From the NCBI GenBank assembly GCA_036758845.1, contig DAIOVU010000009.1, positions 10,166-74,165 on the forward strand: a stretch of DNA of 64,000 nucleotides, in the 5' to 3' direction. This DNA comes from Sediminibacterium sp. (lineage in GTDB: Bacteria > Bacteroidota > Bacteroidia > Chitinophagales > Chitinophagaceae). Positions within the stretch are counted from its first letter, which is position 1; each line of letters opens with the position of its first letter. Shown in pieces: positions 1-64,000 of the stretch. The position numbers were made by a program, and so were the translations under genes. The notes below the pieces were generated by a model, which worked only from the letters and a program-made list of their open reading frames with translations, searched no databases and had not been told where the DNA came from.

Positions 1-44
1 GGCTGGCAGCTTTTAAAAACAAATAGTGTTGATTGACCTTGCAT

Positions 45-1496
45 ATGGATAACAATTTTTACCAGGACGAATTTGAGCAGTTTTTACAGGATGAGGTAAA
101 ACAGCACCGGATGTATCCTTCTGACCATATCTGGAAGAACATCCGTACAGAAATTCATGGTAACAGAGCCTGGCCCGCACTCACTTTTATTTCTCTTTTT
201 ATCATCAGCGCTTTAACTGTTTCCACCTTACTTATTAATCACCCCGCCAAACTGGTGGCACATAACGGATCGGCCGCAGCTATCATTAAAAATACAGTTG
301 TACCTGGTAACAATACCACAGTTGCTGCCAGCACAGAAGATAATAACAGTTTTCAACAGATCACGCCTGAACAGATCACAGCCGAAACTTTTGCCGACCA
401 GAGCGAATACAATCCTGAACTGGAACTATCCATAGCAAGTACAGGTATCCATGATCACCAGGCTACACCAGTTAGAACCATGATTTCTGTTGACAGGTTA
501 TCTGTTTCAGACAATATCATTACCAAAGAAATACCTGTAACCGAGCATGCTGCTATACAAAACACTTTGGTTACAGCTTCTGATCTGGCGCAGGAAGATA
601 ATATCCTTTATGCTTCAAATACAGCAGAAACAACCGAAGCAGCGAAAGAAACCGCTAATATTACAAGCACCGATTCGCACCCTGTTGCCGATGATTTCTT
701 AAAAGATTTTGCACCGGTGGTTAATGTTACACCAAAGAAAAAGAATTCAAAATTCGGGTTCCAGTTTTACATAACACCTTCTACCAGCTATAGAAGATTG
801 TCTGATGAAAAAGTAAAGGAGATCATTCAACCGGCTGTTACTGCTGCCATGCCATCGCAGAACGTACCATTGAGCGCCAATTATACAGCAGGCATCAATG
901 ATGTGGTAAGGCATAAACCTGCTATGGGACTTGAACTTGGTTTTGCAGTTATGTACAACATGACCGACAGACTGAAATTTAAAACAGGGGTACAGTTGAA
1001 TGTGCGTCAATATTATATTGAAACATTCCAGACTGCTAATGACCTTGCTTCACTTTCACTGATCAATTACCGCGGTATTGAAACCATTAGTTTCTATACG
1101 CCTTATAATAATAATTCCGGCTATAAGCAAACAAGGCTCGACAACAAACTGTACCAGGTATCTGTTCCACTGGGCATTCAGTGGGACCTGATGCAGGGCA
1201 AACACCTGGGTATTAGCACAGAGGCTTCTATACAGCCTACCATGACATTGAATAATAATACGTATCTGATGTCTACCGATTACAAGCATTATGCTGATGG
1301 TAATGACTTCATCCGCAAATGGAATATCAATACCAGTCTTGGATTAAACATCACTTACAAAGCCGGATCTACCACCTGGCAGTTAGGCCCGCAGGTGAGA
1401 TACCAGCATTTGCCTACCTATTCAAACATTTATCCCATCAAAGAATACCTGATGGATTATGGTGTACGCTTCGGATTTACAAGGCAGATCAAATAA
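45..1496 (+). CDS. hypothetical membrane-anchored protein with C-terminal beta-barrel-like domain
   Basis: The track ORF 33..1496 starts at TTG, and the first ATG is at 45. A single hydrophobic helix (WPALTFISLFIISALTVSTLLI) follows a short cytoplasmic head. A Thr/Ala/Glu-rich linker comes next. The C-terminal ~250 aa has alternating aromatic/polar strands typical of Bacteroidota outer-membrane beta-barrel proteins. No specific family recognised. Confidence 0.5.
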   Translation: MDNNFYQDEFEQFLQDEVKQHRMYPSDHIWKNIRTEIHGNRAWPALTFISLFIISALTVSTLLINHPAKLVAHNGSAAAIIKNTVVPGNNTTVAASTEDNNSFQQITPEQITAETFADQSEYNPELELSIASTGIHDHQATPVRTMISVDRLSVSDNIITKEIPVTEHAAIQNTLVTASDLAQEDNILYASNTAETTEAAKETANITSTDSHPVADDFLKDFAPVVNVTPKKKNSKFGFQFYITPSTSYRRLSDEKVKEIIQPAVTAAMPSQNVPLSANYTAGINDVVRHKPAMGLELGFAVMYNMTDRLKFKTGVQLNVRQYYIETFQTANDLASLSLINYRGIETISFYTPYNNNSGYKQTRLDNKLYQVSVPLGIQWDLMQGKHLGISTEASIQPTMTLNNNTYLMSTDYKHYADGNDFIRKWNINTSLGLNITYKAGSTTWQLGPQVRYQHLPTYSNIYPIKEYLMDYGVRFGFTRQIK

Positions 1497-1516
1497 ATAA
1501 ATCATAAAAATGTATG

Positions 1517-1544
1517 AGCCGCTGAATTAAACATCTCAGCGGCT
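1517..1544 (+). terminator. rho-independent terminator-like hairpin
   Basis: Inverted repeat AGCCGCTGA / TCAGCGGCT with a 10-nt loop, followed by TTTATTATT. It lies about 20 nt after the stop of the 45..1496 ORF. Confidence 0.5.
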
Positions 1545-1576
1545 TTATTATTGCAATGATTGAATAATTTTATGCG

Positions 1577-2158
1577 ATGAAACAACTATCCGCTGTTCTG
1601 GTTATTATTATCATACTTTCTATGGCCTGCCAATCTAAACCGCCAAAAACAGGATCAGCATTATCCGGAACAGATACCGGTAAATTTTACCCGGTCAGTA
1701 ATTTTATTAAAGATCAGATCCGGTATGTTGATCTCAGAAACTTTACTATCTATAAGATCACAACCATTAACGGCAAAAGAGATTCTGCGGCCCTCACTAA
1801 AGATCAGTTCATTCAATGGGCCAGCCTGTTTCTTGATAAGGATATTTCATCGCCAAAAACTGCATCTCAATACAAAGAATCTGTTTTTAGCGACCTTAGT
1901 ACCGGCAGTGTAACTTTAAACTATACCCCTGTTAACAGGGAGGCAATTATCCAGAATATAGATGTATTGCTGTCGACAGAAACCAACCTGGTAAAACGTA
2001 TATTCATTAAAACAGTATTTGAAAGGGGCGATACGACAGTTACTGAACAATATAGCTGGAAGACCGATAAAAGTTTCCAGGTAAACCGATCGTTTACCAC
2101 TAAGAACGGGTACAACGCAACAGAATTGAATTATATTAACTGGAACGAAAAGCCTTAA
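1577..2158 (+). CDS. hypothetical lipoprotein
   Basis: 193-aa ORF with a signal peptide and a lipobox-like LSMAC (Cys at residue 18). No recognisable catalytic motif. Confidence 0.6.
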   Translation: MKQLSAVLVIIIILSMACQSKPPKTGSALSGTDTGKFYPVSNFIKDQIRYVDLRNFTIYKITTINGKRDSAALTKDQFIQWASLFLDKDISSPKTASQYKESVFSDLSTGSVTLNYTPVNREAIIQNIDVLLSTETNLVKRIFIKTVFERGDTTVTEQYSWKTDKSFQVNRSFTTKNGYNATELNYINWNEKP

Positions 2159-2172
2159 CAAAGGCAAGCATT

Positions 2173-3990
2173 ATGACGGCCAAGCAATTTCAGCAAATAG
2201 CACATACTATTCCTTTACAACCGGGCATCTATAAATATTATGATACCGGTGGTAAACTGTTGTATGTGGGCAAGGCAAAAGAATTACGGAAAAGGATAAG
2301 CTCTTATTTTTCAAAAACATTCACTACTTATAAAACGCATGAGCTTGTTCAGCGTATCCATCATATTGAATTTACCATTGTAGACTCTGAGCAGGATGCT
2401 TTCCTGCTCGAGAACTCGCTGATCAAAGAATACCAGCCCCGTTACAACATCAACCTGAAAGACGATAAGACCTATCCATATATCGTTATCAAAAAAGAGC
2501 CTTTCCCGCGTATTTTTCTTACCCGGAAAAAAATAAACGACGGATCAGAATACCTCGGTCCATTTACTTCGGCGGGTAAGGTGAGAGACCTGATCAGTTT
2601 CATCAAACAATATGTTCCGCTGAGAACCTGCAAGCTTAACCTTACTGAACAGAATATCCAAAAAGGCAAATTCAAGGTATGCCTCGAATACCATCTTGGC
2701 AACTGCAAGGCCCCCTGCGAAGCATTACAAACTGCTGCAGATTATGCTGAAGGCCTGCAACAGTTAAGAAATATCCTGAAAGGAAACCTTGGCTCAGTGA
2801 TCAATCATTTTAAAGCAGAGATGCAGGAGTACGCAAAGCAACTGCGGTTTGAGAAAGCAGATGAGATCAGAAAGAAAATTGAACACCTGGAAACTTACCA
2901 GTCAAGATCTGTTATTGTAAGCAGCCATCTCTCCAATATTGATGTGTTCTCCATCTCAAAAGAAGATAACCAGGCCTATGTAAATTACCTGATGGTGCAA
3001 AACGGAACCATCGTACAAACCCATACTGTTCCGCTTGAAACCAAACTGGAAGAAACAGAAGAAGAGGTGTTGAGCTTTGCCATAGCCAGCCTGCGCAGCG
3101 CTTTTAACAGCATGGCCAATGAAGTGATCGTACCATTCACTATCGATTACCCGGATAAACAAATCATCATCACCGTTCCCAAAGGCGGCGATAAAAAGAA
3201 ACTGCTGGACCTTTCTGTAAAAAATGTTTCTTATTTCAGAGAGGAGCTAAAGAAGAAAAAAATATTACGCCTGGAAGGAAAAACAGATATGGAAAAGAAG
3301 CAGGTCTTATACGAGTTGCAGAACTTTTTGCACCTGCCCGAGGTGCCTCTTCATATTGAATGTTTTGATAATTCCAATTTCCAGGGAAGCTTCCCGGTAT
3401 CGGCGATGGTTTGTTTTAAGGATGGCATACCCAGCAAAAATGATTACAGACATTTTAATGTAAAGACCGTTGAAGGCATCAACGATTTTGCTACCATGAC
3501 AGAAGTGGTGTACCGCAGGTATAAACGTCTTTTAGCGGAAGAACAGCCATTACCCAATCTTGTGATCATTGATGGCGGTAAAGGCCAGTTAGGCGCTGCG
3601 ATGGAAAGTATCAGGCAACTTGGTTTAGTGGGCAGGATGACGGTTGTAGGCTTGGCCAAAAATGAAGAGGAGATATTCTTTCCCGGCGACAGTGAATCAT
3701 TCAAATTACCATGGGACAGTGATAGCCTGAAACTTGTTCGCCGCGTAAGGGATGAAGTTCATAGATACGGAATTACCTTCCATCGCAATAAAAGATCAAA
3801 AGGAACGTTTAAAAATGAGCTCGAATTAATTACCGGCATTGGTGAGCAAACCGCCCAGCGGTTATTGAAAGAATACAAATCTGTTAAAAGGATTAAAGAT
3901 GTGCCGGAAGAGGATTTGGTGAAGCTGATAGGCGCATCAAAAACGAAGTTGTTACTGGATCACTTTCGTAAGGATACGGCCCTAAAATAA
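2173..3990 (+). CDS. uvrC: excinuclease ABC subunit C (UvrC)
   Basis: 605 aa. N-terminal GIY-YIG module (GIYKYYD...LLYVGKAKELRKRISSYF...YQPRYNINLKDDK). UVR-type helix (LRFEKADEIRKKIEHLE). C-terminal endonuclease region and helix-hairpin-helix pair (ITGIGEQTAQRLLKEYKSVKRI). Confidence 0.95.
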   Translation: MTAKQFQQIAHTIPLQPGIYKYYDTGGKLLYVGKAKELRKRISSYFSKTFTTYKTHELVQRIHHIEFTIVDSEQDAFLLENSLIKEYQPRYNINLKDDKTYPYIVIKKEPFPRIFLTRKKINDGSEYLGPFTSAGKVRDLISFIKQYVPLRTCKLNLTEQNIQKGKFKVCLEYHLGNCKAPCEALQTAADYAEGLQQLRNILKGNLGSVINHFKAEMQEYAKQLRFEKADEIRKKIEHLETYQSRSVIVSSHLSNIDVFSISKEDNQAYVNYLMVQNGTIVQTHTVPLETKLEETEEEVLSFAIASLRSAFNSMANEVIVPFTIDYPDKQIIITVPKGGDKKKLLDLSVKNVSYFREELKKKKILRLEGKTDMEKKQVLYELQNFLHLPEVPLHIECFDNSNFQGSFPVSAMVCFKDGIPSKNDYRHFNVKTVEGINDFATMTEVVYRRYKRLLAEEQPLPNLVIIDGGKGQLGAAMESIRQLGLVGRMTVVGLAKNEEEIFFPGDSESFKLPWDSDSLKLVRRVRDEVHRYGITFHRNKRSKGTFKNELELITGIGEQTAQRLLKEYKSVKRIKDVPEEDLVKLIGASKTKLLLDHFRKDTALK

Positions 3991-3993
3991 AAA

Positions 3994-4024
3994 GGGGCCA
4001 GGATAAAAATCCAGCCCCGTTTTA
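3994..4024 (+). terminator. rho-independent terminator after uvrC
   Basis: GGGGCCAGGA-loop-TCCAGCCCC stem followed by GTTTT, immediately after the uvrC stop. Confidence 0.6.
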
Positions 4025-4126
4025 AAATCCAATATCCTATGAAAAACCGTAACAAATTTACGGTTTGTAACGGATTATCCAAAAGTTCATGTCAATAAAT
4101 TCCTGCTACTTGTAGTTATTTCATAG

Positions 4127-4153
4127 AAAAAGAGGCCTTATAGGCCTCTTTTT
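4127..4153. terminator. bidirectional terminator hairpin between convergent uvrC and gldN
   Basis: AAAAAGAGGCC-TTATA-GGCCTCTTTTT. The stem is perfect and flanked by an A-run and a T-run, so it reads as a terminator on both strands. Confidence 0.6.
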
Positions 4154-4183
4154 ATGTATTTCACTGATTTTTTTAAGCGTATT

Positions 4184-5218
4184 TTAATACTGCCAGAGAT
4201 CCTGCTCGTAATTAAAGATTCGCTGTTTAATGTTTTCTCCTTCCAATAAACGGAATAAAGGGTCTTTGATCATGGCATTCAGGAATTTATCGCCAGGGTT
4301 ATTTGCACTGGTTTTGATAATATAACTGCTGAAATATCGGTACTCAAAAACCTCTTCCCATGTCATGCGACTCGAAAAATTCTTAGGGTTGTATACATCT
4401 GTTTTAGACAGTGTTTTGCGCAGATCAGGATAATAGATCCAGAATAAAATACGTGGCTGTGATTTGCCGCCGATTACCTGTTTGGCAATTGGTGCAATAC
4501 CAATAATTCTTGTAAACAAACGGCTGGCTTCTTTGTCGAAGATCAGCTGTTCTTTAATACGGAAAGTGTATACAGAATCAGAGCTGAATCTTGGTTTCTT
4601 GGTAATTACACGTTCAACAGTTCCTGTTACAGGATCGGCAACCTCTACCGTATCATAAGCGCCTGCGGTCATGTTCAAAACCTGGTCTGTTGTAAGCGGA
4701 GTTGTGAAACGATCATTGTCGGCAGAGAACGCAGTAACGCTGTCATTTTTGATCGCATTCAGCATTATAGAAAAGAAACGCTGATCGCCATTATCATCTT
4801 TACCTGAATACATGAAAGCCTGGTTCACTTTTTCTCTTGCATCTATTTCTCTCCACAGAAATTCGCTCCATAAATTATCGTCATCGCGCAGGTTCTCGTA
4901 TTCAAGCGGTTTCCTGTCTTTTACCTGGCTCCTGTCTACCGCAAAATTGTTACGCAATGCGATCTCTGGTTTTGCATCAAAGCCGCCGGGATTGGTTGTA
5001 TCGTATTTGACAGACATAGAGGTAGTAACCGGTGTTTTGGCCGGAGTACCTACAATCCCCATGGTATTATCCTTGGCTGTTTTATTAATTGTATCTGCTT
5101 TGGTAGCAGCGGCAGCCGCGGGTTTATTCGCAGTTGTTTTATACCGCGTTTGAGCCTGTACTGCAGAAACAGCCAGAACAAACAAACAGCTACTTATAAA
5201 AAACTTTTTCATACACAC
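4184..5218 (-). CDS. gldN: gliding motility / type IX secretion protein GldN (PorN family)
   Basis: 344-aa secreted protein (signal peptide ...AVSAVQA/Q). It is the last gene of a K-L-M-N ordered operon directly behind gldM (stop at 5221). Size and position match GldN. The call rests mainly on operon order. Confidence 0.8.
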   Translation of the reverse strand: MCMKKFFISSCLFVLAVSAVQAQTRYKTTANKPAAAAATKADTINKTAKDNTMGIVGTPAKTPVTTSMSVKYDTTNPGGFDAKPEIALRNNFAVDRSQVKDRKPLEYENLRDDDNLWSEFLWREIDAREKVNQAFMYSGKDDNGDQRFFSIMLNAIKNDSVTAFSADNDRFTTPLTTDQVLNMTAGAYDTVEVADPVTGTVERVITKKPRFSSDSVYTFRIKEQLIFDKEASRLFTRIIGIAPIAKQVIGGKSQPRILFWIYYPDLRKTLSKTDVYNPKNFSSRMTWEEVFEYRYFSSYIIKTSANNPGDKFLNAMIKDPLFRLLEGENIKQRIFNYEQDLWQY

Positions 5219-5220
5219 AT

Positions 5221-6783
5221 TTATTGAAGAGTAAATGAAATATTTTGATCCAATACCCTGGTTCCACCGGGGCCATTAACTTTGATCTCATCTATAACAA
5301 CGGTAGTACCAGGCTGGCAACGTTTTAACAAAGCCTGTGCTTCTCCGTTAAAATAAGCGCCTGTTACTTCGGCCAGTCCGATATTTTCCTGGAAGCCGGT
5401 TCCGGTACAATAGATCGTAAAGGAAACCACATCATATCTAACTCCTTCGAAAACAAAGTCTCTTAATTCTGCTGCCACACCTTTCTGCACCCTGAACACA
5501 TTGGCTGCAATGGGTCCACCTGCTTTACCGCCCACAGTAGCCAAAGGATTTGGCACACGCTTAATAGGTATGGTGATCTTTTGACTGGTTTTGCCATCTG
5601 TTGCTGTAACCACAGCACTTCCCAACTGGTCGCAGTTAACAATGTATTGGCCGGGACCTGCTTTACGGTTTCTAACACCCGCCCCTTCTACGTTCACACT
5701 CACTTTTTCATCCCCCCCACCACCGGTAATACTTAATGGGTTCTCCAATCCCTGGTAAAAAACCCTTGTTTTATCTGTAGATACCACCAGGCCTGATGGA
5801 ACACCAACCGTATATTTCACATCCTTATCAACCGTAGCAGTTGTACCATCTGGTTTTAAATAAGAGATACGAACTTTTTTGGTGAATACTCCTGACGAGC
5901 CTGCTGTCATTTTATATTCAGCAGAACCATCTTCTTTTAATGGAACTACCGCGCCATCAATTGTAACGGTAGGCTTGGCAGCTTTACTAAAAGCGCCAAT
6001 GCCCGCAGTGATCACTAATTGTTCGCCCGGCATCGCATATTGAGTGCTTGACTGGGCAAATGCAGAAAATGCATCGTAGATGATCTCTACTTCACCAATC
6101 TCTTTATGACAATATTCAACCACCTGTGCTTCACTGTTCCTGATATCATTCTGAAACTTACTCAGCATGGTAATACCTGCTACAGTTGGTGTCATATGAA
6201 AATAACCATAGGCCCAGTCTTCTTTAGTTTTTTCGTCCTTTGGTTCCGCATTTGTTTTTGGAACGCGTAGATCGAGTGGTAAAGTAGGGCCAATTTCTTT
6301 TGCCAGGGTTTCATCAATAGCCAGTAACTGGTCTTTAAAAGATTTCAGTTTATTATAAAGTTCTTTTCCTTTTGCTTTACCTGATGGAGGCGATTCAACC
6401 AGTAAACGGGTACCGGCGTCCAGATCATCTTCTCTAAAATCTTCTCTGCCGTCAACAATTTTCAGGTTCGATTCCTTTTTTAATTCCGCTTTTAAAGACT
6501 CGATATAATTATACAGTTCGTCTGCCAGTGATTTTGCTTTCTGGGCTTTAGGATACCATATCTCTGCTTTTTCTTTTGTTTTTGGGTCTTCTATTTTCTT
6601 CTGGAATGATTTAAAAATATCAGCATTCTTCTGTTCGGCAATTCCACTGGCTGTTGTCAAACTGCGGTCCACTGTTTTGAACGCATTCAGAATTTCAGAC
6701 GACACATTCAATGCCAGTAGTGCTGTTAGCACCAGGTACATAATGTTGATCATCTTCTGCCGCGGCTCCTTGGGTAATGACAT
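5221..6783 (-). CDS. gldM: gliding motility / T9SS protein GldM (PorM family)
   Basis: 520 aa. The characteristic N-terminus PRQKMINIMYLVLTALLALNVSSEILNAF (single TM helix) is followed by a long periplasmic region. It lies between gldL and gldN. Confidence 0.9.
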   Translation of the reverse strand: MSLPKEPRQKMINIMYLVLTALLALNVSSEILNAFKTVDRSLTTASGIAEQKNADIFKSFQKKIEDPKTKEKAEIWYPKAQKAKSLADELYNYIESLKAELKKESNLKIVDGREDFREDDLDAGTRLLVESPPSGKAKGKELYNKLKSFKDQLLAIDETLAKEIGPTLPLDLRVPKTNAEPKDEKTKEDWAYGYFHMTPTVAGITMLSKFQNDIRNSEAQVVEYCHKEIGEVEIIYDAFSAFAQSSTQYAMPGEQLVITAGIGAFSKAAKPTVTIDGAVVPLKEDGSAEYKMTAGSSGVFTKKVRISYLKPDGTTATVDKDVKYTVGVPSGLVVSTDKTRVFYQGLENPLSITGGGGDEKVSVNVEGAGVRNRKAGPGQYIVNCDQLGSAVVTATDGKTSQKITIPIKRVPNPLATVGGKAGGPIAANVFRVQKGVAAELRDFVFEGVRYDVVSFTIYCTGTGFQENIGLAEVTGAYFNGEAQALLKRCQPGTTVVIDEIKVNGPGGTRVLDQNISFTLQ

Positions 6784-6846
6784 TCTTACTTAGTTTTTGA
6801 TAGATACGGTTTTTACAAATTGATTTCTCAGGATAAACCACAGGCA

Positions 6847-7608
6847 CTATCTGCCCTGCATAGCAGTAAGCATATTACCATATAAATGGTTCAGCTTACC
6901 CAGGTTAGTGGCCAGTGCAGCGATCTGCTCTTTTGCTTTCAGCGCATCATCAGCAGCGCCAACCATAGCCGTAGAAGCCTGCGACAGTTTACCATAAAAC
7001 TGGTTCAGGGATTTCAGGTGGTTTTGGCCTTCCTGCAATTCCAATTCGTAAATCGTATTTAAAGAAGCAAGGTTTTTGTTTAATGACTGCATCTGCTCAT
7101 GAAAATGCCTGGCACTTTCTGTAGCGCCATGAAAACCGGCCAGCGAATGAGAAGCGTTGGTTACAGCATCTTTGATGCCGCCCAGAGCAACAGTAGCTTC
7201 TTTGGCTTTATTTGAAAAATCACTGGTAGATTTTACCACATCTCCAACCTCACCTATATTCTGAACAGTAGTGTTTAATTTTTGAAAACTCTCTCCCAGT
7301 TTAGCCAGGTTACCGGGTGTAATGTTGGCTTCCTGCATCATCATATCCATTGCTTTTAAAGCGGGATTAGCTTTTTCAGCTTTACCCGTCAGATGTACCT
7401 CATGGTCATCTATAGCCGGATAGATAAGATACAATACGCCATATCCAAGAAATATGATAGCTTCTACTGTTAAACCGATCTTTAACATTAAATCGGCAAT
7501 AGAGGTGTGCAATAATTTCTGTAATGCACCAAATATAACCACCGCAGCAGCTATAGATACAAATACATCAAACCATTTGGATACCTTAGGGGGAATATTT
7601 GCAGCCAT
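6847..7608 (-). CDS. gldL: gliding motility / T9SS protein GldL (PorL family)
   Basis: 253 aa. Two N-terminal TM helices (FDVFVSIAAAVVIFGALQKLLH; TVEAIIFLGYGVLYLIY) and a coiled-coil cytoplasmic tail. It lies between gldK and gldM. Confidence 0.85.
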   Translation of the reverse strand: MAANIPPKVSKWFDVFVSIAAAVVIFGALQKLLHTSIADLMLKIGLTVEAIIFLGYGVLYLIYPAIDDHEVHLTGKAEKANPALKAMDMMMQEANITPGNLAKLGESFQKLNTTVQNIGEVGDVVKSTSDFSNKAKEATVALGGIKDAVTNASHSLAGFHGATESARHFHEQMQSLNKNLASLNTIYELELQEGQNHLKSLNQFYGKLSQASTAMVGAADDALKAKEQIAALATNLGKLNHLYGNMLTAMQGR

Positions 7609-7708
7609 TTTCTAGTTTTTTATAGTGTTAGTTATTTAGAATAAACTCCGGTTTTTTTGATTCAGGAACCGGCATGCCTATTCGATGAATAATGGATTTT
7701 AAGATCGG

Positions 7709-8992
7709 TTATTTTTTCATTTTAGGAGCGAGGTCAATCACACAACGGAATCCGATATATGATTTTGCAGTATCCTGGTATTCGTAGTTACGTGTACTTA
7801 CCTGCAGGAAATAAGCTATGTCTTTCCAGCTACCACCTCTTACCACTTTTCTTTTCTCTCTTGGTCTGTCAGAATCTTTTGCTTCATACCTGATATCAGG
7901 GCTCATATCGGCCATAAAATTGTAAGCGCCTTCATAGAAATAAGAGCCTGTCCACTCAGACACGTTACCGGCCATATTAAATAAGCCATATTGGTTTGGC
8001 CAATAAGCGTTGGCGGGTACTGTATAAAAACCACCATCTTCAGCATAATTACCGCGACCGGGTTTAAAATTGGCTAATAAACAGCCTTTTTTGTTTCTCA
8101 GGTAAGGACTTCCCCATGGATACATAGAGTTGGTAAGACCTCCACGGGCAGCATATTCCCATTCAGCTTCGCTTGGCAAACGGTAATCACCATCTATAGC
8201 CATCTTTTTACTTTCCAGGTATGAGTTCTGAATATGTGTTCTCCAATGACAGAAAGCCACTGCCTGTTTCCAGTTAACACCTACTACCGGATAGTTTCCG
8301 TAAGAAGGGTGAGAGAAATACCTTTTGGTCATGGGTTCATTGTATGAATAAGAGAAATCCCTCATCCAAACCAATGTATCAGGGTAAACCTTCTGATCGC
8401 CCCTGCGTATAAAATTATTTCTTGGGATACCGGCATTTTCTCTTTTGGCCGCCGCTGCCAGGTCAAAATATTCAATCCTGTAAACGATCTTCTCAGGATC
8501 TATTTCAGGCTTGCCATAGATACGGTTATCAGGGGCAAGGTTCAGTTCGTTCAGTTTTTCAATTGTATTCCTGTCCCACTTAATAGTGGCCAGTTTTTTT
8601 CTATCCACTGCTGTGGTATCATCCGGTTTATTAATACCCTGTCCAAACAGGATCTTAAAAGCAAGCGAATCACGTGTCCAGTTCACAAACTGGCGATAGT
8701 CGTTATTGGTAATTTCTGTTGCATCCATCCAGAAACCGGGGATAGAAACCTGGCGGTTACGCGAGGTGTAATTGTAGCTGATATCCTCATCACTGGGTCC
8801 CATATGAAAGGTTCCCGGCGGGATATAGACCATGTTACGGGGGGGATTCATGCTTTTGTTAGCTGTGGGGGCCACACCATGTAACTGCCCGTCATCAGGC
8901 AATCCTTTAGACTTTGCATTTTTCTTCAAAAAGCATGATCCCAGGCTTAGACAAAAAGCGACCAAGATAATGTTACTTAAATAACCTCTCAT
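7709..8992 (-). CDS. gldK: gliding motility / T9SS lipoprotein GldK (PorK; FGE-sulfatase/SUMF1 fold)
   Basis: 427 aa with lipobox LSLGSC. It has a formylglycine-generating-enzyme-like domain (RLPSEAEWEYAARGG...NVSEWT...RGGSW...GFRCV). First gene of the gldKLMN operon. Confidence 0.9.
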   Translation of the reverse strand: MRGYLSNIILVAFCLSLGSCFLKKNAKSKGLPDDGQLHGVAPTANKSMNPPRNMVYIPPGTFHMGPSDEDISYNYTSRNRQVSIPGFWMDATEITNNDYRQFVNWTRDSLAFKILFGQGINKPDDTTAVDRKKLATIKWDRNTIEKLNELNLAPDNRIYGKPEIDPEKIVYRIEYFDLAAAAKRENAGIPRNNFIRRGDQKVYPDTLVWMRDFSYSYNEPMTKRYFSHPSYGNYPVVGVNWKQAVAFCHWRTHIQNSYLESKKMAIDGDYRLPSEAEWEYAARGGLTNSMYPWGSPYLRNKKGCLLANFKPGRGNYAEDGGFYTVPANAYWPNQYGLFNMAGNVSEWTGSYFYEGAYNFMADMSPDIRYEAKDSDRPREKRKVVRGGSWKDIAYFLQVSTRNYEYQDTAKSYIGFRCVIDLAPKMKK

Positions 8993-9178
8993 TATGAAAC
9001 TGATTTATGACAGTGACAAATATAAGTTTTACATCGGCAGTTGTGCCGATTTCGCAATTTTCTTGCTAATAATTTTAAAATAAGTTGGGTAAAATTGATC
9101 CAGAGTTGTAACTAGTTTAATTCTTTGAAAATGAGGCTCGAAGCCGCTGTCATGAAAAGCAAATTAGCGCATTCTTTG

Positions 9179-11233
9179 TTACATATTTGCTAAAAGCTCA
9201 TTTACGGTGAAAAAAGGTTTTTTGCAAGTATAATCTTTACATAGATAGATAATTGCACTACAGTCTTCAGGACATGATTTACCTGTTAATAACGGGAAAA
9301 AATCAGTTTTAGTTTCCTGTGCCTGAAGAATTTTATTGGGTATATACCTTTGAAGTATAGGACACAACAAATCCTTTGACCGCTGCCCAACCACGGCAAT
9401 TTCTAACATTCCCTTTGTTACTGATTGCATGGCCATAGCCCATACCCCGAATGAACCGGGATAACGGGTAATGGCCGTACCCATCGCCCTGAGCAGATCA
9501 TGGCACCGCTTAGCCCATTCGTTTTGATCAAAAACGATGGCCAGGTAAAGCAGATTATGAACCATTATGGCATTCCCACTGGGTACTGCCCCGTCGTATA
9601 CTTCTTTTTTCCGGAGGATTACGTCTAACTGATCCTTATGGGTGTAATAGAAGAATCCGGTATCTACCTCCTCGAAGTTCTCAATCACCCACTCAGTAAG
9701 GCCCCTTGCTTTCAGCAAATATTCGCCGGAGCCAGTAATTTCCTGTAAATGAATATAAGCCTGGATCAGGTACGCATAATCATCGAGGAATGAGGGTATG
9801 CGGGCCTGCCCGTTCTTATAAGTGTGCTGCCAATGTTCGTCATCCCCAGACAATTTCTCTTCCAGGAACGCCATATTCCGGGTGGCCATTGTACGGTAAG
9901 ATTCTTCGCCCAATGCAGCAAAGGCTTTGGCATAGGCTGTGTTCATCAAAGCATTCCATCCCAATAAGATCTTATCGTCCAGTTGCGGGCGGATTCTGCC
10001 GGCCCGGTGTTGCATCAGTTTATCCCTGCTTCTGGTCAGTTTTTCCTGCAGTTTCTCAACAGATAGATGGTTTTTATCCGCAAATACCTCAACCGGCTCT
10101 GTTACCCAAAGTATATTGGTATGCTCCCAGTTGCCCTTATCGGTTATATCGTAAAACGCACAAAACAAACTGGCATCATCTCCCAGGATATCGAATACTT
10201 CCTGTTTGGACCATGTATAAAATTTTCCCTCCACCCCTTCGCTATCGGCATCGAGGGCGCTGTAGAAGCCCCCTTCTTCGCTCAGCATTTCCCGCTCTAT
10301 AAAAGCCAGGGTGTGACGGATAGTATCTGCGTAACGGGGATTGGCCGTAAGCTGGTAAGCTTCAGACAGTACGGTAACCAGCAATGCATTATCGTACAGC
10401 ATTTTTTCAAAATGCGGTGCCAGCCATTCGTTATCAGTACTGTAACGGGCAAATCCGCCACCTAACTGATCGTAGATGCCGCCGTCAATCATTTTGTTGA
10501 GACTAAGCAAGGCCTGCTTCAAAGCATTTTCATCTTTTGTAAAATGGTAATGCCTGAGCAGGTATTGAATAGAAAATGTTTGCGGAAACTTAGGCGCTTT
10601 GCCAAATCCGCCCCATTGGGTATCGGCATTAGCCAGAAGGGTATTGCTGATAAGCTGCAATTGATCATCTGAAAAGAAATTCTCTTCCGCATCTGCACCC
10701 GGTTTGCCAATGCCAAAGCTGTTGGAGTTAAGCAGGTGGCCGGTCAGGTTTTCTGCCTGAGATACTATTTCTTCTTTTTTTTCTATGTAGCCTTTATAAA
10801 TCCCGGTAATCACTTCTTTCCAACTGGCCCGGTTATAGGCCCGCTCTGGTGGAAAATAAGTGCCGCCGAAAAAAGGTTTTGCATCGGGTGTTAAAAAAAC
10901 ATTGAGGGGCCAGCCACCACTGCCGGTCATAGCCTGTACGGCATCCATGTAAATATGATCCAGGTCGGGGCGTTCTTCTCTGTCTATTTTTATGTTGATG
11001 AAATATTCATTCATCAGCGCAGCAGTAGCTTCATCTTCAAAACTCTCTCTCTCCATTACATGGCACCAGTGGCAGGCCGCATAACCAATACTTACCAAAA
11101 TAGGTTTGTCTTCTTCTTTCGATCTTGCAAGCGCTTCTTCTCCCCATGGATACCAGTTTACCGGGTTATGGGCATGTTGCAGTAAATAAGGGCTGGTTTC
11201 GTTTATGAGATGATTGGTATGTTGGTGTATCAT
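9179..11233 (-). CDS. thioredoxin-domain protein, DUF255 / YyaL family (thioredoxin-like N-domain plus six-hairpin glycosidase-like domain)
   Basis: The track ORF runs to 11272, but the start at Met14 (11233) is more likely. N-terminus [55 protein letters not shown] is the DUF255 signature. Long alpha-helical C-terminal domain. Confidence 0.85.
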
Positions 11234-11624
11234 AAGATATGTGTCATGTGGCATTAGGTATAATAAGTGCAAATCTGTTTCCAGATGGCGGTTACACTAT
11301 TTACTTTTTTGTCTTGATACAAAAAAGTAACAAAAAAAATCAAGGCTGCTGAAAAAAAGCTAAAATTTACTGCATTCCGCTAAAATGAACGAAGTCTAAA
11401 GCCAAACTTTAAAGCAGCAATTGGGGCAAATGTGTCTTTCATCGCTTAACCAAAGCCAGACATCGTTCATTTCTTAACGCTTCATTCCGCAAATTTCTTA
11501 ACGCTTTTTTTCAGAGGCCACATAAGAATCAATAGGAATACTGTTCTGTGCTAAATCTACTTAATCTTGTGCATCATAAGCGGTTATACGGATTGGGAAA
11601 CAACCGCAGGCTATATTACGAATT

Positions 11625-11647
11625 AAAAAGCCCCTTGTGATAGGGGC
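11625..11647 (-). terminator. rho-independent terminator after hemD
   Basis: On the minus strand: GCCCCT-ATCACA-AGGGGC followed by TTTTT. It lies about 30 nt after the hemD-like stop. Confidence 0.6.
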
Positions 11648-11675
11648 CTGTTAATTTATTTTACGGATACCGAAA

Positions 11676-12482
11676 TTATTTTTTGAGTGCTTTGATCGAG
11701 CATAAGTACTGATCCAGTGCAGCAACCATACTGGGCTTTTGTGGTGATGGCACTTTGATCTCCAGTGTTAGTCCGGCTTCTTCCACTGCTTTGGAAGTAT
11801 TGCTTCCAAAAGCACCGATCACTGTTCCGTTCTGTTTAAATTCGGGGAAATTATCATACAGGCTTTTTACACCGCTTGGTGTAAAGAAGCAGATCACATC
11901 ATAGCTTTTTTCCTTTGGTCCGATCGCCGATTTGATATCATTGCTGATGGTGCGATACATAAATGCCAGTTGGTGCTCGCATTTATTTGTCTTGAGCCAG
12001 TTAACGATCTCATTATCCTGTTGGTTCTCGCTGCACACATAAAGGAATTTTTCGTTTTCCTTATGTTTATTAATTACATCGAACATGCTTTTATTGGTAC
12101 CATCGGCGCCATAAAACACTTTGCGTTTGCGGTAGAGGATGAATTTCTGGAGGTAGAGTGCTACGGCCTCGGTAATACAGAAGTATTTGGTATCCTGCCC
12201 GATGGTCACTTTCATTTCTTCGCACATACGGAAGAAATGATCGATCGCATTGCGGCTGGTAAACATAACCGCCGTATAGTACATGATATCGATCTTCTGT
12301 TTGCGGAAATCTCTTGCCGGAATACCTTCCAGCTTGATGAAGGGGTGAAAAACCAGTTCTACATTATACTTCCTTTCCAGATCAAAATAGGGTGATTTAT
12401 CGCTCTCCGGCCTGGGTTGTGAAATTAGAATTCGTTTTGCTGCTTTGGCAGCGGCTGAATTTTTTGACCCGTTTTTTAACAT
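11676..12482 (-). CDS. hemD: uroporphyrinogen-III synthase family protein (HemD-like)
   Basis: 268 aa with the two-lobed HemD-like pattern common in Bacteroidota (ILISQPRP...SPYFDLERKYNVELVFHPFIKLEGI...FTSRNAIDHFF...FFTPSGVKSL). Conserved synteny with the upstream DUF4271 gene. Confidence 0.75.
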   Translation of the reverse strand: MLKNGSKNSAAAKAAKRILISQPRPESDKSPYFDLERKYNVELVFHPFIKLEGIPARDFRKQKIDIMYYTAVMFTSRNAIDHFFRMCEEMKVTIGQDTKYFCITEAVALYLQKFILYRKRKVFYGADGTNKSMFDVINKHKENEKFLYVCSENQQDNEIVNWLKTNKCEHQLAFMYRTISNDIKSAIGPKEKSYDVICFFTPSGVKSLYDNFPEFKQNGTVIGAFGSNTSKAVEEAGLTLEIKVPSPQKPSMVAALDQYLCSIKALKK

Positions 12483-12507
12483 GCTGCAGTTCTATGATTG
12501 TGCAAAA

Positions 12508-13554
12508 TTAAAAACTTCCGTCTAAATAATTGATCAAGACCTTATAAATCAATACCAGCGGAAGCAATTCGACAGCGCAAAGGTACAGGAAAAAATGCAT
12601 CGCATTAACTTTCAGTTTAATCCGAATGGCGGTATAAGATACCCAGTAACGGTAAGCAAGTAATATTCCTACCAGTCCGGCAGCAATTACTAAAGAAACT
12701 TCCACCACTGTTGTATTGGCAAAAGCAAGGATCAATAGAAAGGGAATGAGTATAACACCCATCACTTTGTTAACAAGGAATACCACAAATATATAAGAAC
12801 CGGCAGCCTCTTTGGTATTAAACACCCAGCCGGCAAAAAGGAGAAAAAGGTATTTAACAAGATAGGTAAGCAGTAAAACTCCCGAACAGCCTGCTGCCAG
12901 CCACCAGAAAGAAGCATGTATCCAGTTTTTATATTGAATGAGTAAGGTGATATACAGACCCGTACTGATGATAAAAAGCAGATTGGTTAACAGTGAGGCA
13001 AGGATATCCTGTAAAAGCTGGTCGCGGGTTTGCTTTTGTCTGAGCGAGGTTTGAAAAAACAATAAAAATATATTCCTGAAATATTTTGAGAAAGCTGCGC
13101 GGATAAATGCCAGTATAAAGATCACACCTGCCATCAGGTAAAAAAGATCATCTTTATTCAACTCCTTCCTGTAATCGATGATCATGAATATGGCGGGCTT
13201 ATGCAGGGGCAGGAACGGATGTGTTTCATATTTCCGGTAAGTAGCGGTATCAATCATGATGGCAGGTACTGCATGCATGGCTGCTTTGCGGAGTGAATCG
13301 GCCAGCAGGCTATCCTGCAACACCTGAATTATCCGTAGTGAATCTCTATAAGATATTGAATCTGTTACAGGTTGTACTGCGCTATCAATAGCCTTTATTT
13401 GCGGTAGTTTGGGCTTTGCGGGTTGTAAAGATGGGGTTGCCTTACGGGTAGATTCAGTATTGGATACCGAATCTACCTGGCTAAAAGCAGCACAGGTGCA
13501 ACATAAGATGAAACATATCAGGATAACTCTCTTCAAACTGTTTATTTGTGGCAA
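12508..13554 (-). CDS. DUF4271 family integral membrane protein
   Basis: 348 aa. Signal/anchor, then a Ser/Pro-rich linker, then about 6 TM helices. Sits immediately upstream of the HemD-like gene, as is usual for DUF4271 in Bacteroidota. Confidence 0.65.
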   Translation of the reverse strand: MPQINSLKRVILICFILCCTCAAFSQVDSVSNTESTRKATPSLQPAKPKLPQIKAIDSAVQPVTDSISYRDSLRIIQVLQDSLLADSLRKAAMHAVPAIMIDTATYRKYETHPFLPLHKPAIFMIIDYRKELNKDDLFYLMAGVIFILAFIRAAFSKYFRNIFLLFFQTSLRQKQTRDQLLQDILASLLTNLLFIISTGLYITLLIQYKNWIHASFWWLAAGCSGVLLLTYLVKYLFLLFAGWVFNTKEAAGSYIFVVFLVNKVMGVILIPFLLILAFANTTVVEVSLVIAAGLVGILLAYRYWVSYTAIRIKLKVNAMHFFLYLCAVELLPLVLIYKVLINYLDGSF

Positions 13555-13658
13555 AAATATGGAGGCAGGAGCATTAATCGTATTTCTTCTTGCAGATCAT
13601 CTTATGGAACAAATCTGATAACACTAATTTTGCCCTGATTTAATCAACCGGTTTTGTA

Positions 13659-14786
13659 ATGGCAGGTATTTATATTCATATCCCATTTTGCAGGCAGGCC
13701 TGTTATTACTGTAATTTTCATTTCTCCACTTCGGGGAAGCGGATACCTGAAATAGCAGAAGCCATCAGGAAAGAAATGGTACTGCAGCAATCCTATCTGT
13801 CAGAAAAAGTTGAGACCATTTATTTTGGTGGTGGTACACCTTCGTTGCTGCCAAAACATGAGATCCAAAGCATACTTAACAACATACGATCTTTTTTTGA
13901 AGTGGATGTAAATGCAGAGATCAGTCTTGAAGCCAATCCTGATGATATTACAACCGATGCTTTACAGGGATGGAAAGAAGCGGGTATTAACCGATTAAGC
14001 ATTGGTGTGCAATCTTTTGCTGAGGCCGATCTGCAATGGATGAACCGGGCACATACTGCATTGCAGGCAACTGATTGCATTTTACTGGCACAGGAACAGG
14101 GTATCAGCAATATTTCTATTGATCTGATCTACGGAACGCCTTCATTAACTGATGAGCAATGGAAAGAAAATATTGCAACGGCCATATCGCTCAACATACC
14201 GCACTTATCCTGTTATGCATTAACTGTTGAACCCAGAACGGCTTTGGCCAAACTTATTGAAACAAAACAATTGGCTGATGTGGATACTGATAAACAGGCG
14301 AGACATTTTTCGATATTGACAAAAGCTTTGGCTGGCGCTGGTTTTGAACATTATGAAATTTCAAATTTTGCACTGCCCGGTTTCAGAAGCAGGCATAACA
14401 GCAGTTACTGGATAGGTAAACCATATCTAGGCCTGGGGCCATCAGCTCATTCGTTCAATGGCAGCAGCAGGCAATGGAATGTTGCCAATAATAGTTTGTA
14501 TTTGCAAAGCCTGGCAACAGGCATAGTTCCGTTTGAAGTTGAAATACTCAGTGAGGAACAGCGATGGAATGAATTTATCATGATCCGCTTGCGTACAATT
14601 GAAGGTATTTCTCTAACAGAGGTAAAGAATAACTGGAGTGAGCAGAAATATACAGTGTTGCTAACTGAAGCAGAAAAACATATTCAACGCGGGTACTTGA
14701 CTCTGGAAAATGATGTATTGAAACTTACTGCTGAAGGAAAATTTTTGGCCGATGGAATTGCTGCAGACCTGTTTGCAGATGTATAG
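13659..14786 (+). CDS. hemW: radical SAM family heme chaperone HemW (oxygen-independent coproporphyrinogen-III oxidase-like)
   Basis: 375 aa. CxxxCxxC cluster at the N-terminus (FCRQACYYCNF), GGGTPS motif and a HemN_C-like C-terminal domain. Confidence 0.9.
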   Translation: MAGIYIHIPFCRQACYYCNFHFSTSGKRIPEIAEAIRKEMVLQQSYLSEKVETIYFGGGTPSLLPKHEIQSILNNIRSFFEVDVNAEISLEANPDDITTDALQGWKEAGINRLSIGVQSFAEADLQWMNRAHTALQATDCILLAQEQGISNISIDLIYGTPSLTDEQWKENIATAISLNIPHLSCYALTVEPRTALAKLIETKQLADVDTDKQARHFSILTKALAGAGFEHYEISNFALPGFRSRHNSSYWIGKPYLGLGPSAHSFNGSSRQWNVANNSLYLQSLATGIVPFEVEILSEEQRWNEFIMIRLRTIEGISLTEVKNNWSEQKYTVLLTEAEKHIQRGYLTLENDVLKLTAEGKFLADGIAADLFADV

Positions 14787-14806
14787 TGTTAGGAAGAATT
14801 AATAAT

Positions 14807-14868
14807 GAGTAGTGAGTGGTCAGTGGTGAGTAGGATAATATATTTACCTCCATTTACTCACTACTCAC
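14807..14868. repeat. word-built palindromic intergenic element (GAGTAGT/GAGTGGT words)
   Basis: GAGTAGTGAGTGGTCAGTGGTGAGTAGG ... loop ... CCATTTACTCACTACTC. Imperfect hairpin made of tandem 7-nt words, lying between convergent hemW and gpsA. Confidence 0.6.
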
Positions 14869-14959
14869 GATTAACAGGACTTGGGTGCAGAGAAGCTTTT
14901 AGCTAAAATGACTTGTTTTAATAGCACAACGCATTAAAATTACACAGCCCCTTATCTGG

Positions 14960-15070
14960 TTAATGAGTTTTGCGATGTCCGAAAACATTGCGCAGAAGCG
15001 ATACCACCGCAAATGAAGCGATCAGAAACAGCAGGGTGCCCGGGCTTAAGAGTGTGAATGAAAATGGCAT
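14960..15070 (-). CDS. possible 36-aa hydrophobic small protein (unannotated, below the ORF-track cutoff)
   Basis: My own translation of the minus strand gives ATG at 15070..15068 and TAA at 14962..14960. Peptide: MPFSFTLLSPGTLLFLIASFAVVSLLRNVFGHRKTH (one TM helix plus a basic tail). It starts about 20 nt after the gpsA stop. No homology evidence. Confidence 0.25.
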   Translation of the reverse strand: MPFSFTLLSPGTLLFLIASFAVVSLLRNVFGHRKTH

Positions 15071-15089
15071 ACCTGAAGTTACGATTTAT

Positions 15090-16094
15090 TTACACGAGAA
15101 ATGTTTCAATTTTCTTAAAACCTTCGGCTGCGGGCAGGTGGTTCCACAGGATCTCATAAACAGTATCTGCAATGGGCATATCGGCCTTTACAGACTGGTT
15201 AATGGTATGAATACATTTAGCTGCATTATAGCCTTCCGCCACCATATTTAATTCGAGCTGTGCCGATTTTACCGAATAGCCTTTGCCGATCATGTTGCCG
15301 AATGTTCTGTTGCGGCTATATAAAGAATAGCAGGTAACCAGCAGGTCGCCCAGGTAAACAGAAGCCGCATAATTGTGTGCTGTTTCTGCACTGGTATTGC
15401 TCAGTTGCCGGAGGAATGAAACCATTTCGTTGGCGCCATTGGCGATGTATACGCTTAAAAAATTATCTCCGTATTCCAACCCATGTGCAATACCTGCGCC
15501 GAGGGCATAAATATTTTTCAGTACTGCTGCATATTGCACGCCCAATATATCAGTATTAACAACTGTATTCAGGTACTCTGTTTTAAAATGCGAAGCGATA
15601 GTGGAGGCTGTTGCTGCATCAATGCCGGAGAACGTGAGATAGGATAATTTTTCTGCTGCTACTTCTTCTGCATGGCAGGGGCCCAGTACGGTAAAATAAT
15701 CACTGAGCGCCACTCCGTAATGAATTGCCAAATATTCATTCAGCAACTGGTTACCTGCTGGAAGTATCCCTTTAACAGCAGAAATAATTTTCTTGCCATG
15801 AAAAGCGTTAGCCGGCAATTGTTTAATAACATCTTCTACGTATGCAGAGGGTACGGCTATCACCAATGCATCTGACTGTGCTGCCACAGCCTGTATATCA
15901 TTACTTAAATGCAATTGTGAAAGATCAAAGTAAGTACTGTTAAGGTAATGTGGGTTATGCCTTCTTTTTTCGATATAGCTGATGGTATCTGTATTACGCA
16001 CCCACCAATGAATGGCATTGCCATTGTCTGTTAAAATTTTGGCCAGGGCTGTTGCCCAGCTTCCGCTACCGATAATACCGAACTGCATCGTCAT
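15090..16094 (-). CDS. gpsA: NAD(P)H-dependent glycerol-3-phosphate dehydrogenase
   Basis: 334 aa. Rossmann motif GIIGSGSWATALA and a GpsA C-terminal domain (NLGDLLVTC-type LGDLLVTCYS, RNRTFG, EGYNAAK). Confidence 0.92.
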   Translation of the reverse strand: MTMQFGIIGSGSWATALAKILTDNGNAIHWWVRNTDTISYIEKRRHNPHYLNSTYFDLSQLHLSNDIQAVAAQSDALVIAVPSAYVEDVIKQLPANAFHGKKIISAVKGILPAGNQLLNEYLAIHYGVALSDYFTVLGPCHAEEVAAEKLSYLTFSGIDAATASTIASHFKTEYLNTVVNTDILGVQYAAVLKNIYALGAGIAHGLEYGDNFLSVYIANGANEMVSFLRQLSNTSAETAHNYAASVYLGDLLVTCYSLYSRNRTFGNMIGKGYSVKSAQLELNMVAEGYNAAKCIHTINQSVKADMPIADTVYEILWNHLPAAEGFKKIETFLV

Positions 16095-16145
16095 TCATTT
16101 AATGATTATACAAACATACGAAAGAGCGGATTACTCTAAAAAACA

Positions 16146-16168
16146 AACGGCAGGTTAAGCCTGCCGTT
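16146..16168 (-). terminator. rho-independent terminator after the efflux adaptor gene
   Basis: The minus strand reads AACGGCAGG-CTTAA-CCTGCCGTT followed by TGTTTTTT. It lies between the adaptor stop (16194) and the gpsA start (16094). Confidence 0.65.
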
Positions 16169-16193
16169 ATATTGCTAAATAAAACTGTGAAGA

Positions 16194-17555
16194 TTATTTT
16201 GGTTTCTTATCCTCAAATAATTTGTCTTTAGGAACAACTGTTACCAGGCTTCCTTCTTTCAGGGTTTTACTTACCACAGAATAAGGGCCCGTAATCACTT
16301 CATCACCCTCTTTCAATCCTTCTGCTATTTCTATATAGTTAAGATCCTGGATAGCTGTTTTTACTTTCACTTTTTTCACCCTGCTGTCTTTCTGCAAAAC
16401 AAAAACCACTTCTTCAATATCATCATCTGAGCTGGTTGATTTAGCTGTTGTTTGTTCCGGTTTCTTATCGTCTTTCTCATTGTCTCCGGGAGCTTTATCA
16501 CTTTTTCTGTCTCTTGTTGACACTGCATTAAGTGCTATTGATAAAACATTCTGCCTTGTTCTTGTCTGGATATCTGCACTGGCTGTCATACCCGGGCGAA
16601 AAGGGAACCCTTTACCAACTGCAGTGAGGTCTTTATAGGTATCTGGCAACAGGCGTATATGCACTTTATAATTTGTTACATCTGCAGTTGATGTGCCGGA
16701 ACTTACGGTATTCGGATTAGCAATTTTATATACCAGCCCTTTAAACTTACGGTTACCATAGGCATCTACTTCAACAATAGCTGTATCGCCGAGTTTTACT
16801 TTCGGGATGTCGTTCTCGCCCACATCAACCCTTACTTCAATGCTGCGCATATCTGCTACGCGCATCATTTCTGTTCCTATATTAAAGCTGTTACCGGCCA
16901 CGCGCTCACCTTTTTTCACATTCATCAAACTCACCATTCCATCCATTGGAGAGGTGATCACTGTTCTGGAAAGATCTTTATCAGCCTTTGATAATTGTGC
17001 CTGCGCACTCTGTATAGAGGCTTCGCTGCTTTTCAGTCCTTCTTTAGCTGCTGTGTAATTAGCCTGGGCGGTAAGATAGTTTTGTTCAGACTGTTCAAAC
17101 TCGGCACGTGAAATAACTTTATCGTTGTATAATTTTTTCTGACGGTCGAATATATTTTTCAGGTTATCCAATGTAGCTTTTAATCCAACCATGCTTGCTG
17201 CTGAATTGGATAATTGTGCTTTTGTCTGGTTAACGCCCGCTACTACCTGGTCGCGCTGTGTAAGATAGATATCTGCATATATTCTTGCCAGGATCTGTCC
17301 CTTTCTTACACTGTCGCCTTCGTTAACATTCAGTTCAACAATCTCGCCGCTGATATCCGGACTCACTTTTACCTCAATTTCAGGGTATACTTTTCCGCTG
17401 GCATTCACTGTTTCAGTAATAGTTCTGGCTACCACTTTCTCTGAAGAAACTTTGAGGCCTTCTTCTTTACCTATCATGCCGGCTTTTTTCATGCCGATCA
17501 AAGCACCGATCAAAACAACCAACGCAACAATGATCCAGATCAATTTCTTATTCAT
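16194..17555 (-). CDS. efflux transporter periplasmic adaptor subunit (HlyD/MFP family, MacA-like)
   Basis: 453 aa. N-terminal TM anchor, biotinyl-lipoyl-like hairpin (GEIVELNVNEGDSVRKGQILARI), long coiled coil, beta-barrel domain and a Lys/Asp-rich insert near the C-terminus. Confidence 0.85.
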   Translation of the reverse strand: MNKKLIWIIVALVVLIGALIGMKKAGMIGKEEGLKVSSEKVVARTITETVNASGKVYPEIEVKVSPDISGEIVELNVNEGDSVRKGQILARIYADIYLTQRDQVVAGVNQTKAQLSNSAASMVGLKATLDNLKNIFDRQKKLYNDKVISRAEFEQSEQNYLTAQANYTAAKEGLKSSEASIQSAQAQLSKADKDLSRTVITSPMDGMVSLMNVKKGERVAGNSFNIGTEMMRVADMRSIEVRVDVGENDIPKVKLGDTAIVEVDAYGNRKFKGLVYKIANPNTVSSGTSTADVTNYKVHIRLLPDTYKDLTAVGKGFPFRPGMTASADIQTRTRQNVLSIALNAVSTRDRKSDKAPGDNEKDDKKPEQTTAKSTSSDDDIEEVVFVLQKDSRVKKVKVKTAIQDLNYIEIAEGLKEGDEVITGPYSVVSKTLKEGSLVTVVPKDKLFEDKKPK

Positions 17556-17610
17556 AAAACATATTTTCTTTCGGCTGCATAACGCTTTTTGCGAACGGCC
17601 GTATAGTGAT

Positions 17611-19074
17611 TTATAATTTCAGACCTTTCCCTCTATAGAATTCAAGCAATTTCATTTTAAAAACATAATCGTATTGATTGCTGAGTTGCTGCATTTTTGC
17701 TTTTAACAGGTTATTCTGGTTGGTGATCAGATCGAGCGAACTTAATAAACCAACTTCGTAACGTTTTAATGCATAGTCGTATGCCTTCTGTGTGCTCTCT
17801 ACTGTTTTCTTACCTGCATTAAATTTCTGCAGGGCGGTAACAGCATTGGTATAAGCGGTATAAATATTCTGCCTCAGTGTAAGATCGCTTTGTTGTTTTT
17901 GCAACTCTGCGGATTTGAGATTTAATTTGGCCTGTTCAATACCAATTCTTGCCTGGCGGTTATTGTAGATAGGTATACTTAAGCTAAGACCAATGTTTTG
18001 ACCGAAGTTATTATCAAGTTGCTTACCCCATCCTTCCCATAACTGGCTAAAGTCGCGACTGGTTTGCGTAACCTTATACAAAGGATTCTGAACATAATAG
18101 TTCACGTTACTCAACGATATGATCGGCTCCGATCCTGTAATCGGGCTATAGCCAAGAAATGTGCCGCCGGCTATTTTTTTAAATGAATTGGAGAAGTTAG
18201 TAGAAAGGTTACCTCCTAAATTAATGGTCGGGTATAAAAATGATTTGTATACCAAAATACCTTTTTGCGCTGATTTGATCCGTAAAGCATTGGCTTTTTG
18301 CTGAGGTTGGTATTCCAGTGCCAGCGCATATACAGCTTCGGGCTGAAGATCGGCAAATGATTCTATGGGAATCTGGTCAACCGATGGTGTTTCTATACCA
18401 AAGAGTACATCTGTTTCAAGGTTTAGCAATGCACGTAAACTTAGCAGTGCCTGTTCATAATTGCCTTTGCTTGCATAATAATTACTGCTGTCAGTTGCCA
18501 GTTGCGCATCTACTTCTGCAAGGTTCAGTTCGGGTAAAACACCTGCATCTACACGCTTTTTAGTGATCTCGTATTGGTTAAGTGTTTGCGCTATCTGCAC
18601 AGAGCTGATCTTCATTTGTTCCTTTCCGGCCAGTACCTGGAGGTAATAGGTAGCAACGTTAAACGAGATATCGTTTGAAGCTTTTGCCACATCAGCCAAT
18701 GCCGCCTCTGCATTAAACCGGGCCACCTGTATAGAATTTCTTAAACGCCCGTAGTTATACAATTGAACCCCTGCATTAACACCAAAATTCTGGTACAGGA
18801 ACTGTGACGTAGAAAATGTATTGGTAGTAGGGTCGATGGAACGACCGAAACGTACGCCTGTGGAAGTACTTCCATTTAAGCTTGGGTAAAGATTATACTT
18901 TGCCTGTTTGGCCTGTAGTGCAGCTATCCTTGCCTGAACATCTGCCTGCTTGATGGAGATATTATATTCAAGGGCGTGCTCAATGCAATGTCGAAGGTCC
19001 CAGTTATCAGACGCCCGTTGTGCAAATACCTGGGAAATGATTGTGCAACATATCAGTGTCAAAAACTTCTTCAT
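17611..19074 (-). CDS. TolC family outer-membrane efflux protein
   Basis: The track ORF runs to 19083; the likely start is MKKFLTL at 19074. Signal peptide, then two OEP-type repeats with the long coiled-coil/beta pattern (LRHCIEHALEYNISIKQA...; ...YDYALKRYEVGLLSSLDL). Confidence 0.85.
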   Translation of the reverse strand: MKKFLTLICCTIISQVFAQRASDNWDLRHCIEHALEYNISIKQADVQARIAALQAKQAKYNLYPSLNGSTSTGVRFGRSIDPTTNTFSTSQFLYQNFGVNAGVQLYNYGRLRNSIQVARFNAEAALADVAKASNDISFNVATYYLQVLAGKEQMKISSVQIAQTLNQYEITKKRVDAGVLPELNLAEVDAQLATDSSNYYASKGNYEQALLSLRALLNLETDVLFGIETPSVDQIPIESFADLQPEAVYALALEYQPQQKANALRIKSAQKGILVYKSFLYPTINLGGNLSTNFSNSFKKIAGGTFLGYSPITGSEPIISLSNVNYYVQNPLYKVTQTSRDFSQLWEGWGKQLDNNFGQNIGLSLSIPIYNNRQARIGIEQAKLNLKSAELQKQQSDLTLRQNIYTAYTNAVTALQKFNAGKKTVESTQKAYDYALKRYEVGLLSSLDLITNQNNLLKAKMQQLSNQYDYVFKMKLLEFYRGKGLKL

Positions 19075-19158
19075 ATATAACAAAAATAACGGTTTCCCAG
19101 CCAGTTCCCTAAATTTTAGACAGGCGGAAAGGAATCACAGTAAAGCGTTAAAAAAGTG

Positions 19159-20331
19159 TTATGAAAGGCTGGAAATAGCATCAAGCGCCCCGGACAGGTC
19201 GGCAAGCAGGTAATCGGGCTCTTCCAGGCCTATATATAAGCGTAAAGAACGGTGATCAGGATTACCGGCATCAAATGCTTCGCAGCTCATTCCGGCGCAT
19301 TTGGGAAGGATGAGTGATTCGTGCCCGCCCCAGCTTACGGCCATCAATATGTGTTTTAATGATTCGCAGAAGGCTTCGATGGTTTTGCCGGAATTTGTTT
19401 TGAGGTGAAAAGTTACCAATCCGCAGGCCCCGCCCATTTGTTTTTTGGCCAGTTCATACTGGGGAAATGAAGGGTCGAGCGGGAATAGTACTTTTTCTAC
19501 TCTGGGATGGGATTTTAAGAAAGCCACTACTTTTTCGGTGGTCCGGGTAATACGGTCTAACCTCACAGGCAGGGTTCTTAACCCGCGGATCAATAACCAG
19601 GCATTGAAGGGTTGAATACCGGAACCGATGTTCATGTACTCGCTGTTAAAGATCCGTTCAATCATTGGTCTTGCCCCGCATAATACACCTGCAACCGTAT
19701 CGCTATGCCCACTGATATATTTGGTGGCCGATTGCAAAACAAGGTCAATTCCCAAAGCAATTGGTTTTTGATAAACCGGCGTGCAATAACTGTTATCGCA
19801 GATGGTAATAATGGAATGCTTTTTTGCAATGGCAGCAATGGCGGCCAGATCCTGCAGGTCTAAAAACCAGCTATTGGGTGTTTCAAGGTAAATAACGGTG
19901 GTATTGGATTGTATAGCTTTGGCAAAATTGTTTGCCTGTTTGCCATCCACATAAGTAACCGTAACATTAAACCGTGGCAGTATCACTTCAAACATGCGTT
20001 TGGCCCATGTGTAGGGGTTACTTACACTTACAATATGATCGCCGCTTTTTACATTGGCAAGCACGGCGGCAAATATAGCGGCGGCGCCACTGTTAAACAC
20101 CAGGCAATCTTCAGCCCCGTCTAATGCAGCAAGTTTTTTACGGAGTATTTCTACTGTTGGGTTCAGTCCGCGGCTATATAACCAGGTTGCGTATTCATTT
20201 TCAAAAGATTTGCGCAGGTCGTCAACTTTTTTAAAAGCGAAGTTGCTGGTTTGCATGATAGGCGGGGCAACTGCGCGAAAGTATTCTTCGCGGTCTTCTC
20301 CCAGCTCATTCAGAATATAGGAAAGGTCCAT
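19159..20331 (-). CDS. Cys/Met-metabolism PLP-dependent enzyme (cystathionine gamma-synthase / beta-lyase / methionine gamma-lyase family)
   Basis: 390 aa. PLP-lysine motif SATKYISGHSD and family-typical YSRGLNPTV and FNAWLLIRGLRTL blocks. Translationally coupled to the upstream permease gene (4-nt gap). Confidence 0.85.
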   Translation of the reverse strand: MDLSYILNELGEDREEYFRAVAPPIMQTSNFAFKKVDDLRKSFENEYATWLYSRGLNPTVEILRKKLAALDGAEDCLVFNSGAAAIFAAVLANVKSGDHIVSVSNPYTWAKRMFEVILPRFNVTVTYVDGKQANNFAKAIQSNTTVIYLETPNSWFLDLQDLAAIAAIAKKHSIITICDNSYCTPVYQKPIALGIDLVLQSATKYISGHSDTVAGVLCGARPMIERIFNSEYMNIGSGIQPFNAWLLIRGLRTLPVRLDRITRTTEKVVAFLKSHPRVEKVLFPLDPSFPQYELAKKQMGGACGLVTFHLKTNSGKTIEAFCESLKHILMAVSWGGHESLILPKCAGMSCEAFDAGNPDHRSLRLYIGLEEPDYLLADLSGALDAISSLS

Positions 20332-20335
20332 ATGC

Positions 20336-21691
20336 TTATTCCTCCATGACTTCCGGTTGCGGAAGATTTTTTTTATTTCCTTTTGCGATAAAATAAATTA
20401 CCATAAAAGCAGCCAGCACCACCAAACCCACCAATGCGGTATCGGGCGTTTGAATGGCAATGCTGATTCCTACAAAAAGATACGCGCCCATAAAGATCAG
20501 TGGCATGAGGGGGTAAAATCTCATCTTATAAATACCTGTGCCATCAAGATGTTTTGTTCGTTTGCGTAATACAAAGATGGTTGCGCTGGATGCCACCATC
20601 CCAAAACAATCAAGAAAGATGGTGAAGTTGAGGATTTTCTCAAATGTTTGTGCAAAGAAGAGTATGATAAAACACATGGCTGCAAAAACCGTTAATGAAA
20701 CGGTGAGTACTTCGTTCTTAGGGTTTCGCTTTGAGAATATTTTAGGAAGAACTCCTTCTCCGCTCATGGCGTACATTACCCTTGGGTTGCTCATCAGCAG
20801 GGCATTCACATACGCCAGTACGCCGAAAAATAAAAAGAAAGAAAATACGTCGGCACCGTTTTTACCAAATGTTTTCTGGATAACTACATACGCGATCTCG
20901 CGTTCACCTTTCATGTTGTCGAATCCTACAATGTAATAGTAGCTGAGGTTAGCCAGCAGGTATAAACCAATGATAATGGCAATACCGATAAATATTCCCC
21001 GGGGAATATTTTTAGCCGGCTTATCCACTTCGTTACCAAAATTGATGGTTTGCTGGTAGCCGCCATACGTAAATGAAACGGCGATCAGGCTAACACCCAG
21101 GCTCTGGATCCAGCTCATGGATGGTGTTGCCGGGGTTGTAACCACAGCAACTGTTTGTGCAATATCATGGTGCGGGAAGAAAAGTGCCAGTATGAGCACT
21201 ACAATCATTCCGATCTTGATCAGCATTAGCACATTTTGTGTTCTTGAGCTCATCCGCAGACCCATTAAATTGATGAGGTAAAAAACAATGATGGCGCCGC
21301 AACTGATGAGGGCTTTATCAATATCTGTCCAACCGATGTCTGGGAATAATTTAGTGATATACCCGCTACCTATCAGCGCTACACCGCTTAAGCTGGCAGC
21401 GTTACTGATTAGAATAATGCAGTTGATAGCAAAAGCAATGCTGGGATGATAGGCGTATGAGAAGATCTTGTAATAGCCCCCTGTAACAGGATAACGGCTT
21501 CCGATCTCGGCATAAGTAAGCGCTCCGCACAAAGCAAAGAACCCGCCCAATAACCATGCAGTAAAATAAACAGAGGGTTCAATAGCATCTTTTGCACTGG
21601 TAGCAGCCGTTCGGAAGATACCCATGCCAATTACCAGTCCTACCACGATCATGGTAAAACTGAAGAGATTTAACTTTTGTTTTCCCTGCAT
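20336..21691 (-). CDS. APC superfamily amino-acid permease
   Basis: The track ORF runs to 21805, but its first 38 codons translate a repeat element (PIHHSPLPIH...). The likely start is MQGKQKLNLFSF at 21691 (CAT at 21689..21691). About 12 TM helices with the GxG-rich TM1 (VVGLVIGMGIFRT). Confidence 0.85.
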   Translation of the reverse strand: MQGKQKLNLFSFTMIVVGLVIGMGIFRTAATSAKDAIEPSVYFTAWLLGGFFALCGALTYAEIGSRYPVTGGYYKIFSYAYHPSIAFAINCIILISNAASLSGVALIGSGYITKLFPDIGWTDIDKALISCGAIIVFYLINLMGLRMSSRTQNVLMLIKIGMIVVLILALFFPHHDIAQTVAVVTTPATPSMSWIQSLGVSLIAVSFTYGGYQQTINFGNEVDKPAKNIPRGIFIGIAIIIGLYLLANLSYYYIVGFDNMKGEREIAYVVIQKTFGKNGADVFSFFLFFGVLAYVNALLMSNPRVMYAMSGEGVLPKIFSKRNPKNEVLTVSLTVFAAMCFIILFFAQTFEKILNFTIFLDCFGMVASSATIFVLRKRTKHLDGTGIYKMRFYPLMPLIFMGAYLFVGISIAIQTPDTALVGLVVLAAFMVIYFIAKGNKKNLPQPEVMEE

Positions 21692-21737
21692 AGTTTTAGT
21701 GTTGGGATTAAATGTAGGAAACTTCGGGGAAACGGGG

Positions 21738-21843
21738 GTGAGGCGTGAGGCGTCGGTCGTGAGGCGTGAGCGGTGAATGGGCAATGGTGAATGGTGAATG
21801 GGCATTGGTTACTTATAAACCACTCTGCCCATTCACAATTCAC
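21738..21843. repeat. composite word-built palindromic element (GTGAGGC words plus GTGAATG/CATTCAC hairpin)
   Basis: GTGAGGCGTGAGGCGTCGGTCGTGAGGCGTGAGCG, then GTGAATGGGCAATGGTGAATGGTGAATGGGCA ... TGCCCATTCACAATTCAC. Lies between the CobC-like stop and the permease start. Confidence 0.7.
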
Positions 21844-22441
21844 TACTGGGTCTATGCCACTCCTTTCCTGCCAGTGAAACATTGTACAATATCTCATACT
21901 TGTAGCTATTGTTCTCTGCAATAAGTTTTATCACGCACCCATAATGGCAGGTAAATACATCAAAAGATTTTTTAAGCGGTGTTTGGGTAATGTGTGCAAG
22001 AATGCTTCTTAATACACCGCCATGCGCCACAATCACTGCCGGTTTGGATTGCTGGCTGATATCAATAAACCGATTGATGACCCTGTTATGCATTTGCAGG
22101 TAGCTTTCTCCACCGGGTACCTGTACATTGATGAAATCGTTCATCCATGGTTGTATCTCTGCTTTGGGTATTTCGTTCCACAACTGCATTTCCCATGCGC
22201 CACAATTCAGTTCCATCAGATTTTTATCCAAATGCAGCGGGTGTTGCGGAAACAAGGCCGCTGCCAGTTTGCGGCATCGTTGCAGGGGACTGCTGTAGAC
22301 TGTTTCAACATTTTGGGGAAGGTGAGACTGAATGCTTGCTGCTTCTTCTTCAAAACTTTCTGTTACATCAAGGTCTGTTTGTCCGTAACAGATCCCTTTT
22401 GCTATGGCGGGGGTGGTATGCCTGATCAGGTAAATTTCCAT
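21833..22441 (-). CDS. histidine phosphatase family protein (alpha-ribazole phosphatase CobC-like)
   Basis: The track ORF runs to 22555, but the extension crosses a repeat. The likely start is MEIYLIRHTTP at 22441. It has the RHG-type motif (LIRHT) and a second His (VAHGGVLR). Last gene of a B12-riboswitch operon. Confidence 0.75.
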   Translation of the reverse strand: MEIYLIRHTTPAIAKGICYGQTDLDVTESFEEEAASIQSHLPQNVETVYSSPLQRCRKLAAALFPQHPLHLDKNLMELNCGAWEMQLWNEIPKAEIQPWMNDFINVQVPGGESYLQMHNRVINRFIDISQQSKPAVIVAHGGVLRSILAHITQTPLKKSFDVFTCHYGCVIKLIAENNSYKYEILYNVSLAGKEWHRPSSEL

Positions 22442-22494
22442 TACGCGAATTACACGAATTATTGCGAATGAGCAGCATGGATGGAAAAATATTT

Positions 22495-22553
22495 GCCACA
22501 GAAAGCACAGATTTGCACAGAATTTTCTGTGGCCTGTCTGTGCCTTCTGTGGC
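22495..22553. repeat. family A palindromic element (GCCACAGA...CACAGAT...TCTGTGGC)
   Basis: GCCACAGAAAGCACAGATTTGCACAGAATTTTCTGTGGCCTGTCTGTGCCTTCTGTGGC. One of six copies in the window. Confidence 0.8.
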
Positions 22554-22561
22554 AAAAGAAA

Positions 22562-22777
22562 CTAAAACTTAAAAATACGATTCCTGTATAGTTTGTATTG
22601 GAACTGCAAGGTTTGTAAACATTGCCCGCACAAACAATCGGTATATTTTTCTTCTATAAATAAACGCTCTTCATAGGTAAGCTGAACCTGTGTACACTGA
22701 CATTCGGCAATATTGCCCACCTTACACTCGAAGTTGCGTGAGCAACGTGCACATTGTTTTGTTTCGTGAAGTGGCAT
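22562..22777 (-). CDS. cysteine-rich CWC family small protein
   Basis: 71 aa with eight Cys in paired motifs (CARCSRNFECKVGNIAECQC...CLCGQC). Lies between the TonB-dependent receptor and the CobC-like phosphatase. Confidence 0.7.
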   Translation of the reverse strand: MPLHETKQCARCSRNFECKVGNIAECQCTQVQLTYEERLFIEEKYTDCLCGQCLQTLQFQYKLYRNRIFKF

Positions 22778-22780
22778 GGT

Positions 22781-24706
22781 TTACCAGTTAAAGGTTACAC
22801 CTGTGTTAAACAGGAATGGTATACTGTTAAACCCACGTGCATCAAAAAACTTTTTGTTGGTAAGATTTTGTGCATCGGCAAAGAACTTTACATGCTGGTT
22901 CAAAGTATAATCGGCATAAGCGCTCAGCAGAAAATAACTGTCTAATGATATATCTGCTTTTTTGTACCCGCCAATATCAAACCGCTTACCAACATATTTC
23001 CCGGTAAGTGATACATACAATCCTTTTGCAACATCCCAACCCGCTGTAAGGTTAATACTGTGTTTGGGCCTTCTCAGCAGGTAATCATAGGTTACTGTAT
23101 CTTTTGTGGTAACACGGTTTTGTGTTATCTCTTCTGAACCAAGAAATGTATAATTAGCCGTAATGTTCAGTTTTTCAACAGGTGTAATGGTTGTTTCCAG
23201 CTCTACACCATTTACGGTTTGTTTTACGTAATTGAAGTATTTGTAAGTGATATAATTGTAATCAATACCGTTATTGATACGGCGGTTAAAGACCACTATC
23301 CTTGTATTGAAGTTTTTTTGCTGCAGGCTGATACCCCCTTCATAATTAATTGACTTTTCTGCTTCTAATTTATCGTTGATGCTTAACTGGTACAGTGATG
23401 GCGCTTTAAAGCCACTTGAAATACTTGCAAATATCCGAACATCTTTACTTAGCGTATAGGATGGATTAAACGTGTACGTGCTGTTATTGCCATAACGCGA
23501 ATGGTTGTTGTACCTGCCGCCCAGCTCAACGTTCAGTTTCCTGTCGGGGCTGTTATAAATAACCGAGGCATACAATGCTTTCTGGTTCATAGAGGTGTCT
23601 CTGAAGTTACTGCCATATGGCCCGTAAGCACTTATTGAAAAATAAGTCTGATTATACGAGTTATAGCGATAATCCAAACCGGTTAATAAAGTAAATCCAT
23701 TGCCCAGTTTTGTTCCCGCATACAATTCTGCAAACTGCGATTTGCCGGAATAGCTGTTGTCTTCAAAAATGGTACTGGTTCTGTCAAGACTGTCGTTATG
23801 ATAATTCCTGCTAAGCTCACTGTATTGGTAGGTTCCATTGAGTGTAACAGGTCCTTTTTTATAAGCAAATCCGGCACCGGTAATGAAAGATGAATTATGG
23901 ATGTAGTAATCTTTGTCATCAGTAAACACGCCTGCGTCAATACCTGCCGTATACTTACTGTACATGGCAAATGTTTTAAACAACAGTGTCGGTGTTGCCT
24001 GGTACATCAACTGGGCATTGGTTACGGTACCATTATAACTGTCATTATCATAATTCTTTTTGCCTGTGCTGTCGTAAGCAGATGAAAATCCGTTGGTACT
24101 TAGCCTGGCATAACGTGCAGTATAGGTTAGCTTATCTTTTTTACCAAATACCTGCACATTGCTGCGCGAAGTGCCTAAGGTTCCCTGGCTTAATGTGCTT
24201 TTGATGTTGAAGGCTTTGGCGGCATCTTTTTTAACAGTAATAATATTGATAACACCTGCAATGGCATCACTACCGTATAAAGTAGATTGAGCGCCCTTAC
24301 ATACTTCAATTCTTTCCACATCATTAATGGAGAAGAGATTCAGGTCAAAATCTGTTGTAATGGTAGAAGGATCGTTTAGCGGAATGCCATCCATTAAGAT
24401 CAAAGTACGGCCGGCAGATGCGCCGCGCATGTAAACGGTTTGTACAGAACCGGCATTGTTTAAAGCGCCGTTAATAGTAATGCCTGCCTGTTCGTTTAAT
24501 ACCTGGGCAACAGTTTTTCCGTTGCTTTTTTCAATTTGTGCTTTGGAGATAATGGTAATTACTTTGCCGGTAGAACTTTGTTTTTGTTCCAGTTTGTTGG
24601 CAGTTACTACTACTTCGTCAAGCGTTCTGGTTGTTAAAGAGTCTTTTTGCGCAAAGACAGTGCTGCCGGTAAGCAGTGTAGCGAGGAGCGTGAATGTTTT
24701 GCTCAT
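22781..24706 (-). CDS. btuB: TonB-dependent receptor, cobalamin-type (BtuB-like)
   Basis: 641 aa. Signal peptide, TonB box (LDEVVVTA), plug domain (...GITINGA...YMRGASAGRTLILMDGIPLNDP), 22-strand barrel and a terminal aromatic residue (TFNW). Preceded by a cobalamin riboswitch. Confidence 0.85.
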   Translation of the reverse strand: MSKTFTLLATLLTGSTVFAQKDSLTTRTLDEVVVTANKLEQKQSSTGKVITIISKAQIEKSNGKTVAQVLNEQAGITINGALNNAGSVQTVYMRGASAGRTLILMDGIPLNDPSTITTDFDLNLFSINDVERIEVCKGAQSTLYGSDAIAGVINIITVKKDAAKAFNIKSTLSQGTLGTSRSNVQVFGKKDKLTYTARYARLSTNGFSSAYDSTGKKNYDNDSYNGTVTNAQLMYQATPTLLFKTFAMYSKYTAGIDAGVFTDDKDYYIHNSSFITGAGFAYKKGPVTLNGTYQYSELSRNYHNDSLDRTSTIFEDNSYSGKSQFAELYAGTKLGNGFTLLTGLDYRYNSYNQTYFSISAYGPYGSNFRDTSMNQKALYASVIYNSPDRKLNVELGGRYNNHSRYGNNSTYTFNPSYTLSKDVRIFASISSGFKAPSLYQLSINDKLEAEKSINYEGGISLQQKNFNTRIVVFNRRINNGIDYNYITYKYFNYVKQTVNGVELETTITPVEKLNITANYTFLGSEEITQNRVTTKDTVTYDYLLRRPKHSINLTAGWDVAKGLYVSLTGKYVGKRFDIGGYKKADISLDSYFLLSAYADYTLNQHVKFFADAQNLTNKKFFDARGFNSIPFLFNTGVTFNW

Positions 24707-24835
24707 TGTTTTGTTTTTTTAGTTGAACAATGAGCTTTCAGGAAAATAAAAAAACGGGGAACTATAAACGACCGCTGCAGCAGCCCTTTACATTCCATGC
24801 CTTTCACCCGAAAGCCGTGAATGATTGATTAATAC

Positions 24836-25055
24836 CTGGCAGGTCTTCTGGCTTGCTCTCTGTTGATTACCTTCCCATCTGGGCTTAGCCCGAACAGTGG
24901 TTTGAAGTTTCAACGAGCGTGGGAAATGAAGTATAAATCATGATATAACTCACGACTGACGCCTCACGCCTCACGAAAAAGCTTACAGCTACGGGGATAG
25001 CGCCGGAATTACACCGGACTTCCCTTTTAATCCCGATAACGGCGGGAACCAAATA
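24836..25055 (-). promoter_or_regulatory. cobalamin (B12) riboswitch aptamer
   Basis: The minus strand reads GGTTCCCGCCGTTATCGGGATTAAAAGGGAAGTCCGGTGTAATTCCGGCGCTATCCCCGTAGCTGTAAGC. A variable insert follows. Then come CCACTGTTCGGGCTAAGCCCAGATGGGAAGGT and the B12 box AAGCCAGAAGACCTGCC (24838..24853 on plus). All conserved blocks are in the canonical order, about 130 nt upstream of the receptor start. Confidence 0.85.
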
Positions 25056-25140
25056 CACTGCAAATGTAACGGAGCAAACGGGAAGGCAAAATTTTGTTTT
25101 GATTAAGTTGTTCACGGGGAGTTGAAAACTCGTGAAACGA

Positions 25141-25266
25141 GTTTGGAGTTTGGAGTTTGGAGATGATGAATTAACAAAGATACCGGCTACTCACCACTCG
25201 CCATTGCCTATTCACTATTCACAATTCACCATTGCCCATTCACCATTCACCATTCACAGCTCACGA
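25141..25266. repeat. low-complexity word repeats in the divergent marC / riboswitch promoter region
   Basis: GTTTGGA x3 at 25141..25162. Then CTCACCACTCGCCATTGCCTATTCACTATTCACAATTCACCATTGCCCATTCACCATTCACCATTCACAGCTCACG (CATTCAC word family). Confidence 0.7.
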
Positions 25267-25299
25267 TAACATTTACTAACTTTACTAAAACCCGACTCT

Positions 25300-25878
25300 A
25301 TGAACCTCCATTTCGACCAACTGCTTACGGTAACCTTTACCTTGTTTGCGGTGATTGATATTGTGGGGTCTATCCCGCTGCTCATCTCGTTAAAAGAGAA
25401 GATGGGGGCTATCCGCAATTTCCAGGCAACCATGGTTTCCGGCGCTTTGATGATCTTGTTTTTGTATGCCGGAAAGCCTTTTCTTAATATGTTAGGATTG
25501 GACGTTCGTTCTTTTGCAGTTGGTGGTTCTGTGGTGATCTTTTTGTTGGGACTGGAAATGGTGCTGGGGCATGAAATATTTAAAGGTGACAAGAATGCAC
25601 CATCGGGAAGCGTGGTGCCGATTGCGTTTCCCATTATTGCAGGGAGTGGCACTTTAACTACCATCATGTCATTAAAAGCCAACTATGATGAAGCGTATAT
25701 TCTTTCGGGCATTATCATTAACCTGATTGTAGTATACATTGTTTTGAAATCATTAAAGTTTATCGAACACCTGCTGGGGCCGGCAGGTTTATTGGCGATA
25801 CGGAAATTTTTTGGCGTGATACTGCTGGCGATTGCCGTAAAAATATTCAGCAGTAATATCGGGGCTTTTGGGAAATAA
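25300..25878 (+). CDS. marC: MarC family (UPF0056) integral membrane protein
   Basis: 192 aa with six TM helices and MarC-type motifs (FAVIDIVGSIPLLISL ... IAFPIIAGSGTLTT). Confidence 0.85.
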   Translation: MNLHFDQLLTVTFTLFAVIDIVGSIPLLISLKEKMGAIRNFQATMVSGALMILFLYAGKPFLNMLGLDVRSFAVGGSVVIFLLGLEMVLGHEIFKGDKNAPSGSVVPIAFPIIAGSGTLTTIMSLKANYDEAYILSGIIINLIVVYIVLKSLKFIEHLLGPAGLLAIRKFFGVILLAIAVKIFSSNIGAFGK

Positions 25879-25893
25879 TCTTTTAAGCGTTAC

Positions 25894-25947
25894 GCCACAG
25901 ATTCACAGATTAGCACAGATTTGATCTCAGGTCTGTAAATCTGTGAC
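25894..25947. repeat. family A palindromic element
   Basis: GCCACAGATTCACAGATTAGCACAGATTTGATCTCAGGTCTGTAAATCTGTGAC, 16 nt after the marC stop. Confidence 0.8.
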
Positions 25948-25958
25948 AAAAAAACATC

Positions 25959-26285
25959 ATGAATCTATTTTCCAGATTATCATACCTATTATTCAAATGG
26001 CTCCGTGATCGTTTTGAATTGCTGTGCTGGATAGCAGCCCTCATCACCCTGTTCTTTCTGCCTGTAAATAAACCCGATACTTCTTTGTGTGTGTTCAGTT
26101 TGCTGGGCTTTGGCCATTGCCCGGGATGCGGTATGGGGCATGCCATCCATTATGCGCTTCGCCTGCAGCCTGTACTTTCTTTTCAGCACCACCCATTGGG
26201 AATCTTCGGGGTATTGATTATATTTATAAGGATCAAACAACTCATCTTCCCTTTAAAACCTGCTTATGAAACCGAATCTGATTAA
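25959..26285 (+). CDS. DUF2752 domain-containing membrane protein
   Basis: 108 aa. Characteristic CPGCGMGHA motif between hydrophobic helices. Confidence 0.75.
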   Translation: MNLFSRLSYLLFKWLRDRFELLCWIAALITLFFLPVNKPDTSLCVFSLLGFGHCPGCGMGHAIHYALRLQPVLSFQHHPLGIFGVLIIFIRIKQLIFPLKPAYETESD

Positions 26286-26622
26286 CATGGTGCCTTCTAT
26301 TGAAGGCGAAGAACTGGTTTACCTGCAAATGCTTACCAAAGAACTCAGTGATGAGAACCTGGTTAATTTTATTGCTGTATATAACGGCAAGCGCAGAAAA
26401 AGCGACCAGGTATTATTGGGCTGTGTATTGGGTTTTGTTTGTGTTGGCGGTATACAGCGTTTTATGGTGGGCCAGAACGGCATGGGAATTCTTTACCTCT
26501 TTACCGGTGGTCTTTGCTTGATAGGAACGATAGTAGATACCATCAATCACAAAAAACTCGCATTCGAATATAACCAGCAAATGGCGAGGGAGAGTATGGC
26601 GATGGTGCATGCGTACCAGTAA
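26266..26622 (+). CDS. TM2 domain-containing protein
   Basis: 118 aa. Soluble N-terminal segment, then two TM helices with the TM2 pattern (LLGCVLGFVCVGGIQRFMVGQNGMGILYLFTGGLCLIGTIVDTI). Overlaps the DUF2752 stop by 20 nt; an alternative ATG is at 26287. Confidence 0.75.
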   Translation: MKPNLINMVPSIEGEELVYLQMLTKELSDENLVNFIAVYNGKRRKSDQVLLGCVLGFVCVGGIQRFMVGQNGMGILYLFTGGLCLIGTIVDTINHKKLAFEYNQQMARESMAMVHAYQ

Positions 26623-26735
26623 TTTTCACTCAATTGGCTATATAGTTCCCGTGCTATATTTTCCGTAAAAAAGGCGTCTCTCATATCGTGTCTCAGTAAC
26701 ACTTCATCAGAAATTATCAAAAAAATGCAAAGTAA

Positions 26736-27668
26736 ATGGCTGAGATTTATTCACATATTCCGTTTTTGAAAACAATAAATGATTTTTTCAGGTTATATGG
26801 CCTGAAAAAACCGCTTCACCCGGAAATAATGTGCATGCGGCTGCAGGATCAGCCGGATGATAAATTGATGCATATGCCTCTCTACAGAGCAAATTTTTTC
26901 AGGGTCATTCTTTTTACCAATGCCCACCTTCATTTTGCCTCAGGCGATAAAAAGCATTCGGTAATCAATAATTGTCTTTGTTTTACATATCCGGGTAAAC
27001 TTGAATCATGGAAACGTAGCGGGCGTTTATATGGATATGTTATTTACTTTACACCTTCTTTTGCCGGACTGGATATTACAAATAAACATTTTGACAAAGA
27101 CTATCCCTATTTTAATTTTTCATCTGAGCTGCTTCTTCCTTTATCATCTACCGATGCCGCCTCACTAAAAAAACAGGCAGGTGAGATGGTTAAAGAAATG
27201 TATTCCAACGAAAGTGACAGGCTTGAAATGATCAGGAAACTATTACTGCTATACCTGCATAATATAAAAAGGATCTACAATAAAACAACCGACAATCTTC
27301 CTGCAGAAGTAAAAGTATCCAAAACAATCTATAATCGTTTCCGAAAAGAACTGGACGATTATCTGCAGCAGCAGTGTGCCGGAAAGGAGAACAAAATGCC
27401 TACCGTATCGCTATTTGCGGGCAGGCTGGCTGTTAATGCCAATTACCTGAATAGTATCATCAAAAAACTAACCGGCAAAACAGCATCGGCACATATACAG
27501 GAAAAAATAATCCTCGAGGCAAAGTCATTCCTCATCCACACTGATTTGCAGGTTGCAGAGATCTGTTTCAAGCTGGGTTTTGAAAACACTTCTTATTTTA
27601 ACCGTTTCTTCAAAAAGCAAACTGGCATAACGCCAATACAGTTCCGAAAGCAGTTCCCTTTAGTATAG
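26736..27668 (+). CDS. AraC family transcriptional regulator
   Basis: 310 aa. C-terminal double helix-turn-helix (LFAGRLAVNANYLNSIIKKLTGKTASAHIQEKIILEAK...VAEICFKLGFENTSYFNRFFKKQTGITP). Confidence 0.85.
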   Translation: MAEIYSHIPFLKTINDFFRLYGLKKPLHPEIMCMRLQDQPDDKLMHMPLYRANFFRVILFTNAHLHFASGDKKHSVINNCLCFTYPGKLESWKRSGRLYGYVIYFTPSFAGLDITNKHFDKDYPYFNFSSELLLPLSSTDAASLKKQAGEMVKEMYSNESDRLEMIRKLLLLYLHNIKRIYNKTTDNLPAEVKVSKTIYNRFRKELDDYLQQQCAGKENKMPTVSLFAGRLAVNANYLNSIIKKLTGKTASAHIQEKIILEAKSFLIHTDLQVAEICFKLGFENTSYFNRFFKKQTGITPIQFRKQFPLV

Positions 27669-27756
27669 TGTGCTGTAAAATGTACCAGCATTACGATAAA
27701 TAGTACTACCCATTCCCTGTACTTGAGATTTAGTTTTGAGGTATTAAAAAAACGGG

Positions 27757-28416
27757 ATGAAATACTGTTTATTTATAAGTCTGTTATTAAGCATTCAGCC
27801 AGCTATCCGGGCACAGGAAAAAAATCCTACTTTCCCGTCTGCTCCCATTCCTGTTGAGTTGCTTGCCGGAAATAACCGTTTGAATTTTCAGATGACGGTA
27901 ACAAAAAAAATTGTTCCGGGCAAAAGATTTGGGGTTTTCTCCCTTCTATCATTTGCGGCTGATTATCAGTATAACAAAAGCAATAATGAGTTCATGGTGC
28001 CTGTTCAGTTTAACTACGAGCTGTTCAAAAACCTGTCTGTAAATGCTGGCGGGGCAATGAATTCCAATTGGGGATTCCGCCCTTCGGCAGGCTTTCAGTA
28101 TGCTTATGCAAACAAAACATTCGTTGTGGTTATTGCGCCCTCTGTTTACCTGACAGACTCGCACAACATAGAAACTTTTGCGTTGGTAATTTATAAACCT
28201 GCCATTATCAACACCCTGGGTTTCTATTCAAGACTACAGGCATTATACAGTCTGAACACAGAATCCGGTAAACATGACCGCAGTTACGGATATGCCAGGA
28301 TAGGTGTAAGTTCTAAAAAAATCACCTTTGGACTGGGGGCCAACCTTGACTGGTATAGCCCTTATAAAATATATAGGGAAAATTATGGCGCATTTGCCAG
28401 TATTAATCTTTTTTAA
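27757..28416 (+). CDS. hypothetical secreted beta-barrel-like protein
   Basis: 219 aa. Signal peptide (…QPAIRA/Q), alternating-strand pattern and a terminal aromatic (INLF). No family recognised. Confidence 0.5.
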   Translation: MKYCLFISLLLSIQPAIRAQEKNPTFPSAPIPVELLAGNNRLNFQMTVTKKIVPGKRFGVFSLLSFAADYQYNKSNNEFMVPVQFNYELFKNLSVNAGGAMNSNWGFRPSAGFQYAYANKTFVVVIAPSVYLTDSHNIETFALVIYKPAIINTLGFYSRLQALYSLNTESGKHDRSYGYARIGVSSKKITFGLGANLDWYSPYKIYRENYGAFASINLF

Positions 28417-28846
28417 CCTAAACAAACACACCATCAAAAAAGTACTCACCCTTGATTTTATTCCGGTCAACACAGATTTTGGTTTATTGCTCTTACGCGT
28501 ATGGCTTGGTTTCGGACTGTTTGTCAAACATGGCATTGAAAAATTTTCAAATTTTTCAAAATGGAAAGACCATTTCCCTGACCTGATACATGTTGGTTCA
28601 ACACCAAGCTTAACTTTTGCACTTACTGCAGACGGTATTTGTTCTTTGCTGATCATTTTTGGATTAGGAACAAGATTTGCTGCACTGTTTGTTTCTATTA
28701 ATCTGTTTATTGTTTTCCTGATAATGCATCAATTTTCATTTGGCCAGGAGCATGCAGAGTTGGTGTATATTTATTTTGGTGGCTTTTTGGCATTGGCAAC
28801 AGCAGGTGGCGGAAAATACAGTTTAGAGAGAAAATTATTATACTGA
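28385..28846 (+). CDS. DoxX family membrane protein
   Basis: The track ORF starts at 28328, but the start at Met20 (28385) is more likely. DoxX pattern DFGLLLLRVWLGFGLFVKHGIEKF plus three further TM helices. Confidence 0.8.
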   Translation: MAHLPVLIFFNLNKHTIKKVLTLDFIPVNTDFGLLLLRVWLGFGLFVKHGIEKFSNFSKWKDHFPDLIHVGSTPSLTFALTADGICSLLIIFGLGTRFAALFVSINLFIVFLIMHQFSFGQEHAELVYIYFGGFLALATAGGGKYSLERKLLY

Positions 28847-28921
28847 AAGTGTATATTGATGATACAACGTATATTGATTGTATCAGATAGATAGACCTGA
28901 ATAAGTCGGATTTCTTGCCTC

Positions 28922-29075
28922 GATTGTTGTATACATTGTTTTGAAATCATTAAAGTTTATCGAACACCTGTTGGGGCCGGCAGGTTTATTGGCGATACGG
29001 AAATTTTTTGGCGTTATATTGCTGGCGATTGCTGTAAAAATATTCAGCAGTAATATCGGGGCTTGGGGGAAATGA
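28922..29075 (+). pseudogene. orphan 3' fragment of a marC allele (last ~50 codons plus stop)
   Basis: About 94% identical to 25725..25878. It translates in frame to IVVYIVLKSLKFIEHLLGPAGLLAIRKFFGVILLAIAVKIFSSNIGAWGK*. Stop codons and no start lie upstream. Confidence 0.8.
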
Positions 29076-29090
29076 TCTTTTAAGAGTGAT

Positions 29091-29148
29091 GCCACAGATT
29101 CACAGATTAGCACAGATTTAATCTTTGAATAATCTGCGAATCTGCGGC
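29091..29148. repeat. family A palindromic element
   Basis: GCCACAGATTCACAGATTAGCACAGATTTAATCTTTGAATAATCTGCGAATCTGCGGC. The left half is identical to the copy at 25894, and the right half has diverged. Confidence 0.8.
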
Positions 29149-29225
29149 TAACCAGAATTCAAATAAAATGACACAACCCTTTATTTTTCAAAAAAATTAT
29201 TCAGATGGTTTCAATCCTATCAGGT

Positions 29226-29741
29226 TTATAATTTGGTTTCCAAAAAACTGATGGCCTTCAAAATAGCATCTCTGTTCTTTGCAGCGCTCATCCATTTGGG
29301 TAACCTGCTGCCTATGCTGTTATTTTGTTTTTCACGCACATCTCTTTCTCTAAGTGAAGCGCCAATATGATTTTTCAAAAAAACTAGGTGTTCTGCATTG
29401 TACGCCCATAGCTGGTTTTTACAACAATCGGTTACCAGATAAAGCGGCAGATGAAAAAAAGGGTCAATGGGAAGTCCTATAACAATATAGTTCCCGGGCA
29501 ATATTTTATTCGAGTTAGTAATAAGTGTAATTGATGACTGCTGGCTGGCTGACTTATTAAAGCCACAATGGATGCAGCTTACTTTCTTTACTGCCGGCTG
29601 ATCTTTTTTACCGGGGACTGGTTTTTGATATATCACAATTGCTTTCTTATTGCAGCCGGGGCAGCACACAAGAATAGTATCTGTAAAATCTTCCATTCGC
29701 TTTGCATAGGCATTTTTATTTCTCATGCTGTTCATTCTCAT
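29226..29741 (-). CDS. hypothetical zinc-ribbon protein
   Basis: 171 aa. Two CxxC pairs (CCPGCNKK ... CIHCGFNK) form a probable zinc ribbon. The conserved-looking C-terminal block is LWAYNAEHLVFLKNHIGASLRERD...LPKWMSAAKNRDAILKAI. Function unknown. Confidence 0.5.
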   Translation of the reverse strand: MRMNSMRNKNAYAKRMEDFTDTILVCCPGCNKKAIVIYQKPVPGKKDQPAVKKVSCIHCGFNKSASQQSSITLITNSNKILPGNYIVIGLPIDPFFHLPLYLVTDCCKNQLWAYNAEHLVFLKNHIGASLRERDVREKQNNSIGSRLPKWMSAAKNRDAILKAISFLETKL

Positions 29742-30021
29742 TTTAACTGGCAGGCTGATATACTTGTTTATTATATATGAAAACTATTCTCCCATCTGTT
29801 TAACAATATCAAACCACTTGTATTTCCTGTAATTTCAGGTATTCCGGCAAAAACACCTAATCAAAATCCCGGGCCGGATTCATCCATTGATACCTGGCGT
29901 AAAGTGTCAGCAAAACAGGCATCGATGTTCCTTAATAAAAAATGCTTATTTTAAATTTTTAAGTGAAAATAATTCGCCTGGCAAGGCATAAAAATAAACA
30001 TTAACTCAGATCTCCCCCTTC

Positions 30022-31188
30022 ATGAAACATTTTACCCTGGCCATCTTCGCACTGTTTGTTATGGTCCTACCGGGCTCTTCCCAAAGGTTGAGAACTTTTT
30101 ATGAGAATGGAAAGTATGGACTTAAAACCAGTTCAGGAACAGTTGTTGTAACTGCTAAACTTGACCATATAGTTACCTATGATCAATTATTCAAGATAAA
30201 ATTTTTGAATAAATACGGGCTACTGGATGCACAGGGGAATTTAATTTCGCAGATTATTTACGACTATATACAGGAACCCTCTGAAGGAAACCTGCTTGCC
30301 AGAAAAAACAGCGGGTATGGGTACCTTGATAGTACAGGAAAGGAAATCATCGACTTCATTTATGAAGATGGTTCACAATTCAGATTTGGACGCGCGGCGG
30401 TGCGAAAGCAAAAGGTATGGGGCATTATTGATAAAACAGGCTATACAGTTATTCCTTTTGAATATGAATTTATCAGCGAAGCCAAAGCAGATGGCCATTT
30501 CCACGCCAGATCAAATGGTAAAACCGGCATACTCAATACAGAAGGCAAAACTGTGATCCCATTTAAGTACGCAGAGATTTTTACAGCTATCTATGGCAAT
30601 TGGAAAGTAAAGGAAAATTATAAATACGGTATTCTTAACAGGAATGGTGAAGAAATTCTGCCTGTCATGTTCGATGAGATAATCCAGGCAGAATCAAATC
30701 TCATACTGTCTAAAATCTATGGAAAGTGGGCCGGATATACCGGAAAAGGTGTGCAGATATTTCCACCCAAATATCAAAAAGTTATTTCTGCAGATGATGA
30801 TGGAGGATATACACAGGTTCAGTTAAATAACAAATGGGGCTACCTCAATGCAAATGGGCAGGAAGTGATATCACCCAAATATGATACTGTAAGCAATTTT
30901 GACGACCAGATGTTTGCATGGGTTATTTTAAACAATAAAAAAGGGGCAATTGGCAGAAATGGTGAAGAGCTTATTCCCATTAAATATGATTACATCGGTA
31001 AATTCGAAGAAGATATGGCGCCCATCTCAGTCAATAAAAAGTGGGGATATATGGACATATACGGTAAAGAAGCTATCCCAATGGTATATGATAAAGCAGA
31101 ACCTTTTAGCCCGGCTGGCGCAGCTAAGGTTGTACTTAATGGCAATACGTTTTATATTGATAAAACAGGAAAAAAAACAACCCGATAG
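30022..31188 (+). CDS. WG repeat-containing protein (KWG-type)
   Basis: 388 aa. Signal peptide and at least 10 tandem ~30-aa repeats of the form (K/G)(Y/W)G(L/I/Y)(L/I)(D/N)xxGxxVIPxxYDxI. Confidence 0.8.
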   Translation: MKHFTLAIFALFVMVLPGSSQRLRTFYENGKYGLKTSSGTVVVTAKLDHIVTYDQLFKIKFLNKYGLLDAQGNLISQIIYDYIQEPSEGNLLARKNSGYGYLDSTGKEIIDFIYEDGSQFRFGRAAVRKQKVWGIIDKTGYTVIPFEYEFISEAKADGHFHARSNGKTGILNTEGKTVIPFKYAEIFTAIYGNWKVKENYKYGILNRNGEEILPVMFDEIIQAESNLILSKIYGKWAGYTGKGVQIFPPKYQKVISADDDGGYTQVQLNNKWGYLNANGQEVISPKYDTVSNFDDQMFAWVILNNKKGAIGRNGEELIPIKYDYIGKFEEDMAPISVNKKWGYMDIYGKEAIPMVYDKAEPFSPAGAAKVVLNGNTFYIDKTGKKTTR

Positions 31189-31257
31189 TTTCTCAACCAT
31201 GCACTTACAGTTACACAAATATTTCATTTAAACAGCTTACAAATCAAAATCCCATTT

Positions 31258-32187
31258 ATGAATTTTAGAAGCCCTTTGTTACTTGCAGTTACATTTTTTA
31301 TTGCCTTCACAACCAAAGCCCAAACAATTGAGAGCTGTGTGGCAATTTTAAACAGCAAGGCATCAGAAATAGCCGGTCAGATAAAAATTCTGAACGGTAA
31401 CCGGTTTCTTGTAAGGGATGCAAATTTTGGTTTTAAAAACGGGGCAGCCAGTATTCTTTGGGATATTGATAAAAAAAACAGAAGTGTATCTGAATTTTAC
31501 CCGGGAGAAATTGACAAGGTGGAGATCCCTGATTTTAATAAATCATCCCCCATTGGAACAATCGTTATTTATTTTAAAGACGCAGTGGTTAAATCAGAAA
31601 ACCTGGCTACGGAATCCCGCAAATACCAACAGAAAGCATATTTCAATTACATCCAGAAAGACCCCAAAAATGCTGAACTGATTAAAAACACCCTGTTACA
31701 ATTAAAAAAACTCTGTATTGAAAAATACCCATCCACTCCTTTGTGGAACAGCTTTACTTTTCTGGCATCAGACCAGCCTGTCTGGACTTCTAAAAAATCT
31801 GTTTCTTATACCTATAAGATCAAAAAAATAGAATACAGCGCCTGTAATATAAGACTCTTGTATAACCTTGAGGTAGTTTCATTAACGGGCACAACAAATG
31901 CCAATTACCTTGCAATGGTACCACTAAACAATATTGAGAAAATCGTTTATGATTCAAAAGCCAGTCGCCCTGCAAGCTATTGGGTAGAGGGAGATAATGA
32001 CTTTGAAATTTTCAGGCAGAATACTGCTGATGGGGAATACACACAATTTGGCAAGCAGGATCGTGTACCGCTTGCCGGTATTGATGTTGAAAAAGGTGAA
32101 GCAACTGCAAGGCCTGCGCTGGAAGCGGCTTTAAGAGAAGCTGTTAAATGCGGGCAACCGAAGCCGTTTAAGTTTGGGAAAGAATAG
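31258..32187 (+). CDS. hypothetical secreted protein
   Basis: 309-aa ORF with a signal peptide (…FTTKAQ/T) and no recognisable domain. Followed by a strong terminator. Confidence 0.6.
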   Translation: MNFRSPLLLAVTFFIAFTTKAQTIESCVAILNSKASEIAGQIKILNGNRFLVRDANFGFKNGAASILWDIDKKNRSVSEFYPGEIDKVEIPDFNKSSPIGTIVIYFKDAVVKSENLATESRKYQQKAYFNYIQKDPKNAELIKNTLLQLKKLCIEKYPSTPLWNSFTFLASDQPVWTSKKSVSYTYKIKKIEYSACNIRLLYNLEVVSLTGTTNANYLAMVPLNNIEKIVYDSKASRPASYWVEGDNDFEIFRQNTADGEYTQFGKQDRVPLAGIDVEKGEATARPALEAALREAVKCGQPKPFKFGKE

Positions 32188-32210
32188 ATTTATTCCATAA
32201 ATACATTCTG

Positions 32211-32254
32211 AAATAAAGAACCCCGCAGGTAATATCTGCGGGGTTCTTTATTTA
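32211..32254 (+). terminator. rho-independent terminator
   Basis: AAATAAAGAACCCCGCAG-GTAATATC-TGCGGGGTTCTTTATTT. Long perfect stem followed by a T-rich tail. Confidence 0.75.
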
Positions 32255-32256
32255 TG

Positions 32257-32328
32257 TGGCCTCGCCGGGAATCGAACCTGGATCTGGAGCTTCGGAAACT
32301 CTTATACTATCCATTGTACTACGAGGCC
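32257..32328 (-). tRNA. tRNA-Arg (anticodon CCG)
   Basis: The minus strand reads GGCCTCGTAGTACAATGGATAGTATAAGAGTTTCCGAAGCTCCAGATCCAGGTTCGATTCCCGGCGAGGCCA. Acceptor stem GGCCTCG/CGAGGCC. D-arm GTAC/GTAT. Anticodon loop TTCCGAA. T-arm with TTCGATT loop. One mismatch each in the anticodon and T stems. CCA is not encoded. Confidence 0.8.
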
Positions 32329-32361
32329 AAGGCTGCAAATGTAATAGAAAGCCGCTAATTT

Positions 32362-33525
32362 TCAGCGCCAGATTTCGCGGATGGTAGCAGGGAGGAATAT
32401 ACGGGCAGGCACGCTGCGCATGATCTGCAGGTCTTCCTGCAAACTGCTTTCATTATCCAGAAAACGTAAAACGCGCTGTGCCGGATTTTTTTGAAAAATG
32501 TTTGAAAATATCCGGGCGCCGCTCATCTTCCTGTTCTCCAGAACATTCAGAAGAATACTATCGTATAGCCGGAATTTTTTCTCGCTAAATGTATGATGCA
32601 AAGAAAGATGTTTATCATCCTCCATCAACGAATCAACAATCTGTTTAGAACGTTTTTGTATAAACTGAAAAGCATACCCACTGCTGCCTTTTACCTGTCC
32701 GCCGGCAATACCTATATAAATGATCCTTTCTTTTTGCAAAGGGAAGGTCATGTTTGTCATAGGTATCACTCCAAACTCTTCATGCGTAACTTTATAATCG
32801 GTAAGCTGCAGTAACGAAGCAATATACTTTCGTAAAGCAATATCGTAGGCCTCCTGTTGCAACAATTCTTTTGTAAACAAGGTGTATTCTACTAATGCCG
32901 TAGTGGGAGATGTTGGCAGTACGTACATAAAAGCCGTACCATATTTCTGGCGCACCCTGAAATCCATAAAGGTGGCTTTTGCAGGATCGAAATGTGGTTC
33001 ATTTGTTTCTATCATCCATCCTTTAAAATGCTGCAGAAAAAGGTAACTCTTCGCTCCACCAGGCAACTGTTGCGGAAACCCATGAAACATGATGCTGTTA
33101 AATACATAATCGGCTGTGTATGAGATGGCTTCTGTTTCTACAATAACAACCTCACCCCTGTTTTTGATGGTTCTTATTTTTGCATAGCGCCATTCAATAT
33201 TGTGATGCTTACGGCTTTCGTTGCTCACATATTCATAGAAATCAATGCCGCGGATCATTTTGTATTGATAAGGCGATATGTCCATGGTATCTGAAAACGT
33301 ATCAGAAAAAAAACTGATCCTGTTCCAGCGATGATGGACAACAGGTTCAAAAATACCATCTTCTTTTTCCCAGAAACACCAGGTGCGGTCGTTCACTGCT
33401 TTAGGCGCCTGATCAATGATGAGTATTCTCTTCTTTGCAAAGAAGGGCTCGCGCATCATCCGCATCAGCAGGCTTGATCCTGCCAAACCGGCACCTGTAA
33501 TAATATAATGAAAGTGGGTAGACAA
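32362..33525 (-). CDS. crtY: lycopene beta-cyclase (CrtY family flavoprotein)
   Basis: 387 aa. FAD motif IITGAGLAGSSL, the DRTWCFWE block typical of CrtY/CrtL cyclases, and a position at the end of the carotenoid cluster. Confidence 0.85.
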   Translation of the reverse strand: MSTHFHYIITGAGLAGSSLLMRMMREPFFAKKRILIIDQAPKAVNDRTWCFWEKEDGIFEPVVHHRWNRISFFSDTFSDTMDISPYQYKMIRGIDFYEYVSNESRKHHNIEWRYAKIRTIKNRGEVVIVETEAISYTADYVFNSIMFHGFPQQLPGGAKSYLFLQHFKGWMIETNEPHFDPAKATFMDFRVRQKYGTAFMYVLPTSPTTALVEYTLFTKELLQQEAYDIALRKYIASLLQLTDYKVTHEEFGVIPMTNMTFPLQKERIIYIGIAGGQVKGSSGYAFQFIQKRSKQIVDSLMEDDKHLSLHHTFSEKKFRLYDSILLNVLENRKMSGARIFSNIFQKNPAQRVLRFLDNESSLQEDLQIMRSVPARIFLPATIREIWR

Positions 33526-33568
33526 TATGCGCGTTATTGATCGGTTGACTGTTTTTTACCGCCGTTTT

Positions 33569-34057
33569 TTATGCTATTTGTTCTGCGGTAATTTCATTGC
33601 TTATACTCTCATCCTTCCTAACCTTATCCCAATATTTTTTCGCCACCAGCAACATTCCAAAACTCTCTCCCTCTTCTTTATCTAAATGTTTATGGTGCAT
33701 CTTATGTGCCCGTCGGATGGCCCTGATGTAACGGTTATTGCTTTTGCTAAATAATTTAAAACGCTGGTGAATGATGATCTCATGCACTATAAAATAAGCG
33801 AGGCCGTATAAAGCAATACCGGCTCCAATACTTACTACCCAATATGCCTGGTTCATACTTCCCAGCATGATACATAACCAGCTGGGTATGGCGAATATGA
33901 TAAAAAATGCATCATTTTTTTCGAAAAATCCGGGACCTTTCCGGTGATGATCTTTGTGCAGGTACCACAAGAATCCATGCATTACATAGCGATGAGTTAG
34001 CCAGGTAATACCCTCCATAACGGCAAATGTGGCCAATGCGATCAAACTGTATTTCAT
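33569..34057 (-). CDS. crtZ: beta-carotene hydroxylase (CrtZ; fatty-acid hydroxylase superfamily)
   Basis: The track ORF runs to 34138; the likely start is MKYSLIAL at 34057, abutting the upstream stop at 34059. Histidine boxes HRYVMHG, HKDHH, HEIIIH and HKMHHKH. Confidence 0.85.
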   Translation of the reverse strand: MKYSLIALATFAVMEGITWLTHRYVMHGFLWYLHKDHHRKGPGFFEKNDAFFIIFAIPSWLCIMLGSMNQAYWVVSIGAGIALYGLAYFIVHEIIIHQRFKLFSKSNNRYIRAIRRAHKMHHKHLDKEEGESFGMLLVAKKYWDKVRKDESISNEITAEQIA

Positions 34058-34058
34058 A

Positions 34059-34742
34059 TTACAGAAAAGTTCTAAGCGCCAGAAAAAACAATGCCTGAAT
34101 AATAAACAAATGTACTGCGAAATAATTGTCCTTCTCAAACGAAAGCCGGCGGTACACCATTAATAATACTGCGCTAATCAGAAACCAGCAGGCGTAGTTA
34201 TAAACAGGGACCCCGCTGTTTTGCCATTGCCAGAACCCCAATTTCATGGCTACAGGCTCTATTAACCAATCGAAAAACGTAGCCAGCATGGCCCCGTCTA
34301 CAATCAGCGACAAAGCAGCCAGTTTTGGCGGAAAACCCTGCCCTTCCTTCTCTATTTTCTGTTTAAACCATTGCTGAAATTTTACCATGATGGTGCCGCT
34401 GCAAAAAACTACCACAAGCCAGTTTAGTCCTATGAGCCATGGAACCCCGTTTAATTTGCCACCAAGAACAGTACCATATTGATAATGGCCAAAAAGCCTG
34501 CCCGTATTAACCCCTATCATTTCTGTGCCCATACCAACAAGAAATGCAATTCCGGCAAAGCCCCAGAATGCAAGATTTTTTTGCGGCTGGTTCCATAGCA
34601 ACAGCAATCCCATCAAGCAAAGATTTAATGGTGTATTACGGATAAACCAGTCGCTATGCGATGTAAATAAAATACCAATCAACCCACTTACATGAAAGAG
34701 AATGGCAATAAAAGTTGAGATATTTTGACGCGAGAATTGCAT
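34059..34742 (-). CDS. carotenoid biosynthesis membrane protein (DUF422 / CruF-like putative carotenoid 1',2'-hydratase)
   Basis: 227 aa with about 7 TM helices. It is embedded between the crtD-like gene and crtZ. Family assignment comes from context and overall pattern, not from a catalytic motif. Confidence 0.6.
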   Translation of the reverse strand: MQFSRQNISTFIAILFHVSGLIGILFTSHSDWFIRNTPLNLCLMGLLLLWNQPQKNLAFWGFAGIAFLVGMGTEMIGVNTGRLFGHYQYGTVLGGKLNGVPWLIGLNWLVVVFCSGTIMVKFQQWFKQKIEKEGQGFPPKLAALSLIVDGAMLATFFDWLIEPVAMKLGFWQWQNSGVPVYNYACWFLISAVLLMVYRRLSFEKDNYFAVHLFIIQALFFLALRTFL

Positions 34743-34777
34743 TAATGTATCAGGTTATTTTGAATTCCTTTTTTTTT

Positions 34778-34830
34778 GCCACAGAAAGCACAGATTAGCA
34801 CAGAATAGATTTGTCTGTGCTATCTGTGGC
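34778..34830. repeat. family A palindromic element (inside the crt operon)
   Basis: GCCACAGAAAGCACAGATTAGCACAGAATAGATTTGTCTGTGCTATCTGTGGC, between the crtD-like stop and the CruF-like start. Confidence 0.8.
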
Positions 34831-34839
34831 AACATATTA

Positions 34840-36348
34840 TCAATGTTTAGTATACTTATCAACCATCACCATATCACTCATGATCTTTGCGCTTTTAAGG
34901 CATAGCGGGATACCGCCTCCGGGATGCACACTTCCGCCCACAAAATACAAACCCCTGATATCCTTTGTAAAATTAGGATGACGCAAAAAAGCAGCCATCC
35001 GCGAATTAGAACTTGTGCCATACAACGAGCCCATATAAGAAGCTGTTCCTGCTTCTATCAACACAGGATCCAGCACATCTTCTACTTCTATCAAAGGTTC
35101 TATATCTGTTTGCAACAATCGGTTTAGCCTGGTAATAATAGCTGCACGGTATTTTAAACGATAGTCGTTCCAATCCTGCCCTGTATTGGCAGGGGCATTT
35201 ACCATTACAAACCAATTCTCTCTCCCTTCCGGCGCCTGTAAACCCGGCTCACATTTACTTGTGATATTGATATATACCGTTGGATCATCATACATCTTTT
35301 TTAAACGGAACAAATGATCAAACTCTGCTTTATAATCGGCCGCAAAAAAAATATTGTGTAATCCCAGTTGCGAAAATTCTTTTTTTATTCCCCAGTAAAA
35401 GATCAGCGCGCTGCTGCTTCGCTCCTGTTTTAAAATTTTCTGCGCAGCATGTTGATCACCCAGCAACTGCTGGTAGGTAAAGAACACATCCATATTGCTT
35501 ACCACAATATTGGTATATAAGTTCTCACCATTTACTACCACCCCTGCCACTTTTTTTTCATTATGAATGATGTGCTGTACCGGCGTATTAAAATGAAAAT
35601 AAACTCCTTTTTTAACCGCCAATTGGTATAAGGCATGCGCAATACTGATCATCCCTCCTTTGGGATAAAAGGATCCTTCGTTGTACTCCAGGTGTGGTAT
35701 CAGCGTAAGCATACCCGGTGCTTTATATGGGCTGCTGCCGTTAAATGTTGCATAGCGGTTAAACAGTTGTATTGTTTTAGGGTTTTTAAAATATCCTGCA
35801 TTAACGCAATGCATGGATTGAAAAAGATAAGACCACCGCAGCGTTGCAAGAGCCCTGAATATGGGAGCGCGAAACAATGTGCGCATCTTATGCAGCGAAA
35901 AATTGAGAAAGATCTTGCCAATGTTCCGGTATATTTTTTTTGATGCGGCTAAATAAGATCGCACACTGTCGGTAGTTTCTCCAAGTTTATCGCACAGCTC
36001 TTTTGCAAACGCTTCTTTATCGGCATAAGCAGTTACTGTGGTGCCATCGTCATAAAAATAGTTGCACAAAACAGGTAGCTGCCGGTATTGAAAATATTCT
36101 TCTATCGGCTCTCCTGCCAAAACAAATAACTCTTCGATATTCTGTGGCTGGGTAAACAGGCTTGGTCCGGCATCAAAACAATAACCGTTCAATTCAAAAT
36201 TGCGCAGCTTACCTCCGGGGTAGTTATTCTTTTCAAATACGGTTACCTCAAAGCCTTGTACCGAGAGCCTTATAGCACTTGCGAGACCGGCGATACCGGC
36301 GCCAATAATAATTGCTTTTGGAGGATATTGCATATGATTGATGTGCAT
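34840..36348 (-). CDS. phytoene desaturase family oxidoreductase (CrtD-like carotenoid 3,4-desaturase)
   Basis: 502 aa. Dinucleotide motif IIIGAGIAGLASA, a C-terminal FVGGSVHPGGGIP block typical of CrtI-family enzymes, and status as a second paralog beside crtI. An alternative start is at 36333. Confidence 0.75.
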   Translation of the reverse strand: MHINHMQYPPKAIIIGAGIAGLASAIRLSVQGFEVTVFEKNNYPGGKLRNFELNGYCFDAGPSLFTQPQNIEELFVLAGEPIEEYFQYRQLPVLCNYFYDDGTTVTAYADKEAFAKELCDKLGETTDSVRSYLAASKKIYRNIGKIFLNFSLHKMRTLFRAPIFRALATLRWSYLFQSMHCVNAGYFKNPKTIQLFNRYATFNGSSPYKAPGMLTLIPHLEYNEGSFYPKGGMISIAHALYQLAVKKGVYFHFNTPVQHIIHNEKKVAGVVVNGENLYTNIVVSNMDVFFTYQQLLGDQHAAQKILKQERSSSALIFYWGIKKEFSQLGLHNIFFAADYKAEFDHLFRLKKMYDDPTVYINITSKCEPGLQAPEGRENWFVMVNAPANTGQDWNDYRLKYRAAIITRLNRLLQTDIEPLIEVEDVLDPVLIEAGTASYMGSLYGTSSNSRMAAFLRHPNFTKDIRGLYFVGGSVHPGGGIPLCLKSAKIMSDMVMVDKYTKH

Positions 36349-36361
36349 AAGATAGCAAAAT

Positions 36362-36895
36362 TCAATTTGCCCGAGCGTGTTTGTTTTTACGCCACCAATC
36401 CATCAGTTTTGGAAAAGCGATCTGAAACCAGACGGTAAATAATTCGGGTTTGCTTTTTATCAGGTCTTCTATCTTTTCCATAGGCTCGTATGCATAATTG
36501 CATACTTCTTTTTCATCCGGTTTAATCTTTCCATCGTAGTAACCTACAAACACATGATCAAATTCATACTCTGTGAGCCCGTTATCAAAAGATGCTTTAT
36601 AAATAAAATCAAATACTTTATTAATCGGCGTAGTAAATCCCATTTCTTCCTGCAAACGCCTTGAAGCGGCTTCTTTAGTGTCTTCACCGGGTCTCGGATG
36701 ACTACAGCAGCTATTCGTCCATAAACCACCACTATGGTATTTAACCAATGCCCGTTGTTGCAATAACATTTCGTCTTTCTCATTAAAAACAAACACACTA
36801 AAAGCCCTGTGAAGTACGGCACTCTCGTGAGCCTTCATTTTTCCCATAGTTCCTACAGAAACATCATTCTCATCTACCAGGATTACTTTTTCCAT
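36362..36895 (-). CDS. idi: isopentenyl-diphosphate delta-isomerase, type 1 (Nudix fold)
   Basis: The likely start is MEKVILVDE at 36895 (track ORF 36904). Motifs HRAFSVFVFN, WTNSCCSHP and RRLQEEMG. Confidence 0.88.
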   Translation of the reverse strand: MEKVILVDENDVSVGTMGKMKAHESAVLHRAFSVFVFNEKDEMLLQQRALVKYHSGGLWTNSCCSHPRPGEDTKEAASRRLQEEMGFTTPINKVFDFIYKASFDNGLTEYEFDHVFVGYYDGKIKPDEKEVCNYAYEPMEKIEDLIKSKPELFTVWFQIAFPKLMDWWRKNKHARAN

Positions 36896-36927
36896 GCCAT
36901 ACAAATATCCGATTCAAAATGGAGTAA

Positions 36928-37764
36928 TTACATCAAATTCAACTGACTCCGGATGCCAGCCTTGGCCAGTATCAATATTTTGCCATAATCCGGAATTCGG
37001 ATACGGTTTTGTAAAATATGTTGTGCCGGTAATTTTTTGATCTTTTTAAACAGTGAGAAATAATATTTATATGCCACATACACCCCAAACTTTGCTTTGG
37101 CAGGCAGTTGCAGTACTCCTTCAAAAGCAAGGTCAAAATCTTTTTGAATATCTGCTTCAATCACCGCTTTATCATTCTGGCTAAACTTGCTGAAATCGCA
37201 CTCTGGAAAATAAACTCTTTCCAGGCCTTCATAATCTGCTTTCATATCGCGCAGAAAATTCACTTTCTGAAAAGCGGCACCCAGACTTCTTGCGTATGGC
37301 ATCAACTTTTCATACGTGTGCAGATTACCCTCACAAAAAACAGACAGGCACATCAGTCCAACCACTTCGGCGCTGCCATAAATATAGGCGGCATAGCCTG
37401 CTTTATCGTATCTGCGTTTGCCGAGATCCTGTTTCATACTATTAAAAAAAGAATCGATCAGTGTTTTGTCTATATGGTATGCATTTACAGTAAGCTGAAA
37501 GCTGTGCAGGATGGGGTTAAGACTGATCCCTCTTTCTATTGCATCATAAGTAGCCTGTTTAAATTCTTCAAAAAGTTGAAGTTTTTCATAATCATGAAAA
37601 GTATCCACGATCTCATCTGCAAAACGAACAAAGCCATAGATATTATAGATAGGTGCACGAAAACCTTTGTGCAACAGTTTAATTGCCGAAGAAAAACTGG
37701 TACTGTATTTCCCCGTTGTTATCCTGCTGCATTCCTGGCTCACTTCATGAAACAGGTTTATCAT
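36928..37764 (-). CDS. crtB: phytoene synthase (CrtB)
   Basis: 278 aa. Squalene/phytoene synthase Asp-rich motifs (RFADEIVD ... NFLRDMKADYE) and YGSAEVVG. Confidence 0.9.
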   Translation of the reverse strand: MINLFHEVSQECSRITTGKYSTSFSSAIKLLHKGFRAPIYNIYGFVRFADEIVDTFHDYEKLQLFEEFKQATYDAIERGISLNPILHSFQLTVNAYHIDKTLIDSFFNSMKQDLGKRRYDKAGYAAYIYGSAEVVGLMCLSVFCEGNLHTYEKLMPYARSLGAAFQKVNFLRDMKADYEGLERVYFPECDFSKFSQNDKAVIEADIQKDFDLAFEGVLQLPAKAKFGVYVAYKYYFSLFKKIKKLPAQHILQNRIRIPDYGKILILAKAGIRSQLNLM

Positions 37765-37792
37765 GTTTTTTTGTTTAAGTTATCACCTTTTT

Positions 37793-37857
37793 GTGAATGG
37801 TGAATGGCAATTGTGAATACAGGTTTTATTGCCCATTCACCATTCACAATTCACAAT
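37793..37857. repeat. family B palindromic element (GTGAATG / CATTCAC words) between crtI and crtB
   Basis: GTGAATGGTGAATGGCAAT-TGTGAATACAGGTTTT-ATTGCCCATTCACCATTCAC AATTCACAAT. The stem is about 19 bp. Confidence 0.8.
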
Positions 37858-37862
37858 CCCCC

Positions 37863-39353
37863 TCATCTCCCGAACGCCTTCACTATTTCTCCTGCCACTA
37901 CTTCACCGCTTATCAGGCTGGGTGGCACTCCCGGGCCGGGTACAGTTAACTGTCCGGCATAGAAAAGGTTCATTAGTTTTTTACTTCTGCAGGATGGTTT
38001 TAAAACAGCAGTTTGCATCAACGTGTTCGCCAAGCCATATGCATTCCCTTTAAAAGCATTGTATTCGTGCACAAAATCTTTTTGCGCAAATGATCTTTTA
38101 TAAACTATTGCGTCTTTGATCGATTGGCCCAGGTGTTTTTCCATCCGTTCAACGATCATATCAAAATACCGGTCTCTTACTTCTTCCGTATCCGCTTCCA
38201 ATCCTGCAGCTACCGGTATCAAAAAAATGAGGTTCTCACATCCTTCCGGCGCAGCAGACACATCAGTTACGGAAGCGGCGCTTACGTAAAACAACGGATC
38301 TGTTGGCCATTCTTTCGTTGTATAGATTTCTTTCCCATGTATGTCAAAAGAGGCATCAAAAAATAACGAATGATGTTGCAATCCTTCCAGTTTTTTATTC
38401 AACCCAATATAATACAAAATAGCTCCCGGTGCCATTACCCTTGTATCCCAATATTTATCTGAATAAGAGCGATACTGCTTTGATATTAATGAAGTTTCAA
38501 TATGATGATAATCAGCTGCGCCAATAATCACATCAGCTTCAAAGCTTATTTCATTATTTGCAGGCGAAGAGGCAATTACTTTTTTGGCCAACTTTTTGTC
38601 AACTGCTATTTCTTTTACATCGTGTTCAAAATAAAAATGCACGCCCAATTCAACTGCCAAATCATGCATGGCCTGTACAATACAATACATGCCACCCTTT
38701 GGAAACCAGGTTCCGCCTTTGATGTCTGCATAGTTCATCAAACTATACAGGGCAGGTGTTTGCTGAGGAAGCGCACCCAGAAATAATACAGGAAATTCCA
38801 TCAATTCCCTCAGCTTAGGGTTGGTAAAATACCGCGCCACATGAGATCGCATGGAATTAAAAACATCCAGTTTTAGTATTCCTTTCACAAGGTCCCAATC
38901 CAAAAATTCGGTCAGCGACAGGCCCGGTTTAAAAACCAGTTTTTTAATCCCCACTTCGTATTTATAAGCTGCTTCTTCCAAAAACTTCTCCAACTGTTTA
39001 CCACTGCCGGGTTCTATTGAATTGAATAGCTGTATTAACGCTTCAAAATTGGCAGGCACATCTATTGGTCCGTCATTCCGGTAAACACGGTACGAGGGGT
39101 CCAATCTTTCCAGTCTATAATAATCCGATACTGATTTGCCAAACTGTTTGAAATATCTTTCAAACACATCTGGCATCCAGTACCAGCTTGGGCCCATATC
39201 AAAAGTAAAACCTGCAGCATACATTCTGCGTGCACGACCGCCGGGTGTAGTATGTTTCTCCAACACCGTTACATCCCAGCCGGCTTTGGCCATAAATGAT
39301 GCAGCCGAAAGGCCCGCAAAACCGCTACCGATAATAATAACTTTCTTTTTCAA
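37863..39353 (-). CDS. crtI: phytoene desaturase (CrtI)
   Basis: 496 aa. N-terminal IIIGSGFAGLSAA and a CrtI-typical C-terminus FYAGQLTVPGPGVPPSLISG. Confidence 0.9.
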   Translation of the reverse strand: MKKKVIIIGSGFAGLSAASFMAKAGWDVTVLEKHTTPGGRARRMYAAGFTFDMGPSWYWMPDVFERYFKQFGKSVSDYYRLERLDPSYRVYRNDGPIDVPANFEALIQLFNSIEPGSGKQLEKFLEEAAYKYEVGIKKLVFKPGLSLTEFLDWDLVKGILKLDVFNSMRSHVARYFTNPKLRELMEFPVLFLGALPQQTPALYSLMNYADIKGGTWFPKGGMYCIVQAMHDLAVELGVHFYFEHDVKEIAVDKKLAKKVIASSPANNEISFEADVIIGAADYHHIETSLISKQYRSYSDKYWDTRVMAPGAILYYIGLNKKLEGLQHHSLFFDASFDIHGKEIYTTKEWPTDPLFYVSAASVTDVSAAPEGCENLIFLIPVAAGLEADTEEVRDRYFDMIVERMEKHLGQSIKDAIVYKRSFAQKDFVHEYNAFKGNAYGLANTLMQTAVLKPSCRSKKLMNLFYAGQLTVPGPGVPPSLISGEVVAGEIVKAFGR

Positions 39354-39385
39354 AATTGTAATAGCAGAAAGTTAAGCGAATTGAT

Positions 39386-39910
39386 TTAATAACGCTGAAT
39401 ATGTGTCTTTAACAATTTCCGTGCAAAATGGATACGGCTTTTAATAGTACCCAGTGGCTCGCCCAGCATATCTGCGATCTCGTGGTATTTATATCCATCA
39501 AAATATAAGAGGAAGGGGTTACGGAAAATTTCGGGAAGGTTATGAATAGCCTGTTGTACTTCTTTGAGATTAATAGCGGCAACAGCCTCATTGGCAACAG
39601 CACCCTGGTATTGATTGATCAGGTATTCATTGGGTGTACTGTCGAGTATAGTTGCCTGTTTTGCTTTTCTGCGGTAATTATTGATAAAAATATTACGCAT
39701 GATGGTGTACAGCCATGCTTTAATATTTGTACCCACATTGTATTTATCCTGGTTGGCCAATGCACGGTAAAGCGTTTCCTGAAAAAGATCTTTAGCAGCT
39801 TCATTATCGTGCGTTAAAGTAACAGCGAAGGGTTTTAAAAACTCCGCGTTACTTACCAACATCTGGTTAAATTCTAAAGTAGCCATTCGTTCTGTTTGCT
39901 TGCCATACAA
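39386..39910 (-). CDS. ECF-type RNA polymerase sigma-70 factor
   Basis: 174 aa (alternative start Met9 at 39886). Region 2 (DLFQETLYRAL...AWLYTIMRNIFINNYRR) and region 4 HTH (YHEIADMLGEPLGTIKSRIHFARKLL). It heads the carotenoid cluster with a 32-nt gap to crtI. Confidence 0.85.
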   Translation of the reverse strand: MYGKQTERMATLEFNQMLVSNAEFLKPFAVTLTHDNEAAKDLFQETLYRALANQDKYNVGTNIKAWLYTIMRNIFINNYRRKAKQATILDSTPNEYLINQYQGAVANEAVAAINLKEVQQAIHNLPEIFRNPFLLYFDGYKYHEIADMLGEPLGTIKSRIHFARKLLKTHIQRY

Positions 39911-40089
39911 AGCTAAACACGAATAATGTCCTCACCAAAACATTCCCTGATACCGGTACCGGCGCGCCATATGTTAAAAGAATGTATTATTTTCAGTTAT
40001 CAATGAGCGATTTTATACGAAGATTTACAGGTCACTGATAATGAAGGCATTCAACATTTAACAGCGGTATCTTTCCTGCTTTATTCAGG

Positions 40090-40947
40090 CTATTTAATCC
40101 TGCGCAGGTATTCACCATAGCCGCTTTTGGCATATTTATCGGCGAGCAATAGCAACTGGTTCTTATTAATATACCCCATGCGATAGGCCACTTCTTCAAT
40201 ACATCCTATTTTCTGGCTCTGGCGTTTTTCGATCACGCGTACAAACTCGCAGGCATCGGCAAAAGAATCAAAGGTTCCGGTATCAAGCCAGGCTGTGCCC
40301 CTGTTCATGATTCCTACTTTCAATTTGCCTTGTTTCAGGTATTCTTTATTTACATCCGTGATCTCGTATTCGCCGCGGGGGGAAGGTTGCATGGTTTTGG
40401 CAATCTTCACAACGCTATTATCGTAAAAATAAAGTCCGGGAACTGCGTAATTGGACTTAGGCTGTTTGGGTTTTTCATCAATTGACAACACCTTCCTGTT
40501 CTCATCAAACGCCACTACACCATATCTTTCAGGATCGTGAACTTCGTAAGCAAATACTGCAGCGCCTTCTACATTATTGAACGACTGAACAAGTTTGCTG
40601 AAACCGGCACCATAAAAAATATTGTCGCCTAGAATAAGGGCTACTTTATCGTTCCCTATAAATTTTTCACCAATTACAAATGCCTGGGCCAGGCCGTTAG
40701 GCACTTCCTGAACCGCGTAGTCAAAATGACAACCCAGTTCAGATCCATCGCCTAATAATCGCTGGAACTGAGCAGAGTCTTCGGGTGTAGTAATAATGAG
40801 TATCTCATGAATGCCCGCCAGCATCAATACAGATAGTGGATAATAGATCATCGGCTTATCATACACAGGCATCAATTGTTTGCTGATACCTTTTGTAATC
40901 GGATACAGACGTGTGCCGGATCCTCCAGCCAGAATAATACCTTTCAT
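40090..40947 (-). CDS. rfbA: glucose-1-phosphate thymidylyltransferase
   Basis: 285 aa. [18 protein letters not shown]...[17 protein letters not shown]; canonical RmlA sequence throughout. Confidence 0.93.
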
Positions 40948-40950
40948 GAA

Positions 40951-41508
40951 TCAGAATTTTAAAGTGTTGGCAGCTTCCTTCAATGTTGGCAGCTTAGTGT
41001 CTTTTTCAGATAATAACAGTTCCTGTGCATCTAATTTCCAATTGATAGCCAGATCGGGATCATTATAAATAATACCGCCTTCAGATGCTTTATTATAATA
41101 ATTATCACATTTATAAAAGAAAACCGCGTCTTCGCTCAATACCACAAATCCATGCGCAAAACCACGTGGCACATAAAACTGGGTATGGCTGTCTTCTGAT
41201 AATTCAACTGCAACATGCTTACCGAATGTTGAAGAATTTTTTCTAAGATCTACAGCTACATCCAGCACTTTCCCTTTTAAAACCCTTACAAGTTTTGCCT
41301 GCGCATATTCGCCTTGCTGGAAATGCAAACCACGCAATACTCCTTTCTGAGAACCGGATTGGTTATCCTGTACAAATGAAACATCAAGCCCTGTTTGATC
41401 AAAGAAGGTTCTCTGGTTAAAACTTTCAAAAAAATACCCACGACTATCCCCGAAAAAAGTATCGTGAATAAGGAAACATCCTTCTAATATTGTTTTTTCA
41501 ACCCTCAT
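40951..41508 (-). CDS. rfbC: dTDP-4-dehydrorhamnose 3,5-epimerase
   Basis: 185 aa. RmlC cupin motifs (FGDSRGYFFESF, LRGLHFQ, KLVRVLKGKVLDVAVDLR, VPRGFAHGF). Confidence 0.92.
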   Translation of the reverse strand: MRVEKTILEGCFLIHDTFFGDSRGYFFESFNQRTFFDQTGLDVSFVQDNQSGSQKGVLRGLHFQQGEYAQAKLVRVLKGKVLDVAVDLRKNSSTFGKHVAVELSEDSHTQFYVPRGFAHGFVVLSEDAVFFYKCDNYYNKASEGGIIYNDPDLAINWKLDAQELLLSEKDTKLPTLKEAANTLKF

Positions 41509-41510
41509 AA

Positions 41511-42566
41511 TTATCTGTTGGTATACATTGATTGATAATAATGCTGATAAGCCCCACTGGTAACGTTTTGCAACCAGCCCGAATTGTTCAGGTACCAGTC
41601 AATCGTTTCACTCAATCCTTCTTCAAATGTAACTGTTGGTTTCCAACCCAGTTCTTTATTGATCTTGGATGCATCGATGGCGTAGCGCCTGTCGTGCCCC
41701 GGCCTGTCTTTCACATAAATGATCAGTTTCTCGCTGTGTCCTTTTTCTCTTCCCAGTTTCTCATCCATCAATCTGCACAACAATTTTACGAGGTCTATAT
41801 TTTTCCATTCATTAAACCCTCCAATATTATAGGTTTCACCGTTTACACCGTTATGAAAGATCAGGTCAATAGCCAATGCATGATCTTTTACATAAAGCCA
41901 ATCGCGGGTATATAACCCATCTCCATACACGGGCAATGGCTTTTCGGTAATAATATTATTGATGAAAAGCGGGATCAGTTTTTCCGGAAAATGATACGGA
42001 CCGTAGTTATTGGAACAATTGGAAACAATGGTTTGCATACCATACGTTTCACGATACGCCCTTACAAAATGGTCTGAGGATGCTTTACTTGCCGAATAAG
42101 GTGAATTGGGATCATAAGGTGTTTTTTCCGTAAAGAACCCGGTATCGCCCAGACTTCCATACACTTCATCTGTTGAAATATGGTAGAAAAGGTGTTTTGA
42201 ATAATCTTCTTTCCATTTTTTACGGGCAGTATTTAAAAGGTTTACTGTGCCGATGATATTGGTATACACAAAATCAAGCGGGGAAACAATGGAACGATCA
42301 ACGTGCGATTCAGCGGCAAGGTGTATCACATCTGTTACATTGTATTGATCAAATGTTTGATCAAGGGCTTCTGTATCCAGGATATTTACTTTGGCAAACC
42401 TGTAATTAGGTTTTTGATCAATGTCTTTTAGATTCTCCAGATTACCGGCATAAGTAAGTGCATCCAGGTTGATGATGGTATCTTCAGGATATTTATTTAC
42501 AAAAAGCCTCACAACATGTGAGCCAATGAACCCGGCACCTCCCGTGATCAGTATATTTCTACTCAT
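41511..42566 (-). CDS. rfbB: dTDP-glucose 4,6-dehydratase
   Basis: The track ORF runs to 42746, but that extension overlaps the divergent gene. The start MSRNILITGGAGFIGSH at 42566 (CAT at 42564..42566) gives 351 aa. YSASKASSD catalytic motif. Confidence 0.93.
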   Translation of the reverse strand: MSRNILITGGAGFIGSHVVRLFVNKYPEDTIINLDALTYAGNLENLKDIDQKPNYRFAKVNILDTEALDQTFDQYNVTDVIHLAAESHVDRSIVSPLDFVYTNIIGTVNLLNTARKKWKEDYSKHLFYHISTDEVYGSLGDTGFFTEKTPYDPNSPYSASKASSDHFVRAYRETYGMQTIVSNCSNNYGPYHFPEKLIPLFINNIITEKPLPVYGDGLYTRDWLYVKDHALAIDLIFHNGVNGETYNIGGFNEWKNIDLVKLLCRLMDEKLGREKGHSEKLIIYVKDRPGHDRRYAIDASKINKELGWKPTVTFEEGLSETIDWYLNNSGWLQNVTSGAYQHYYQSMYTNR

Positions 42567-42737
42567 ATTCCCCGATTGAAAAAATGATTTATTGAGCCAC
42601 AAGAATTCCTGGTAGCGGACAAATTTATGGATAAAAAGGAACAGATTGGAACAATCATCCTGATTTACAGGTTGCAGTGGGAAGCCTGCACAATATCCTG
42701 TTATCTTTCCTATCTTCATAACTATAAAATACTTGCC

Positions 42738-43889
42738 ATGAACCAACGCTATTATTCCTTAGACGTATTCCGCGGCGCCACTGTTGCCCTGATGATATTG
42801 GTGAATAATCCCGGCAACTGGTCGCATATTTTTTCTCCGCTGGAACATGCAACCTGGCATGGCTGTACACCAACCGATCTTGTTTTCCCTTTCTTTCTTT
42901 TTGCTGTTGGTAATGCCATGGCCTTTGTAATGCCCCGTTTTGAACAGGCTGGTCCTGCTGTATTCTGGAAGAAAGTGATCAAACGCGCACTGCTCATCTT
43001 TGCCATTGGCCTGTTCCTGAACTGGAGCCCTTTTGTGCGTTGGGATGGCGAGAACATTGCCTGGAAACAATGGGAAAATGTTCGCATACTGGGCGTGTTA
43101 CAAAGAATAGCCCTTTGCTACTTTTTTGCTTCAGTTATTGTGTATTATGCCAAAACAAAAGGAGCCTTTGTACTTAGCGGCATATTATTACTGTTATACT
43201 GGTTTATTTGCCTGTTCCTGGGCAATAATGCAGACCCTTATAGTTTGTCCGGTTGGTTTGGCACAAAAGTCGATATTAATATCCTGGGCCTTACCCATAT
43301 TTATAAAGGAGAAGGCGTTCCTTTTGATCCTGAAGGGTTGCCAAGTACTATGGCTGCTATTGTGCAGGTGATATTTGGTTTTTTTGTTGGTCAGTATATC
43401 CAGCAGAAAGGAAAGAACTATGAGATGCTCTCCAATTTATTTGTGGCTGGTCTTGTATTGTTTTTTACCGGTTATTCCTGGGATTTGGTTTTCCCGGTAA
43501 ACAAAAAAATATGGACCAGCAGTTATGTGTTGTACACAACAGGCCTTGCCATTATAACCATCGGCATACTTATTTACCTGATCGAATTCAAGGAAAGAAA
43601 GGGGGCATGGAGCCGGTTCTTTGATGTTTTTGGAAAGAACCCTTTATTCATTTTTGTATTAAGCGGCTTCCTGCCAAGGATATTGGCTATGTTCAGATGG
43701 GTTGATCATGTTACGCCTGAAGGGAAAAAAGTGTACACTTCTTTCTTCCCCTGGTTTTATGAGCATGTTTGTAAAAACATTGCTACCGATCTGCGAGTAG
43801 GCTCATTCTTTTACGCACTTTGCATGATTGCCATGTACTGGGCAATTGTGTATGTGCTGGATAAGAAGAAGATCTATATTAAAGTGTAG
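42738..43889 (+). CDS. DUF5009 / heparan-alpha-glucosaminide N-acetyltransferase-like membrane acyltransferase
   Basis: The likely start is MNQRYYSLDVFRGATVALMILVNNPG at 42738 (track 42627). About 10 TM helices. N-terminal R-x-x-S-L-D-x-F-RG motif typical of the family. Confidence 0.65.
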   Translation: MNQRYYSLDVFRGATVALMILVNNPGNWSHIFSPLEHATWHGCTPTDLVFPFFLFAVGNAMAFVMPRFEQAGPAVFWKKVIKRALLIFAIGLFLNWSPFVRWDGENIAWKQWENVRILGVLQRIALCYFFASVIVYYAKTKGAFVLSGILLLLYWFICLFLGNNADPYSLSGWFGTKVDINILGLTHIYKGEGVPFDPEGLPSTMAAIVQVIFGFFVGQYIQQKGKNYEMLSNLFVAGLVLFFTGYSWDLVFPVNKKIWTSSYVLYTTGLAIITIGILIYLIEFKERKGAWSRFFDVFGKNPLFIFVLSGFLPRILAMFRWVDHVTPEGKKVYTSFFPWFYEHVCKNIATDLRVGSFFYALCMIAMYWAIVYVLDKKKIYIKV

Positions 43890-43890
43890 C

Positions 43891-43932
43891 GGGCAATTGT
43901 GAATTGTCAATGGTGAATTGTCAATGGTGAAT
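43891..43932. repeat. family B-like word repeat (GTGAATTGTCAATG x2)
   Basis: GGGCAATTGTGAATTGTCAATGGTGAATTGTCAATGGTGAATT, directly after the DUF5009 stop. Confidence 0.65.
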
Positions 43933-43950
43933 TATTTATTCATAATGTGC

Positions 43951-44087
43951 TGTGCTCCTATTAAACACATAGTTACATAGGTTAGGAAAAAGAAAATATA
44001 GTTCAATATCTATGTTTCATTTTGTTTCTCCTATGTACCTATGTGTTAAAAAAAGTTTTGACATAAAGAATAACCGCATTAATAAAT
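43951..44087. repeat. family E ~135-bp repeat element, copy 1
   Basis: About 85% identical by eye to 52222..52356. Internal palindrome AACACATAGTTACATAGGTTAGGAAA ... TTTCTCCTATGTACCTATGTGTT, followed by a conserved tail GACATAAAGAATAACCGCATTAATAAAT. Confidence 0.8.
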
Positions 44088-44107
44088 CACCTCAATAAAA
44101 CAATACA

Positions 44108-44566
44108 TTATTTCTTAATTATCCGTTTTGCCGGATTACCTGCATATACACCTGGTTCTGTAATATTTTTTGCAACCACTGCACCGGCGCCAATAACAAC
44201 ATTACTGCAAATGGTAACAGGCAAAATAGTAGCATTACTGCCGATAGAAACATGATCGCCGATATTTGTTGGCTTCCATAATTTTTTGTCTCCGGCAGGT
44301 TTACCCTCTTTAAAAGTATCATTCACAAACATTACGCCGTGACCAATAAAGCAATCATTGCCGATAGTAACCAGTTCGCAAATAAAACTATGTGATTGAA
44401 TTTTGCACCGGCTACCAATAACTACTGATCGTTGTATCTCAACAAATGGACCGATAAAACAATCGTCACCAATGGTGCATTCATAAAGATTACAAGGCTC
44501 TACCAGCTTCACATTGGCGCCAAATACAACATCTCTGATGCAGGATTGTGAGGATTGGTAGGGCAT
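44108..44566 (-). CDS. left-handed beta-helix (hexapeptide repeat) sugar N-acetyltransferase
   Basis: 152 aa, almost entirely hexapeptide repeats (IGDDCFIGPFVEI, IGSRCKIQSHSFI, IGNDCFIGHGVMF, IGDHVSIGSNATI, ICSNVVIGAGAVV). Comparable in size to QdtC/FdtC/WlbB-type nucleotide-amino-sugar acetyltransferases. Confidence 0.8.
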   Translation of the reverse strand: MPYQSSQSCIRDVVFGANVKLVEPCNLYECTIGDDCFIGPFVEIQRSVVIGSRCKIQSHSFICELVTIGNDCFIGHGVMFVNDTFKEGKPAGDKKLWKPTNIGDHVSIGSNATILPVTICSNVVIGAGAVVAKNITEPGVYAGNPAKRIIKK

Positions 44567-44635
44567 ACTGTTATTTTTAAAAACGATTTATTTGTTGTAA
44601 GTGAAAATAATCACACTAAGGCACAAAGGCACGGT

Positions 44636-45655
44636 TTAGGAAGTTTTATTGTATTGGGCTGATTGATAAATACGTTCTATTATTTCTACTGTTTTTAATC
44701 CTTCCAATGGCCCGGCGTAGAAAGCTGCTCCGTTTTGTAAAGTATCTACCAGGCTTGCATATACTTTATCATGATTGCTCATAGAACCTTTATAAGTGCC
44801 GTAATCATTGGCTTCGCTTGCATCATCTGTACAATCTAAATCGCCTGTTTCAAATTGCCGGTATGCAATAATGTTCAGGTATTCTCCGCCGATCTTTACT
44901 GTACCTTTTTCTCCTAAAATGGTTAATGAGCCTTCTCTGTTTTTATCAAAACTGTTGATAGAAAAATTAATAGTTCCAATGACGCCGTTATCAAATTCAA
45001 TTGTAACTGCACCACAGTCTTCAAATTCAATGATACCATTATGTGCCGCATTTTTTGTGATGGCATAAATAGTTTTAATATCGCCAAAAAGCCAATACAA
45101 CAAATCAATAAAATGACTGAACTGTGTAAACAATACCCCTCCGTCAAGCTCCTTCGATCCTTTCCATGAGTCTTTGTAGTATGCTGCGTTGCGGTTCCAG
45201 AAACAAGTTAGCTGAATACTGTACAATTTTCCAAACATCCCACCATCCAATGCTTTTTTAACTGCCAGAACGGGTGGATTGAAACGATTTTGAACTACGG
45301 TGAATAAGTGCCTGCCTGTTTCTGCAGCTACCCTGATCATTGCTTCACAATCGGCAGATGTAATGGCCATAGGCTTTTCAACCAATACATGGTATCCTTT
45401 CCGCATTGCCTGTATGGCATGAATGGCATGTAATCCATTGGGAGAACAAATCACAACAACATCTATCCCTGTTTTATTTTTCAATAGTTCTTCAACCGAC
45501 AAGAAATAATCAACTCCATATTTCCCAGCTAATGTTTTTGCTTTGGATTCAACAACATCACAAACTGCAACCAGTTGTCCATATGTGTGGATATGCATTG
45601 CATGCCGCTCTGCAATTCTTCCGCAACCTATTATGGCAAACCTGGTTTTTTGCAT
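44636..45655 (-). CDS. Gfo/Idh/MocA family oxidoreductase
   Basis: 339 aa. N-terminal Rossmann fold FAIIGCGRIAERH, the EKP motif (VLVEKPMA) and a C-terminal alpha/beta dimerisation domain. Confidence 0.85.
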   Translation of the reverse strand: MQKTRFAIIGCGRIAERHAMHIHTYGQLVAVCDVVESKAKTLAGKYGVDYFLSVEELLKNKTGIDVVVICSPNGLHAIHAIQAMRKGYHVLVEKPMAITSADCEAMIRVAAETGRHLFTVVQNRFNPPVLAVKKALDGGMFGKLYSIQLTCFWNRNAAYYKDSWKGSKELDGGVLFTQFSHFIDLLYWLFGDIKTIYAITKNAAHNGIIEFEDCGAVTIEFDNGVIGTINFSINSFDKNREGSLTILGEKGTVKIGGEYLNIIAYRQFETGDLDCTDDASEANDYGTYKGSMSNHDKVYASLVDTLQNGAAFYAGPLEGLKTVEIIERIYQSAQYNKTS

Positions 45656-45664
45656 GATCGGTTT

Positions 45665-46372
45665 TTAAATAAACACAGCTTCTGCTTTTACAATACTTTC
45701 CGGTTTTCCTACATCTATCATATGTGCGCCGGTATGATCGTAAGATGAAATAATATGATCTTTTGCAAGGTCAAGGTAAACATCTACCATTGAAAATTTT
45801 CCTTCCCGTTTTATTTGCTGAAGCAGCAGTCCACTGATAACGTGTATACCACTGAATGCTTTCTGATAAAGCTTATCCGCAGCCCGTACAATTTTTTCTT
45901 CTCCTGTTTTCACATTGCGCCAGCCTGATAAAACAGCATGCTCATCAAATAAAAAATAGCGCGATGTTTCACGATCACTTACGGCAAGTGTTGCTATTGG
46001 TTTTTGTTGCCAGTGCTGGCTGATCATAGCAGTCAGATCCATGTCTGTAAGTATATCTACATTGATCACTACAAAATCGCCTTCTCCTTCAAAATACCAG
46101 GCGGCCTTTTTTAATCCCCCACCTGTTTCAAGTACTGTGTCTGTTTCATCAGAGATAGTTATCTCTGTTCCCCAACCTTTATTTTTGTCAATAGCCGCTA
46201 CAATCTGATCTGCAAAATGATGTACGTTCACTATCACTTCATAAATACCATGCTGCTGGAGGTATTCTATATTTCGCTGCAATAATGATTTCCCATTCAC
46301 CAGGGCCAATGCCTTGGGATGCAGATCTGTCCATGGTTTCAGGCGGGAGCCAAGGCCAGCCGCGAAGATCAT
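45665..46372 (-). CDS. sugar-phosphate nucleotidyltransferase (MurU-like)
   Basis: The track ORF runs to 46447, but the first 25 codons translate a repeat (SPFRGQGGKGQGGKEQGGK). The likely start is MIFAAGLGSRLKPWT at 46372 (CAT at 46370..46372). GxGxR nucleotidyltransferase P-loop. Sits immediately downstream of an AmgK-like kinase gene. Confidence 0.75.
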   Translation of the reverse strand: MIFAAGLGSRLKPWTDLHPKALALVNGKSLLQRNIEYLQQHGIYEVIVNVHHFADQIVAAIDKNKGWGTEITISDETDTVLETGGGLKKAAWYFEGEGDFVVINVDILTDMDLTAMISQHWQQKPIATLAVSDRETSRYFLFDEHAVLSGWRNVKTGEEKIVRAADKLYQKAFSGIHVISGLLLQQIKREGKFSMVDVYLDLAKDHIISSYDHTGAHMIDVGKPESIVKAEAVFI

Positions 46373-46391
46373 CGCTTTACCCCCTTGCTCT

Positions 46392-46519
46392 TTACCCCCT
46401 TGCCCCTTACCCCCTTGCCCCCTGAAGGGGGAATTGAATACAGTCATTATTGTTTGAATTACTGATTTAATATTATTAAAATCTTACTTAACTCCCCCTT
46501 CAGGGGGCTGGGGGGCAGG
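46392..46519. repeat. family D element, empty form: inverted CCCCCTGAAGGGGG palindromes around a 57-bp AT-rich core
   Basis: Left end: TTACCCCCTTGCCCCTTACCCCCTTGCCCCCTGAAGGGGGAATT (to 46433). Right end: AACTCCCCCTTCAGGGGGCTGGGGGGCAGG (46490..46519), which is the reverse-complement orientation of the left end. Confidence 0.75.
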
Positions 46520-47962
46520 CAGTTCTCTCACCCAATTCGCACTATTTGTGTGCGCCAGTTTCACTTTCACTTTATACTTGTTGCGTAAATGTCGCGCTGT
46601 TTGTTCGGCGGCATATACACTGCGGTGCTGGCCTCCGGTGCATCCGAAATTGATCATTAAATGACTGAAGCCTCTTTGCAGATAAGTTTCTACCGAAATA
46701 TCGATGAGGTCCCAAACGCTGTTCAGGAACTCATTCATTTTGGTTCTTTGTTCAAGGAAATCTTTAACCGATTTATCATTACCCGTAAGTGTTTTATATT
46801 CATCAAAACGCCCAGGGTTTAAAATTGCCCGCATATCAAATACAAAACCACCGCCATTTTCTGATGGATCGGCAGGAATTCCTTTTCTGTAGCTGAAACT
46901 GTTTACTTCTATCACCAATGGCGTTTCTTCATTTGCCTGTGTTGGCTGAAAGCGTTTAATCATATCATCAGCCACTACTAAACGCAGTACACGGTCAAAC
47001 TCCGGCGTTACAATGCCAATACGTTTATGCTCTATAAAGAATTGCAGGTTACGCAATGCCAGCGGGATGCTTGCTAGGAAATGCGCTTTACGCTCAAACA
47101 AACCTCTGAACCCATAAGCGCCCATTACCTGCAATAAACGGATCAATACATAGCCGTTATACTGACTCACAAAAGTGATACGGTCAACAGGTTTGCCCAG
47201 CAGGTCTTCTATACGATCCATATAAAATTCAAGCAAAGAATTCTTCCAGTCCTCACTCAGTTCGGCTTTTGCCTGCCATAACAAAGATGCCACATCATAT
47301 TGCAGGGCGCCTTTCATCCCGCCCTGGTAATCGATAAAATTTACTTCATCATTTTTTACAATAATATTCCGGCTCTGAAAATCGCGGAACATAAAGTATT
47401 TGTATTCTGTTCGGGTGAGGTAGGTACTCAGTGCATCAAAATCATCCAGCATAGCCTGTTTATCATAAGGTAACTGGAGGGTATCGAGAAAATAATATTT
47501 AAAATACAGCAGGTCGCTCATGATGGCCTGCTTACCAAATTCTTTGGCCGTTAAGCACCAGTCGTAATTCAGATCCTTATCTCCCAAAATCTGCACACGG
47601 GCCAATGCCGCCAGACTTTTCTGAAACAGTTCATATACATACTCACCATGCCCTTTTTCTTCCAGTTTATTTAACAGCGAATCTGTACCGAGATCCTGCT
47701 GGATATAAATGGTATCATCTTCATTTACTCCAAGGATAGCCGGAACCGGTAAGCCTGCATTAATAAAATGACGGCTGAAATACACAAAAGTTTGTGTTTC
47801 TTTTTTATTGATGTTATAGGTTGCAATAAAAGTGTTTTCGCGGGAATAAATGCGGAAATAGATCCGGTCGCTACCGCTCTGGGGCAGTTTTTCAATCCTG
47901 TCCGGTTTGGGGTTGCCAATCGATTCAAACAATTTACCTATAGCTTCAATCACTACCTCCAT
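46484..47962 (-). CDS. fusion protein: AmgK-like anomeric sugar kinase (APH/choline-kinase fold) plus RapZ C-terminal domain
   Basis: 492 aa. Residues ~1-330 carry APH-fold kinase motifs (SGSDRIYFRIY; FRDFQSRNIIV; NFIDYQGGMKGALQYDVASLLWQ). Residues ~345-480 align by eye with the C-terminal half of E. coli RapZ (SFSYRKGIP...FVFDMRAILNP...LTGNDKSVKDFL...INFGCTGGQHRSVYAAEQTARHL). The last ~11 aa come from the family D repeat. Confidence 0.75.
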   Translation of the reverse strand: MEVVIEAIGKLFESIGNPKPDRIEKLPQSGSDRIYFRIYSRENTFIATYNINKKETQTFVYFSRHFINAGLPVPAILGVNEDDTIYIQQDLGTDSLLNKLEEKGHGEYVYELFQKSLAALARVQILGDKDLNYDWCLTAKEFGKQAIMSDLLYFKYYFLDTLQLPYDKQAMLDDFDALSTYLTRTEYKYFMFRDFQSRNIIVKNDEVNFIDYQGGMKGALQYDVASLLWQAKAELSEDWKNSLLEFYMDRIEDLLGKPVDRITFVSQYNGYVLIRLLQVMGAYGFRGLFERKAHFLASIPLALRNLQFFIEHKRIGIVTPEFDRVLRLVVADDMIKRFQPTQANEETPLVIEVNSFSYRKGIPADPSENGGGFVFDMRAILNPGRFDEYKTLTGNDKSVKDFLEQRTKMNEFLNSVWDLIDISVETYLQRGFSHLMINFGCTGGQHRSVYAAEQTARHLRNKYKVKVKLAHTNSANWVRELPAPQPPEGGVK

Positions 47963-48010
47963 ATTATTTTCTGGTTTGAAGCGAAAATAAAGCTTAGCAT
48001 CGAAAGCCCC

Positions 48011-49426
48011 TCATCCTTTTCGTTTTTTAGAGAAGAAGTACACCGGGATTCCGATACCCGTGATCAGTATACCCAATAGCGCGTTGATAATAGGCGCGGT
48101 GCCATTCTGGTAATTGTGTATGTCTTTATACAAAGTGTAGCACAGGAAAAAAGCAGTAAAACTCACAAATACCAATGGTACGATGGGATAGCCCCATACC
48201 TGGTAAAAACGCGGGGTATCTTTCATCCGCTTACGCAGGATCAGTACGCCCAAAGCGCTCATGCCATAAAAGAACCAACTCACAAAAATCAGCATATCGG
48301 TAAGCATATCGAACGAGCCACTCACAATCAGTAATACGGTCCATATAGCATTTAACCATAACGCATTGCCAGGTGTTTGATATTTTGGCTGCACTTTACC
48401 TGCCCAGCTAAACCATCTGTTTTGCTGCCCCATGGCAAAACTAACACGGGCTGTGGCCAATACATTTGAATTGGTAGTGCCAAAGGTGGATATGATAACG
48501 ATCAATGCAATCACACTGCCACCAATGGCACCCCATGCAACTTTAGCCGCATCAGATGCTACAAAAGAGGAGGCTGCCAAACGATCAATGGGTAATACAT
48601 AGATATAAGCCAGGTTAATTAATGCATAGATCAGAATACAAAAAGATAAACCGGCAAACAGGCTTTTGGGAATATTCCGCTGCGGGTCTTTTACTTCTCC
48701 TGCCACAAAAGTGATATTATTCCATCCATCATAAGCCCAGAAAGCACCTGCAATAGCGGCCACGTAAGCGCTTAGCAGATCCCATCCATGAGGGGCAGAT
48801 GGCATTGCGGTAAAGATATTATGCACAGAACCCTTGCCCGAACTCAATACACCACCAATCAGCAAAACAATAGCGATCACTTTTAATAAAGTAAACACCC
48901 GTTGCAGGGTGCCACCGTATTGTACACTCCGGTAGCTGATAAACGTGAGCAACAGGATGATGCAGATGGTTAATATTTTTACACCAATATTTTCCAGTGG
49001 AAATATATTACCCACCCATGGAATATGTAATAAAAAAGCATGTTCCGCAGCAGCACTAAACCTGGGCAATTCTATAAAATAGTTGGTGTATTGCGAGCAT
49101 ACATAGGCAATGGATGCGTTGCCACCGGTATTAAAAACAGCAAATGCTGCCCATCCGTATAAAAAAGCAAAACCTTCTCCATAAATTTTTTGAAAGAAAA
49201 CAAATTGTCCGCCTGTTTGCGGAAACATAGCTGCCAGTTCTGCATTTGATAAGGCACCAAATAAAGTGATCACCCCCGCTACTATCCAAACACTCAATAA
49301 CAAAATGGGCGAGCCTAATTGCGAGGCCATCAGGGCAGGCTTCATAAAAATGCCGGAGCCAATAACGCCGCCAACAACAATAGCGATGGTGGTTTGTAGG
49401 GAAAGGCTTCTTTTGAATTGGCTCAT
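48011..49426 (-). CDS. APC superfamily amino-acid permease
   Basis: 471 aa with 12 predicted TM helices and TM1 motif IVVGGVIGSGIFMKP. Confidence 0.85.
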   Translation of the reverse strand: MSQFKRSLSLQTTIAIVVGGVIGSGIFMKPALMASQLGSPILLLSVWIVAGVITLFGALSNAELAAMFPQTGGQFVFFQKIYGEGFAFLYGWAAFAVFNTGGNASIAYVCSQYTNYFIELPRFSAAAEHAFLLHIPWVGNIFPLENIGVKILTICIILLLTFISYRSVQYGGTLQRVFTLLKVIAIVLLIGGVLSSGKGSVHNIFTAMPSAPHGWDLLSAYVAAIAGAFWAYDGWNNITFVAGEVKDPQRNIPKSLFAGLSFCILIYALINLAYIYVLPIDRLAASSFVASDAAKVAWGAIGGSVIALIVIISTFGTTNSNVLATARVSFAMGQQNRWFSWAGKVQPKYQTPGNALWLNAIWTVLLIVSGSFDMLTDMLIFVSWFFYGMSALGVLILRKRMKDTPRFYQVWGYPIVPLVFVSFTAFFLCYTLYKDIHNYQNGTAPIINALLGILITGIGIPVYFFSKKRKG

Positions 49427-49549
49427 GCAGAATAAATAGGTATTAAATATAATACTATTTGTTGAGCGATCAGTATGGGTATGAGACGCTTACATTCAAG
49501 AGCTTTTGTGTTGTTAAGAATGAAACCGCTGATTGTGCATTTTAAGATA

Positions 49550-49610
49550 GCCACAGATTACACAAATTGGCACAGATTTTTTCTCTGTGTTAATCTGTGT
49601 AATCTGTGAC
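49550..49610. repeat. family A palindromic element
   Basis: GCCACAGATTACACAAATTGGCACAGATTTTTTCTCTGTGTTAATCTGTGTAATCTGTGAC, between the racemase stop and the permease start. Confidence 0.8.
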
Positions 49611-49617
49611 AACCCCC

Positions 49618-50304
49618 TTACAACACAAAATCAACAGCCGCTTTTGCATGTAGCATTGTAGTATCAAAAACAGGAATGCTGCAATCCTCAGGTTGTATCA
49701 GCAATGGAATTTCTGTACAGCCTGAAATAACGCCTTCTGCTCCCTTAGCAATAAGCTGATCAATGATCTGCAAAAACCTTTGTTTTGTTTCAGGAAGAAA
49801 TAATCCTTTCGCAAATTCTGAATAGATGGCGTTGTTGATGTAGTCAATTTCTGGTTGTTCAGGAATAATAACAGTAATACCTTTTGCAGCAAGTTTATCC
49901 TTGTAAAAATCCAGTTGCATTACATATTTAGTGCCGAGCAGGGCAACTGTTTTCAGTTTTTTCTGTGCGATGGCATCGGCAGTTACCGCGGCGATATGTA
50001 TGACAGGTATTTCAACTGAAGCCTGTACCGTATCTGCAATTTTGTGCATGGTATTGGCGCCAATCAGCAAACAATCTGCGCCTGCATTTTCCAGTTTATG
50101 GGCCACCTCGCAAATGATGGCCGCAATACCATCCCAATCGCCGGCCTCGGTTAAGGTTTTGATCTCACCAAAATTTACTGAATAGATAATTACTTTTGCT
50201 GCATTAACCCCACCCAATCTTTCATTCACCATTTGATTGATGAACTTGTAATATTCTACAGTAGATAACCAGGTTATCCCGCCGATGATGCCGATTGTTT
50301 TCAT
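49618..50304 (-). CDS. aspartate/glutamate racemase family protein (YgeA-like amino-acid racemase)
   Basis: 228 aa. MKTIGIIGGITWLST, GANTMHK (Thr-type first catalytic motif as in YgeA) and GCTEIPLL (Cys-type second motif). Confidence 0.85.
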   Translation of the reverse strand: MKTIGIIGGITWLSTVEYYKFINQMVNERLGGVNAAKVIIYSVNFGEIKTLTEAGDWDGIAAIICEVAHKLENAGADCLLIGANTMHKIADTVQASVEIPVIHIAAVTADAIAQKKLKTVALLGTKYVMQLDFYKDKLAAKGITVIIPEQPEIDYINNAIYSEFAKGLFLPETKQRFLQIIDQLIAKGAEGVISGCTEIPLLIQPEDCSIPVFDTTMLHAKAAVDFVL

Positions 50305-50354
50305 GGGGCGAAGGTAAGAAAAGCAATGTTGTTGGGTTTATCATTAGAAATATT

Positions 50355-50415
50355 GCCACAGATGACACAGATTAACACAGAAAAGAAATCTGTGAAAATC
50401 TGTGTCATCTGTGGC
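50355..50415. repeat. family A palindromic element (near-perfect copy)
   Basis: GCCACAGATGACACAGATTAACACAGAAAAGAAATCTGTGAAAATCTGTGTCATCTGTGGC, between the radical SAM stop and the racemase start. Confidence 0.85.
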
Positions 50416-50424
50416 AAAAAAAAA

Positions 50425-51531
50425 TCAAAACAACCTCCCCTGCTCCCCCGGCCTTCTAAACAAACTGCAATCCAATTCCCATCTTTCTGCATTCAGTTTA
50501 TAGATTTTATTGTACTTCTTAAACTGCTGCCTCACCAAATCAGCAATAGGCCCTTCGCCACGCATACGCAAGCCGTAGCGGCTGTCGTTCACTTTGCCGC
50601 CGTGGCCATGTTCTATCATATGCCAAACTTTATCCGCCCTGTCGGGGAAATTTTTATACAGCCAATCATGAAAGATCAGTTTAATAGCTCCGTTTAAACG
50701 GATGAAGGTGTAGGCGCTAAACGTAGCGCCATTCTCACTTGCCGCTTCCATAATACGCTGCATTTCATGTTCATTCAGTCCGGGTATCATAGGGCCCAGC
50801 ATTACACCGGCCCGCACGCCGGCATCGCTTAGCTCTTTAATTACGCGCAACCTTTGTTTGGCTGTAGTAGTGCGTGGTTCCATCGCCCGGCGCAGGTCTT
50901 CGTTAAATGATGTAATGCTCACCAATACACTCACTAATTTTTTCTTCGCCATTTCCTGTAACAGTTGCTTATCGCGCAATATCCCTGCATTCTTGGTAAT
51001 CATACCAACAGGCTGGTTAAACTCATTACACACTTCCAGCATCCTTTTGGTTAATTCAAACTTTTTTTCTGCCGGCTGGTAACAATCTGTATTACCGCTT
51101 AAACTAATGGGTACACATTCCCAGTTTTTGTTCATCAAAAATTTACGCAGCAGTTCAGGGGCATTTTTCTTTACAATAATTTTTCTTTCAAAATCCAGTC
51201 CGGCGCTGTACCCCCAGTATTCATGGGCATTGCGGGCGTAGCAATAAATACAGCCATGCTCGCATCCCTGGTATGGGTTCATGCTGTACCACATGCCTAC
51301 ATCCGGACTCTCCACTTTATTTACAATGCTTTTGGCATGTTCTTCCAGGTAAACGGTGGCAGAGTTGGGTTCGGTCCAGTCGTCAATACTTTCAATCTGT
51401 TCCCTCAGTTTTTCGTTTTTCAGGAACCGGTTTTTAGGATTAAACTGGGCGCCGCGGCCTTTTAAGTATTTGTTTTCATTTTGTATTTCGTCTTCCATGG
51501 CAAATTGGTTTACCCACCCTGGGTTCGCCAT
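50425..51531 (-). CDS. PA0069-family radical SAM protein
   Basis: 368 aa. N-terminal KGRGAQFNPKNRF signature, CxxxCxxC (CEHGCIYCYA) and an elongated TIM-barrel-like C-terminus. Confidence 0.85.
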   Translation of the reverse strand: MANPGWVNQFAMEDEIQNENKYLKGRGAQFNPKNRFLKNEKLREQIESIDDWTEPNSATVYLEEHAKSIVNKVESPDVGMWYSMNPYQGCEHGCIYCYARNAHEYWGYSAGLDFERKIIVKKNAPELLRKFLMNKNWECVPISLSGNTDCYQPAEKKFELTKRMLEVCNEFNQPVGMITKNAGILRDKQLLQEMAKKKLVSVLVSITSFNEDLRRAMEPRTTTAKQRLRVIKELSDAGVRAGVMLGPMIPGLNEHEMQRIMEAASENGATFSAYTFIRLNGAIKLIFHDWLYKNFPDRADKVWHMIEHGHGGKVNDSRYGLRMRGEGPIADLVRQQFKKYNKIYKLNAERWELDCSLFRRPGEQGRLF

Positions 51532-51581
51532 CCTTCCCTGCTGGCAGAGAGGGATATTTTTTATAAGATGGTATGATTTTG

Positions 51582-52187
51582 TTAGACGAACAGTTCCCCC
51601 TGCGTGGCAATCACTCTCACATTCATCAACTGAAACTTCTTAACGGTAGTATATTTTTTCTCCCCCTCACGCTTGCGTAATAATAACAGGTGATCTGCCA
51701 CAAACATGCCGCTAAAATGGGTGTTGTTCATTTCAAGCCAGCCTTTCTCGTATTGCCATGGTAATAGTTTGCGTGCAATGCTGATATAGGGTTCGGTAAT
51801 AAAATGCGGCTTACGGTCTTTATCAATTTTTAGCAGGTGTTGTATGGGGCGTATGGCTTTAACCAGTTCAACAATCTGTGTTTTGGTGGTAACATTAATG
51901 AATATGCTATGTGTTGGCAGGCTTCCAAAATCGTGTAATTCTACCATAAAAGAAGCATGTGCGGTTGCCAGTAAATGCAAACGGTGCACAATGCGCTGCT
52001 CTATCATTTCATATTGCTGAAACCTTACCAGCGTAATATTGGGCCTGCCTGTACCCGATGCCGCGCAATCATAGGTTTCTCCAAAATATTTTTTTACCTG
52101 CATGATCTCTTCGCGCAATGCCTCATGCGGTTCTATTACCAGCAGGTATTCTGCTGTGGCGTAGGAAGAAAGTATCTCGGATTGCAT
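51582..52187 (-). CDS. 2H phosphoesterase (LigT-like) paralog with both catalytic His replaced
   Basis: The track ORF runs to 52274 and crosses repeat E2; the likely start is MQSEIL at 52187. Same layout as the upstream paralog, but the two H-x-T/S motifs read N-I-T (RPNITLV) and Y-I-S (EPYISIA). Confidence 0.6.
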   Translation of the reverse strand: MQSEILSSYATAEYLLVIEPHEALREEIMQVKKYFGETYDCAASGTGRPNITLVRFQQYEMIEQRIVHRLHLLATAHASFMVELHDFGSLPTHSIFINVTTKTQIVELVKAIRPIQHLLKIDKDRKPHFITEPYISIARKLLPWQYEKGWLEMNNTHFSGMFVADHLLLLRKREGEKKYTTVKKFQLMNVRVIATQGELFV

Positions 52188-52221
52188 ATGATTGTATCGC
52201 AGATTTGTATGATTACCATGT

Positions 52222-52356
52222 TGTGCTATTAAACACATAGTTGCATAGGTTAGGAAACAGGACATATAGTTCAAAAACTATGTTTCTTTTCTGTTTTTCC
52301 TATGTATCTATGTGTTTTAAAAATGTTTGGCATAAAGAATAGCTGCATTATTAAAT
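52222..52356. repeat. family E ~135-bp repeat element, copy 2
   Basis: TGTGCTATTAAACACATAGTTGCATAGGTTAGGAAACAGG...CTATGTATCTATGTGTTTTAAAAATGTTTGGCATAAAGAATAGCTGCATTATTAAAT. Same orientation as copy 1. Confidence 0.8.
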
Positions 52357-52522
52357 ACTTTTAAACGTAAAACGCATCGGCATATTAATTTCAATAGCAC
52401 AACATATAAAGGTTTCTACCAACTCTTGTTCCCTGACGGCTTCTATTTTACAAAACAGTCATTCTTTCAGATATCTTACTGACAAGGTGCTGACTTTTAT
52501 TCCCACTGAAACAGAATGTGCA

Positions 52523-53116
52523 TCAGGGTTGCAGCCCAAACACATTTACCTGCTTACAGCTATCAATCTGGTGCCGCCTGCGCAGCAGTATCAGTTCCTT
52601 CACATCAAATGAAGCATGAAACGTTTTTTCTGCATATACTTTTACCGCCTCGCTATAAGTTGTTTGCTCTAATCTCCTGGCAATGGTAAGATGTGGATTG
52701 GTGATCAAATGCATCTCCGGGCAACCATAGCCACGTATGTACTGATCAACCACTTTCAGTTCTTTTGCCAGTTGCTGAAACGGCTGGTGATCCTGCACCC
52801 GCAGATAAATGGTATGCGGCCTGAAAGCGCCATATTGATCCAGTGTTACACGAAAACTTTTTTTACTGCTGATGATGCGGTGCATCCACCGGATAATCGT
52901 TTCTTCCATTGGCTCCAGCGCCATAAAATTGGCCACCGTAATATGTGGCTGGGTCTTTACCGCAGCCATTAATTTAAATTGCGCAGAAAAGAATTTTTTC
53001 TCTTCCATTACCTGCGCATATACGGCCTCATCCGGCCGGGCCACCAGCAGGTATTCCCAAAACCCTTTTACCTGCGCACTGCTGAATGTTTTATTGGTTG
53101 CTACACCTGTATCCAT
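52523..53116 (-). CDS. 2H phosphoesterase superfamily protein (2'-5' RNA ligase LigT-like)
   Basis: 197 aa. Two intact H-x-T motifs (QPHITVA and NPHLTIA) at the spacing expected for the 2H fold. Confidence 0.75.
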   Translation of the reverse strand: MDTGVATNKTFSSAQVKGFWEYLLVARPDEAVYAQVMEEKKFFSAQFKLMAAVKTQPHITVANFMALEPMEETIIRWMHRIISSKKSFRVTLDQYGAFRPHTIYLRVQDHQPFQQLAKELKVVDQYIRGYGCPEMHLITNPHLTIARRLEQTTYSEAVKVYAEKTFHASFDVKELILLRRRHQIDSCKQVNVFGLQP

Positions 53117-53144
53117 AAATAATTTTTTTACAGAGATAATGATT

Positions 53145-53173
53145 TTAGTATAAATTTACTAAATAATTTAGTA
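53145..53173. promoter_or_regulatory. candidate operator: overlapping palindromes TTAGTA-N6-TACTAA-N5-TTAGTA
   Basis: Seen directly in the 75-bp divergent region between the 2H gene start (53116) and the umuD start (53192). No binding-motif database was consulted. Confidence 0.35.
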
Positions 53174-53191
53174 TTTCAAAATTTAATTTAT

Positions 53192-53629
53192 ATGGACGGG
53201 GAACAATGGTATGGGGCCGCCTACAAAGGCTCTAAGAAATTTAACCAGTGGGAAATACCCACTGCCAACGCCACCGGTTTTGGCGCCGCTGCCGATGATT
53301 ATATGGAACGGGGTATTGACCTGAACGAACAACTGATCCGCAACAAGCCCGCCACTTTTTTCTTCCGTATGAACAGCGATGCAATGGCTGAGGCCGGCAT
53401 CTTCAGCGGCGATGTGCTGATTGTTGACAGAAGCGTAAAAGCCGTTAACGGAAAAATTATCGTGGCCATACTCAACGGCGAGTTGCTGGTGCGGCGCCTG
53501 CAAACACATATCAAAGGCGTTACACTGGTGGCAGAAAATAAAAAGTACGGAAATATCCAGGTAGAAGAGTTTAGCAATTATGCGGCGTGGGGGGTAGTTA
53601 TTTATTCTATTCACCCCCTAACCCCCTGA
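53192..53629 (+). CDS. umuD: S24 peptidase, UmuD-like (translesion polymerase V accessory / LexA-family autopeptidase)
   Basis: 145 aa. Catalytic Ser (RMNSDAM) and Lys (NGKIIVA) at S24 spacing and an Ala-Ala/Gly-type cleavage region (GFGAAADD). The last ~6 codons and the stop lie inside a family D repeat. Confidence 0.85.
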   Translation: MDGEQWYGAAYKGSKKFNQWEIPTANATGFGAAADDYMERGIDLNEQLIRNKPATFFFRMNSDAMAEAGIFSGDVLIVDRSVKAVNGKIIVAILNGELLVRRLQTHIKGVTLVAENKKYGNIQVEEFSNYAAWGVVIYSIHPLTP

Positions 53630-54238
53630 AGGGGGAATTTGATTTTTATGTACTCAACAGCAGTACTTTATTCAACTTCTGTTGCGTCGCACACTTGTAC
53701 GGTTTGTTCTATGTTCAACATTTTACCCCCCGACCCCCTGAAGGGGGAGTTAAAAAAAAGTTTATGAAACAGAAAATGTTTTATGATGCAACGCCATTGA
53801 TCTTCAGTCGCGCCAAAGAATTAAGAAATAATCTAACCCCTGCTGAAATGAAGCTATGGTCATACCTGCGTACAAAGCCATATGGCCACAAATTCCGAAG
53901 ACAACATCCGCTATGTCCTTTCATCGCTGACTTTTATTGTCATACCCTGAAATTAGTTATTGAAGCAGATGGCAGTATTCACAACAGGGATGAAGTAAAA
54001 CAGGCAGACAAAGCCAAACAGTGGTCATTGGAAATAGAAAACATCCAGGTACTTCGGTTCACCAATTCAGCTATCACAAATCAGTTCGAAGAAGTTATCG
54101 CTATCATCAATACGATACTTGCAAAAGAAAGGCCAATCAACTCCCCCTTCAGAGCCTGTCCCGCTCAAGCGGGAGGGCAGGGGGGTAAAATTATTATTTC
54201 AACCAAAAATACAGTTCCCCCTTCAGGGGGCTAGGGGT
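53612..54238. mobile_element. putative palindrome-bounded cassette carrying a DUF559 endonuclease gene
   Basis: The left boundary has two copies of CCCCTAACCCCCTGAAGGGGGAATT / CCCCGACCCCCTGAAGGGGGAGTT (53612..53640 and 53724..53751). The right boundary has two reverse-oriented copies (54139..54189 and 54214..54238, AGTTCCCCCTTCAGGGGGCTAGGGG). The cassette sits exactly between the umuD stop and the umuC start. Confidence 0.45.
53764..54234 (+). CDS. DUF559 domain protein (Vsr/restriction-endonuclease-like fold)
   Basis: The likely start is MKQKMFYDA at 53764; the track ORF at 53587 reads through repeats. DUF559 signature: LRNNLTPAEMKLWSYLR...FRRQHPLCPFIADFYCHTLKLVIEADGSIH...D..KQWSLEIENIQVLRFTN. 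The C-terminal ~30 aa are repeat-derived. Confidence 0.8.
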   Translation: MKQKMFYDATPLIFSRAKELRNNLTPAEMKLWSYLRTKPYGHKFRRQHPLCPFIADFYCHTLKLVIEADGSIHNRDEVKQADKAKQWSLEIENIQVLRFTNSAITNQFEEVIAIINTILAKERPINSPFRACPAQAGGQGGKIIISTKNTVPPSGG

Positions 54239-55519
54239 ATGCGCGCCATCGTTGATTGTAACAGCTTCTACTGCTCCTGCGAGCGTTTGTTCAGGCCCCA
54301 TCTCCAGAACAAACCTGTTGTGGTATTGAGCAATAACGACGGTTGCATCATCTCGCGCAGCGATGAGGCCAAAGCCCACGGCGTAGAAATGGCCGGCCCT
54401 TATTTTAAGGCCAAACCATTAATTGAAAAATATGGCGTGGCCACATTCTCCTCCAACTACAATCTTTATGGCGACCTGAGCTGGCGCGTTATGGAAACCC
54501 TGCGCATGCTGCTGCCACCACATTCTGTAGAAGTATATTCTGTTGATGAATGTTTTCTTGATCTCGCACATATTGCACCACAAGACCTGCAATCTTTTTC
54601 TTTATATCTGCGCGAGATGGTGGAACAATGGACCGGCATCAAAGTATCCGTTGGCGTAGCGCCAACAAAAGTGCTGAGTAAAGTAGCCAATCGTTTATCC
54701 AAAAAAAATAAAGAAGTCACCAATTGCGTACTGGTGCTTGATACACCGCGAAAAACAGAACAGGCATTAAAGCGAACGCCGATAGAAGATGTATGGGGCA
54801 TAGGCTTCCAGTATGCTGATAAACTGCGCCGCATGAACATTAATACCGCGTACGATCTCAGCATTAAAGACATTCACTGGGCAGGCAAACATTTGGGCGG
54901 CGTAACCGGCATGCGCCTGCTGCGCGAGTTAAAAGGCATTGAAAGCATACAGATGCTGGATGAACTCGTTAACAAAAAAATGATTGCCACCACCCGCATG
55001 TTCGGCTCGCCTGTTACCGATCTGAAAGATATCAAAGAGGCAATAGCAACTTATACTTCACGCGCAGCAGAAAAATTAAGACGGCAGCATAGCGCGGCCA
55101 ATACCGTAAGCGTATTTGTAGTACCCAAAGAAGAATCACATACCGCACATTTCCGGCATGGTCCCACAGTGGGCAGTCATATCATATTACCGCTTGCCAC
55201 ATCATCCACCAACGAGCTCATTAAACCTGCAGTGGCGTTGGTAGATCGTTTGTATGAAAGCGGAAGGGTTTATAAAAAAGCCGGTGTAATGCTAAGCGGT
55301 ATTGTGCCCGACAGTTCTATACAGGGCAACCTTTTTACTCCACCCGGGAAAAACAAGCACCGCATGCTGATGAGTATGATCGATAATGTGAATTTTGCTA
55401 TGCGCGATGATATATTGAAGTTTGCATCCTCCGGCACCACCCGCAACTGGAAGATGCGCCAGGAACTCCGCAGCCCGCGCTACACCACGCGTTGGGAAGA
55501 ATTGTATGAGGTAAAATAA
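54239..55519 (+). CDS. umuC: Y-family DNA polymerase (UmuC / Pol V catalytic subunit-like)
   Basis: The likely start is MRAIVDCNSFYCSCERLF at 54239 (ATG at 54239..54241); the track ORF at 54119 reads through repeats. Motifs VVVLSNNDGCIISRS, YSVDECFLD and the little-finger domain. Confidence 0.9.
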   Translation: MRAIVDCNSFYCSCERLFRPHLQNKPVVVLSNNDGCIISRSDEAKAHGVEMAGPYFKAKPLIEKYGVATFSSNYNLYGDLSWRVMETLRMLLPPHSVEVYSVDECFLDLAHIAPQDLQSFSLYLREMVEQWTGIKVSVGVAPTKVLSKVANRLSKKNKEVTNCVLVLDTPRKTEQALKRTPIEDVWGIGFQYADKLRRMNINTAYDLSIKDIHWAGKHLGGVTGMRLLRELKGIESIQMLDELVNKKMIATTRMFGSPVTDLKDIKEAIATYTSRAAEKLRRQHSAANTVSVFVVPKEESHTAHFRHGPTVGSHIILPLATSSTNELIKPAVALVDRLYESGRVYKKAGVMLSGIVPDSSIQGNLFTPPGKNKHRMLMSMIDNVNFAMRDDILKFASSGTTRNWKMRQELRSPRYTTRWEELYEVK

Positions 55520-55531
55520 TCGCCCCCCTTA

Positions 55532-55572
55532 CCGCGCCTTTGCGCCCTGGCGAGAAAAAATAGGCGCGGTTT
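55532..55572 (+). terminator. terminator-like hairpin after umuC
   Basis: CCGCGCCT ... 22-nt loop ... AGGCGCGG followed by TTT. The loop is long, so confidence is moderate. Confidence 0.4.
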
Positions 55573-55634
55573 ATGAGCACTTAGAAAATCCGTCCCGGGC
55601 AACAATATTTCTAAAAAATGTACCTTGTATAGTA

Positions 55635-56657
55635 ATGAGGAATAAGATTGCCATACTGATAGCAGCTTGTATAATGCTGGTTGCGGGCTTAAGCTGCAAC
55701 AAGAACGGCGGCCAGTCCGGCAACACATATACAGGTACTAATGAAGCAAGCACATTCCTCTATTCACCCATCGAAGTTTCGAAGATCAGATTTTTATTGT
55801 CGCTGGGATGGATACAACCGGTGGGGCATACCATCCCTACCGACCATGTTTATTTCTGGTATACTAATCCAACCAATACCACTGTGCTGCCGGTGTATGC
55901 ACTAACATCAGGCAAAGTGGAAAAAATTCTGAATGTACCGGTACTGGGTATCAAAGAATGCAAAACATGGTTCCGTGTAAATGAGAAGTTCAGTTACTAC
56001 CTCGATCATATTGTACTTGATCCTTCGCTACAGGAAGGCAGTACTGTAAAAGCAGGACAACAGATCGGCACCACCGGTTATGGAAACAGTATCGACCTCG
56101 GTGCTATTGATGAAACCCTTACCCTGACGGGTTATGCCAACCCTGCACGTTATGTGGGTCAGTCGTTGTATTGCGGGAAACCTTTTCAATATTTTACACC
56201 CGCCCTTCAGGCACAACTATATCCATTGGTTGACAGGGAAGGCGTAGATAAAGATGGCCGGGTAGATATTGATATTCCGGGGAAACTGGTTGGCAACTGG
56301 TTTGTAGATGGTTCCACATTTTATACCGATGGCCCCAATGGCTGGGATAAGGAACTTTCGTTTGCATTCGATATACAACACCCATCTGTTGTGCTGGTAT
56401 CTATTGGCGGTACAATTGGCATGGTGGGTAAATGGACCATCGGAGCAGGTGCGCCATTACCATCGCAGGTAAGTGTGGCAAGTGGTAAAGTGGCCTATCG
56501 GTTATACAGTGCAGGTGGAATAACCGCAGACCCCAACCAAAGAGGATTAATGATTGTTCAGATGATGGACGACACACATATTAAAGTAGAAGTCTTCCCC
56601 GATTCAAAAGCCAGCGATGCGCCGTTTGATTCCGGGGCAAAAACGTATGCGAGGTAA
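55635..56657 (+). CDS. hypothetical lipoprotein
   Basis: 340 aa. Lipobox LVAGLSC. No family confidently recognised; weak resemblance of GQQIGTTGYGNSIDLG to peptidase M23-like loops is not enough for a call. Confidence 0.55.
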   Translation: MRNKIAILIAACIMLVAGLSCNKNGGQSGNTYTGTNEASTFLYSPIEVSKIRFLLSLGWIQPVGHTIPTDHVYFWYTNPTNTTVLPVYALTSGKVEKILNVPVLGIKECKTWFRVNEKFSYYLDHIVLDPSLQEGSTVKAGQQIGTTGYGNSIDLGAIDETLTLTGYANPARYVGQSLYCGKPFQYFTPALQAQLYPLVDREGVDKDGRVDIDIPGKLVGNWFVDGSTFYTDGPNGWDKELSFAFDIQHPSVVLVSIGGTIGMVGKWTIGAGAPLPSQVSVASGKVAYRLYSAGGITADPNQRGLMIVQMMDDTHIKVEVFPDSKASDAPFDSGAKTYAR

Positions 56658-56672
56658 AAATATTAATTGCCT

Positions 56673-57233
56673 TTACTGATTCACAGGAACAGGAAATTTC
56701 TCAAACAAAATTTTTATTCCATTCTGCGCAGCTTCCTGGATGTTTTTTTGTTTTTCCGGCACAATACCTCTTATCACGCCCTTCCATACCATTGTATTTT
56801 TTGCGGCATCTACCAGGTGTATGGCAACGGTTCCTTCTTTATAACGGCCTACTTCAACCTCCTCGCTCTTCCATGTATAATTACGCTGGCCAATATATCT
56901 TGGCGCTCCGTCTGTTTTCCAATCTGTCTGGCGTGTCTGTATTTCTTCTTTTACCCTGATGCCGATATTAACCAGCATATCCGGTTGATCGGTCTTTTGC
57001 GTATAACCTCTTTTAGATAGCTCTGCGCCGATAGCTTCTTTCAACAATTCAACACGGGCATTAAAAATGTTTATGTTACCGCTTGTATCTCCCGAAGCCC
57101 TCACCTTGTAAAAATCAAATGTTTTGTATTTGGTCAGATCAACATTCGCACCTGTTTCTGTATTCAAAACCCTTACTCCTCCTGAACAGGCACTGAGTGC
57201 TGTTACCAAGAAGACCACGATATACTTTTTCAT
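56673..57233 (-). CDS. DUF4136 domain-containing lipoprotein
   Basis: 186 aa. Lipobox LSACSG. Size and pattern (FDFYK...; MLVNIGIRVKEE; GTVAIHLVDAAKNTMVWKG) are typical of DUF4136. Confidence 0.65.
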   Translation of the reverse strand: MKKYIVVFLVTALSACSGGVRVLNTETGANVDLTKYKTFDFYKVRASGDTSGNINIFNARVELLKEAIGAELSKRGYTQKTDQPDMLVNIGIRVKEEIQTRQTDWKTDGAPRYIGQRNYTWKSEEVEVGRYKEGTVAIHLVDAAKNTMVWKGVIRGIVPEKQKNIQEAAQNGIKILFEKFPVPVNQ

Positions 57234-57264
57234 ATTGAGCTATTTGAAAACAAAATTAGATCAC

Positions 57265-58167
57265 CTAAAACAAACCGGGCTGAACAAATGTGGGTTTAAC
57301 AATATTTAATCCACAGGCGGTATTTAACTTATCAACCATGTAAACCGTCAGCTCGGGAGAATAAGCTTCATCGTGCATGTGCATGAAAAAATACAATTCC
57401 TGCAAACCATTATCTAACCAGTATTTCATGCGGTTGATCCAATCATCCACTCTTGTATAATCAGTAGGATGCAAACTGTTACCAACATACCTGATAAATG
57501 CTTTAGGCACAGTAAGATGCATGTGTGCACAATCTCTTCGCCCGCTTGTGTCTGTGATCACAATACCCATATTAACAGACCGGAGAAAATCAAACAACTC
57601 AGTTCGTATCTCTTCCTTACCAAACCAATCCGGGTGACGTACTTCTAAAAAAAATGGCAGATCAGTTGGTAGCGAGCGCAGAAAACTAAACAGTTCTTCT
57701 TTTCGTTTTGGAGTGAACGTATCACTTACCTGTACGAATACCGGGCCTAAGTGCTTTTCAAATGCAAGTATTCCGCGCAAAAATTCAGAAACGGCAAAAT
57801 CCTTGTTCAGCAGGCTGCCACGGTGTGTAACGCCCTGGTACATTTTGGGACAGAACATAAAATCTCTGTTACCAGCTTTAGCCGCCCATTTGGCAATACC
57901 TGTGGCACCATATAATTTGTAATGCGTGGCGTTTAACTCAATACTATTGTAATGCTTCACATAATGGTCGAGAAAATCTTTTTCTTTTGTTTTGGGTGGA
58001 TAGATCTTTCCTACCCATTCTGTACGCCCCCACTTGGCACAGCCCAGCCATACTTTTGGATTTGTTGCCCTGATGCCGGGCAATACCTGTTTATTAAAAG
58101 CCGGCTCGCCGGGCAAAGTAAAGTTGATGCTGTTTAATTCTGATTCCGGCACACGACCAAATTCCAT
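57265..58167 (-). CDS. DUF72 domain-containing protein
   Basis: 300 aa. LGCAKWGRTEWVGKIYPPKTKEKDFLDHYVKHYNSIELNATHYKLY is the DUF72 N-terminal signature. Confidence 0.85.
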   Translation of the reverse strand: MEFGRVPESELNSINFTLPGEPAFNKQVLPGIRATNPKVWLGCAKWGRTEWVGKIYPPKTKEKDFLDHYVKHYNSIELNATHYKLYGATGIAKWAAKAGNRDFMFCPKMYQGVTHRGSLLNKDFAVSEFLRGILAFEKHLGPVFVQVSDTFTPKRKEELFSFLRSLPTDLPFFLEVRHPDWFGKEEIRTELFDFLRSVNMGIVITDTSGRRDCAHMHLTVPKAFIRYVGNSLHPTDYTRVDDWINRMKYWLDNGLQELYFFMHMHDEAYSPELTVYMVDKLNTACGLNIVKPTFVQPGLF

Positions 58168-58228
58168 ATCCTTGATTTTTAGGAGATATTAAAGTTACAG
58201 TGTAAGCTTCCCCTAAGTTCGCCCAATT

Positions 58229-59077
58229 TTATTTTGTCTTTTGCAGTTCTTTTAACTTGTTCGTCAATTTTTCCTTTTCGTTGCTTTCATTTGTCCTAAA
58301 ACGCAGGATAGGGAAATTATATTTGTCCATTATTTTGTCTTTCATTTTATCTCTTTCCGCTTGCTGTGTTCCCTGTTTGTGAAATTCAAAGCCGTCAACT
58401 TCTATTCCGAGAATAGGAACTTTAGAAAGTTTGTTGTAAATCAAAAAGTCTAAATGTGTCAATGGATTTGATGCGTATTTTGCTTCTTGCTCGTCTATCT
58501 TAGAAAAATCTTTAATAAGCCGTTTAATTGGGAAATGCAGAAGAACGCCATATTTCAAAAATATTTCGTCTGCTAAAACTTGTTTGATTAGGCCAAACAT
58601 TAAATTTTCGCTGTCAAACTCTGACACTTTACCTGATTTGCGAATACTTTTTGCTCGTTCTTCTTCGTAACCTTGATACAACAAATCAAAAATTGAATTT
58701 AATTCACTTTGAACAATCGAAAAGTTGTTATACTCAATATACTTTATCAAGTCAGAGATATTGTTGTCTCTTTCATTTTCATTTCCATCTACAACTAATA
58801 TCAGTTGTTCAACTGCTCTGGAAACTGCAACATTTAACCGATTAGGATTGTCTGTGAAATCAGAAATTTCGTTGTCAACAGTTGAAAGTATGATAACTTC
58901 ATTTTCTCTGCCTTGAAATTTGTCAACAGTATCCGCTTTTATTGAAGTTCCTTGAAATGCTCTTTGCAATGCATTTGTCTGATTACGATATGGCGTAACA
59001 ATACCCAAATCTACATTTTCAAGTTTTTCTTTCGGGATAATTTCCTGTTTTATAATGTCTATTTGTCGTTGATTCAT
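58229..59077 (-). CDS. C-terminal fragment of a split SF1 helicase gene: helicase motifs V-VI plus DUF2726 nuclease-like domain
   Basis: 282 aa. VTPYRNQ, TVDKFQGRENEVIILSTV (motif V), LNVAVSRA (motif VI). Then HLDFLIYNK...ILGIEVDGFEFH...ERDKMKDKIMDKYNFPILRF (DUF2726, PD-(D/E)xK-like). In frame with the upstream ORF across a single TAG. Confidence 0.8.
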   Translation of the reverse strand: MNQRQIDIIKQEIIPKEKLENVDLGIVTPYRNQTNALQRAFQGTSIKADTVDKFQGRENEVIILSTVDNEISDFTDNPNRLNVAVSRAVEQLILVVDGNENERDNNISDLIKYIEYNNFSIVQSELNSIFDLLYQGYEEERAKSIRKSGKVSEFDSENLMFGLIKQVLADEIFLKYGVLLHFPIKRLIKDFSKIDEQEAKYASNPLTHLDFLIYNKLSKVPILGIEVDGFEFHKQGTQQAERDKMKDKIMDKYNFPILRFRTNESNEKEKLTNKLKELQKTK

Positions 59078-59080
59078 TCG

Positions 59081-60781
59081 CTATCTTGCGTGATTGCCTG
59101 GTGATGTTTTGTAAACAACAAGAGGTTGGCGTTTGTCTGTATATTCTGTATGAATAATAAGTTGATTGTCATAAAATTTCTTGTTGCAAAATTCTATGAT
59201 TTTCGGGTGGCAACGATAATGTTCTCTCAAAAGTGTCTTTGGAACATTTGGAAGCAATTCAACAACAGAAGATAGCAAACTGTGATCTGAGTAACGATAA
59301 GGTTTTTTCAGGCTGTAAGAATTATAAACTATATCAGTTTTTATTTGCATATCTGCGCCAACCACATTTGGTAATTGTTTAATGTCGCCAACAATTACCG
59401 CTCGTTTTGCACAGGACAAAGCAAGTGCACCCGTTGCCAAATCAACTTGTGAAGATTCGTCAATAATTACATAGTCATAGAAAAATTTGTCGGACAAGCT
59501 CTGTCTTAATGAGTAAGTCGTACTCATAATGACAGGATAATCTTTGATAAATTCGTTTGATTTCTGACGAAGCTCTGAAATTGTATATGGTTCTCGCTTT
59601 TGCTGATTGTATCGTTTACACAATTCTGCTTTGAGAAGTTGCATTGACATCTCTGTGTATTCCTTCATTTTGTTGGCAAATGCAAAATTTTCCAAAGAAA
59701 GTTCCAAGAAATTAATTCTCTTTGTCAGTTCACTAATTTTGGTTGAATAATAATTTAATTGGCAAATGAAAATCATTTCGTCAAGTGAATTTGTGTAAAA
59801 TGATTCATTCTTAATCCCGTATTTCAGTCGGTAAATAAATTTTCTGATGAAGCCGATTTTTTTTTGTCTTTTCCCAAGTGCTTCAAGTGAAAGCCATAAT
59901 TCAAGTATTTTTTGAGCTGTGATACTTTTTTTTAGTTCTACGTTTTTTCCTGTTTGACCTTTATATGCTTCTTTGAAATGTTCATATTCTGTTTTGATAT
60001 TGTCAATTTGCAGTTTCAGCGATGCTATCTCATTTTTCTTGTCAAGGTTTTCAGAAAGTTGAGTAATCAGCATTGCTGTTTTGTCTTTCAAATCTACTTT
60101 TTCGGTATCAGATAAATTGAACTGTGATAAATCGGGAATTTCCTTTTGCGAATCGATGAACTCTTTTTTGTTTTGAGAATTTCCAAGAAGTGCAGCTACA
60201 AATTCAATACCATTCTTTTCAAGTTTTTCATAAACATTTTTTGTTACAGAATTATTGCTTGAAACAACAGCAACACTTTGTCTATTTAAAACAGCATTAG
60301 CAATAATGTTCAGTATGGTTTGTGTTTTGCCTGTTCCTGGTGGGCCTTCAATTACGCTTAAATTGTTAGCAAATGCGGTGTTAACCGCATTTCTCTGACT
60401 TAAATTAAAACCAAACGGGAAAAAATCAGGATTTGCAGAATTACTATTTCCTGTAGATAAAAAGCCGTTTAAAAAACTTGCAAGAATACAGTCTTCAGGA
60501 ATTTCAGAAATGCTGTCGTAACTTCTTGCAAGTATATTGTCGCCTTCTTCTGTTTTTAGTCCAACTGTGTCGGCAATTTCTTTTAAGTAATTGAAAACGT
60601 TAAATGCTTTGTCTCCACTTACTGCTGTCCTTACAATTTTTGCCCTGTTTTTACTGTAAGAAAATTCTTTGTAGCTGTTTTTGAAAACAACAACGCACCT
60701 GTCGCCTTTATGCGAATATTTTTCAATTCTATCGGTTACGTCTTGTTCGTCAATGTATATCAGTTCTCTTTTAAGCGGCAT
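59081..60781 (-). CDS. N-terminal fragment of a split Upf1/DNA2-like SF1 helicase (AAA_11/AAA_12 type)
   Basis: 566 aa. Unassigned ~130-aa N-domain. Walker A GPPGTGKT. ~250-aa coiled-coil insertion. Motif II VIIDESSQ, motif III VGDIKQLP, motif IV LREHYRCHPKIIEF. Ends at TAG (59081..59083) before motifs V/VI. Confidence 0.85.
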   Translation of the reverse strand: MPLKRELIYIDEQDVTDRIEKYSHKGDRCVVVFKNSYKEFSYSKNRAKIVRTAVSGDKAFNVFNYLKEIADTVGLKTEEGDNILARSYDSISEIPEDCILASFLNGFLSTGNSNSANPDFFPFGFNLSQRNAVNTAFANNLSVIEGPPGTGKTQTILNIIANAVLNRQSVAVVSSNNSVTKNVYEKLEKNGIEFVAALLGNSQNKKEFIDSQKEIPDLSQFNLSDTEKVDLKDKTAMLITQLSENLDKKNEIASLKLQIDNIKTEYEHFKEAYKGQTGKNVELKKSITAQKILELWLSLEALGKRQKKIGFIRKFIYRLKYGIKNESFYTNSLDEMIFICQLNYYSTKISELTKRINFLELSLENFAFANKMKEYTEMSMQLLKAELCKRYNQQKREPYTISELRQKSNEFIKDYPVIMSTTYSLRQSLSDKFFYDYVIIDESSQVDLATGALALSCAKRAVIVGDIKQLPNVVGADMQIKTDIVYNSYSLKKPYRYSDHSLLSSVVELLPNVPKTLLREHYRCHPKIIEFCNKKFYDNQLIIHTEYTDKRQPLVVYKTSPGNHAR

Positions 60782-61069
60782 TGTCCGAGAATATTATTTG
60801 CTGATTTCTTTTTGATGTGAAGTCGCCTATGGGTAATCGCTAACGTTCGAGGCTTGCCGCAGGGCTGGAATTCATTGCTCGTCCAGCCCGGAACCGCTGC
60901 TGAATAAAGATATAAAAGTACAGGTTAACAAACAAAAGCTCAGCTATGTTTGTCCAACCCAGATGAAGCACAACAGCGATAAAATGACCATTGCTCCAAT
61001 GTCCTGCCAGCCTTGCAGCAAACCCAATGTTATGCGTTCGCCCTTTCTTCTGTCCACCGTTATTAAGCA

Positions 61070-61103
61070 CAAAAGTACAACCTATTTTTCGGTTGTACTT
61101 TTG
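61070..61103 (-). terminator. terminator hairpin after the MmcQ/YjbR gene
   Basis: CAAAAGTACAACC-TATTTTTC-GGTTGTACTTTTG, a perfect 13-bp stem 20 nt beyond the stop at 61124. Confidence 0.65.
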
Positions 61104-61123
61104 TCAATACAAAAAATTGTGTC

Positions 61124-61480
61124 TTATAAACTGTACTTCCCCTTTATACTCTTAGAGAATTTTGAAACAACCAAATTGTAAGAGTTATCTACCCATTCAA
61201 ATATTTTTTTGTCAGGTACAGAACCGTCTATTGATACCGAAATCCAATGTTTTTCGTCAAAGTAAGCCGGTTTTCCAACTGCACTATATTCAGCTTTAAG
61301 TTCATCAATTAAATCCGGGTCGCATTTTAAGGCTATGGTGTCAAAAGTTGAAATGTAAGTTACTGTAAACATTTTATCTGCCACTTTAAACACTAAAGCA
61401 TCAGGCAGTTTTGAGAAAGGAAAACTTTCGCTTACACATTTTTTACTTACACAGTAATCTCTAAATATTTCAATATTCAT
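61124..61480 (-). CDS. MmcQ/YjbR family DNA-binding protein
   Basis: The likely start is MNIEIFRDYC at 61480 (track 61522). Pattern FRDYC...K..V.ESFPF....LVFKV..KMF........IALKCDP....L is typical of YjbR. Confidence 0.75.
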   Translation of the reverse strand: MNIEIFRDYCVSKKCVSESFPFSKLPDALVFKVADKMFTVTYISTFDTIALKCDPDLIDELKAEYSAVGKPAYFDEKHWISVSIDGSVPDKKIFEWVDNSYNLVVSKFSKSIKGKYSL

Positions 61481-61502
61481 ATTGCAAATTGATTTATAAC
61501 AC

Positions 61503-61535
61503 AAAAGTACAACCCATTTCAAAGGCTGTACTTTT
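61503..61535 (-). terminator. terminator hairpin after the SRPBCC gene
   Basis: AAAAGTACAACC-CATTTCAAA-GGCTGTACTTTT. The arms are nearly identical to the hairpin at 61070. Confidence 0.55.
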
Positions 61536-61560
61536 ATTGTGTTTAAGGTTACACATTTTT

Positions 61561-62190
61561 TTAAATTTCTGGATAAAGCGTATCAAATTTCGCAGGGTCA
61601 GCCTTTTTTTCTCCTGTTTCTAAATAATGCTTGTAATTAAGCACAGTGTTTCTTACTGCTTTCAGTTTTTTCATTTTTCTTTCTATCATTCCACCCATAA
61701 GTGCAGGCTTTCCTCTAAATATAAATGTGTTTCCTAAATATGTTTTGCCGTCATCCCCAACTCTTACTACCCAGGTATTATAAACTTTGGCAGGAAACCC
61801 TTTTGATTCGTAAACATCATAAGTATATTCTTTTCTTTTGGCACCATCTTTAAAGTCGGTTATTCTTTCTTTAATTTCAACAGTTTTGCCCGCAAAGTTT
61901 ATTTTGCAATATCTTGCTGCTCCTAATCCTTCTTTGGTGTCGCCGCTTTCACAATATGAATCGTCCACTGATTTTGCAATTTTGCCGATATTTACAAAAT
62001 TACCTGACACTTCAGCCCAAACTTCTTCTGGTGTCTTGTTTACTTCGTATTCATAATACATTACTCTGAATTTTTTGCCATCAATCATTTTTGTTCTGGC
62101 ATATCCACCATTAATGGAGTTTAAGTTTTGTGCATTTGTTGTTGCCATCATTATAAAAGTTATAATTGTTATTAATGCTTTTCGTATCAT
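61561..62190 (-). CDS. SRPBCC (START/Bet v1-like) family protein, secreted
   Basis: 209 aa. Signal peptide (…TTNAQ/N). Beta-rich core with a long C-terminal helix (PEEVWAEVSGNF...; ...MIERKMKKLKAVRNTVLNYKHYLE). Family call by overall pattern only. Confidence 0.6.
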   Translation of the reverse strand: MIRKALITIITFIMMATTNAQNLNSINGGYARTKMIDGKKFRVMYYEYEVNKTPEEVWAEVSGNFVNIGKIAKSVDDSYCESGDTKEGLGAARYCKINFAGKTVEIKERITDFKDGAKRKEYTYDVYESKGFPAKVYNTWVVRVGDDGKTYLGNTFIFRGKPALMGGMIERKMKKLKAVRNTVLNYKHYLETGEKKADPAKFDTLYPEI

Positions 62191-62216
62191 TTTTACTGCT
62201 TTAAATCTTTACTTGA

Positions 62217-62774
62217 TTAATTATTTTTCTTCCAAGTTTTACTTGCAAAAGGACCATCAACTACTGGATTTGCCAAGTTGTTAGCATAGTTAGCTATTAT
62301 TTTAGCACCTATTCCTGCAATGATGCCTAAAATGTGAACTTCTGTATAACCTGCTGAAATAAAATCGTCAATTTCTTGTTGCGAAACTTTTCCACGATTT
62401 GCAGTTAAGGAACGAGTAAGATTTGCTAATGTGTTGAGTTTTGCATCAGTAATTTGTTGTCCGTTGCGAATTGCTTCAATTATTTCTGTTGGGATTTTTG
62501 CCATCATTTCGCCAACAAAACTGTGAGCTGCCATACAATATTCGCAGCCGTTTTCATAAGAAACAACCAAACTAATGATTTGACTTTCTGCCGGTGTGAA
62601 ACCTGCATTGGCTTTAAAGCTGTCGTATGAATGAATGTAAGCGTCAAGTAACGCTGTGTTGTTTGCCATTTTTACATACATGTTTGGTAAAAATGGATTT
62701 GTTTGTTTTACTTTTTCAAGTATTTCAGTTGATAGTGGAGAAATTGTAATATTCTCTAATTTTAATTTTGCCAT
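62217..62774 (-). CDS. carboxymuconolactone decarboxylase family protein (AhpD-like)
   Basis: 185 aa. CxxC-containing motif NGCEYCMAAH typical of AhpD/CMD-fold proteins. Confidence 0.85.
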   Translation of the reverse strand: MAKLKLENITISPLSTEILEKVKQTNPFLPNMYVKMANNTALLDAYIHSYDSFKANAGFTPAESQIISLVVSYENGCEYCMAAHSFVGEMMAKIPTEIIEAIRNGQQITDAKLNTLANLTRSLTANRGKVSQQEIDDFISAGYTEVHILGIIAGIGAKIIANYANNLANPVVDGPFASKTWKKNN

Positions 62775-62865
62775 TTTGTATCTTTTTTATTGTTTGATTT
62801 AACAATGTAAAGATGGCAACAGTAAAATAGTTGGAGTTGTCGTTTTAGCCCTAAATCTTATCCAT

Positions 62866-63708
62866 TTAGTCTAATTTGTATTCCGTAGGAGTTTTGCCGT
62901 AGTGCTTTCTAAATGCCTTATTAAAACTTGGTATGGTTTCAAAGCCACAGTCGTAGGCAACATCAGCAATTGCCTTGTTTTTTATTTGAAGTAATTGAGA
63001 GGCTTTTTCTAATTTTTTCAATAAAATATATTTGGCTGGGGTTTCATTGTAATGTTCATTAAATTTTCGCTTAAATGTTGTAACACCACAATTACAAAGC
63101 TGTGCCAATTCTTCTACTGATATGTCTGTAAAAATATTTTGTTGAATTACTTCCTTAAAATTGTATTCGTGAGGTACAAATAATGATTCCACAAAATCAT
63201 AAACTGAACTTGCATTTTCACTTTTACTCAAAATCAATAAAAGCTCTTTAACTTTATTTAAAATTATATTTTCATCTACAATAGATTGATTTTCTAATAA
63301 AAAATCTATGCTGTCAATAAACAATTTCATCAATGGCTCTACATTCACTTTTAGTACATCGAACTTCTTTTGAAAATGCTTTATAGACAAATCTTTCTCG
63401 AAAAACCCTTTTACCATTTCGGGATAAAAGAAAGCACTTATTAAAGCGATATTGTCGTTTTCTGTATTTTCCTGTACAGATATATTTTCAAAAAAATAGT
63501 TACCACACTTGGCTAACATCGCTTCGTTTTTGCAGTAAGTCAGCACATTTGTTGGTGTCCGAAATTGAAAAGAGCCATTAGTTAAAAACAAAAAGCAAGC
63601 TTCGGTTTCTGAAAAATGTTTAGGAATACGTTTAAAATCAGGTGTCATTACTAATTTTTCAAACACTGGTTTGTTGTTATGGCTTATTGTTTTATGGTCT
63701 AGTATCAT
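62866..63708 (-). CDS. AraC family transcriptional regulator
   Basis: 280 aa. C-terminal double HTH (VEELAQLCNCGVTTFKRKFNEHYNETPAKYILLKKLEKA...IADVAYDCGFETIPSFNKAFRKHYGKTP). Confidence 0.85.
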   Translation of the reverse strand: MILDHKTISHNNKPVFEKLVMTPDFKRIPKHFSETEACFLFLTNGSFQFRTPTNVLTYCKNEAMLAKCGNYFFENISVQENTENDNIALISAFFYPEMVKGFFEKDLSIKHFQKKFDVLKVNVEPLMKLFIDSIDFLLENQSIVDENIILNKVKELLLILSKSENASSVYDFVESLFVPHEYNFKEVIQQNIFTDISVEELAQLCNCGVTTFKRKFNEHYNETPAKYILLKKLEKASQLLQIKNKAIADVAYDCGFETIPSFNKAFRKHYGKTPTEYKLD

Positions 63709-64000
63709 ATTTCTTTTCTTTCAGTTTGTCAGTTAGCAGGGTGCTTCGGTAGGGTGACGCATAACTTGTAAATATCCGAAAAACCTTCCTAAAAACATTC
63801 ACAAACCCAGCCCTACAAAGCTGATACACGTATTAGTTTTGCGTTTTTTAAGTATCTCAAAGTACGCCAATCCATCCATCCCCTACCGGGAAAAATCCCG
63901 CATTTCACCTCGCACAGAATATAAATAAGCCAATACAACACAAATGAAAATGTTATTGGCAGGTACGCAAGCATTTAGCGATGTAACAGGTTTTGGGTTG

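What the first reader, a model, noticed from the sequence alone, without database searches (positions are those of the whole stretch)
53612..54238. DUF559 endonuclease gene bounded by inverted CCCCCTGAAGGGGG palindromes, inserted exactly in the umuD-umuC junction
**Placement**
- umuD and umuC are normally adjacent or overlapping. Here they are separated by 609 bp.

**Boundaries**
- The insert starts with two same-orientation copies of a G/C palindrome: CCCCTAACCCCCTGAAGGGGGAATT at 53612 and CCCCGACCCCCTGAAGGGGGAGTT at 53724.
- It ends with two copies in the opposite orientation: AACTCCCCCTTCAG...GGGGG at 54139 and AGTTCCCCCTTCAGGGGGCTAGGGG at 54214.
- The ends therefore look like terminal inverted repeats.

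**Effect on neighbouring genes**
- The only cargo is a DUF559 (Vsr/restriction-endonuclease-like) ORF.
- The element supplies the last codons and the stop of umuD.
- It supplies the C-terminal ~30 aa of DUF559.
- It ends 1 nt before the umuC ATG, so operon continuity may be preserved.

**Interpretation**
- This looks like a small selfish cassette whose endonuclease might mediate its own spread, in a homing-like or MITE-with-cargo manner.
- I am not aware that DUF559 genes have been described as cargo of such palindrome-bounded units.
Basis: partly seen in the sequence, partly recalled or inferred. Interest (0 to 1): 0.65.

Follow-up and report, generated by a model that had tools for sequence, protein, structure and literature searches.

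The report
DUF559 nuclease gene flanked by BoxC-like repeats
A small Vsr-like nuclease gene sits between umuD and umuC, bounded by inverted copies of a C-run/C-run/G-run repeat of the same design as the orphan E. coli "BoxC" element; this gene–repeat pairing recurs in every phylum checked and looks like an undescribed counterpart of the REP–RAYT system.

Summary
Four copies of CCCCC-N2-3-CCCCC-TGAA-GGGGG bound a 609-nt umuD–umuC gap that holds one intact DUF559 gene.

**Anatomy.** The insert is composite:
- a solo unit inside the umuD 3' end;
- a remnant of the native spacer;
- a cassette of unit, DUF559 and unit, the right unit split by a 21-nt insertion;
- a fourth unit 1 nt before umuC.

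**Association.**
- In 80 Bacteroidota DUF559 loci, such units are 46-fold denser within about 320 nt of the gene than more than 1 kb away, with the expected inverted polarity.
- Eight of eight loci from five other bacterial phyla or classes show the same pairing.
- One is E. coli ycjD, which ends inside a BoxC/PIT "triplex motif".

**Dynamics.**
- Relatives show empty junctions, a deletion derivative and gene-less doublets.
- One syntenic genome has UmuC 90% identical but DUF559 only 52%.
- A close relative shows co-divergence and purifying selection (dN/dS 0.15).

**Reading.** I read it as a REPtron-like nuclease–repeat unit. That the nuclease acts on the repeats is inferred, not shown.

**Literature.** No paper in the library links DUF559/YcjD to BoxC.

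**Verdict.** New variant of a known kind; high interest.

The parts
53192..53629 (+). umuD (Pol V autoproteolytic subunit). The last 4 codons and the stop are supplied by unit U1.
   Evidence: Pfam Peptidase_S24 E 2.3e-23. NCBIfam PRK10276 at 129.5 bits, above the cutoff. Tail compared with relatives.
53147..53173 (.). Operator-like palindrome upstream of umuD (TACTAAAT-A-ATTTAGTA). It is context for expression of the operon that carries the cassette.
   Evidence: Sequence. Conserved in 12 relatives. A function as an SOS operator is inferred.
53614..53635 (+). Unit U1, a solo repeat: CCCCC-TAA-CCCCC-TGAA-GGGGG (Y1-linker-Y2-loop-R). It is inserted in the umuD 3' end.
   Evidence: It is an indel relative to L085, L081 and L084, and the native ATTTGA stop is retained after it. 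Metagenome contigs break at 53613.
53640..53719 (+). Remnant of the native umuD-umuC spacer, with the invariant motif GTTGCGTCGCAC at 53681-53692.
   Evidence: Homologous to the spacers of the cassette-free relatives L081-L084 and L086, and of L085.
53720..53751 (+). Unit U2, the left end of the cassette: ATTTTA-CCCCCC-GA-CCCCC-TGAA-GGGGG-AGTT.
   Evidence: Same left end in L164 and L085. About 11x depth in run X1, and contig breaks at 53721-53726.
53764..54234 (+). DUF559 / YcjD-like Vsr-fold nuclease ORF. The domain spans 53764-54138. The tail 54139-54234 is read-through of the repeats.
   Evidence: PF04480. PDB 3HRL by sequence at E 1e-15. AF2 model pLDDT 84; Foldseek hits 3HRL and I-Bth0305I. 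Invariant D56, E67, D69, H73, D82. dN/dS 0.15 against L164.
54139..54191 (-). Unit U3, the right end of the cassette and reverse complement of U2. It is interrupted by a 21-nt mini-hairpin insertion at 54152-54172.
   Evidence: Inverted repeats I3 and I4. The insertion is absent in L164. The stretch folds at -14.2 kcal/mol, z -3.5.
54205..54237 (-). Unit U4, the outer right repeat (CCCCC-TTCA-GGGGG-CTA-GGGG). It carries the TAG stop of the DUF559 ORF and ends 1 nt before the umuC ATG.
   Evidence: The same right end is flush with umuC in L165, L087, L090 and L002.
54239..55519 (+). umuC (Pol V catalytic subunit).
   Evidence: Pfam IMS, IMS_C and DUF4113. NCBIfam PRK03609 is the best hit at 366 bits, below its 431-bit curated cutoff.
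46372..46520 (-). Gene-less inverted doublet of the same unit (46410-46431 and 46494-46515), flush between two co-oriented minus-strand genes. It has a triplicated Y1 arm at 46366-46410.
   Evidence: It folds as a long hairpin at -30 kcal/mol, z -6.9. The same doublet sits at the same junction in the syntenic L165, with identical repeats and a diverged spacer.

Best explanation
The segment is a nuclease-repeat cassette. It consists of an intact, selected gene for a small Vsr-fold (EDxHD-type PD-(D/E)XK) nuclease of the DUF559/YcjD family, bounded by inverted copies of a short structured repeat.

**The repeat**
- It reads C-run, 2-3-nt linker, C-run, TRAA loop, G-run.
- It has the same architecture as the E. 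coli BoxC / PIT / 'intrastrand triplex motif' family.

**How I think it works**
- It is the PD-(D/E)XK counterpart of a REPtron (a RAYT gene flanked by its REPs): one gene per genome, accompanied by a few to tens of dispersed gene-less units and inverted doublets.
- Inferred mechanism:
  - The nuclease, probably as a dimer, recognises its cognate repeat, either as pseudo-palindromic duplex or as the hairpin/triplex it forms when single-stranded.
  - It nicks or cuts there.
  - Break-induced copying or gene conversion then maintains the flanking copies, spreads units to new gene junctions without target duplication, and occasionally swaps or deletes the gene between two units.
- Only 12 nt separate U2 from the start codon, so the gene has no room there for a promoter of its own. 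It is probably expressed by read-through of the host operon, here the presumably SOS-controlled umuDC.

**Shown**
- The anatomy.
- The phylum-wide and cross-phylum gene-repeat association.
- Purifying selection on the gene.
- Empty sites, deletion derivatives and turnover at the same junction.
- Repeat units in about 11 copy-equivalents in run X1, beside one gene copy there.

**Inferred**
- That the nuclease acts on the repeats.
- How copies spread.
- How the gene is expressed.
For: **Association in Bacteroidota**
- Eighty DUF559 loci across Bacteroidota were scanned.
- With the strict motif, 54 + orientation against 22 - orientation hits lie within 300 nt upstream. Downstream the counts are 59 - against 16 +.
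- With the general Y1-Y2-R scan, 61/80 loci have a + unit upstream, 63/80 a - unit downstream, and 50/80 both. Density is 4.3 per kb near the gene against 0.094 per kb more than 1 kb away.

**Other phyla**
- Eight of eight inspected loci carry such units next to the gene, against about 0 in shuffles.
- They are three cyanobacteria, N. gonorrhoeae NGO0050, E. coli, Deinococcus, Azospirillum and Photobacterium.

**E. coli**
- E. coli K-12 ycjD ends inside a BoxC unit and is followed by further units.
- The BoxC-type repeat has a median of 18 places per genome.
- In an evenly spaced sample, ycjD+ genomes have 17-33 places (median 22, n=37). ycjD- genomes have 2-20 (median 8.5, n=22). Mann-Whitney p = 5e-10.

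**Dynamics at umuD|umuC**
- Compact empty junctions exist, and so do spacer-only relatives.
- L089 is a doublet that still holds the 5' UTR and first 11 codons of DUF559.
- L165 is syntenic over 12 genes at 63-94% aa identity (UmuD 93%, UmuC 90%). Its DUF559 is only 52% identical, and its cassette architecture differs.
- A strain with umuC about 93% identical at the nucleotide level has a different left architecture and a divergent gene.

**Copy number**
- In run X1 the DUF559 body is single-copy, at depth 24 in one contig.
- The unit reaches depth 274 in 7 contigs, which break exactly at the unit edges.
- All gene-less doublets have the same polarity as the cassette.

**The gene is functional**
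- dN/dS is 0.15 at dS 0.28.
- The catalytic residues are invariant.
- The nearest characterised fold is the I-Bth0305I homing-endonuclease domain, which is dimeric and cuts a pseudo-palindromic site (PMC3239194).

**Same niche as a known system**
- In sister lineages the same junction holds RAYT-like Y1 transposase genes with REP-like inverted repeats.
Against: - No biochemical or genetic link between DUF559 and the repeat exists. Everything here is association.
- At short range the cassette is vertically inherited: dS 0.28 against 0.34 for umuC.
- The best genome hits, L001-L005, are all umuD|umuC cassettes. One old insertion with fast, saturating divergence could explain much of the pattern. 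Pairwise DUF559 identities flatten at 48-72% near the family floor, so the lack of correlation with UmuC is ambiguous.
- Unit copy number is low: about 1 locus per 30 kb in the window, and 1 extra doublet in 357 kb of UmuC-selected loci.
- E. coli genomes without ycjD still carry 2-20 BoxC copies, and the correlation is confounded by phylogroup.
- In E. coli the units lie downstream of ycjD rather than on both sides.
- Holder et al. found no stable triplex in vivo and no link to mobile elements (PMC4666352).
- Homologs are rare on plasmids and phages.
Confidence: 0.55

Rival explanations
1. It is a free-standing homing endonuclease gene specific for the umuD|umuC junction. The nuclease cuts cassette-free alleles of this junction and is copied in by repair. 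The repeats are by-products or structural buffers, not its substrate.
For: - The fold is closest to an EDxHD homing-endonuclease domain.
- The junction shows filled and empty alleles among close relatives.
- Bacteroidales cassettes co-duplicate about 50 nt of the upstream FtsX-like gene's 3' end, as co-conversion would.
- The top relatives are all at umuD|umuC.
Against: - The same gene-repeat unit sits in many unrelated junctions: argF-like|argB, HlyD|ABC, after FtsX-like genes, urocanase|ispF and sapF|fabI.
- The repeats, not the flanking genes, are the constant feature.
- The protein is about 120 aa and lacks the N-terminal NUMOD/HTH DNA-binding region of I-Bth0305I.
- Gene-less doublets occur at other junctions.
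Confidence: 0.13
2. It is a host caretaker. DUF559 is a domesticated structure-specific nickase that processes hairpin- or triplex-forming C/G-run repeats, limiting replication stalling or instability. It stays linked to a pair of them for regulation or by hitch-hiking. The repeats spread by some other route, such as replication slippage, template switching or another enzyme.
For: - The gene is under purifying selection and inherited vertically.
- The gene is single-copy.
- It sits in a DNA-damage operon with a conserved operator-like site.
- Vsr is a repair nickase.
- BoxC/TM loci are unstable in E. coli (PMC4666352).
- ycjD- genomes keep some BoxC copies.
Against: - It does not explain why the gene is bounded by inverted units in nearly every lineage.
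- It does not explain why the cassette is replaced or deleted between close relatives.
- ycjD is dispensable in 38% of E. coli genomes.
Confidence: 0.15
3. It is an RNA-level device. The units are RNA hairpins, or pyrimidine-motif RNA triplexes, that insulate or process the polycistronic transcript. This lets a gene inserted inside an operon be expressed without polar effects. DUF559 may itself cut RNA, as Vsr-fold RAP/FASTK domains are reported to be involved in mitochondrial RNA processing.
For: - Cassettes and doublets sit flush between co-oriented genes and provide stop codons.
- The two ends are complementary and could pair in the transcript.
- The Foldseek list contains mitoribosomal proteins of Toxoplasma and Tetrahymena. 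That these carry Vsr-like RAP domains is my recollection, not a tool result.
- FASTKD4 is titled a Vsr-like protein that regulates the stability and polyadenylation of an mRNA (PMC11879112, listed).
- U1 and U4 score as terminator-like.
Against: - Only about 75% of neighbours are co-oriented, close to the genomic background as I recall it.
- According to Holder et al., an earlier study found no promoter or terminator activity for PIT elements (PMC4666352).
- No Rfam family matches.
- No RNA data could be obtained.
- The invariant residues match DNA-cutting EDxHD enzymes.
Confidence: 0.07
4. It is an invertible (phase-variable) segment. The inverted repeats are recombination sites that flip the DUF559 gene.
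For: The annotations 'DUF559 domain-containing protein' and 'endonuclease domain-containing protein' are enriched among predicted programmed-inversion targets, with odds ratios 14.3 and 9.6 (PMC9881135).
Against: - Gene orientation relative to unit polarity is the same across loci.
- No contig shows the flipped form. The only 'opposite strands' joint links two same-orientation units in a metagenome assembly.
- No recombinase gene lies next to the cassette.
- The enrichment is what inverted-repeat-flanked genes would give in any inverted-repeat-based screen.
Confidence: 0.03
5. It is ancestral synteny with no mobility. An old gene became fixed between umuD and umuC, and the repeats are ordinary GC-rich hairpins.
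For: - The same arrangement occurs in several Chitinophagaceae genera.
- The gene co-diverges with umuC in a close pair.
Against: - The motif is 46-fold enriched at DUF559 genes in unrelated contexts and phyla.
- Empty sites, a deletion derivative and turnover are seen.
- Chance expectation for the motif in the window is 0.14 against 10 observed.
Confidence: 0.05

Closest known systems
REPtron: RAYT (TnpA-REP, HUH Y1 transposase) gene flanked by REPs, with dispersed REPs and REPINs
   Same: - A single nuclease gene is bounded by inverted copies of a short structured repeat.
- The same repeat is dispersed as gene-less inverted doublets and singlets at gene junctions.
- No target duplication is seen.
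- The gene is low-copy, vertically inherited and under selection.
- In sister lineages the very same umuD|umuC junction holds RAYT-like genes with REP-like inverted repeats.
   Different: - The enzyme is a PD-(D/E)XK Vsr-fold nuclease, not an HUH tyrosine transposase.
- The repeat has three blocks (Y-Y-R) rather than a simple imperfect palindrome with a GTAG or CGTC tag.
- Copy numbers are tens, not hundreds.
- Activity on the repeat is untested.
E. coli BoxC / PIT elements / TM_ECO intrastrand triplex motif (Holder et al. 2015, PMC4666352; the earlier BoxC and PIT work is cited there)
   Same: - The block architecture is the same: C-rich arm, 3-6-nt loop, G-rich arm, 3-nt linker (TTA, CTA or CCG), G-rich arm.
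- The elements are intergenic and frequently form inverted pairs.
- They are associated with local genomic variability.
- E. coli's DUF559 gene ycjD ends in one and is followed by others.
   Different: - Arms are 4-6 nt homopolymer runs here, against 9-nt CCCTCNCCC arms in E. coli.
- The published work reports no partner gene, no function and no link to mobile elements.
- The DUF559 link is not mentioned there.
EDxHD homing endonucleases (I-Bth0305I, PDB 3R3P) and free-standing phage homing endonuclease genes
   Same: - The catalytic fold and residues are the same (E67, D69, H73, D82, plus D56).
- The gene sits between conserved genes.
- Filled and empty alleles exist.
   Different: - There is no NUMOD/HTH DNA-binding extension.
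- There is no intron or intein.
- It is chromosomal in bacteria rather than in phage.
- The constant neighbour is a repeat, not a particular host gene.
MITEs with an autonomous parent element (IS with terminal inverted repeats)
   Same: - The ends are inverted.
- Short gene-less derivatives exist that keep both ends. L089 keeps the start of the ORF.
   Different: - There is no transposase of a known family.
- There is no target-site duplication.
- Single units of about 22 nt also occur on their own.
Vsr very-short-patch repair endonuclease
   Same: The nuclease fold and active-site residues are shared. Foldseek hits to 1CW0 and 1VSR are weak.
   Different: - No Dcm partner gene lies adjacent.
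- DUF559 is a separate Pfam family.
- A mismatch-repair role was neither tested nor suggested by the context.

Membership tests
DUF559 / YcjD family (PF04480, COG2852) | Match to the family profile above the curated threshold | tested here: met
   PF04480 at 92.6 bits against a cutoff of 20.6. The NCBIfam YcjD model PRK09767 is the best hit, at 72.9 bits, below its equivalog cutoff of 218.
DUF559 / YcjD family (PF04480, COG2852) | Vsr-like PD-(D/E)XK fold with intact acidic and His catalytic residues | tested here: met
   AF2 model pLDDT 84. Foldseek gives 3HRL at TM 0.87 and 3R3P at TM 0.80. D56, E67, D69, H73 and D82 are invariant in 32 homologs.
EDxHD homing endonucleases | Catalytic EDxHD residues | tested here: met
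EDxHD homing endonucleases | N-terminal sequence-specific DNA-binding region (NUMOD/HTH) | tested here: not met
   The protein is about 120 aa and consists of the nuclease domain plus two short N-terminal helices. The I-Bth0305I architecture is described in PMC3239194.
EDxHD homing endonucleases | Cleaves the gene-less allele of its own insertion site | not testable with these tools
   Needs an enzyme assay.
REPtron (RAYT + REP) | Gene flanked by inverted copies of a repeat that is also dispersed in the genome | tested here: met
REPtron (RAYT + REP) | Enzyme is an HUH Y1 (IS200-like) transposase | tested here: not met
   Pfam gives DUF559 only. Y1_Tnp genes occupy the same junction in other genomes but not here.
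REPtron (RAYT + REP) | REP carries a conserved GTAG or CGTC tag next to an imperfect palindrome | tested here: not met
   The units begin with a C-run and have no such tag.
BoxC / PIT / TM intrastrand-triplex motif | Three blocks: C-rich arm, N3-6, G-rich arm, N3, G-rich arm (or the complement) | tested here: met
   All five intact units of the window fit with 4-5-nt arms. The published pattern is quoted. The arms are shorter than the 6-nt minimum of the published search.
BoxC / PIT / TM intrastrand-triplex motif | Intergenic, often in inverted pairs | tested here: met
   Here, however, unit edges overlap the ends of called ORFs.
BoxC / PIT / TM intrastrand-triplex motif | The single strand folds into a triplex | not testable with these tools
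   ViennaRNA models only hairpins. It shows that the G-run can pair with either C-run.
IS / MITE with terminal inverted repeats | Target-site duplication | tested here: not met
   Comparison of filled and empty sites for U1 shows an indel of about 21-23 nt without duplication. The cassette edges could not be mapped to an empty site.
Programmed inversion cassette | Both orientations of the segment present in a population, with a recombinase nearby | tested here: not met
   Only one orientation is seen in contigs of four runs. No recombinase lies among the neighbours. Clonal long reads were not available.

The most novel reading that the evidence does not exclude
DUF559/YcjD-family nucleases are the missing partner enzymes of BoxC / PIT / G/C-rich 'triplex-motif' repeats throughout bacteria.
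- This would be a second, independently evolved REP-RAYT-like system, built on a PD-(D/E)XK Vsr-fold nuclease that recognises a hairpin- or triplex-forming repeat.
- It would explain the origin, dispersal and instability of a repeat family whose function and origin the literature read here still calls unknown.
- It would give a function to a large domain-of-unknown-function family, including E. coli ycjD and N. gonorrhoeae NGO0050 (PDB 3HRL).
Probability: 0.45. Interest if true: 0.88.

Novelty: new variant of a known kind. Interest (0 to 1): 0.78.

Why it matters
**What it would explain**
- BoxC/PIT/triplex-motif repeats occur in many copies in several hundred proteobacterial genomes and are tied to local genome instability. 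No function, origin or partner protein is known for them (PMC4666352).
- DUF559 is a large family with a solved structure and no known function.
- If the gene–repeat association found here reflects an enzyme–substrate pair, both puzzles are solved together.

**What it would add**
- The REP/RAYT idea of a resident nuclease farming its own repeats would extend to a second enzyme superfamily and to Bacteroidota, Cyanobacteria, Deinococcus and Proteobacteria.

**Why it is testable now**
- E. coli K-12 carries ycjD next to BoxC units, and natural ycjD-minus lineages exist.

**The window itself**
- It shows how such a unit can live inside an operon for DNA-damage tolerance without breaking it: the unit supplies stop codons and ends 1 nt before the next start codon.

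Tried and rejected
- **Rfam scan of 52500-55000.** No family at the repeats.
- **Simple terminators.** U1 and U4 match the pattern, but no more often than shuffles give (5 found against 2.2 ± 1.8). According to Holder et al., PIT elements have no terminator activity.
- **Single-unit hairpin stability.** Not better than shuffles, z -0.4 to -1.1. Simple hairpin energy is therefore not what marks the units.
- **Covariation.** Stems are nearly always C/G runs, so there is little to count. Rare variants (CCTCTCC/GGAGAGG and similar) keep a pyrimidine 5' arm.
- **Multi-copy gene test.** P0057 was listed in 39 blocks of the collection; 24 contigs were read. It proved to be one genomic context seen in many samples.
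- **Co-phylogeny of DUF559 and UmuC.** Uncorrelated (Spearman -0.08). This is uninformative because DUF559 identity saturates near the family floor. The syntenic-genome comparison is the stronger test.
- **Doublet spacers against cassette interiors.** Only L089 shows clear remnants of the gene.
- **RNA evidence.** The 'RNA?' runs hold a related strain at low depth as contigs, so nothing can be said about transcripts.
- **Carriers.** Homologs are rare on plasmids and phages. Several 'plasmid' hits are chromosomes.
- **Anti-phage defence.** Only a weak mREase_II hit in PADLOC.
- **Structure in the native spacer.** Not supported.
- **Megablast place counts as a BoxC proxy.** Too insensitive. Replaced by blastn counts.
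Full report
**1. What is in the window**

The genes are umuD (53192-53629, Peptidase_S24), a DUF559 ORF (53764-54234, PF04480, domain aa 15-119) and umuC (54239-55519). All lie on the + strand, and the umuD-umuC gap is 609 nt.

The 14-mer CCCCCTGAAGGGGG or its complement occurs at 53622, 53734 and 54217, and also at 46418 and 46494. That is 10 strand-hits against 0.14 expected. No other C4+-N3-6-G4+ hairpin exists in the 64-kb window, which is 40.8% G+C.

Each copy is more than a palindrome. It reads C-run, 2-3-nt linker, C-run, TGAA, G-run, for example CCCCC-TAA-CCCCC-TGAA-GGGGG. A scan for this three-block design finds exactly the five intact copies. The copy at 54139-54191 is a sixth. It is split by a 21-nt insertion (54152-54172) that carries its own small hairpin. 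The close relative L164 has the uninterrupted form.

**2. The insert is composite**

- *Solo unit U1.* Aligning the umuD 3' ends of relatives shows that the first unit (U1, 53614-53635) is a 21-23-nt indel inside the end of umuD. The native stop, ATTTGA, is still present right after it at 53637-53642. No duplication of flanking bases is seen.
- *Native spacer.* The next 80 nt (53640-53719) are homologous to the umuD-umuC spacer of relatives that have neither repeats nor DUF559 (L081-L084, L086). They include an invariant GTTGCGTCGCAC.
- *Cassette proper.* It is U2 (53720-51), then 12 nt, then the DUF559 gene, then U3 (54139-91). U2 and U3 share the outer motif TTTTACCCCCC / GGGGGGTAAAA. The relatives L164 and L085 have the same organisation.
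- *Outer right unit U4.* U4 (54205-37) resembles the right end of a second cassette type (L165, L087, L090, L002), which lies flush with both genes.
- *Effects on the ORFs.* U1 gives umuD its last four codons and its stop. The DUF559 ORF reads through U3 and the following spacer and ends at the TAG in U4. Many homologs are likewise called with a '...IPPSGG' tail. U4 ends 1 nt before the umuC ATG.

**3. The gene**

- The protein matches PDB 3HRL (N. gonorrhoeae NGO0050) by sequence at E 1e-15.
- An AlphaFold2 model from 32 homologs has pLDDT 84.
- Its best structural matches are 3HRL and the catalytic domain of the EDxHD homing endonuclease I-Bth0305I (probability 1.0, TM 0.80). Vsr and TnsA follow far behind.
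- D56, E67, D69, H73 and D82 are invariant in the family alignment.
- Against L164, dN/dS is 0.15 at dS 0.28. For umuC it is 0.05 at dS 0.34.
- The gene is therefore functional, and over that distance it has diverged together with umuC.

**4. Is the gene-repeat pairing systematic?**

*Bacteroidota.* A scan of one genome per species returned 80 DUF559 loci, 44-67% identical over the best matched segment. They come from Chitinophagales, Sphingobacteriales, Cytophagales, Flavobacteriales, Bacteroidales/Marinilabiliales and Balneolaceae.
- The best inverted match between the two flanks is, in most loci, a CCCC(C)-N3-5-CCCC(C)-TRAA-GGGG(G) unit.
- The strict 12-mer is concentrated within 300 nt of the gene. 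The + form dominates upstream (54 against 22) and the complement dominates downstream (59 against 16).
- With the general three-block scan, 61/80 loci have a + unit upstream, 63/80 a - unit downstream and 50/80 both. Density is 4.3 per kb near the gene against 0.094 per kb more than 1 kb away.
- Loops are TAAA or TGAA. The 5' arms are always pyrimidine-only.
- Contexts differ:
  - umuD|umuC (L001-L005);
  - argF-like|argB (L006, L040);
  - HlyD-like|ABC ATPase (L048, L071);
  - after FtsX-like permease genes (L023, L056, L070);
  - urocanase|ispF (L161).
- In L056 the gene lies between two 98%-identical direct copies of a 187-nt doublet.

*Other phyla.* tblastn hits in the plasmid collection include several chromosomes. 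Eight of eight loci inspected carry the same three-block units next to the gene, against about zero in shuffles.
- They are Picosynechococcus, Synechocystis, Pseudanabaena, N. gonorrhoeae, E. coli, Deinococcus, Azospirillum and Photobacterium.
- In Deinococcus the gene is framed by a 56-nt, 95%-complementary inverted repeat.

**5. The E. coli connection**

*The repeat is a known family.* The E. coli repeat is the BoxC / PIT / TM_ECO element. Holder et al. 2015 (PMC4666352) give the pattern CCCTCNCCC-N3-6-GGGNGAGGG-N3-GGGNGAGGG. According to that paper:
- there are 23 copies in MG1655, all intergenic;
- five form inverted pairs;
- the second loop is TTA or CCG;
- there is no promoter or terminator activity;
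- there is no link to mobile elements;
- neighbouring genes share no function;
- TM-bearing loci show local instability.

The window's units have the same block order and similar linkers (TAA and CTA here; TTA and CGGA in relatives), with shorter arms. That paper does not mention ycjD, DUF559 or any endonuclease.

*ycjD sits in BoxC units.*
- In K-12, ycjD (b1289, DUF559) lies between sapF and fabI.
- Its ORF ends inside a BoxC-like unit, with the stop TGA in the loop.
- It is followed by a duplicated fragment of its own 3' end and further units.
- With 23 units in 4.6 Mb, the chance of a unit within 300 nt of a given gene is about 0.003 (my arithmetic).

*Copy numbers across E. coli.*
- A 49-nt BoxC query finds a median of 18 places per genome in all 5,426 complete E. 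coli genomes.
- ycjD is present in 3,378 of them.
- Elsewhere it is replaced by eefRABCD (PMC12817139).
- In an evenly spaced sample, ycjD+ genomes have 17-33 places (median 22, n=37). ycjD- genomes have 2-20 (median 8.5, n=22). Mann-Whitney p = 5e-10.
- This fits the partnership idea, but it is confounded by phylogroup. ycjD- genomes are not devoid of BoxC.

**6. Dynamics at the umuD|umuC junction**

Eighty metagenomic umuC loci, 68-89% identical in UmuC, show five states:
- compact or overlapping junctions of 8-70 nt;
- spacer-only junctions;
- DUF559 cassettes (L085, L087, L088, L090, L107, L129);
- doublets;
- other inserts.

L089 is a doublet whose 65-nt spacer keeps the 5' leader and first 11 codons of a DUF559 gene. 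It is therefore an internal-deletion derivative.

The other inserts are two families of Y1 (IS200/RAYT-like) genes. One is flanked by 35-38-nt REP-like inverted repeats, and there are also long REPIN-like hairpins. The junction is thus a shared harbour for nuclease-repeat elements.

*Evidence for turnover.*
- L165 comes from a 5.26-Mb contig.
- It is syntenic with the window over 12 genes at 63-94% aa identity (UmuD 93%, UmuC 90%).
- Its DUF559 is only 52% identical.
- Its cassette lacks the native spacer.
- From the close-pair rates (DUF559 dN about 2.6 times that of umuC) I would expect roughly 73% identity.
- A strain in runs X25-X27 has umuD about 96% and umuC about 93% identical at the nucleotide level. 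It also has a different left architecture and a divergent gene.

*A caveat on the wider comparison.*
- Pairwise DUF559 and UmuC identities are uncorrelated.
- DUF559 identity saturates near 50%, so this alone is weak.
- The top five genome hits are all umuD|umuC cassettes. An old insertion in this family, followed by fast divergence, loss and occasional replacement, is the most economical history.

**7. Copy number in the source population**

- Contigs of run X1 cover the DUF559 body once, at depth 24.
- The U2 region reaches depth 274 in seven contigs.
- Many contigs diverge exactly at 53613 and at 53721-53726.
- The units are therefore about ten-fold repeated while the gene is single.
- In 1.02 Mb of collected loci, 183 strict-motif hits lie near a DUF559 gene, 43 lie in gene-less clusters and 6 are solo.
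- Every doublet has the '+ then -' polarity of the cassette.
- The window's doublet (46372-46520) lies flush between two co-oriented genes. It supplies the upstream gene's tail 'PPEGGVK*'.
- The same doublet sits at the same junction in L165, with identical repeats but a diverged spacer that has gained or lost bases. This points to constraint or conversion acting on the repeats.

**8. Interpretation**

The best-supported reading is a REPtron-like partnership between a DUF559 nuclease and BoxC-type repeats.

*Shown:*
- the association;
- its polarity;
- its breadth;
- selection on the gene;
- gene-less derivatives;
- turnover.

*Inferred:*
- that the enzyme cuts or nicks the repeat;
- that repair copies units or the cassette;
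- that expression rides on the host operon.

For the last point, only 12 nt separate U2 from the ATG. A conserved operator-like palindrome lies upstream of umuD.

The rivals are scored in the report sections: a junction-specific homing gene, a host caretaker nickase, an RNA-processing device, an invertible segment, and plain ancestral synteny.

**9. Novelty**

- The library holds 25 papers that mention DUF559 and 21 that mention ycjD. None links either to repeats.
- No paper with the motif strings concerns these repeats.
- The BoxC/triplex paper names no partner gene.
- Milman et al. list DUF559 proteins as enriched among predicted inversion targets. That is what inverted-repeat flanks would produce.
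- I cannot exclude a description in journals outside the library.
- The parts are known: the DUF559 family, BoxC/PIT repeats and the REP-RAYT concept. Their combination appears to be new.

Noticed in passing
window 46372-46520: A gene-less inverted doublet of the same repeat lies flush between two co-oriented minus-strand genes, an APH/PapZ-like gene and an NTP_transferase gene. It supplies the upstream gene's last codons and stop. It also gives the downstream ORF a spurious N-terminal 'GQGGK' x3 extension. The same doublet sits at the same junction in the syntenic L165, with identical repeats and a diverged spacer.
   Followed up: yes
window 54152-54172; run X10 at window 53625: A 21-nt insertion with its own hairpin (CCCGC-TCAA-GCGGG) sits in unit U3 and is absent from the close relative L164. 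A related strain has a very similar 21-nt insertion (CCGCCCAGGCGGGACAAGCT) at the equivalent place of unit U1. This could be a recurrent longer variant of the unit, or a tiny element that targets it.
   Followed up: partly
window 53147-53173: TTTAGTATAAATTTACTAAATAATTTAGTA contains the perfect 17-nt palindrome TACTAAAT-A-ATTTAGTA. It ends 18 nt before the umuD ATG and is nearly invariant in 12 relatives. It is probably the operator of the operon (SOS/LexA-type).
   Followed up: partly
window 53681-53692: GTTGCGTCGCAC is invariant in the native umuD-umuC spacer of seven relatives, with a conserved CCCGGCA upstream in most. RNAalifold gives no supported structure. Its function is unknown.
   Followed up: partly
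L096, L097, L099, L103, L104, L114, L117, L121, L126, L132, L144, L149, L156 (umuD|umuC gaps): In other Chitinophagaceae-like contigs the same junction holds genes of two Y1 (IS200/RAYT-like) families. One is flanked by 35-38-nt REP-like inverted repeats. L098, L122 and L145 hold long REPIN-like hairpins. The junction is a hotspot for nuclease-repeat elements.
   Followed up: partly
L170 (E. coli K-12 NC_000913.3 1351040-1351760) and 5,426 E. coli genomes: ycjD (DUF559) ends inside a BoxC-type unit and is followed by a duplicated fragment of its own 3' end and more units. In a sample, genomes with ycjD have about 22 BoxC places against about 8.5 without. The comparison is confounded by phylogroup.
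   Followed up: partly
L085 2350-2500; L170 2480-2640: In both a Chitinophagaceae cassette and E. coli ycjD, the last 60-100 nt of the DUF559 gene plus the right-hand unit are duplicated in tandem. This recurrent 'gene 3' end plus unit' duplication may be a footprint of how units are copied.
   Followed up: no
L023, L056 (Bacteroidales): Tandem cassettes or doublets carry with them about 50 nt resembling the 3' end of the upstream FtsX-like permease gene. This is what co-conversion or unequal recombination among paralogous permease loci would give.
   Followed up: no
proteins P0002, P0004, P0006 and others; L006, L040: JGI names many DUF559 homologs 'HisF' or 'cyclase', which looks like an annotation artefact. 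In L006 and L040 the DUF559 ORF runs in frame through the right unit into argB. Such read-through fusions may seed wrong names.
   Followed up: no
window 52523-52569 (-): A weak match to the Rfam ssnA RNA motif (26 bits against a gathering score of 37.3) at the 3' end of the 2'-5' RNA ligase-like gene. It is probably chance.
   Followed up: no

What the first reader, a model, noticed from the sequence alone, without database searches (positions are those of the whole stretch)
58229..60781. Upf1-like SF1 helicase fused to a DUF2726 nuclease-like domain, split by a single in-frame TAG, in an AT-rich island
**What the sequence shows**
- The two adjacent minus-strand ORFs are in the same frame.
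- Reading the minus strand across 59098..59063 gives CCA GGC AAT CAC GCA AGA TAG CGA ATG AAT CAA CGA, that is P G N H A R * R M N Q R.
- The upstream ORF carries helicase motifs I-IV: GPPGTGKT, IIDESSQ, GDIKQLP, HYRCHP.
- The downstream ORF carries motifs V-VI: TVDKFQGRENEVIILSTV, LNVAVSRA. Neither ORF is therefore a complete helicase.
- Together they reconstitute a polypeptide of about 850 aa. It ends in a DUF2726 / PD-(D/E)xK-like module (HLDFLIY...IEVDGFEFH...ERDKMKDK...ILRF).

**Why it matters**
- Single-polypeptide helicase plus nuclease architectures in low-GC islands are the hallmark of several anti-phage systems, for example the Nhi and Hna types.
- I do not recognise this particular order as a named system: unknown 130-aa N-domain, then coiled-coil-interrupted Upf1-like helicase, then C-terminal DUF2726.
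- The TAG is one nucleotide away from several sense codons. It could be a recent inactivation, a sequencing error or a read-through site.
Basis: partly seen in the sequence, partly recalled or inferred. Interest (0 to 1): 0.7.

Follow-up and report, generated by a model that had tools for sequence, protein, structure and literature searches.

The report
Broken mobile helicase–nuclease defence-type gene
This is a copy, inactivated by one premature stop codon, of a very widespread but unnamed single-gene helicase-plus-nuclease that jumps between bacterial phyla and often sits among anti-phage genes; the family is a reasonable untested immunity candidate, while this copy is an ordinary pseudogene.

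Summary
Two minus-strand ORFs (59081..60781 and 58229..59077) share one frame. They are separated by a TAG at 59083..59081. Joined, they give an 850-aa protein:
- an N-terminal domain of about 124 aa,
- a Upf1-like SF1 helicase (AAA_11/AAA_12) with a long helical insertion,
- a C-terminal DUF2726 Vsr-like nuclease.

More than 100 uninterrupted orthologues of about 850 aa (76-90% identical) have Glu at that codon, so the change is GAG to TAG.

The stop is real. The same split products occur on 13-17 contigs from at least seven metagenome samples. It is not programmed. Other genomes carry TAA stops at codons 266, 397 and 788, or a truncation. The window lineage also shows an excess of replacements at otherwise invariant positions.

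The family occurs in at least 594 species across several phyla. It has no conserved partner gene, and only the gene itself is shared at DNA level. Its neighbours are often restriction and other defence genes. In this window, however, the neighbours are not defence genes.

It is not Nhi, Hna, Hhe, Mokosh or a CoCoNuT. The closest designs are Hhe and the type III-B CoCoNuT helicase CnuH.

Verdict: a pseudogene of an unnamed, probably defensive, mobile helicase-nuclease. Interest is moderate to low.

The parts
58229..60781 (-). Whole disrupted gene: 850 codons including one internal TAG. It is orthologous to intact 846-866-aa proteins.
   Evidence: Identity is 76-90% over 100% of the length to more than 100 uninterrupted proteins.
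59081..59083 (-). Premature amber stop at codon 567 (ancestral GAG, Glu). A single G>T change on the coding strand.
   Evidence: Glu is present in at least 90% of orthologues. The codon is GAG in L006, L007, L009 and L031, with identical flanking bases in L006 and L007. The same allele occurs on 13-17 contigs.
60410..60781 (-). N-terminal domain, residues 1-124. It has a five-strand small beta module (residues about 5-52), a helix (57-72) and a poorly modelled linker. It is specific to this family.
   Evidence: No Pfam hit. phmmer against 1.84 billion representatives found 167 hits, all of them fragments or 850-920-aa family members. Foldseek gave only non-significant SH3-like, Sac7d and integrase-CTD hits.
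58727..60409 (-). Upf1-like SF1 helicase core, residues 125-685, motifs I-VI. It is split by the stop inside the second RecA-like domain.
   Evidence: Pfam AAA_11 and AAA_12. PDB sequence hits to IGHMBP2, DNA2, Sen1 and Upf1. Foldseek hits to SETX, IGHMBP2, Aquarius, Upf1 and Dna2.
59609..60109 (-). Long helical insertion, residues about 225-391, between Walker A / motif Ia and motif II. It resembles a stalk or coiled coil.
   Evidence: AF2 secondary structure shows helices 225-272, 289-304, 333-366 and 368-391, with pLDDT 75-92.
58247..58615 (-). C-terminal DUF2726 (Vsr/DUF559-like PD-(D/E)xK) nuclease domain, residues 723-845. The family-invariant residues D778, E794, D796, H801, R810, D811 and R827 are all retained.
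   Evidence: Pfam DUF2726 at 40.1 bits against a cut-off of 24.7, plus a weak MTES_1575 match. AF2 pLDDT is about 80-88. The fold assignment comes from PMC3424549 and PMC3710099.
60782..60855 (-). Conserved 5' leader shared with orthologues. It includes GTTAGCGAT at 60844..60836, which is the 5' arm of a short inverted repeat in orthologues.
   Evidence: blastn boundaries fall at 60795-60919. Alignment A5. Motif count.
58217..58228 (-). 12-nt 3' tail (AATTGGGCGAAC) shared with orthologues. Similarity ends sharply at 58217, and the 3' arm ACCGCTAAC seen in orthologues is absent here.
58200..63900 (.). AT-rich block (30-36% G+C). It holds the helicase-nuclease pseudogene plus YjbR, SRPBCC, CMD and AraC genes that are not co-transferred with it.
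   Evidence: Composition. Gene content. No DNA similarity outside the gene to 85 other loci.

Best explanation
The locus is a pseudogene. A single GAG-to-TAG change at codon 567 truncates an otherwise complete copy of a horizontally mobile, stand-alone helicase-nuclease gene.

The intact protein (about 850 aa) has three parts:
- a family-specific N-terminal small beta-barrel domain,
- a Upf1/DNA2-type SF1 helicase whose first RecA-like domain carries a long helical stalk,
- a C-terminal Vsr/DUF559-type (DUF2726) endonuclease.

Shown here:
- the domain composition and the conservation of all helicase motifs and nuclease residues across phyla,
- the stand-alone gene organisation,
- transfer of the gene alone between hosts,
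- frequent neighbours that are restriction or defence genes,
- recurrent independent nonsense alleles.

Inferred:
- The intact protein acts as a one-protein nucleic-acid surveillance and defence enzyme.
- The motor loads on single-stranded DNA or RNA of an invader or of a replication intermediate. This is possibly guided or gated by the N-terminal domain and the stalk.
- It translocates 5' to 3', as Upf1-family helicases do, and presents substrate to the attached endonuclease, which nicks or cleaves it.

In this window the stop falls inside the second RecA-like domain. It separates motifs I-IV from motifs V-VI and the nuclease, so ATP-driven translocation and coupled cleavage are lost. The allele is fixed in an environmental Bacteroidota population and has begun to drift.
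For: Frame, stop and motifs:
-.

Domains:
- Pfam AAA_11, AAA_12 and DUF2726 are all above their cut-offs.
- PDB and Foldseek hits go to IGHMBP2, Sen1/SETX, Upf1, Dna2 and Aquarius.

Orthologues:
- More than 100 intact orthologues of 846-866 aa are 76-90% identical over full length.
- Glu is present at codon 567 in at least 90% of them. The codon is GAG in the nearest DNA relatives.

The allele is real:
- The identical 566-aa and 282-aa products occur on 13-17 contigs from JGI and Logan samples. These are 99.8-100% identical to the window.
- TAG ends 10 of 45 long ORFs in the window.

Decay:
- The window lineage has 33 replacement and 9 silent changes at positions invariant in six relatives. 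Three intact lineages together have 56 and 62 (Fisher p = 5e-4).
- Branch dN/dS is about 0.19, against 0.12-0.15 among intact orthologues.

Independent inactivations elsewhere:
- TAA stops at codons 266, 397 and 788, and a truncation after residue 576.

Stand-alone and mobile:
- At least 594 species encode a relative, spanning Bacteroidota, Clostridia, Alphaproteobacteria, Melainabacteria, Treponema, Bdellovibrionaceae and Desulfovibrionaceae.
- No neighbour family is shared by more than 6 of 79 loci.
- DNA similarity is confined to the gene plus 50-140 nt upstream and 12 nt downstream.
- The gene is 31-37% G+C whatever the host.

Defence context elsewhere:
- Flavobacterium ammoniigenes: integrase, SIR2, DUF87, caspase, DUF4238, HEPN and IS1.
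- Niabella hirudinis: HEPN, integrase, RhuM and an Eco57I-helicase.
- Nearest-neighbour survey: ResIII, DEAD, DUF3427, PLD, McrBC, Mrr, NERD and Fic. PADLOC families PbeA, type I, III and IV REases, SoFic and DpdF.
- Second neighbours: AAA_15, AAA_21, a TIR protein and recombinases.
Against: - No experiment shows that any member of this family defends against phage or plasmids.
- Enrichment of defence neighbours was judged from family counts, without a matched control set.
- Some loci have housekeeping-looking neighbours (Reichenbachiella; Bacteroides finegoldii; and this window).
- The substrate (DNA or RNA) and the polarity are inferred from family membership only.
- The full-length AF2 model is mediocre (pLDDT 66, pTM 0.42). 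The domain arrangement and the N-domain fold are therefore uncertain (no significant hit).
- The dN/dS elevation is modest. It could partly reflect diversifying selection before the stop arose.
- The downstream ORF starts with a conserved ATG 3 nt after the stop, so production of a C-terminal fragment cannot be excluded.
Confidence: 0.72

Rival explanations
1. The TAG is a sequencing or assembly error and the organism really encodes the intact 850-aa protein.
For: A single-base difference from the orthologue codon GAG. The rest of the frame is intact.
Against: The exact 566-aa and 282-aa products were called on 13 and 17 contigs from several JGI metagenomes (3300024957, 3300004164, 3300024934, 3300004235, 3300004169) and Logan run assemblies (SRR5430572, SRR5430787). 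One of these is a 99.77% variant strain that still carries the stop.
Confidence: 0.03
2. The split is functional. Either TAG is read through or recoded, or the two polypeptides are made by termination-reinitiation at the ATG 3 nt downstream and work together as a two-piece helicase-nuclease. A third variant is that the free C-terminal nuclease fragment has its own role.
For: Both halves are free of further stops or frameshifts. An ATG lies 3 nt after the stop. The allele persists unchanged in many samples.
Against: - TAG is an ordinary stop in this genome (10 of 45 long ORFs).
- M569 and its ATG are ancestral and invariant in intact orthologues, so they did not evolve for reinitiation.
- Orthologues are overwhelmingly single ORFs.
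- Stops in other genomes are TAA and lie at different codons.
- The break lies within the second RecA-like domain, not at a domain border.
- There is an excess of replacements at invariant positions, including A179V beside motif Ia.
Confidence: 0.07
3. The family is not an immune gene. It is a housekeeping or repair helicase-nuclease, for example processing flaps or stalled forks in the manner of Dna2.
For: Sequence and fold similarity to DNA2, IGHMBP2 and Sen1. Some loci lie among ordinary metabolic genes.
Against: - The distribution is patchy, with 75-92% DNA identity between different genera and detectable DNA similarity across phyla, confined to the gene itself.
- There is no conserved synteny.
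- G+C is atypical in most of the hosts checked.
- Many neighbours are restriction or defence genes or integrases.
- Pseudogenisation is recurrent.
Confidence: 0.13
4. The gene is primarily a selfish mobile cassette. Its helicase-nuclease promotes its own spread or maintenance, like a homing or addiction module, rather than protecting the host.
For: Sharp, reproducible cassette boundaries. A short inverted repeat (GTTAGCGGT ... ACCGCTAAC) brackets the gene in the closest orthologues. The nuclease is of the Vsr/DUF559 group, which includes homing-type endonucleases (PMC3424549).
Against: The 9-nt repeat pair is present in only 6 of 80 loci and is barely above chance as a flank-to-flank alignment. 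No transposase or recombinase is conserved with the gene. No target-site duplication was found.
Confidence: 0.08

Closest known systems
Hhe (Gao et al. 2020; NCBIfam NF042953 'DUF4011 domain-containing anti-phage protein Hhe')
   Same: A single polypeptide. It joins a Upf1-like SF1 helicase core (AAA_11/AAA_12) to a C-terminal Vsr/DUF559-type (MTES_1575-like) endonuclease. The helicase cores are homologous: PADLOC Hhe E = 1.1e-21 and NCBIfam 97.5 bits.
   Different: Hhe is about 1800-1900 aa and has an N-terminal DUF4011 and additional C-terminal regions. This family is 850 aa, lacks DUF4011 and has its own N-terminal beta module. The score of 97.5 bits is far below the equivalog cut-off of 2000, and only about 250 residues align.
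CnuH of type III-B CoCoNuT systems (Bell et al. 2024, PMC11090510)
   Same: A small N-terminal nucleic-acid-binding-type domain, then a UPF1-like helicase with a large helical or coiled-coil insertion after Walker A, then a directly fused Vsr-like PD-(D/E)xK nuclease. This is the same three-part plan.
   Different: CoCoNuTs are defined by an operon with McrB-like GTPase (CnuB) and McrC-like (CnuC) genes, plus CnuA. Here no partner gene is conserved. McrBC and AAA_5 each appear in only 2 of about 130 neighbours. The III-B N-domain is described as a wHTH, whereas here a beta module is predicted. No III-B sequence was available for direct comparison.
Mokosh (MkoA/MkoB; type II MkoC)
   Same: The best PADLOC hits are MkoA (E = 1.3e-49) and MkoC (E = 3.9e-48). 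These reflect a shared Upf1-like helicase core coupled to a nuclease effector.
   Different: The matches cover only the helicase part of 1100-1600-residue models. The Mokosh effector is a PLD nuclease, not DUF2726. Mokosh proteins carry other N-terminal regions.
Nhi (nuclease-helicase immunity) and Hna
   Same: Single-protein nuclease-plus-helicase anti-phage enzymes.
   Different: Nhi has an N-terminal HsdR-like nuclease followed by a DUF2075 SF1 helicase, about 610 aa in all. Hna has an SF2 helicase with a C-terminal PD-(D/E)xK domain (PMC11232893). Here the helicase is AAA_11/AAA_12 (Upf1-like) and the nuclease is C-terminal DUF2726. PF09848 (DUF2075/SLFN helicase) matches only the Walker A region, at 24.5 bits.
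Eukaryotic and archaeal Dna2 and the Upf1/IGHMBP2/Sen1 helicases
   Same: The same helicase clade by sequence and fold, with a stalk-like insertion in RecA1. Dna2 also combines a PD-(D/E)xK nuclease with this motor.
   Different: In Dna2 the nuclease is N-terminal, of a different PD-(D/E)xK family, and contains an Fe-S cluster. These proteins are conserved housekeeping factors, not patchily distributed mobile genes.

Membership tests
Upf1/DNA2-like SF1 helicases (Pfam AAA_11 + AAA_12) | Both Pfam domains above the gathering score, and motifs I-VI present. | tested here: met
   AAA_11 at 84.3 bits and AAA_12 at 104.5 bits (cut-off 27) on the joined sequence. Motifs located. PDB hits to IGHMBP2, DNA2, Sen1 and Upf1.
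DUF2726 (PF10881; Vsr/DUF559-type PD-(D/E)xK fold) | Pfam match above the gathering score, and a conserved acidic/His catalytic constellation. | tested here: met
   40.1 bits against 24.7, covering residues 723-845. D778, E794, D796, H801, R810, D811 and R827 are invariant in 24 sequences down to 42% identity. Nuclease activity itself is not testable here.
Pseudogene (nonsense allele) | A premature stop relative to intact orthologues, shown not to be an artefact. | tested here: met
   TAG at codon 567, where orthologues have Glu/GAG. The allele was recovered in independent assemblies.
Hhe | NCBIfam equivalog score of at least 2000, and an N-terminal DUF4011. | tested here: not met
   97.5 bits, aligning residues 368-617 only. 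No DUF4011 hit in Pfam.
Mokosh (MkoA+MkoB or MkoC) | A full-length match to MkoA or MkoC, and a PLD nuclease effector. | tested here: not met
   The matches span model positions 616-1099 of 1112 and 556-948 of 1136, that is, only the helicase core. There is no PLD domain and no conserved PLD neighbour.
Nhi | An N-terminal HsdR-like nuclease followed by a DUF2075-type SF1 helicase, about 610 aa (PMC11232893). | tested here: not met
   The nuclease is C-terminal and is DUF2726. PF09848 matches residues 141-214 only, at 24.5 bits. No Nhi model appears among the PADLOC hits. Whether PADLOC-DB 2.0 contains an Nhi model was not verified.
Hna | An SF2 helicase core with a C-terminal PD-(D/E)xK domain (PMC11232893). 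| tested here: not met
   The core is SF1 Upf1-like.
CoCoNuT type III-B (CnuH-Vsr with CnuB/CnuC/CnuA) | A UPF1-like helicase with a helical insertion after Walker A and a fused Vsr-like nuclease. | tested here: met
   Helices spanning residues 225-391. DUF2726/MTES_1575 C-terminus. The description of the type is in PMC11090510.
CoCoNuT type III-B (CnuH-Vsr with CnuB/CnuC/CnuA) | A conserved operon with McrB-like GTPase and McrC-like genes. | tested here: not met
   No neighbour cluster is shared by more than 6 of 79 loci. McrBC Pfam appears in 2 of 134 nearest neighbours and AAA_5 in 2 of 133 second neighbours. There is none in the window.
CoCoNuT type III-B (CnuH-Vsr with CnuB/CnuC/CnuA) | Direct sequence relationship to published III-B CnuH proteins. 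| not testable with these tools
   The supplementary sheet holding the III-B sequences was truncated in the held copy.
Defence-island gene (guilt by association) | Statistically enriched next to known defence genes across genomes. | tested here: inconclusive
   Many restriction or defence families occur among 267 neighbours, and three loci were inspected by hand. No matched background control was run, and the window's own neighbours are not defence genes.

The most novel reading that the evidence does not exclude
The intact family is a genuine, so far unnamed, one-protein anti-phage or anti-plasmid system, a 'mini-Hhe' or stand-alone CnuH-Vsr. It is among the commoner immune genes of gut Clostridia and environmental Bacteroidota. 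It spreads between phyla as a single-gene cassette of about 2.65 kb with defined ends. Its family-specific N-terminal beta-barrel would act as the sensor that licenses the helicase-driven nuclease.
Probability: 0.4. Interest if true: 0.55.

Novelty: new variant of a known kind. Interest (0 to 1): 0.35.

Why it matters
For this window, the result is that the split helicase is a decaying pseudogene. It is not a sequencing artefact, a recoding site or a two-gene system, and it should be annotated as such.

For the family:
- It is an abundant protein annotated only as 'AAA domain-containing protein'. At least 594 species carry a relative, and some 90%-identity clusters from gut metagenomes hold thousands of sequences.
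- It has the helicase-plus-Vsr-nuclease logic of Hhe and of the CoCoNuT III-B helicase, in a minimal stand-alone form.
- If it is shown to defend, it would be a compact model for how Upf1-type motors are coupled to nucleases in prokaryotic immunity.
- It would also illustrate a defence gene moving as a bare single-gene cassette, and recurrent loss of such genes by nonsense mutation.

Tried and rejected
- Sequencing error: rejected because identical alleles occur in independent assemblies.
- TAG reassignment: rejected. TAG ends 10 of 45 long ORFs here, the orthologous residue is Glu, and stops in other genomes are TAA.
- A conserved two-gene split: rejected. L054 ends near the same place (residue 576), but by replacement with unrelated DNA.
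- A conserved partner gene or operon: none was found by all-against-all clustering of 551 neighbour ORFs.
- The whole AT-rich block as one transferred island: no DNA similarity outside the gene in 85 loci.
- Long terminal inverted repeats or insertion into a palindrome: flank-to-flank alignments exceeded shuffles in only 3 of 22 loci. Only a 9-nt pair recurs. This is kept as a side note, not a claim.
- N-domain identity: no Pfam, PADLOC or NCBIfam hit. Foldseek E-values were at least 0.3. A search of 1.84 billion representatives found the domain only in this family.
- Phage carriage: only one partial hit in 50,697 phage records.
- Literature: searches for DUF2726 with helicase, Hhe/DUF4011, Nhi, and the E. 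coli accession found no paper naming this architecture.
- Rfam and the promoter/terminator scans added nothing at the locus.


Full report
**1. Observation**

Reading the minus strand and listing ORFs confirms two adjacent ORFs, 59081..60781 (566 aa) and 58229..59077 (282 aa).
- They share one frame and are separated only by TAG (59083..59081) and CGA, followed by an ATG.
- Translating 58229..60781 in one frame gives 850 codons with a single internal stop.
- Pfam on the joined sequence gives AAA_11 (residues 125-474, E = 1.6e-23), AAA_12 (499-665, E = 7e-30) and DUF2726 (723-845, 40.1 bits against a cut-off of 24.7), with a weak MTES_1575 match on the same stretch.
- Residues 1-124 match nothing.
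- The gene is 33% G+C in a genome of about 40-47%.

**2. The stop codon**

A search of 5.8 billion protein clusters returned more than 100 uninterrupted proteins of 846-866 aa. They are 76-90% identical over the full length.
- In an alignment of 14 of them, the position of the stop is Glu in at least 90%.
- At DNA level the nearest relatives read ...GCAAGAGAGCGAATG... where the window reads ...GCAAGATAGCGAATG.... This is one G>T change.

TAG is a normal terminator in this genome: 10 of 45 ORFs of at least 200 aa end in TAG.

The stop is not an assembly error.
- The exact 566-aa and 282-aa products are called on 13 and 17 contigs. They come from several JGI metagenomes and Logan assemblies of SRA runs, always with the same neighbours.
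- These contigs are 100% identical to the window over 1.5-15 kb.
- One contig is 99.77% identical. Its 17 differences all lie in the two genes downstream of the pseudogene (DUF72 and DUF4136), and it still carries the stop.

The stop is not a conserved feature of the family.
- Of 79 loci from other species, three have in-frame TAA stops at codons 266, 397 and 788.
- One locus is truncated after residue 576 by unrelated DNA.
- All the other loci are intact.

The window lineage also shows signs of decay.
- It carries 33 replacement and 9 silent changes at positions invariant in six close relatives.
- Three comparably placed intact lineages together carry 56 and 62 (Fisher p = 5e-4).
- The replacements include A179V next to motif Ia, a residue invariant down to 42% identity.
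- Nei-Gojobori branch estimates give dN/dS of about 0.19 for the window branch, against 0.12-0.15 between intact orthologues.

I read this as a gene that was under purifying selection for most of its history and has been drifting for a short but non-zero time. The ATG 3 nt after the stop encodes the ancestral, invariant Met569, so it did not evolve as a restart site.

**3. What the intact gene is**

By sequence and by fold the core belongs to the Upf1/DNA2 clade of SF1 helicases.
- PDB sequence hits go to IGHMBP2, DNA2, Sen1, Upf1 and Aquarius.
- Foldseek hits go to SETX, IGHMBP2, Aquarius, Upf1 and Dna2.

An AlphaFold2 model of the closest intact orthologue is only moderately confident overall (pLDDT 66, pTM 0.42), but it is informative locally.
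- A five-strand beta module spans residues about 5-52, followed by a helix.
- Long helices between residues 225 and 391 are inserted into the first RecA-like domain. This is the 'stalk' position of Upf1-type helicases.
- The C-terminal alpha/beta domain is well modelled (pLDDT about 80-88) and corresponds to DUF2726.

DUF2726 is classified with Vsr and DUF559 among PD-(D/E)xK nucleases (PMC3424549). It is described as a restriction-endonuclease-fold DNase fused to various defence-type N-terminal domains (PMC3710099). D778, E794, D796, H801, R810, D811 and R827 are invariant across Bacteroidota and Clostridia members. All are retained in the window.

The N-terminal domain remains unidentified.
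- Foldseek on a separate model gave only non-significant matches (E of at least 0.3). They recurred on SH3-like DNA binders such as Sac7d and retroviral integrase C-terminal domains.
- A phmmer scan of 1.84 billion representatives found the domain only in fragments or in 850-920-aa members of this same family.
- Clostridial members carry the beta module twice.

**4. Distribution, mobility and context**

- Distribution: a scan of one genome per species found at least 594 species encoding a relative. Full-length matches at 43-90% identity occur in Bacteroidota, Clostridia, Alphaproteobacteria, Melainabacteria, Treponema, Bdellovibrionaceae and Desulfovibrionaceae.
- Abundance: some gut-metagenome clusters hold thousands of member sequences.
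- No partner gene: clustering 551 ORFs within 4 kb of the gene in 79 loci found no family present in more than six loci. The gene is stand-alone.
- Mobility: nucleotide similarity between the window and all other loci is confined to window 58217 to about 60850-60919. That is the ORF, 12 nt after the stop and 50-140 nt before the start. Identity is 73-92% across different Bacteroidota genera, and similarity is detectable even to other phyla.
- Composition: the gene keeps 31-37% G+C whatever the flanks.

Context varies between genomes.
- Flavobacterium ammoniigenes: the gene lies between SIR2, DUF87, caspase, DUF4238 and HEPN genes, with an integrase and IS1.
- Niabella hirudinis: it lies near HEPN, an integrase, RhuM and an Eco57I-type enzyme.
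- Reichenbachiella and a Bacteroides finegoldii record: the neighbours look ordinary.
- Among 134 nearest neighbours, the commonest Pfam families were ResIII and DEAD (9 each), DUF3427 (4), SWI2/SNF2, Fic, PLD and NgoFVII (3 each), and McrBC, Mrr, NERD, Macro and DUF3800 (2 each).
- The commonest PADLOC families in that set were PbeA, type IV, I and III restriction enzymes, SoFic, DpdF and PDC-S04.
- Among second neighbours were AAA_15, AAA_21, ResIII, topoisomerase, recombinases and a Pycsar-type TIR protein.

This pattern fits a defence-island gene. I did not run a matched control, so the enrichment is qualitative.

In the window itself the neighbours are YjbR, SRPBCC, CMD and AraC on one side and DUF72 and DUF4136 on the other. 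None is a defence gene and none travels with the helicase.

**5. Mechanism (inferred)**

By analogy with its helicase clade, the intact enzyme should load on single-stranded nucleic acid and move 5' to 3' using ATP. The covalently attached Vsr-type endonuclease would cut the substrate it encounters or exposes. The stalk and the N-terminal beta module are the likely sites of target recognition or autoinhibition.

The premature stop removes motifs V-VI and the nuclease from the N-terminal 566 residues. It lies inside the second RecA-like domain, so neither fragment can be a motor.

**6. Comparison with known systems**

No full-length match exists in PADLOC-DB 2.0. The best hits are MkoA, MkoC, PDC-S37 and Hhe, and they cover the helicase core only. 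The same holds for NCBIfam 20: IGHMBP2, ProA, PLuB and Hhe all score far below their cut-offs.
- Hhe shares the Upf1-like core and a Vsr-type C-terminal nuclease. It is twice the size and is defined by DUF4011.
- The type III-B CoCoNuT helicase CnuH has the same three-part plan: a small N-domain, a UPF1-like helicase with a coiled-coil insertion, and a fused Vsr-like nuclease. However, it is defined by its operon with McrB- and McrC-like genes, which this family lacks (PMC11090510).
- A related E. coli O157:H7 protein (helicase plus DUF2726, no N-domain) is preceded by an overlapping 171-aa ORF of unknown family. It is likewise unnamed.
- Literature searches found no paper describing this architecture.

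**7. Verdict**

The copy in this window is a real, population-level nonsense pseudogene of a mobile, stand-alone helicase-nuclease.

The family is best described as a new, minimal variant of the helicase-plus-Vsr-nuclease kind of candidate defence protein. Its defensive role is inferred, not shown. Interest is moderate to low for this locus and moderate for the family.

Noticed in passing
window 60836..60844 (-) and 58217..58228 (-); L001, L005, L006, L009, L031 gene flanks: In the closest orthologues a 9-nt inverted pair brackets the shared cassette. GTTAGCGGT lies 50-65 nt before the ATG and ACCGCTAAC lies 1-15 nt after the stop. The window keeps the 5' copy (GTTAGCGAT) but lacks the 3' copy, and similarity to orthologues stops exactly at 58217. 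This may mark the ends of the mobile unit, or it may be chance.
   Followed up: partly
L010 codon 266, L028 codon 788, L031 codon 397, L054 after residue 576: Four other genomes carry independently inactivated copies. They include the isolates Persicobacter diffluens, Algoriphagus vanfongensis and Paenimyroides ummariense. Three have in-frame TAA stops and one has a truncation, so loss of this gene is recurrent.
   Followed up: yes
L097 9435..12115 (E. coli O157:H7 EDL933 record NZ_CP124741.1): E. coli has a 722-aa helicase-DUF2726 relative without the N-terminal domain. It is preceded by a 171-aa ORF that overlaps it by 4 nt and has no Pfam or PADLOC hit. It is followed by a PAPS-reductase and ParB-N gene pair. 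This could be a two-gene version of the same system.
   Followed up: partly
P0122, P0160, P0206 and other Clostridial relatives, residues 1-190: Gut Clostridia versions are about 900 aa because the N-terminal small beta module is present twice in tandem. Some 90%-identity clusters hold thousands of metagenomic members (for example, 5668 for P0122).
   Followed up: partly
window 53587..55519 (+) and the upstream gene: A DUF559 (Vsr-like endonuclease) gene lies between a Peptidase_S24 (UmuD/LexA-like) gene and a Y-family polymerase (IMS/UmuC-like) gene. This is an unusual insertion into a umuDC-type pair, and it belongs to the same nuclease superfamily group as the helicase's C-terminal domain.
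   Followed up: no
window 60840..61070 (-): A 76-aa ORF was called as a gene in several metagenome annotations. It lies over and just beyond the 5' end of the conserved leader (its 3' end, 60840-60855, overlaps that leader) and has no Pfam hit. It is probably not a real gene.
   Followed up: partly
window 24821..25068 (-) and 32256..32328 (-): A cobalamin riboswitch (81 bits) and a tRNA-Arg(CCG). Both are unrelated to the finding.
   Followed up: no
L007 7239..8429: In the closest chromosome-level relative (a Chitinophagaceae MAG), the second gene upstream of the intact orthologue encodes a CAP12/Pycsar-type TIR effector domain protein.
   Followed up: no
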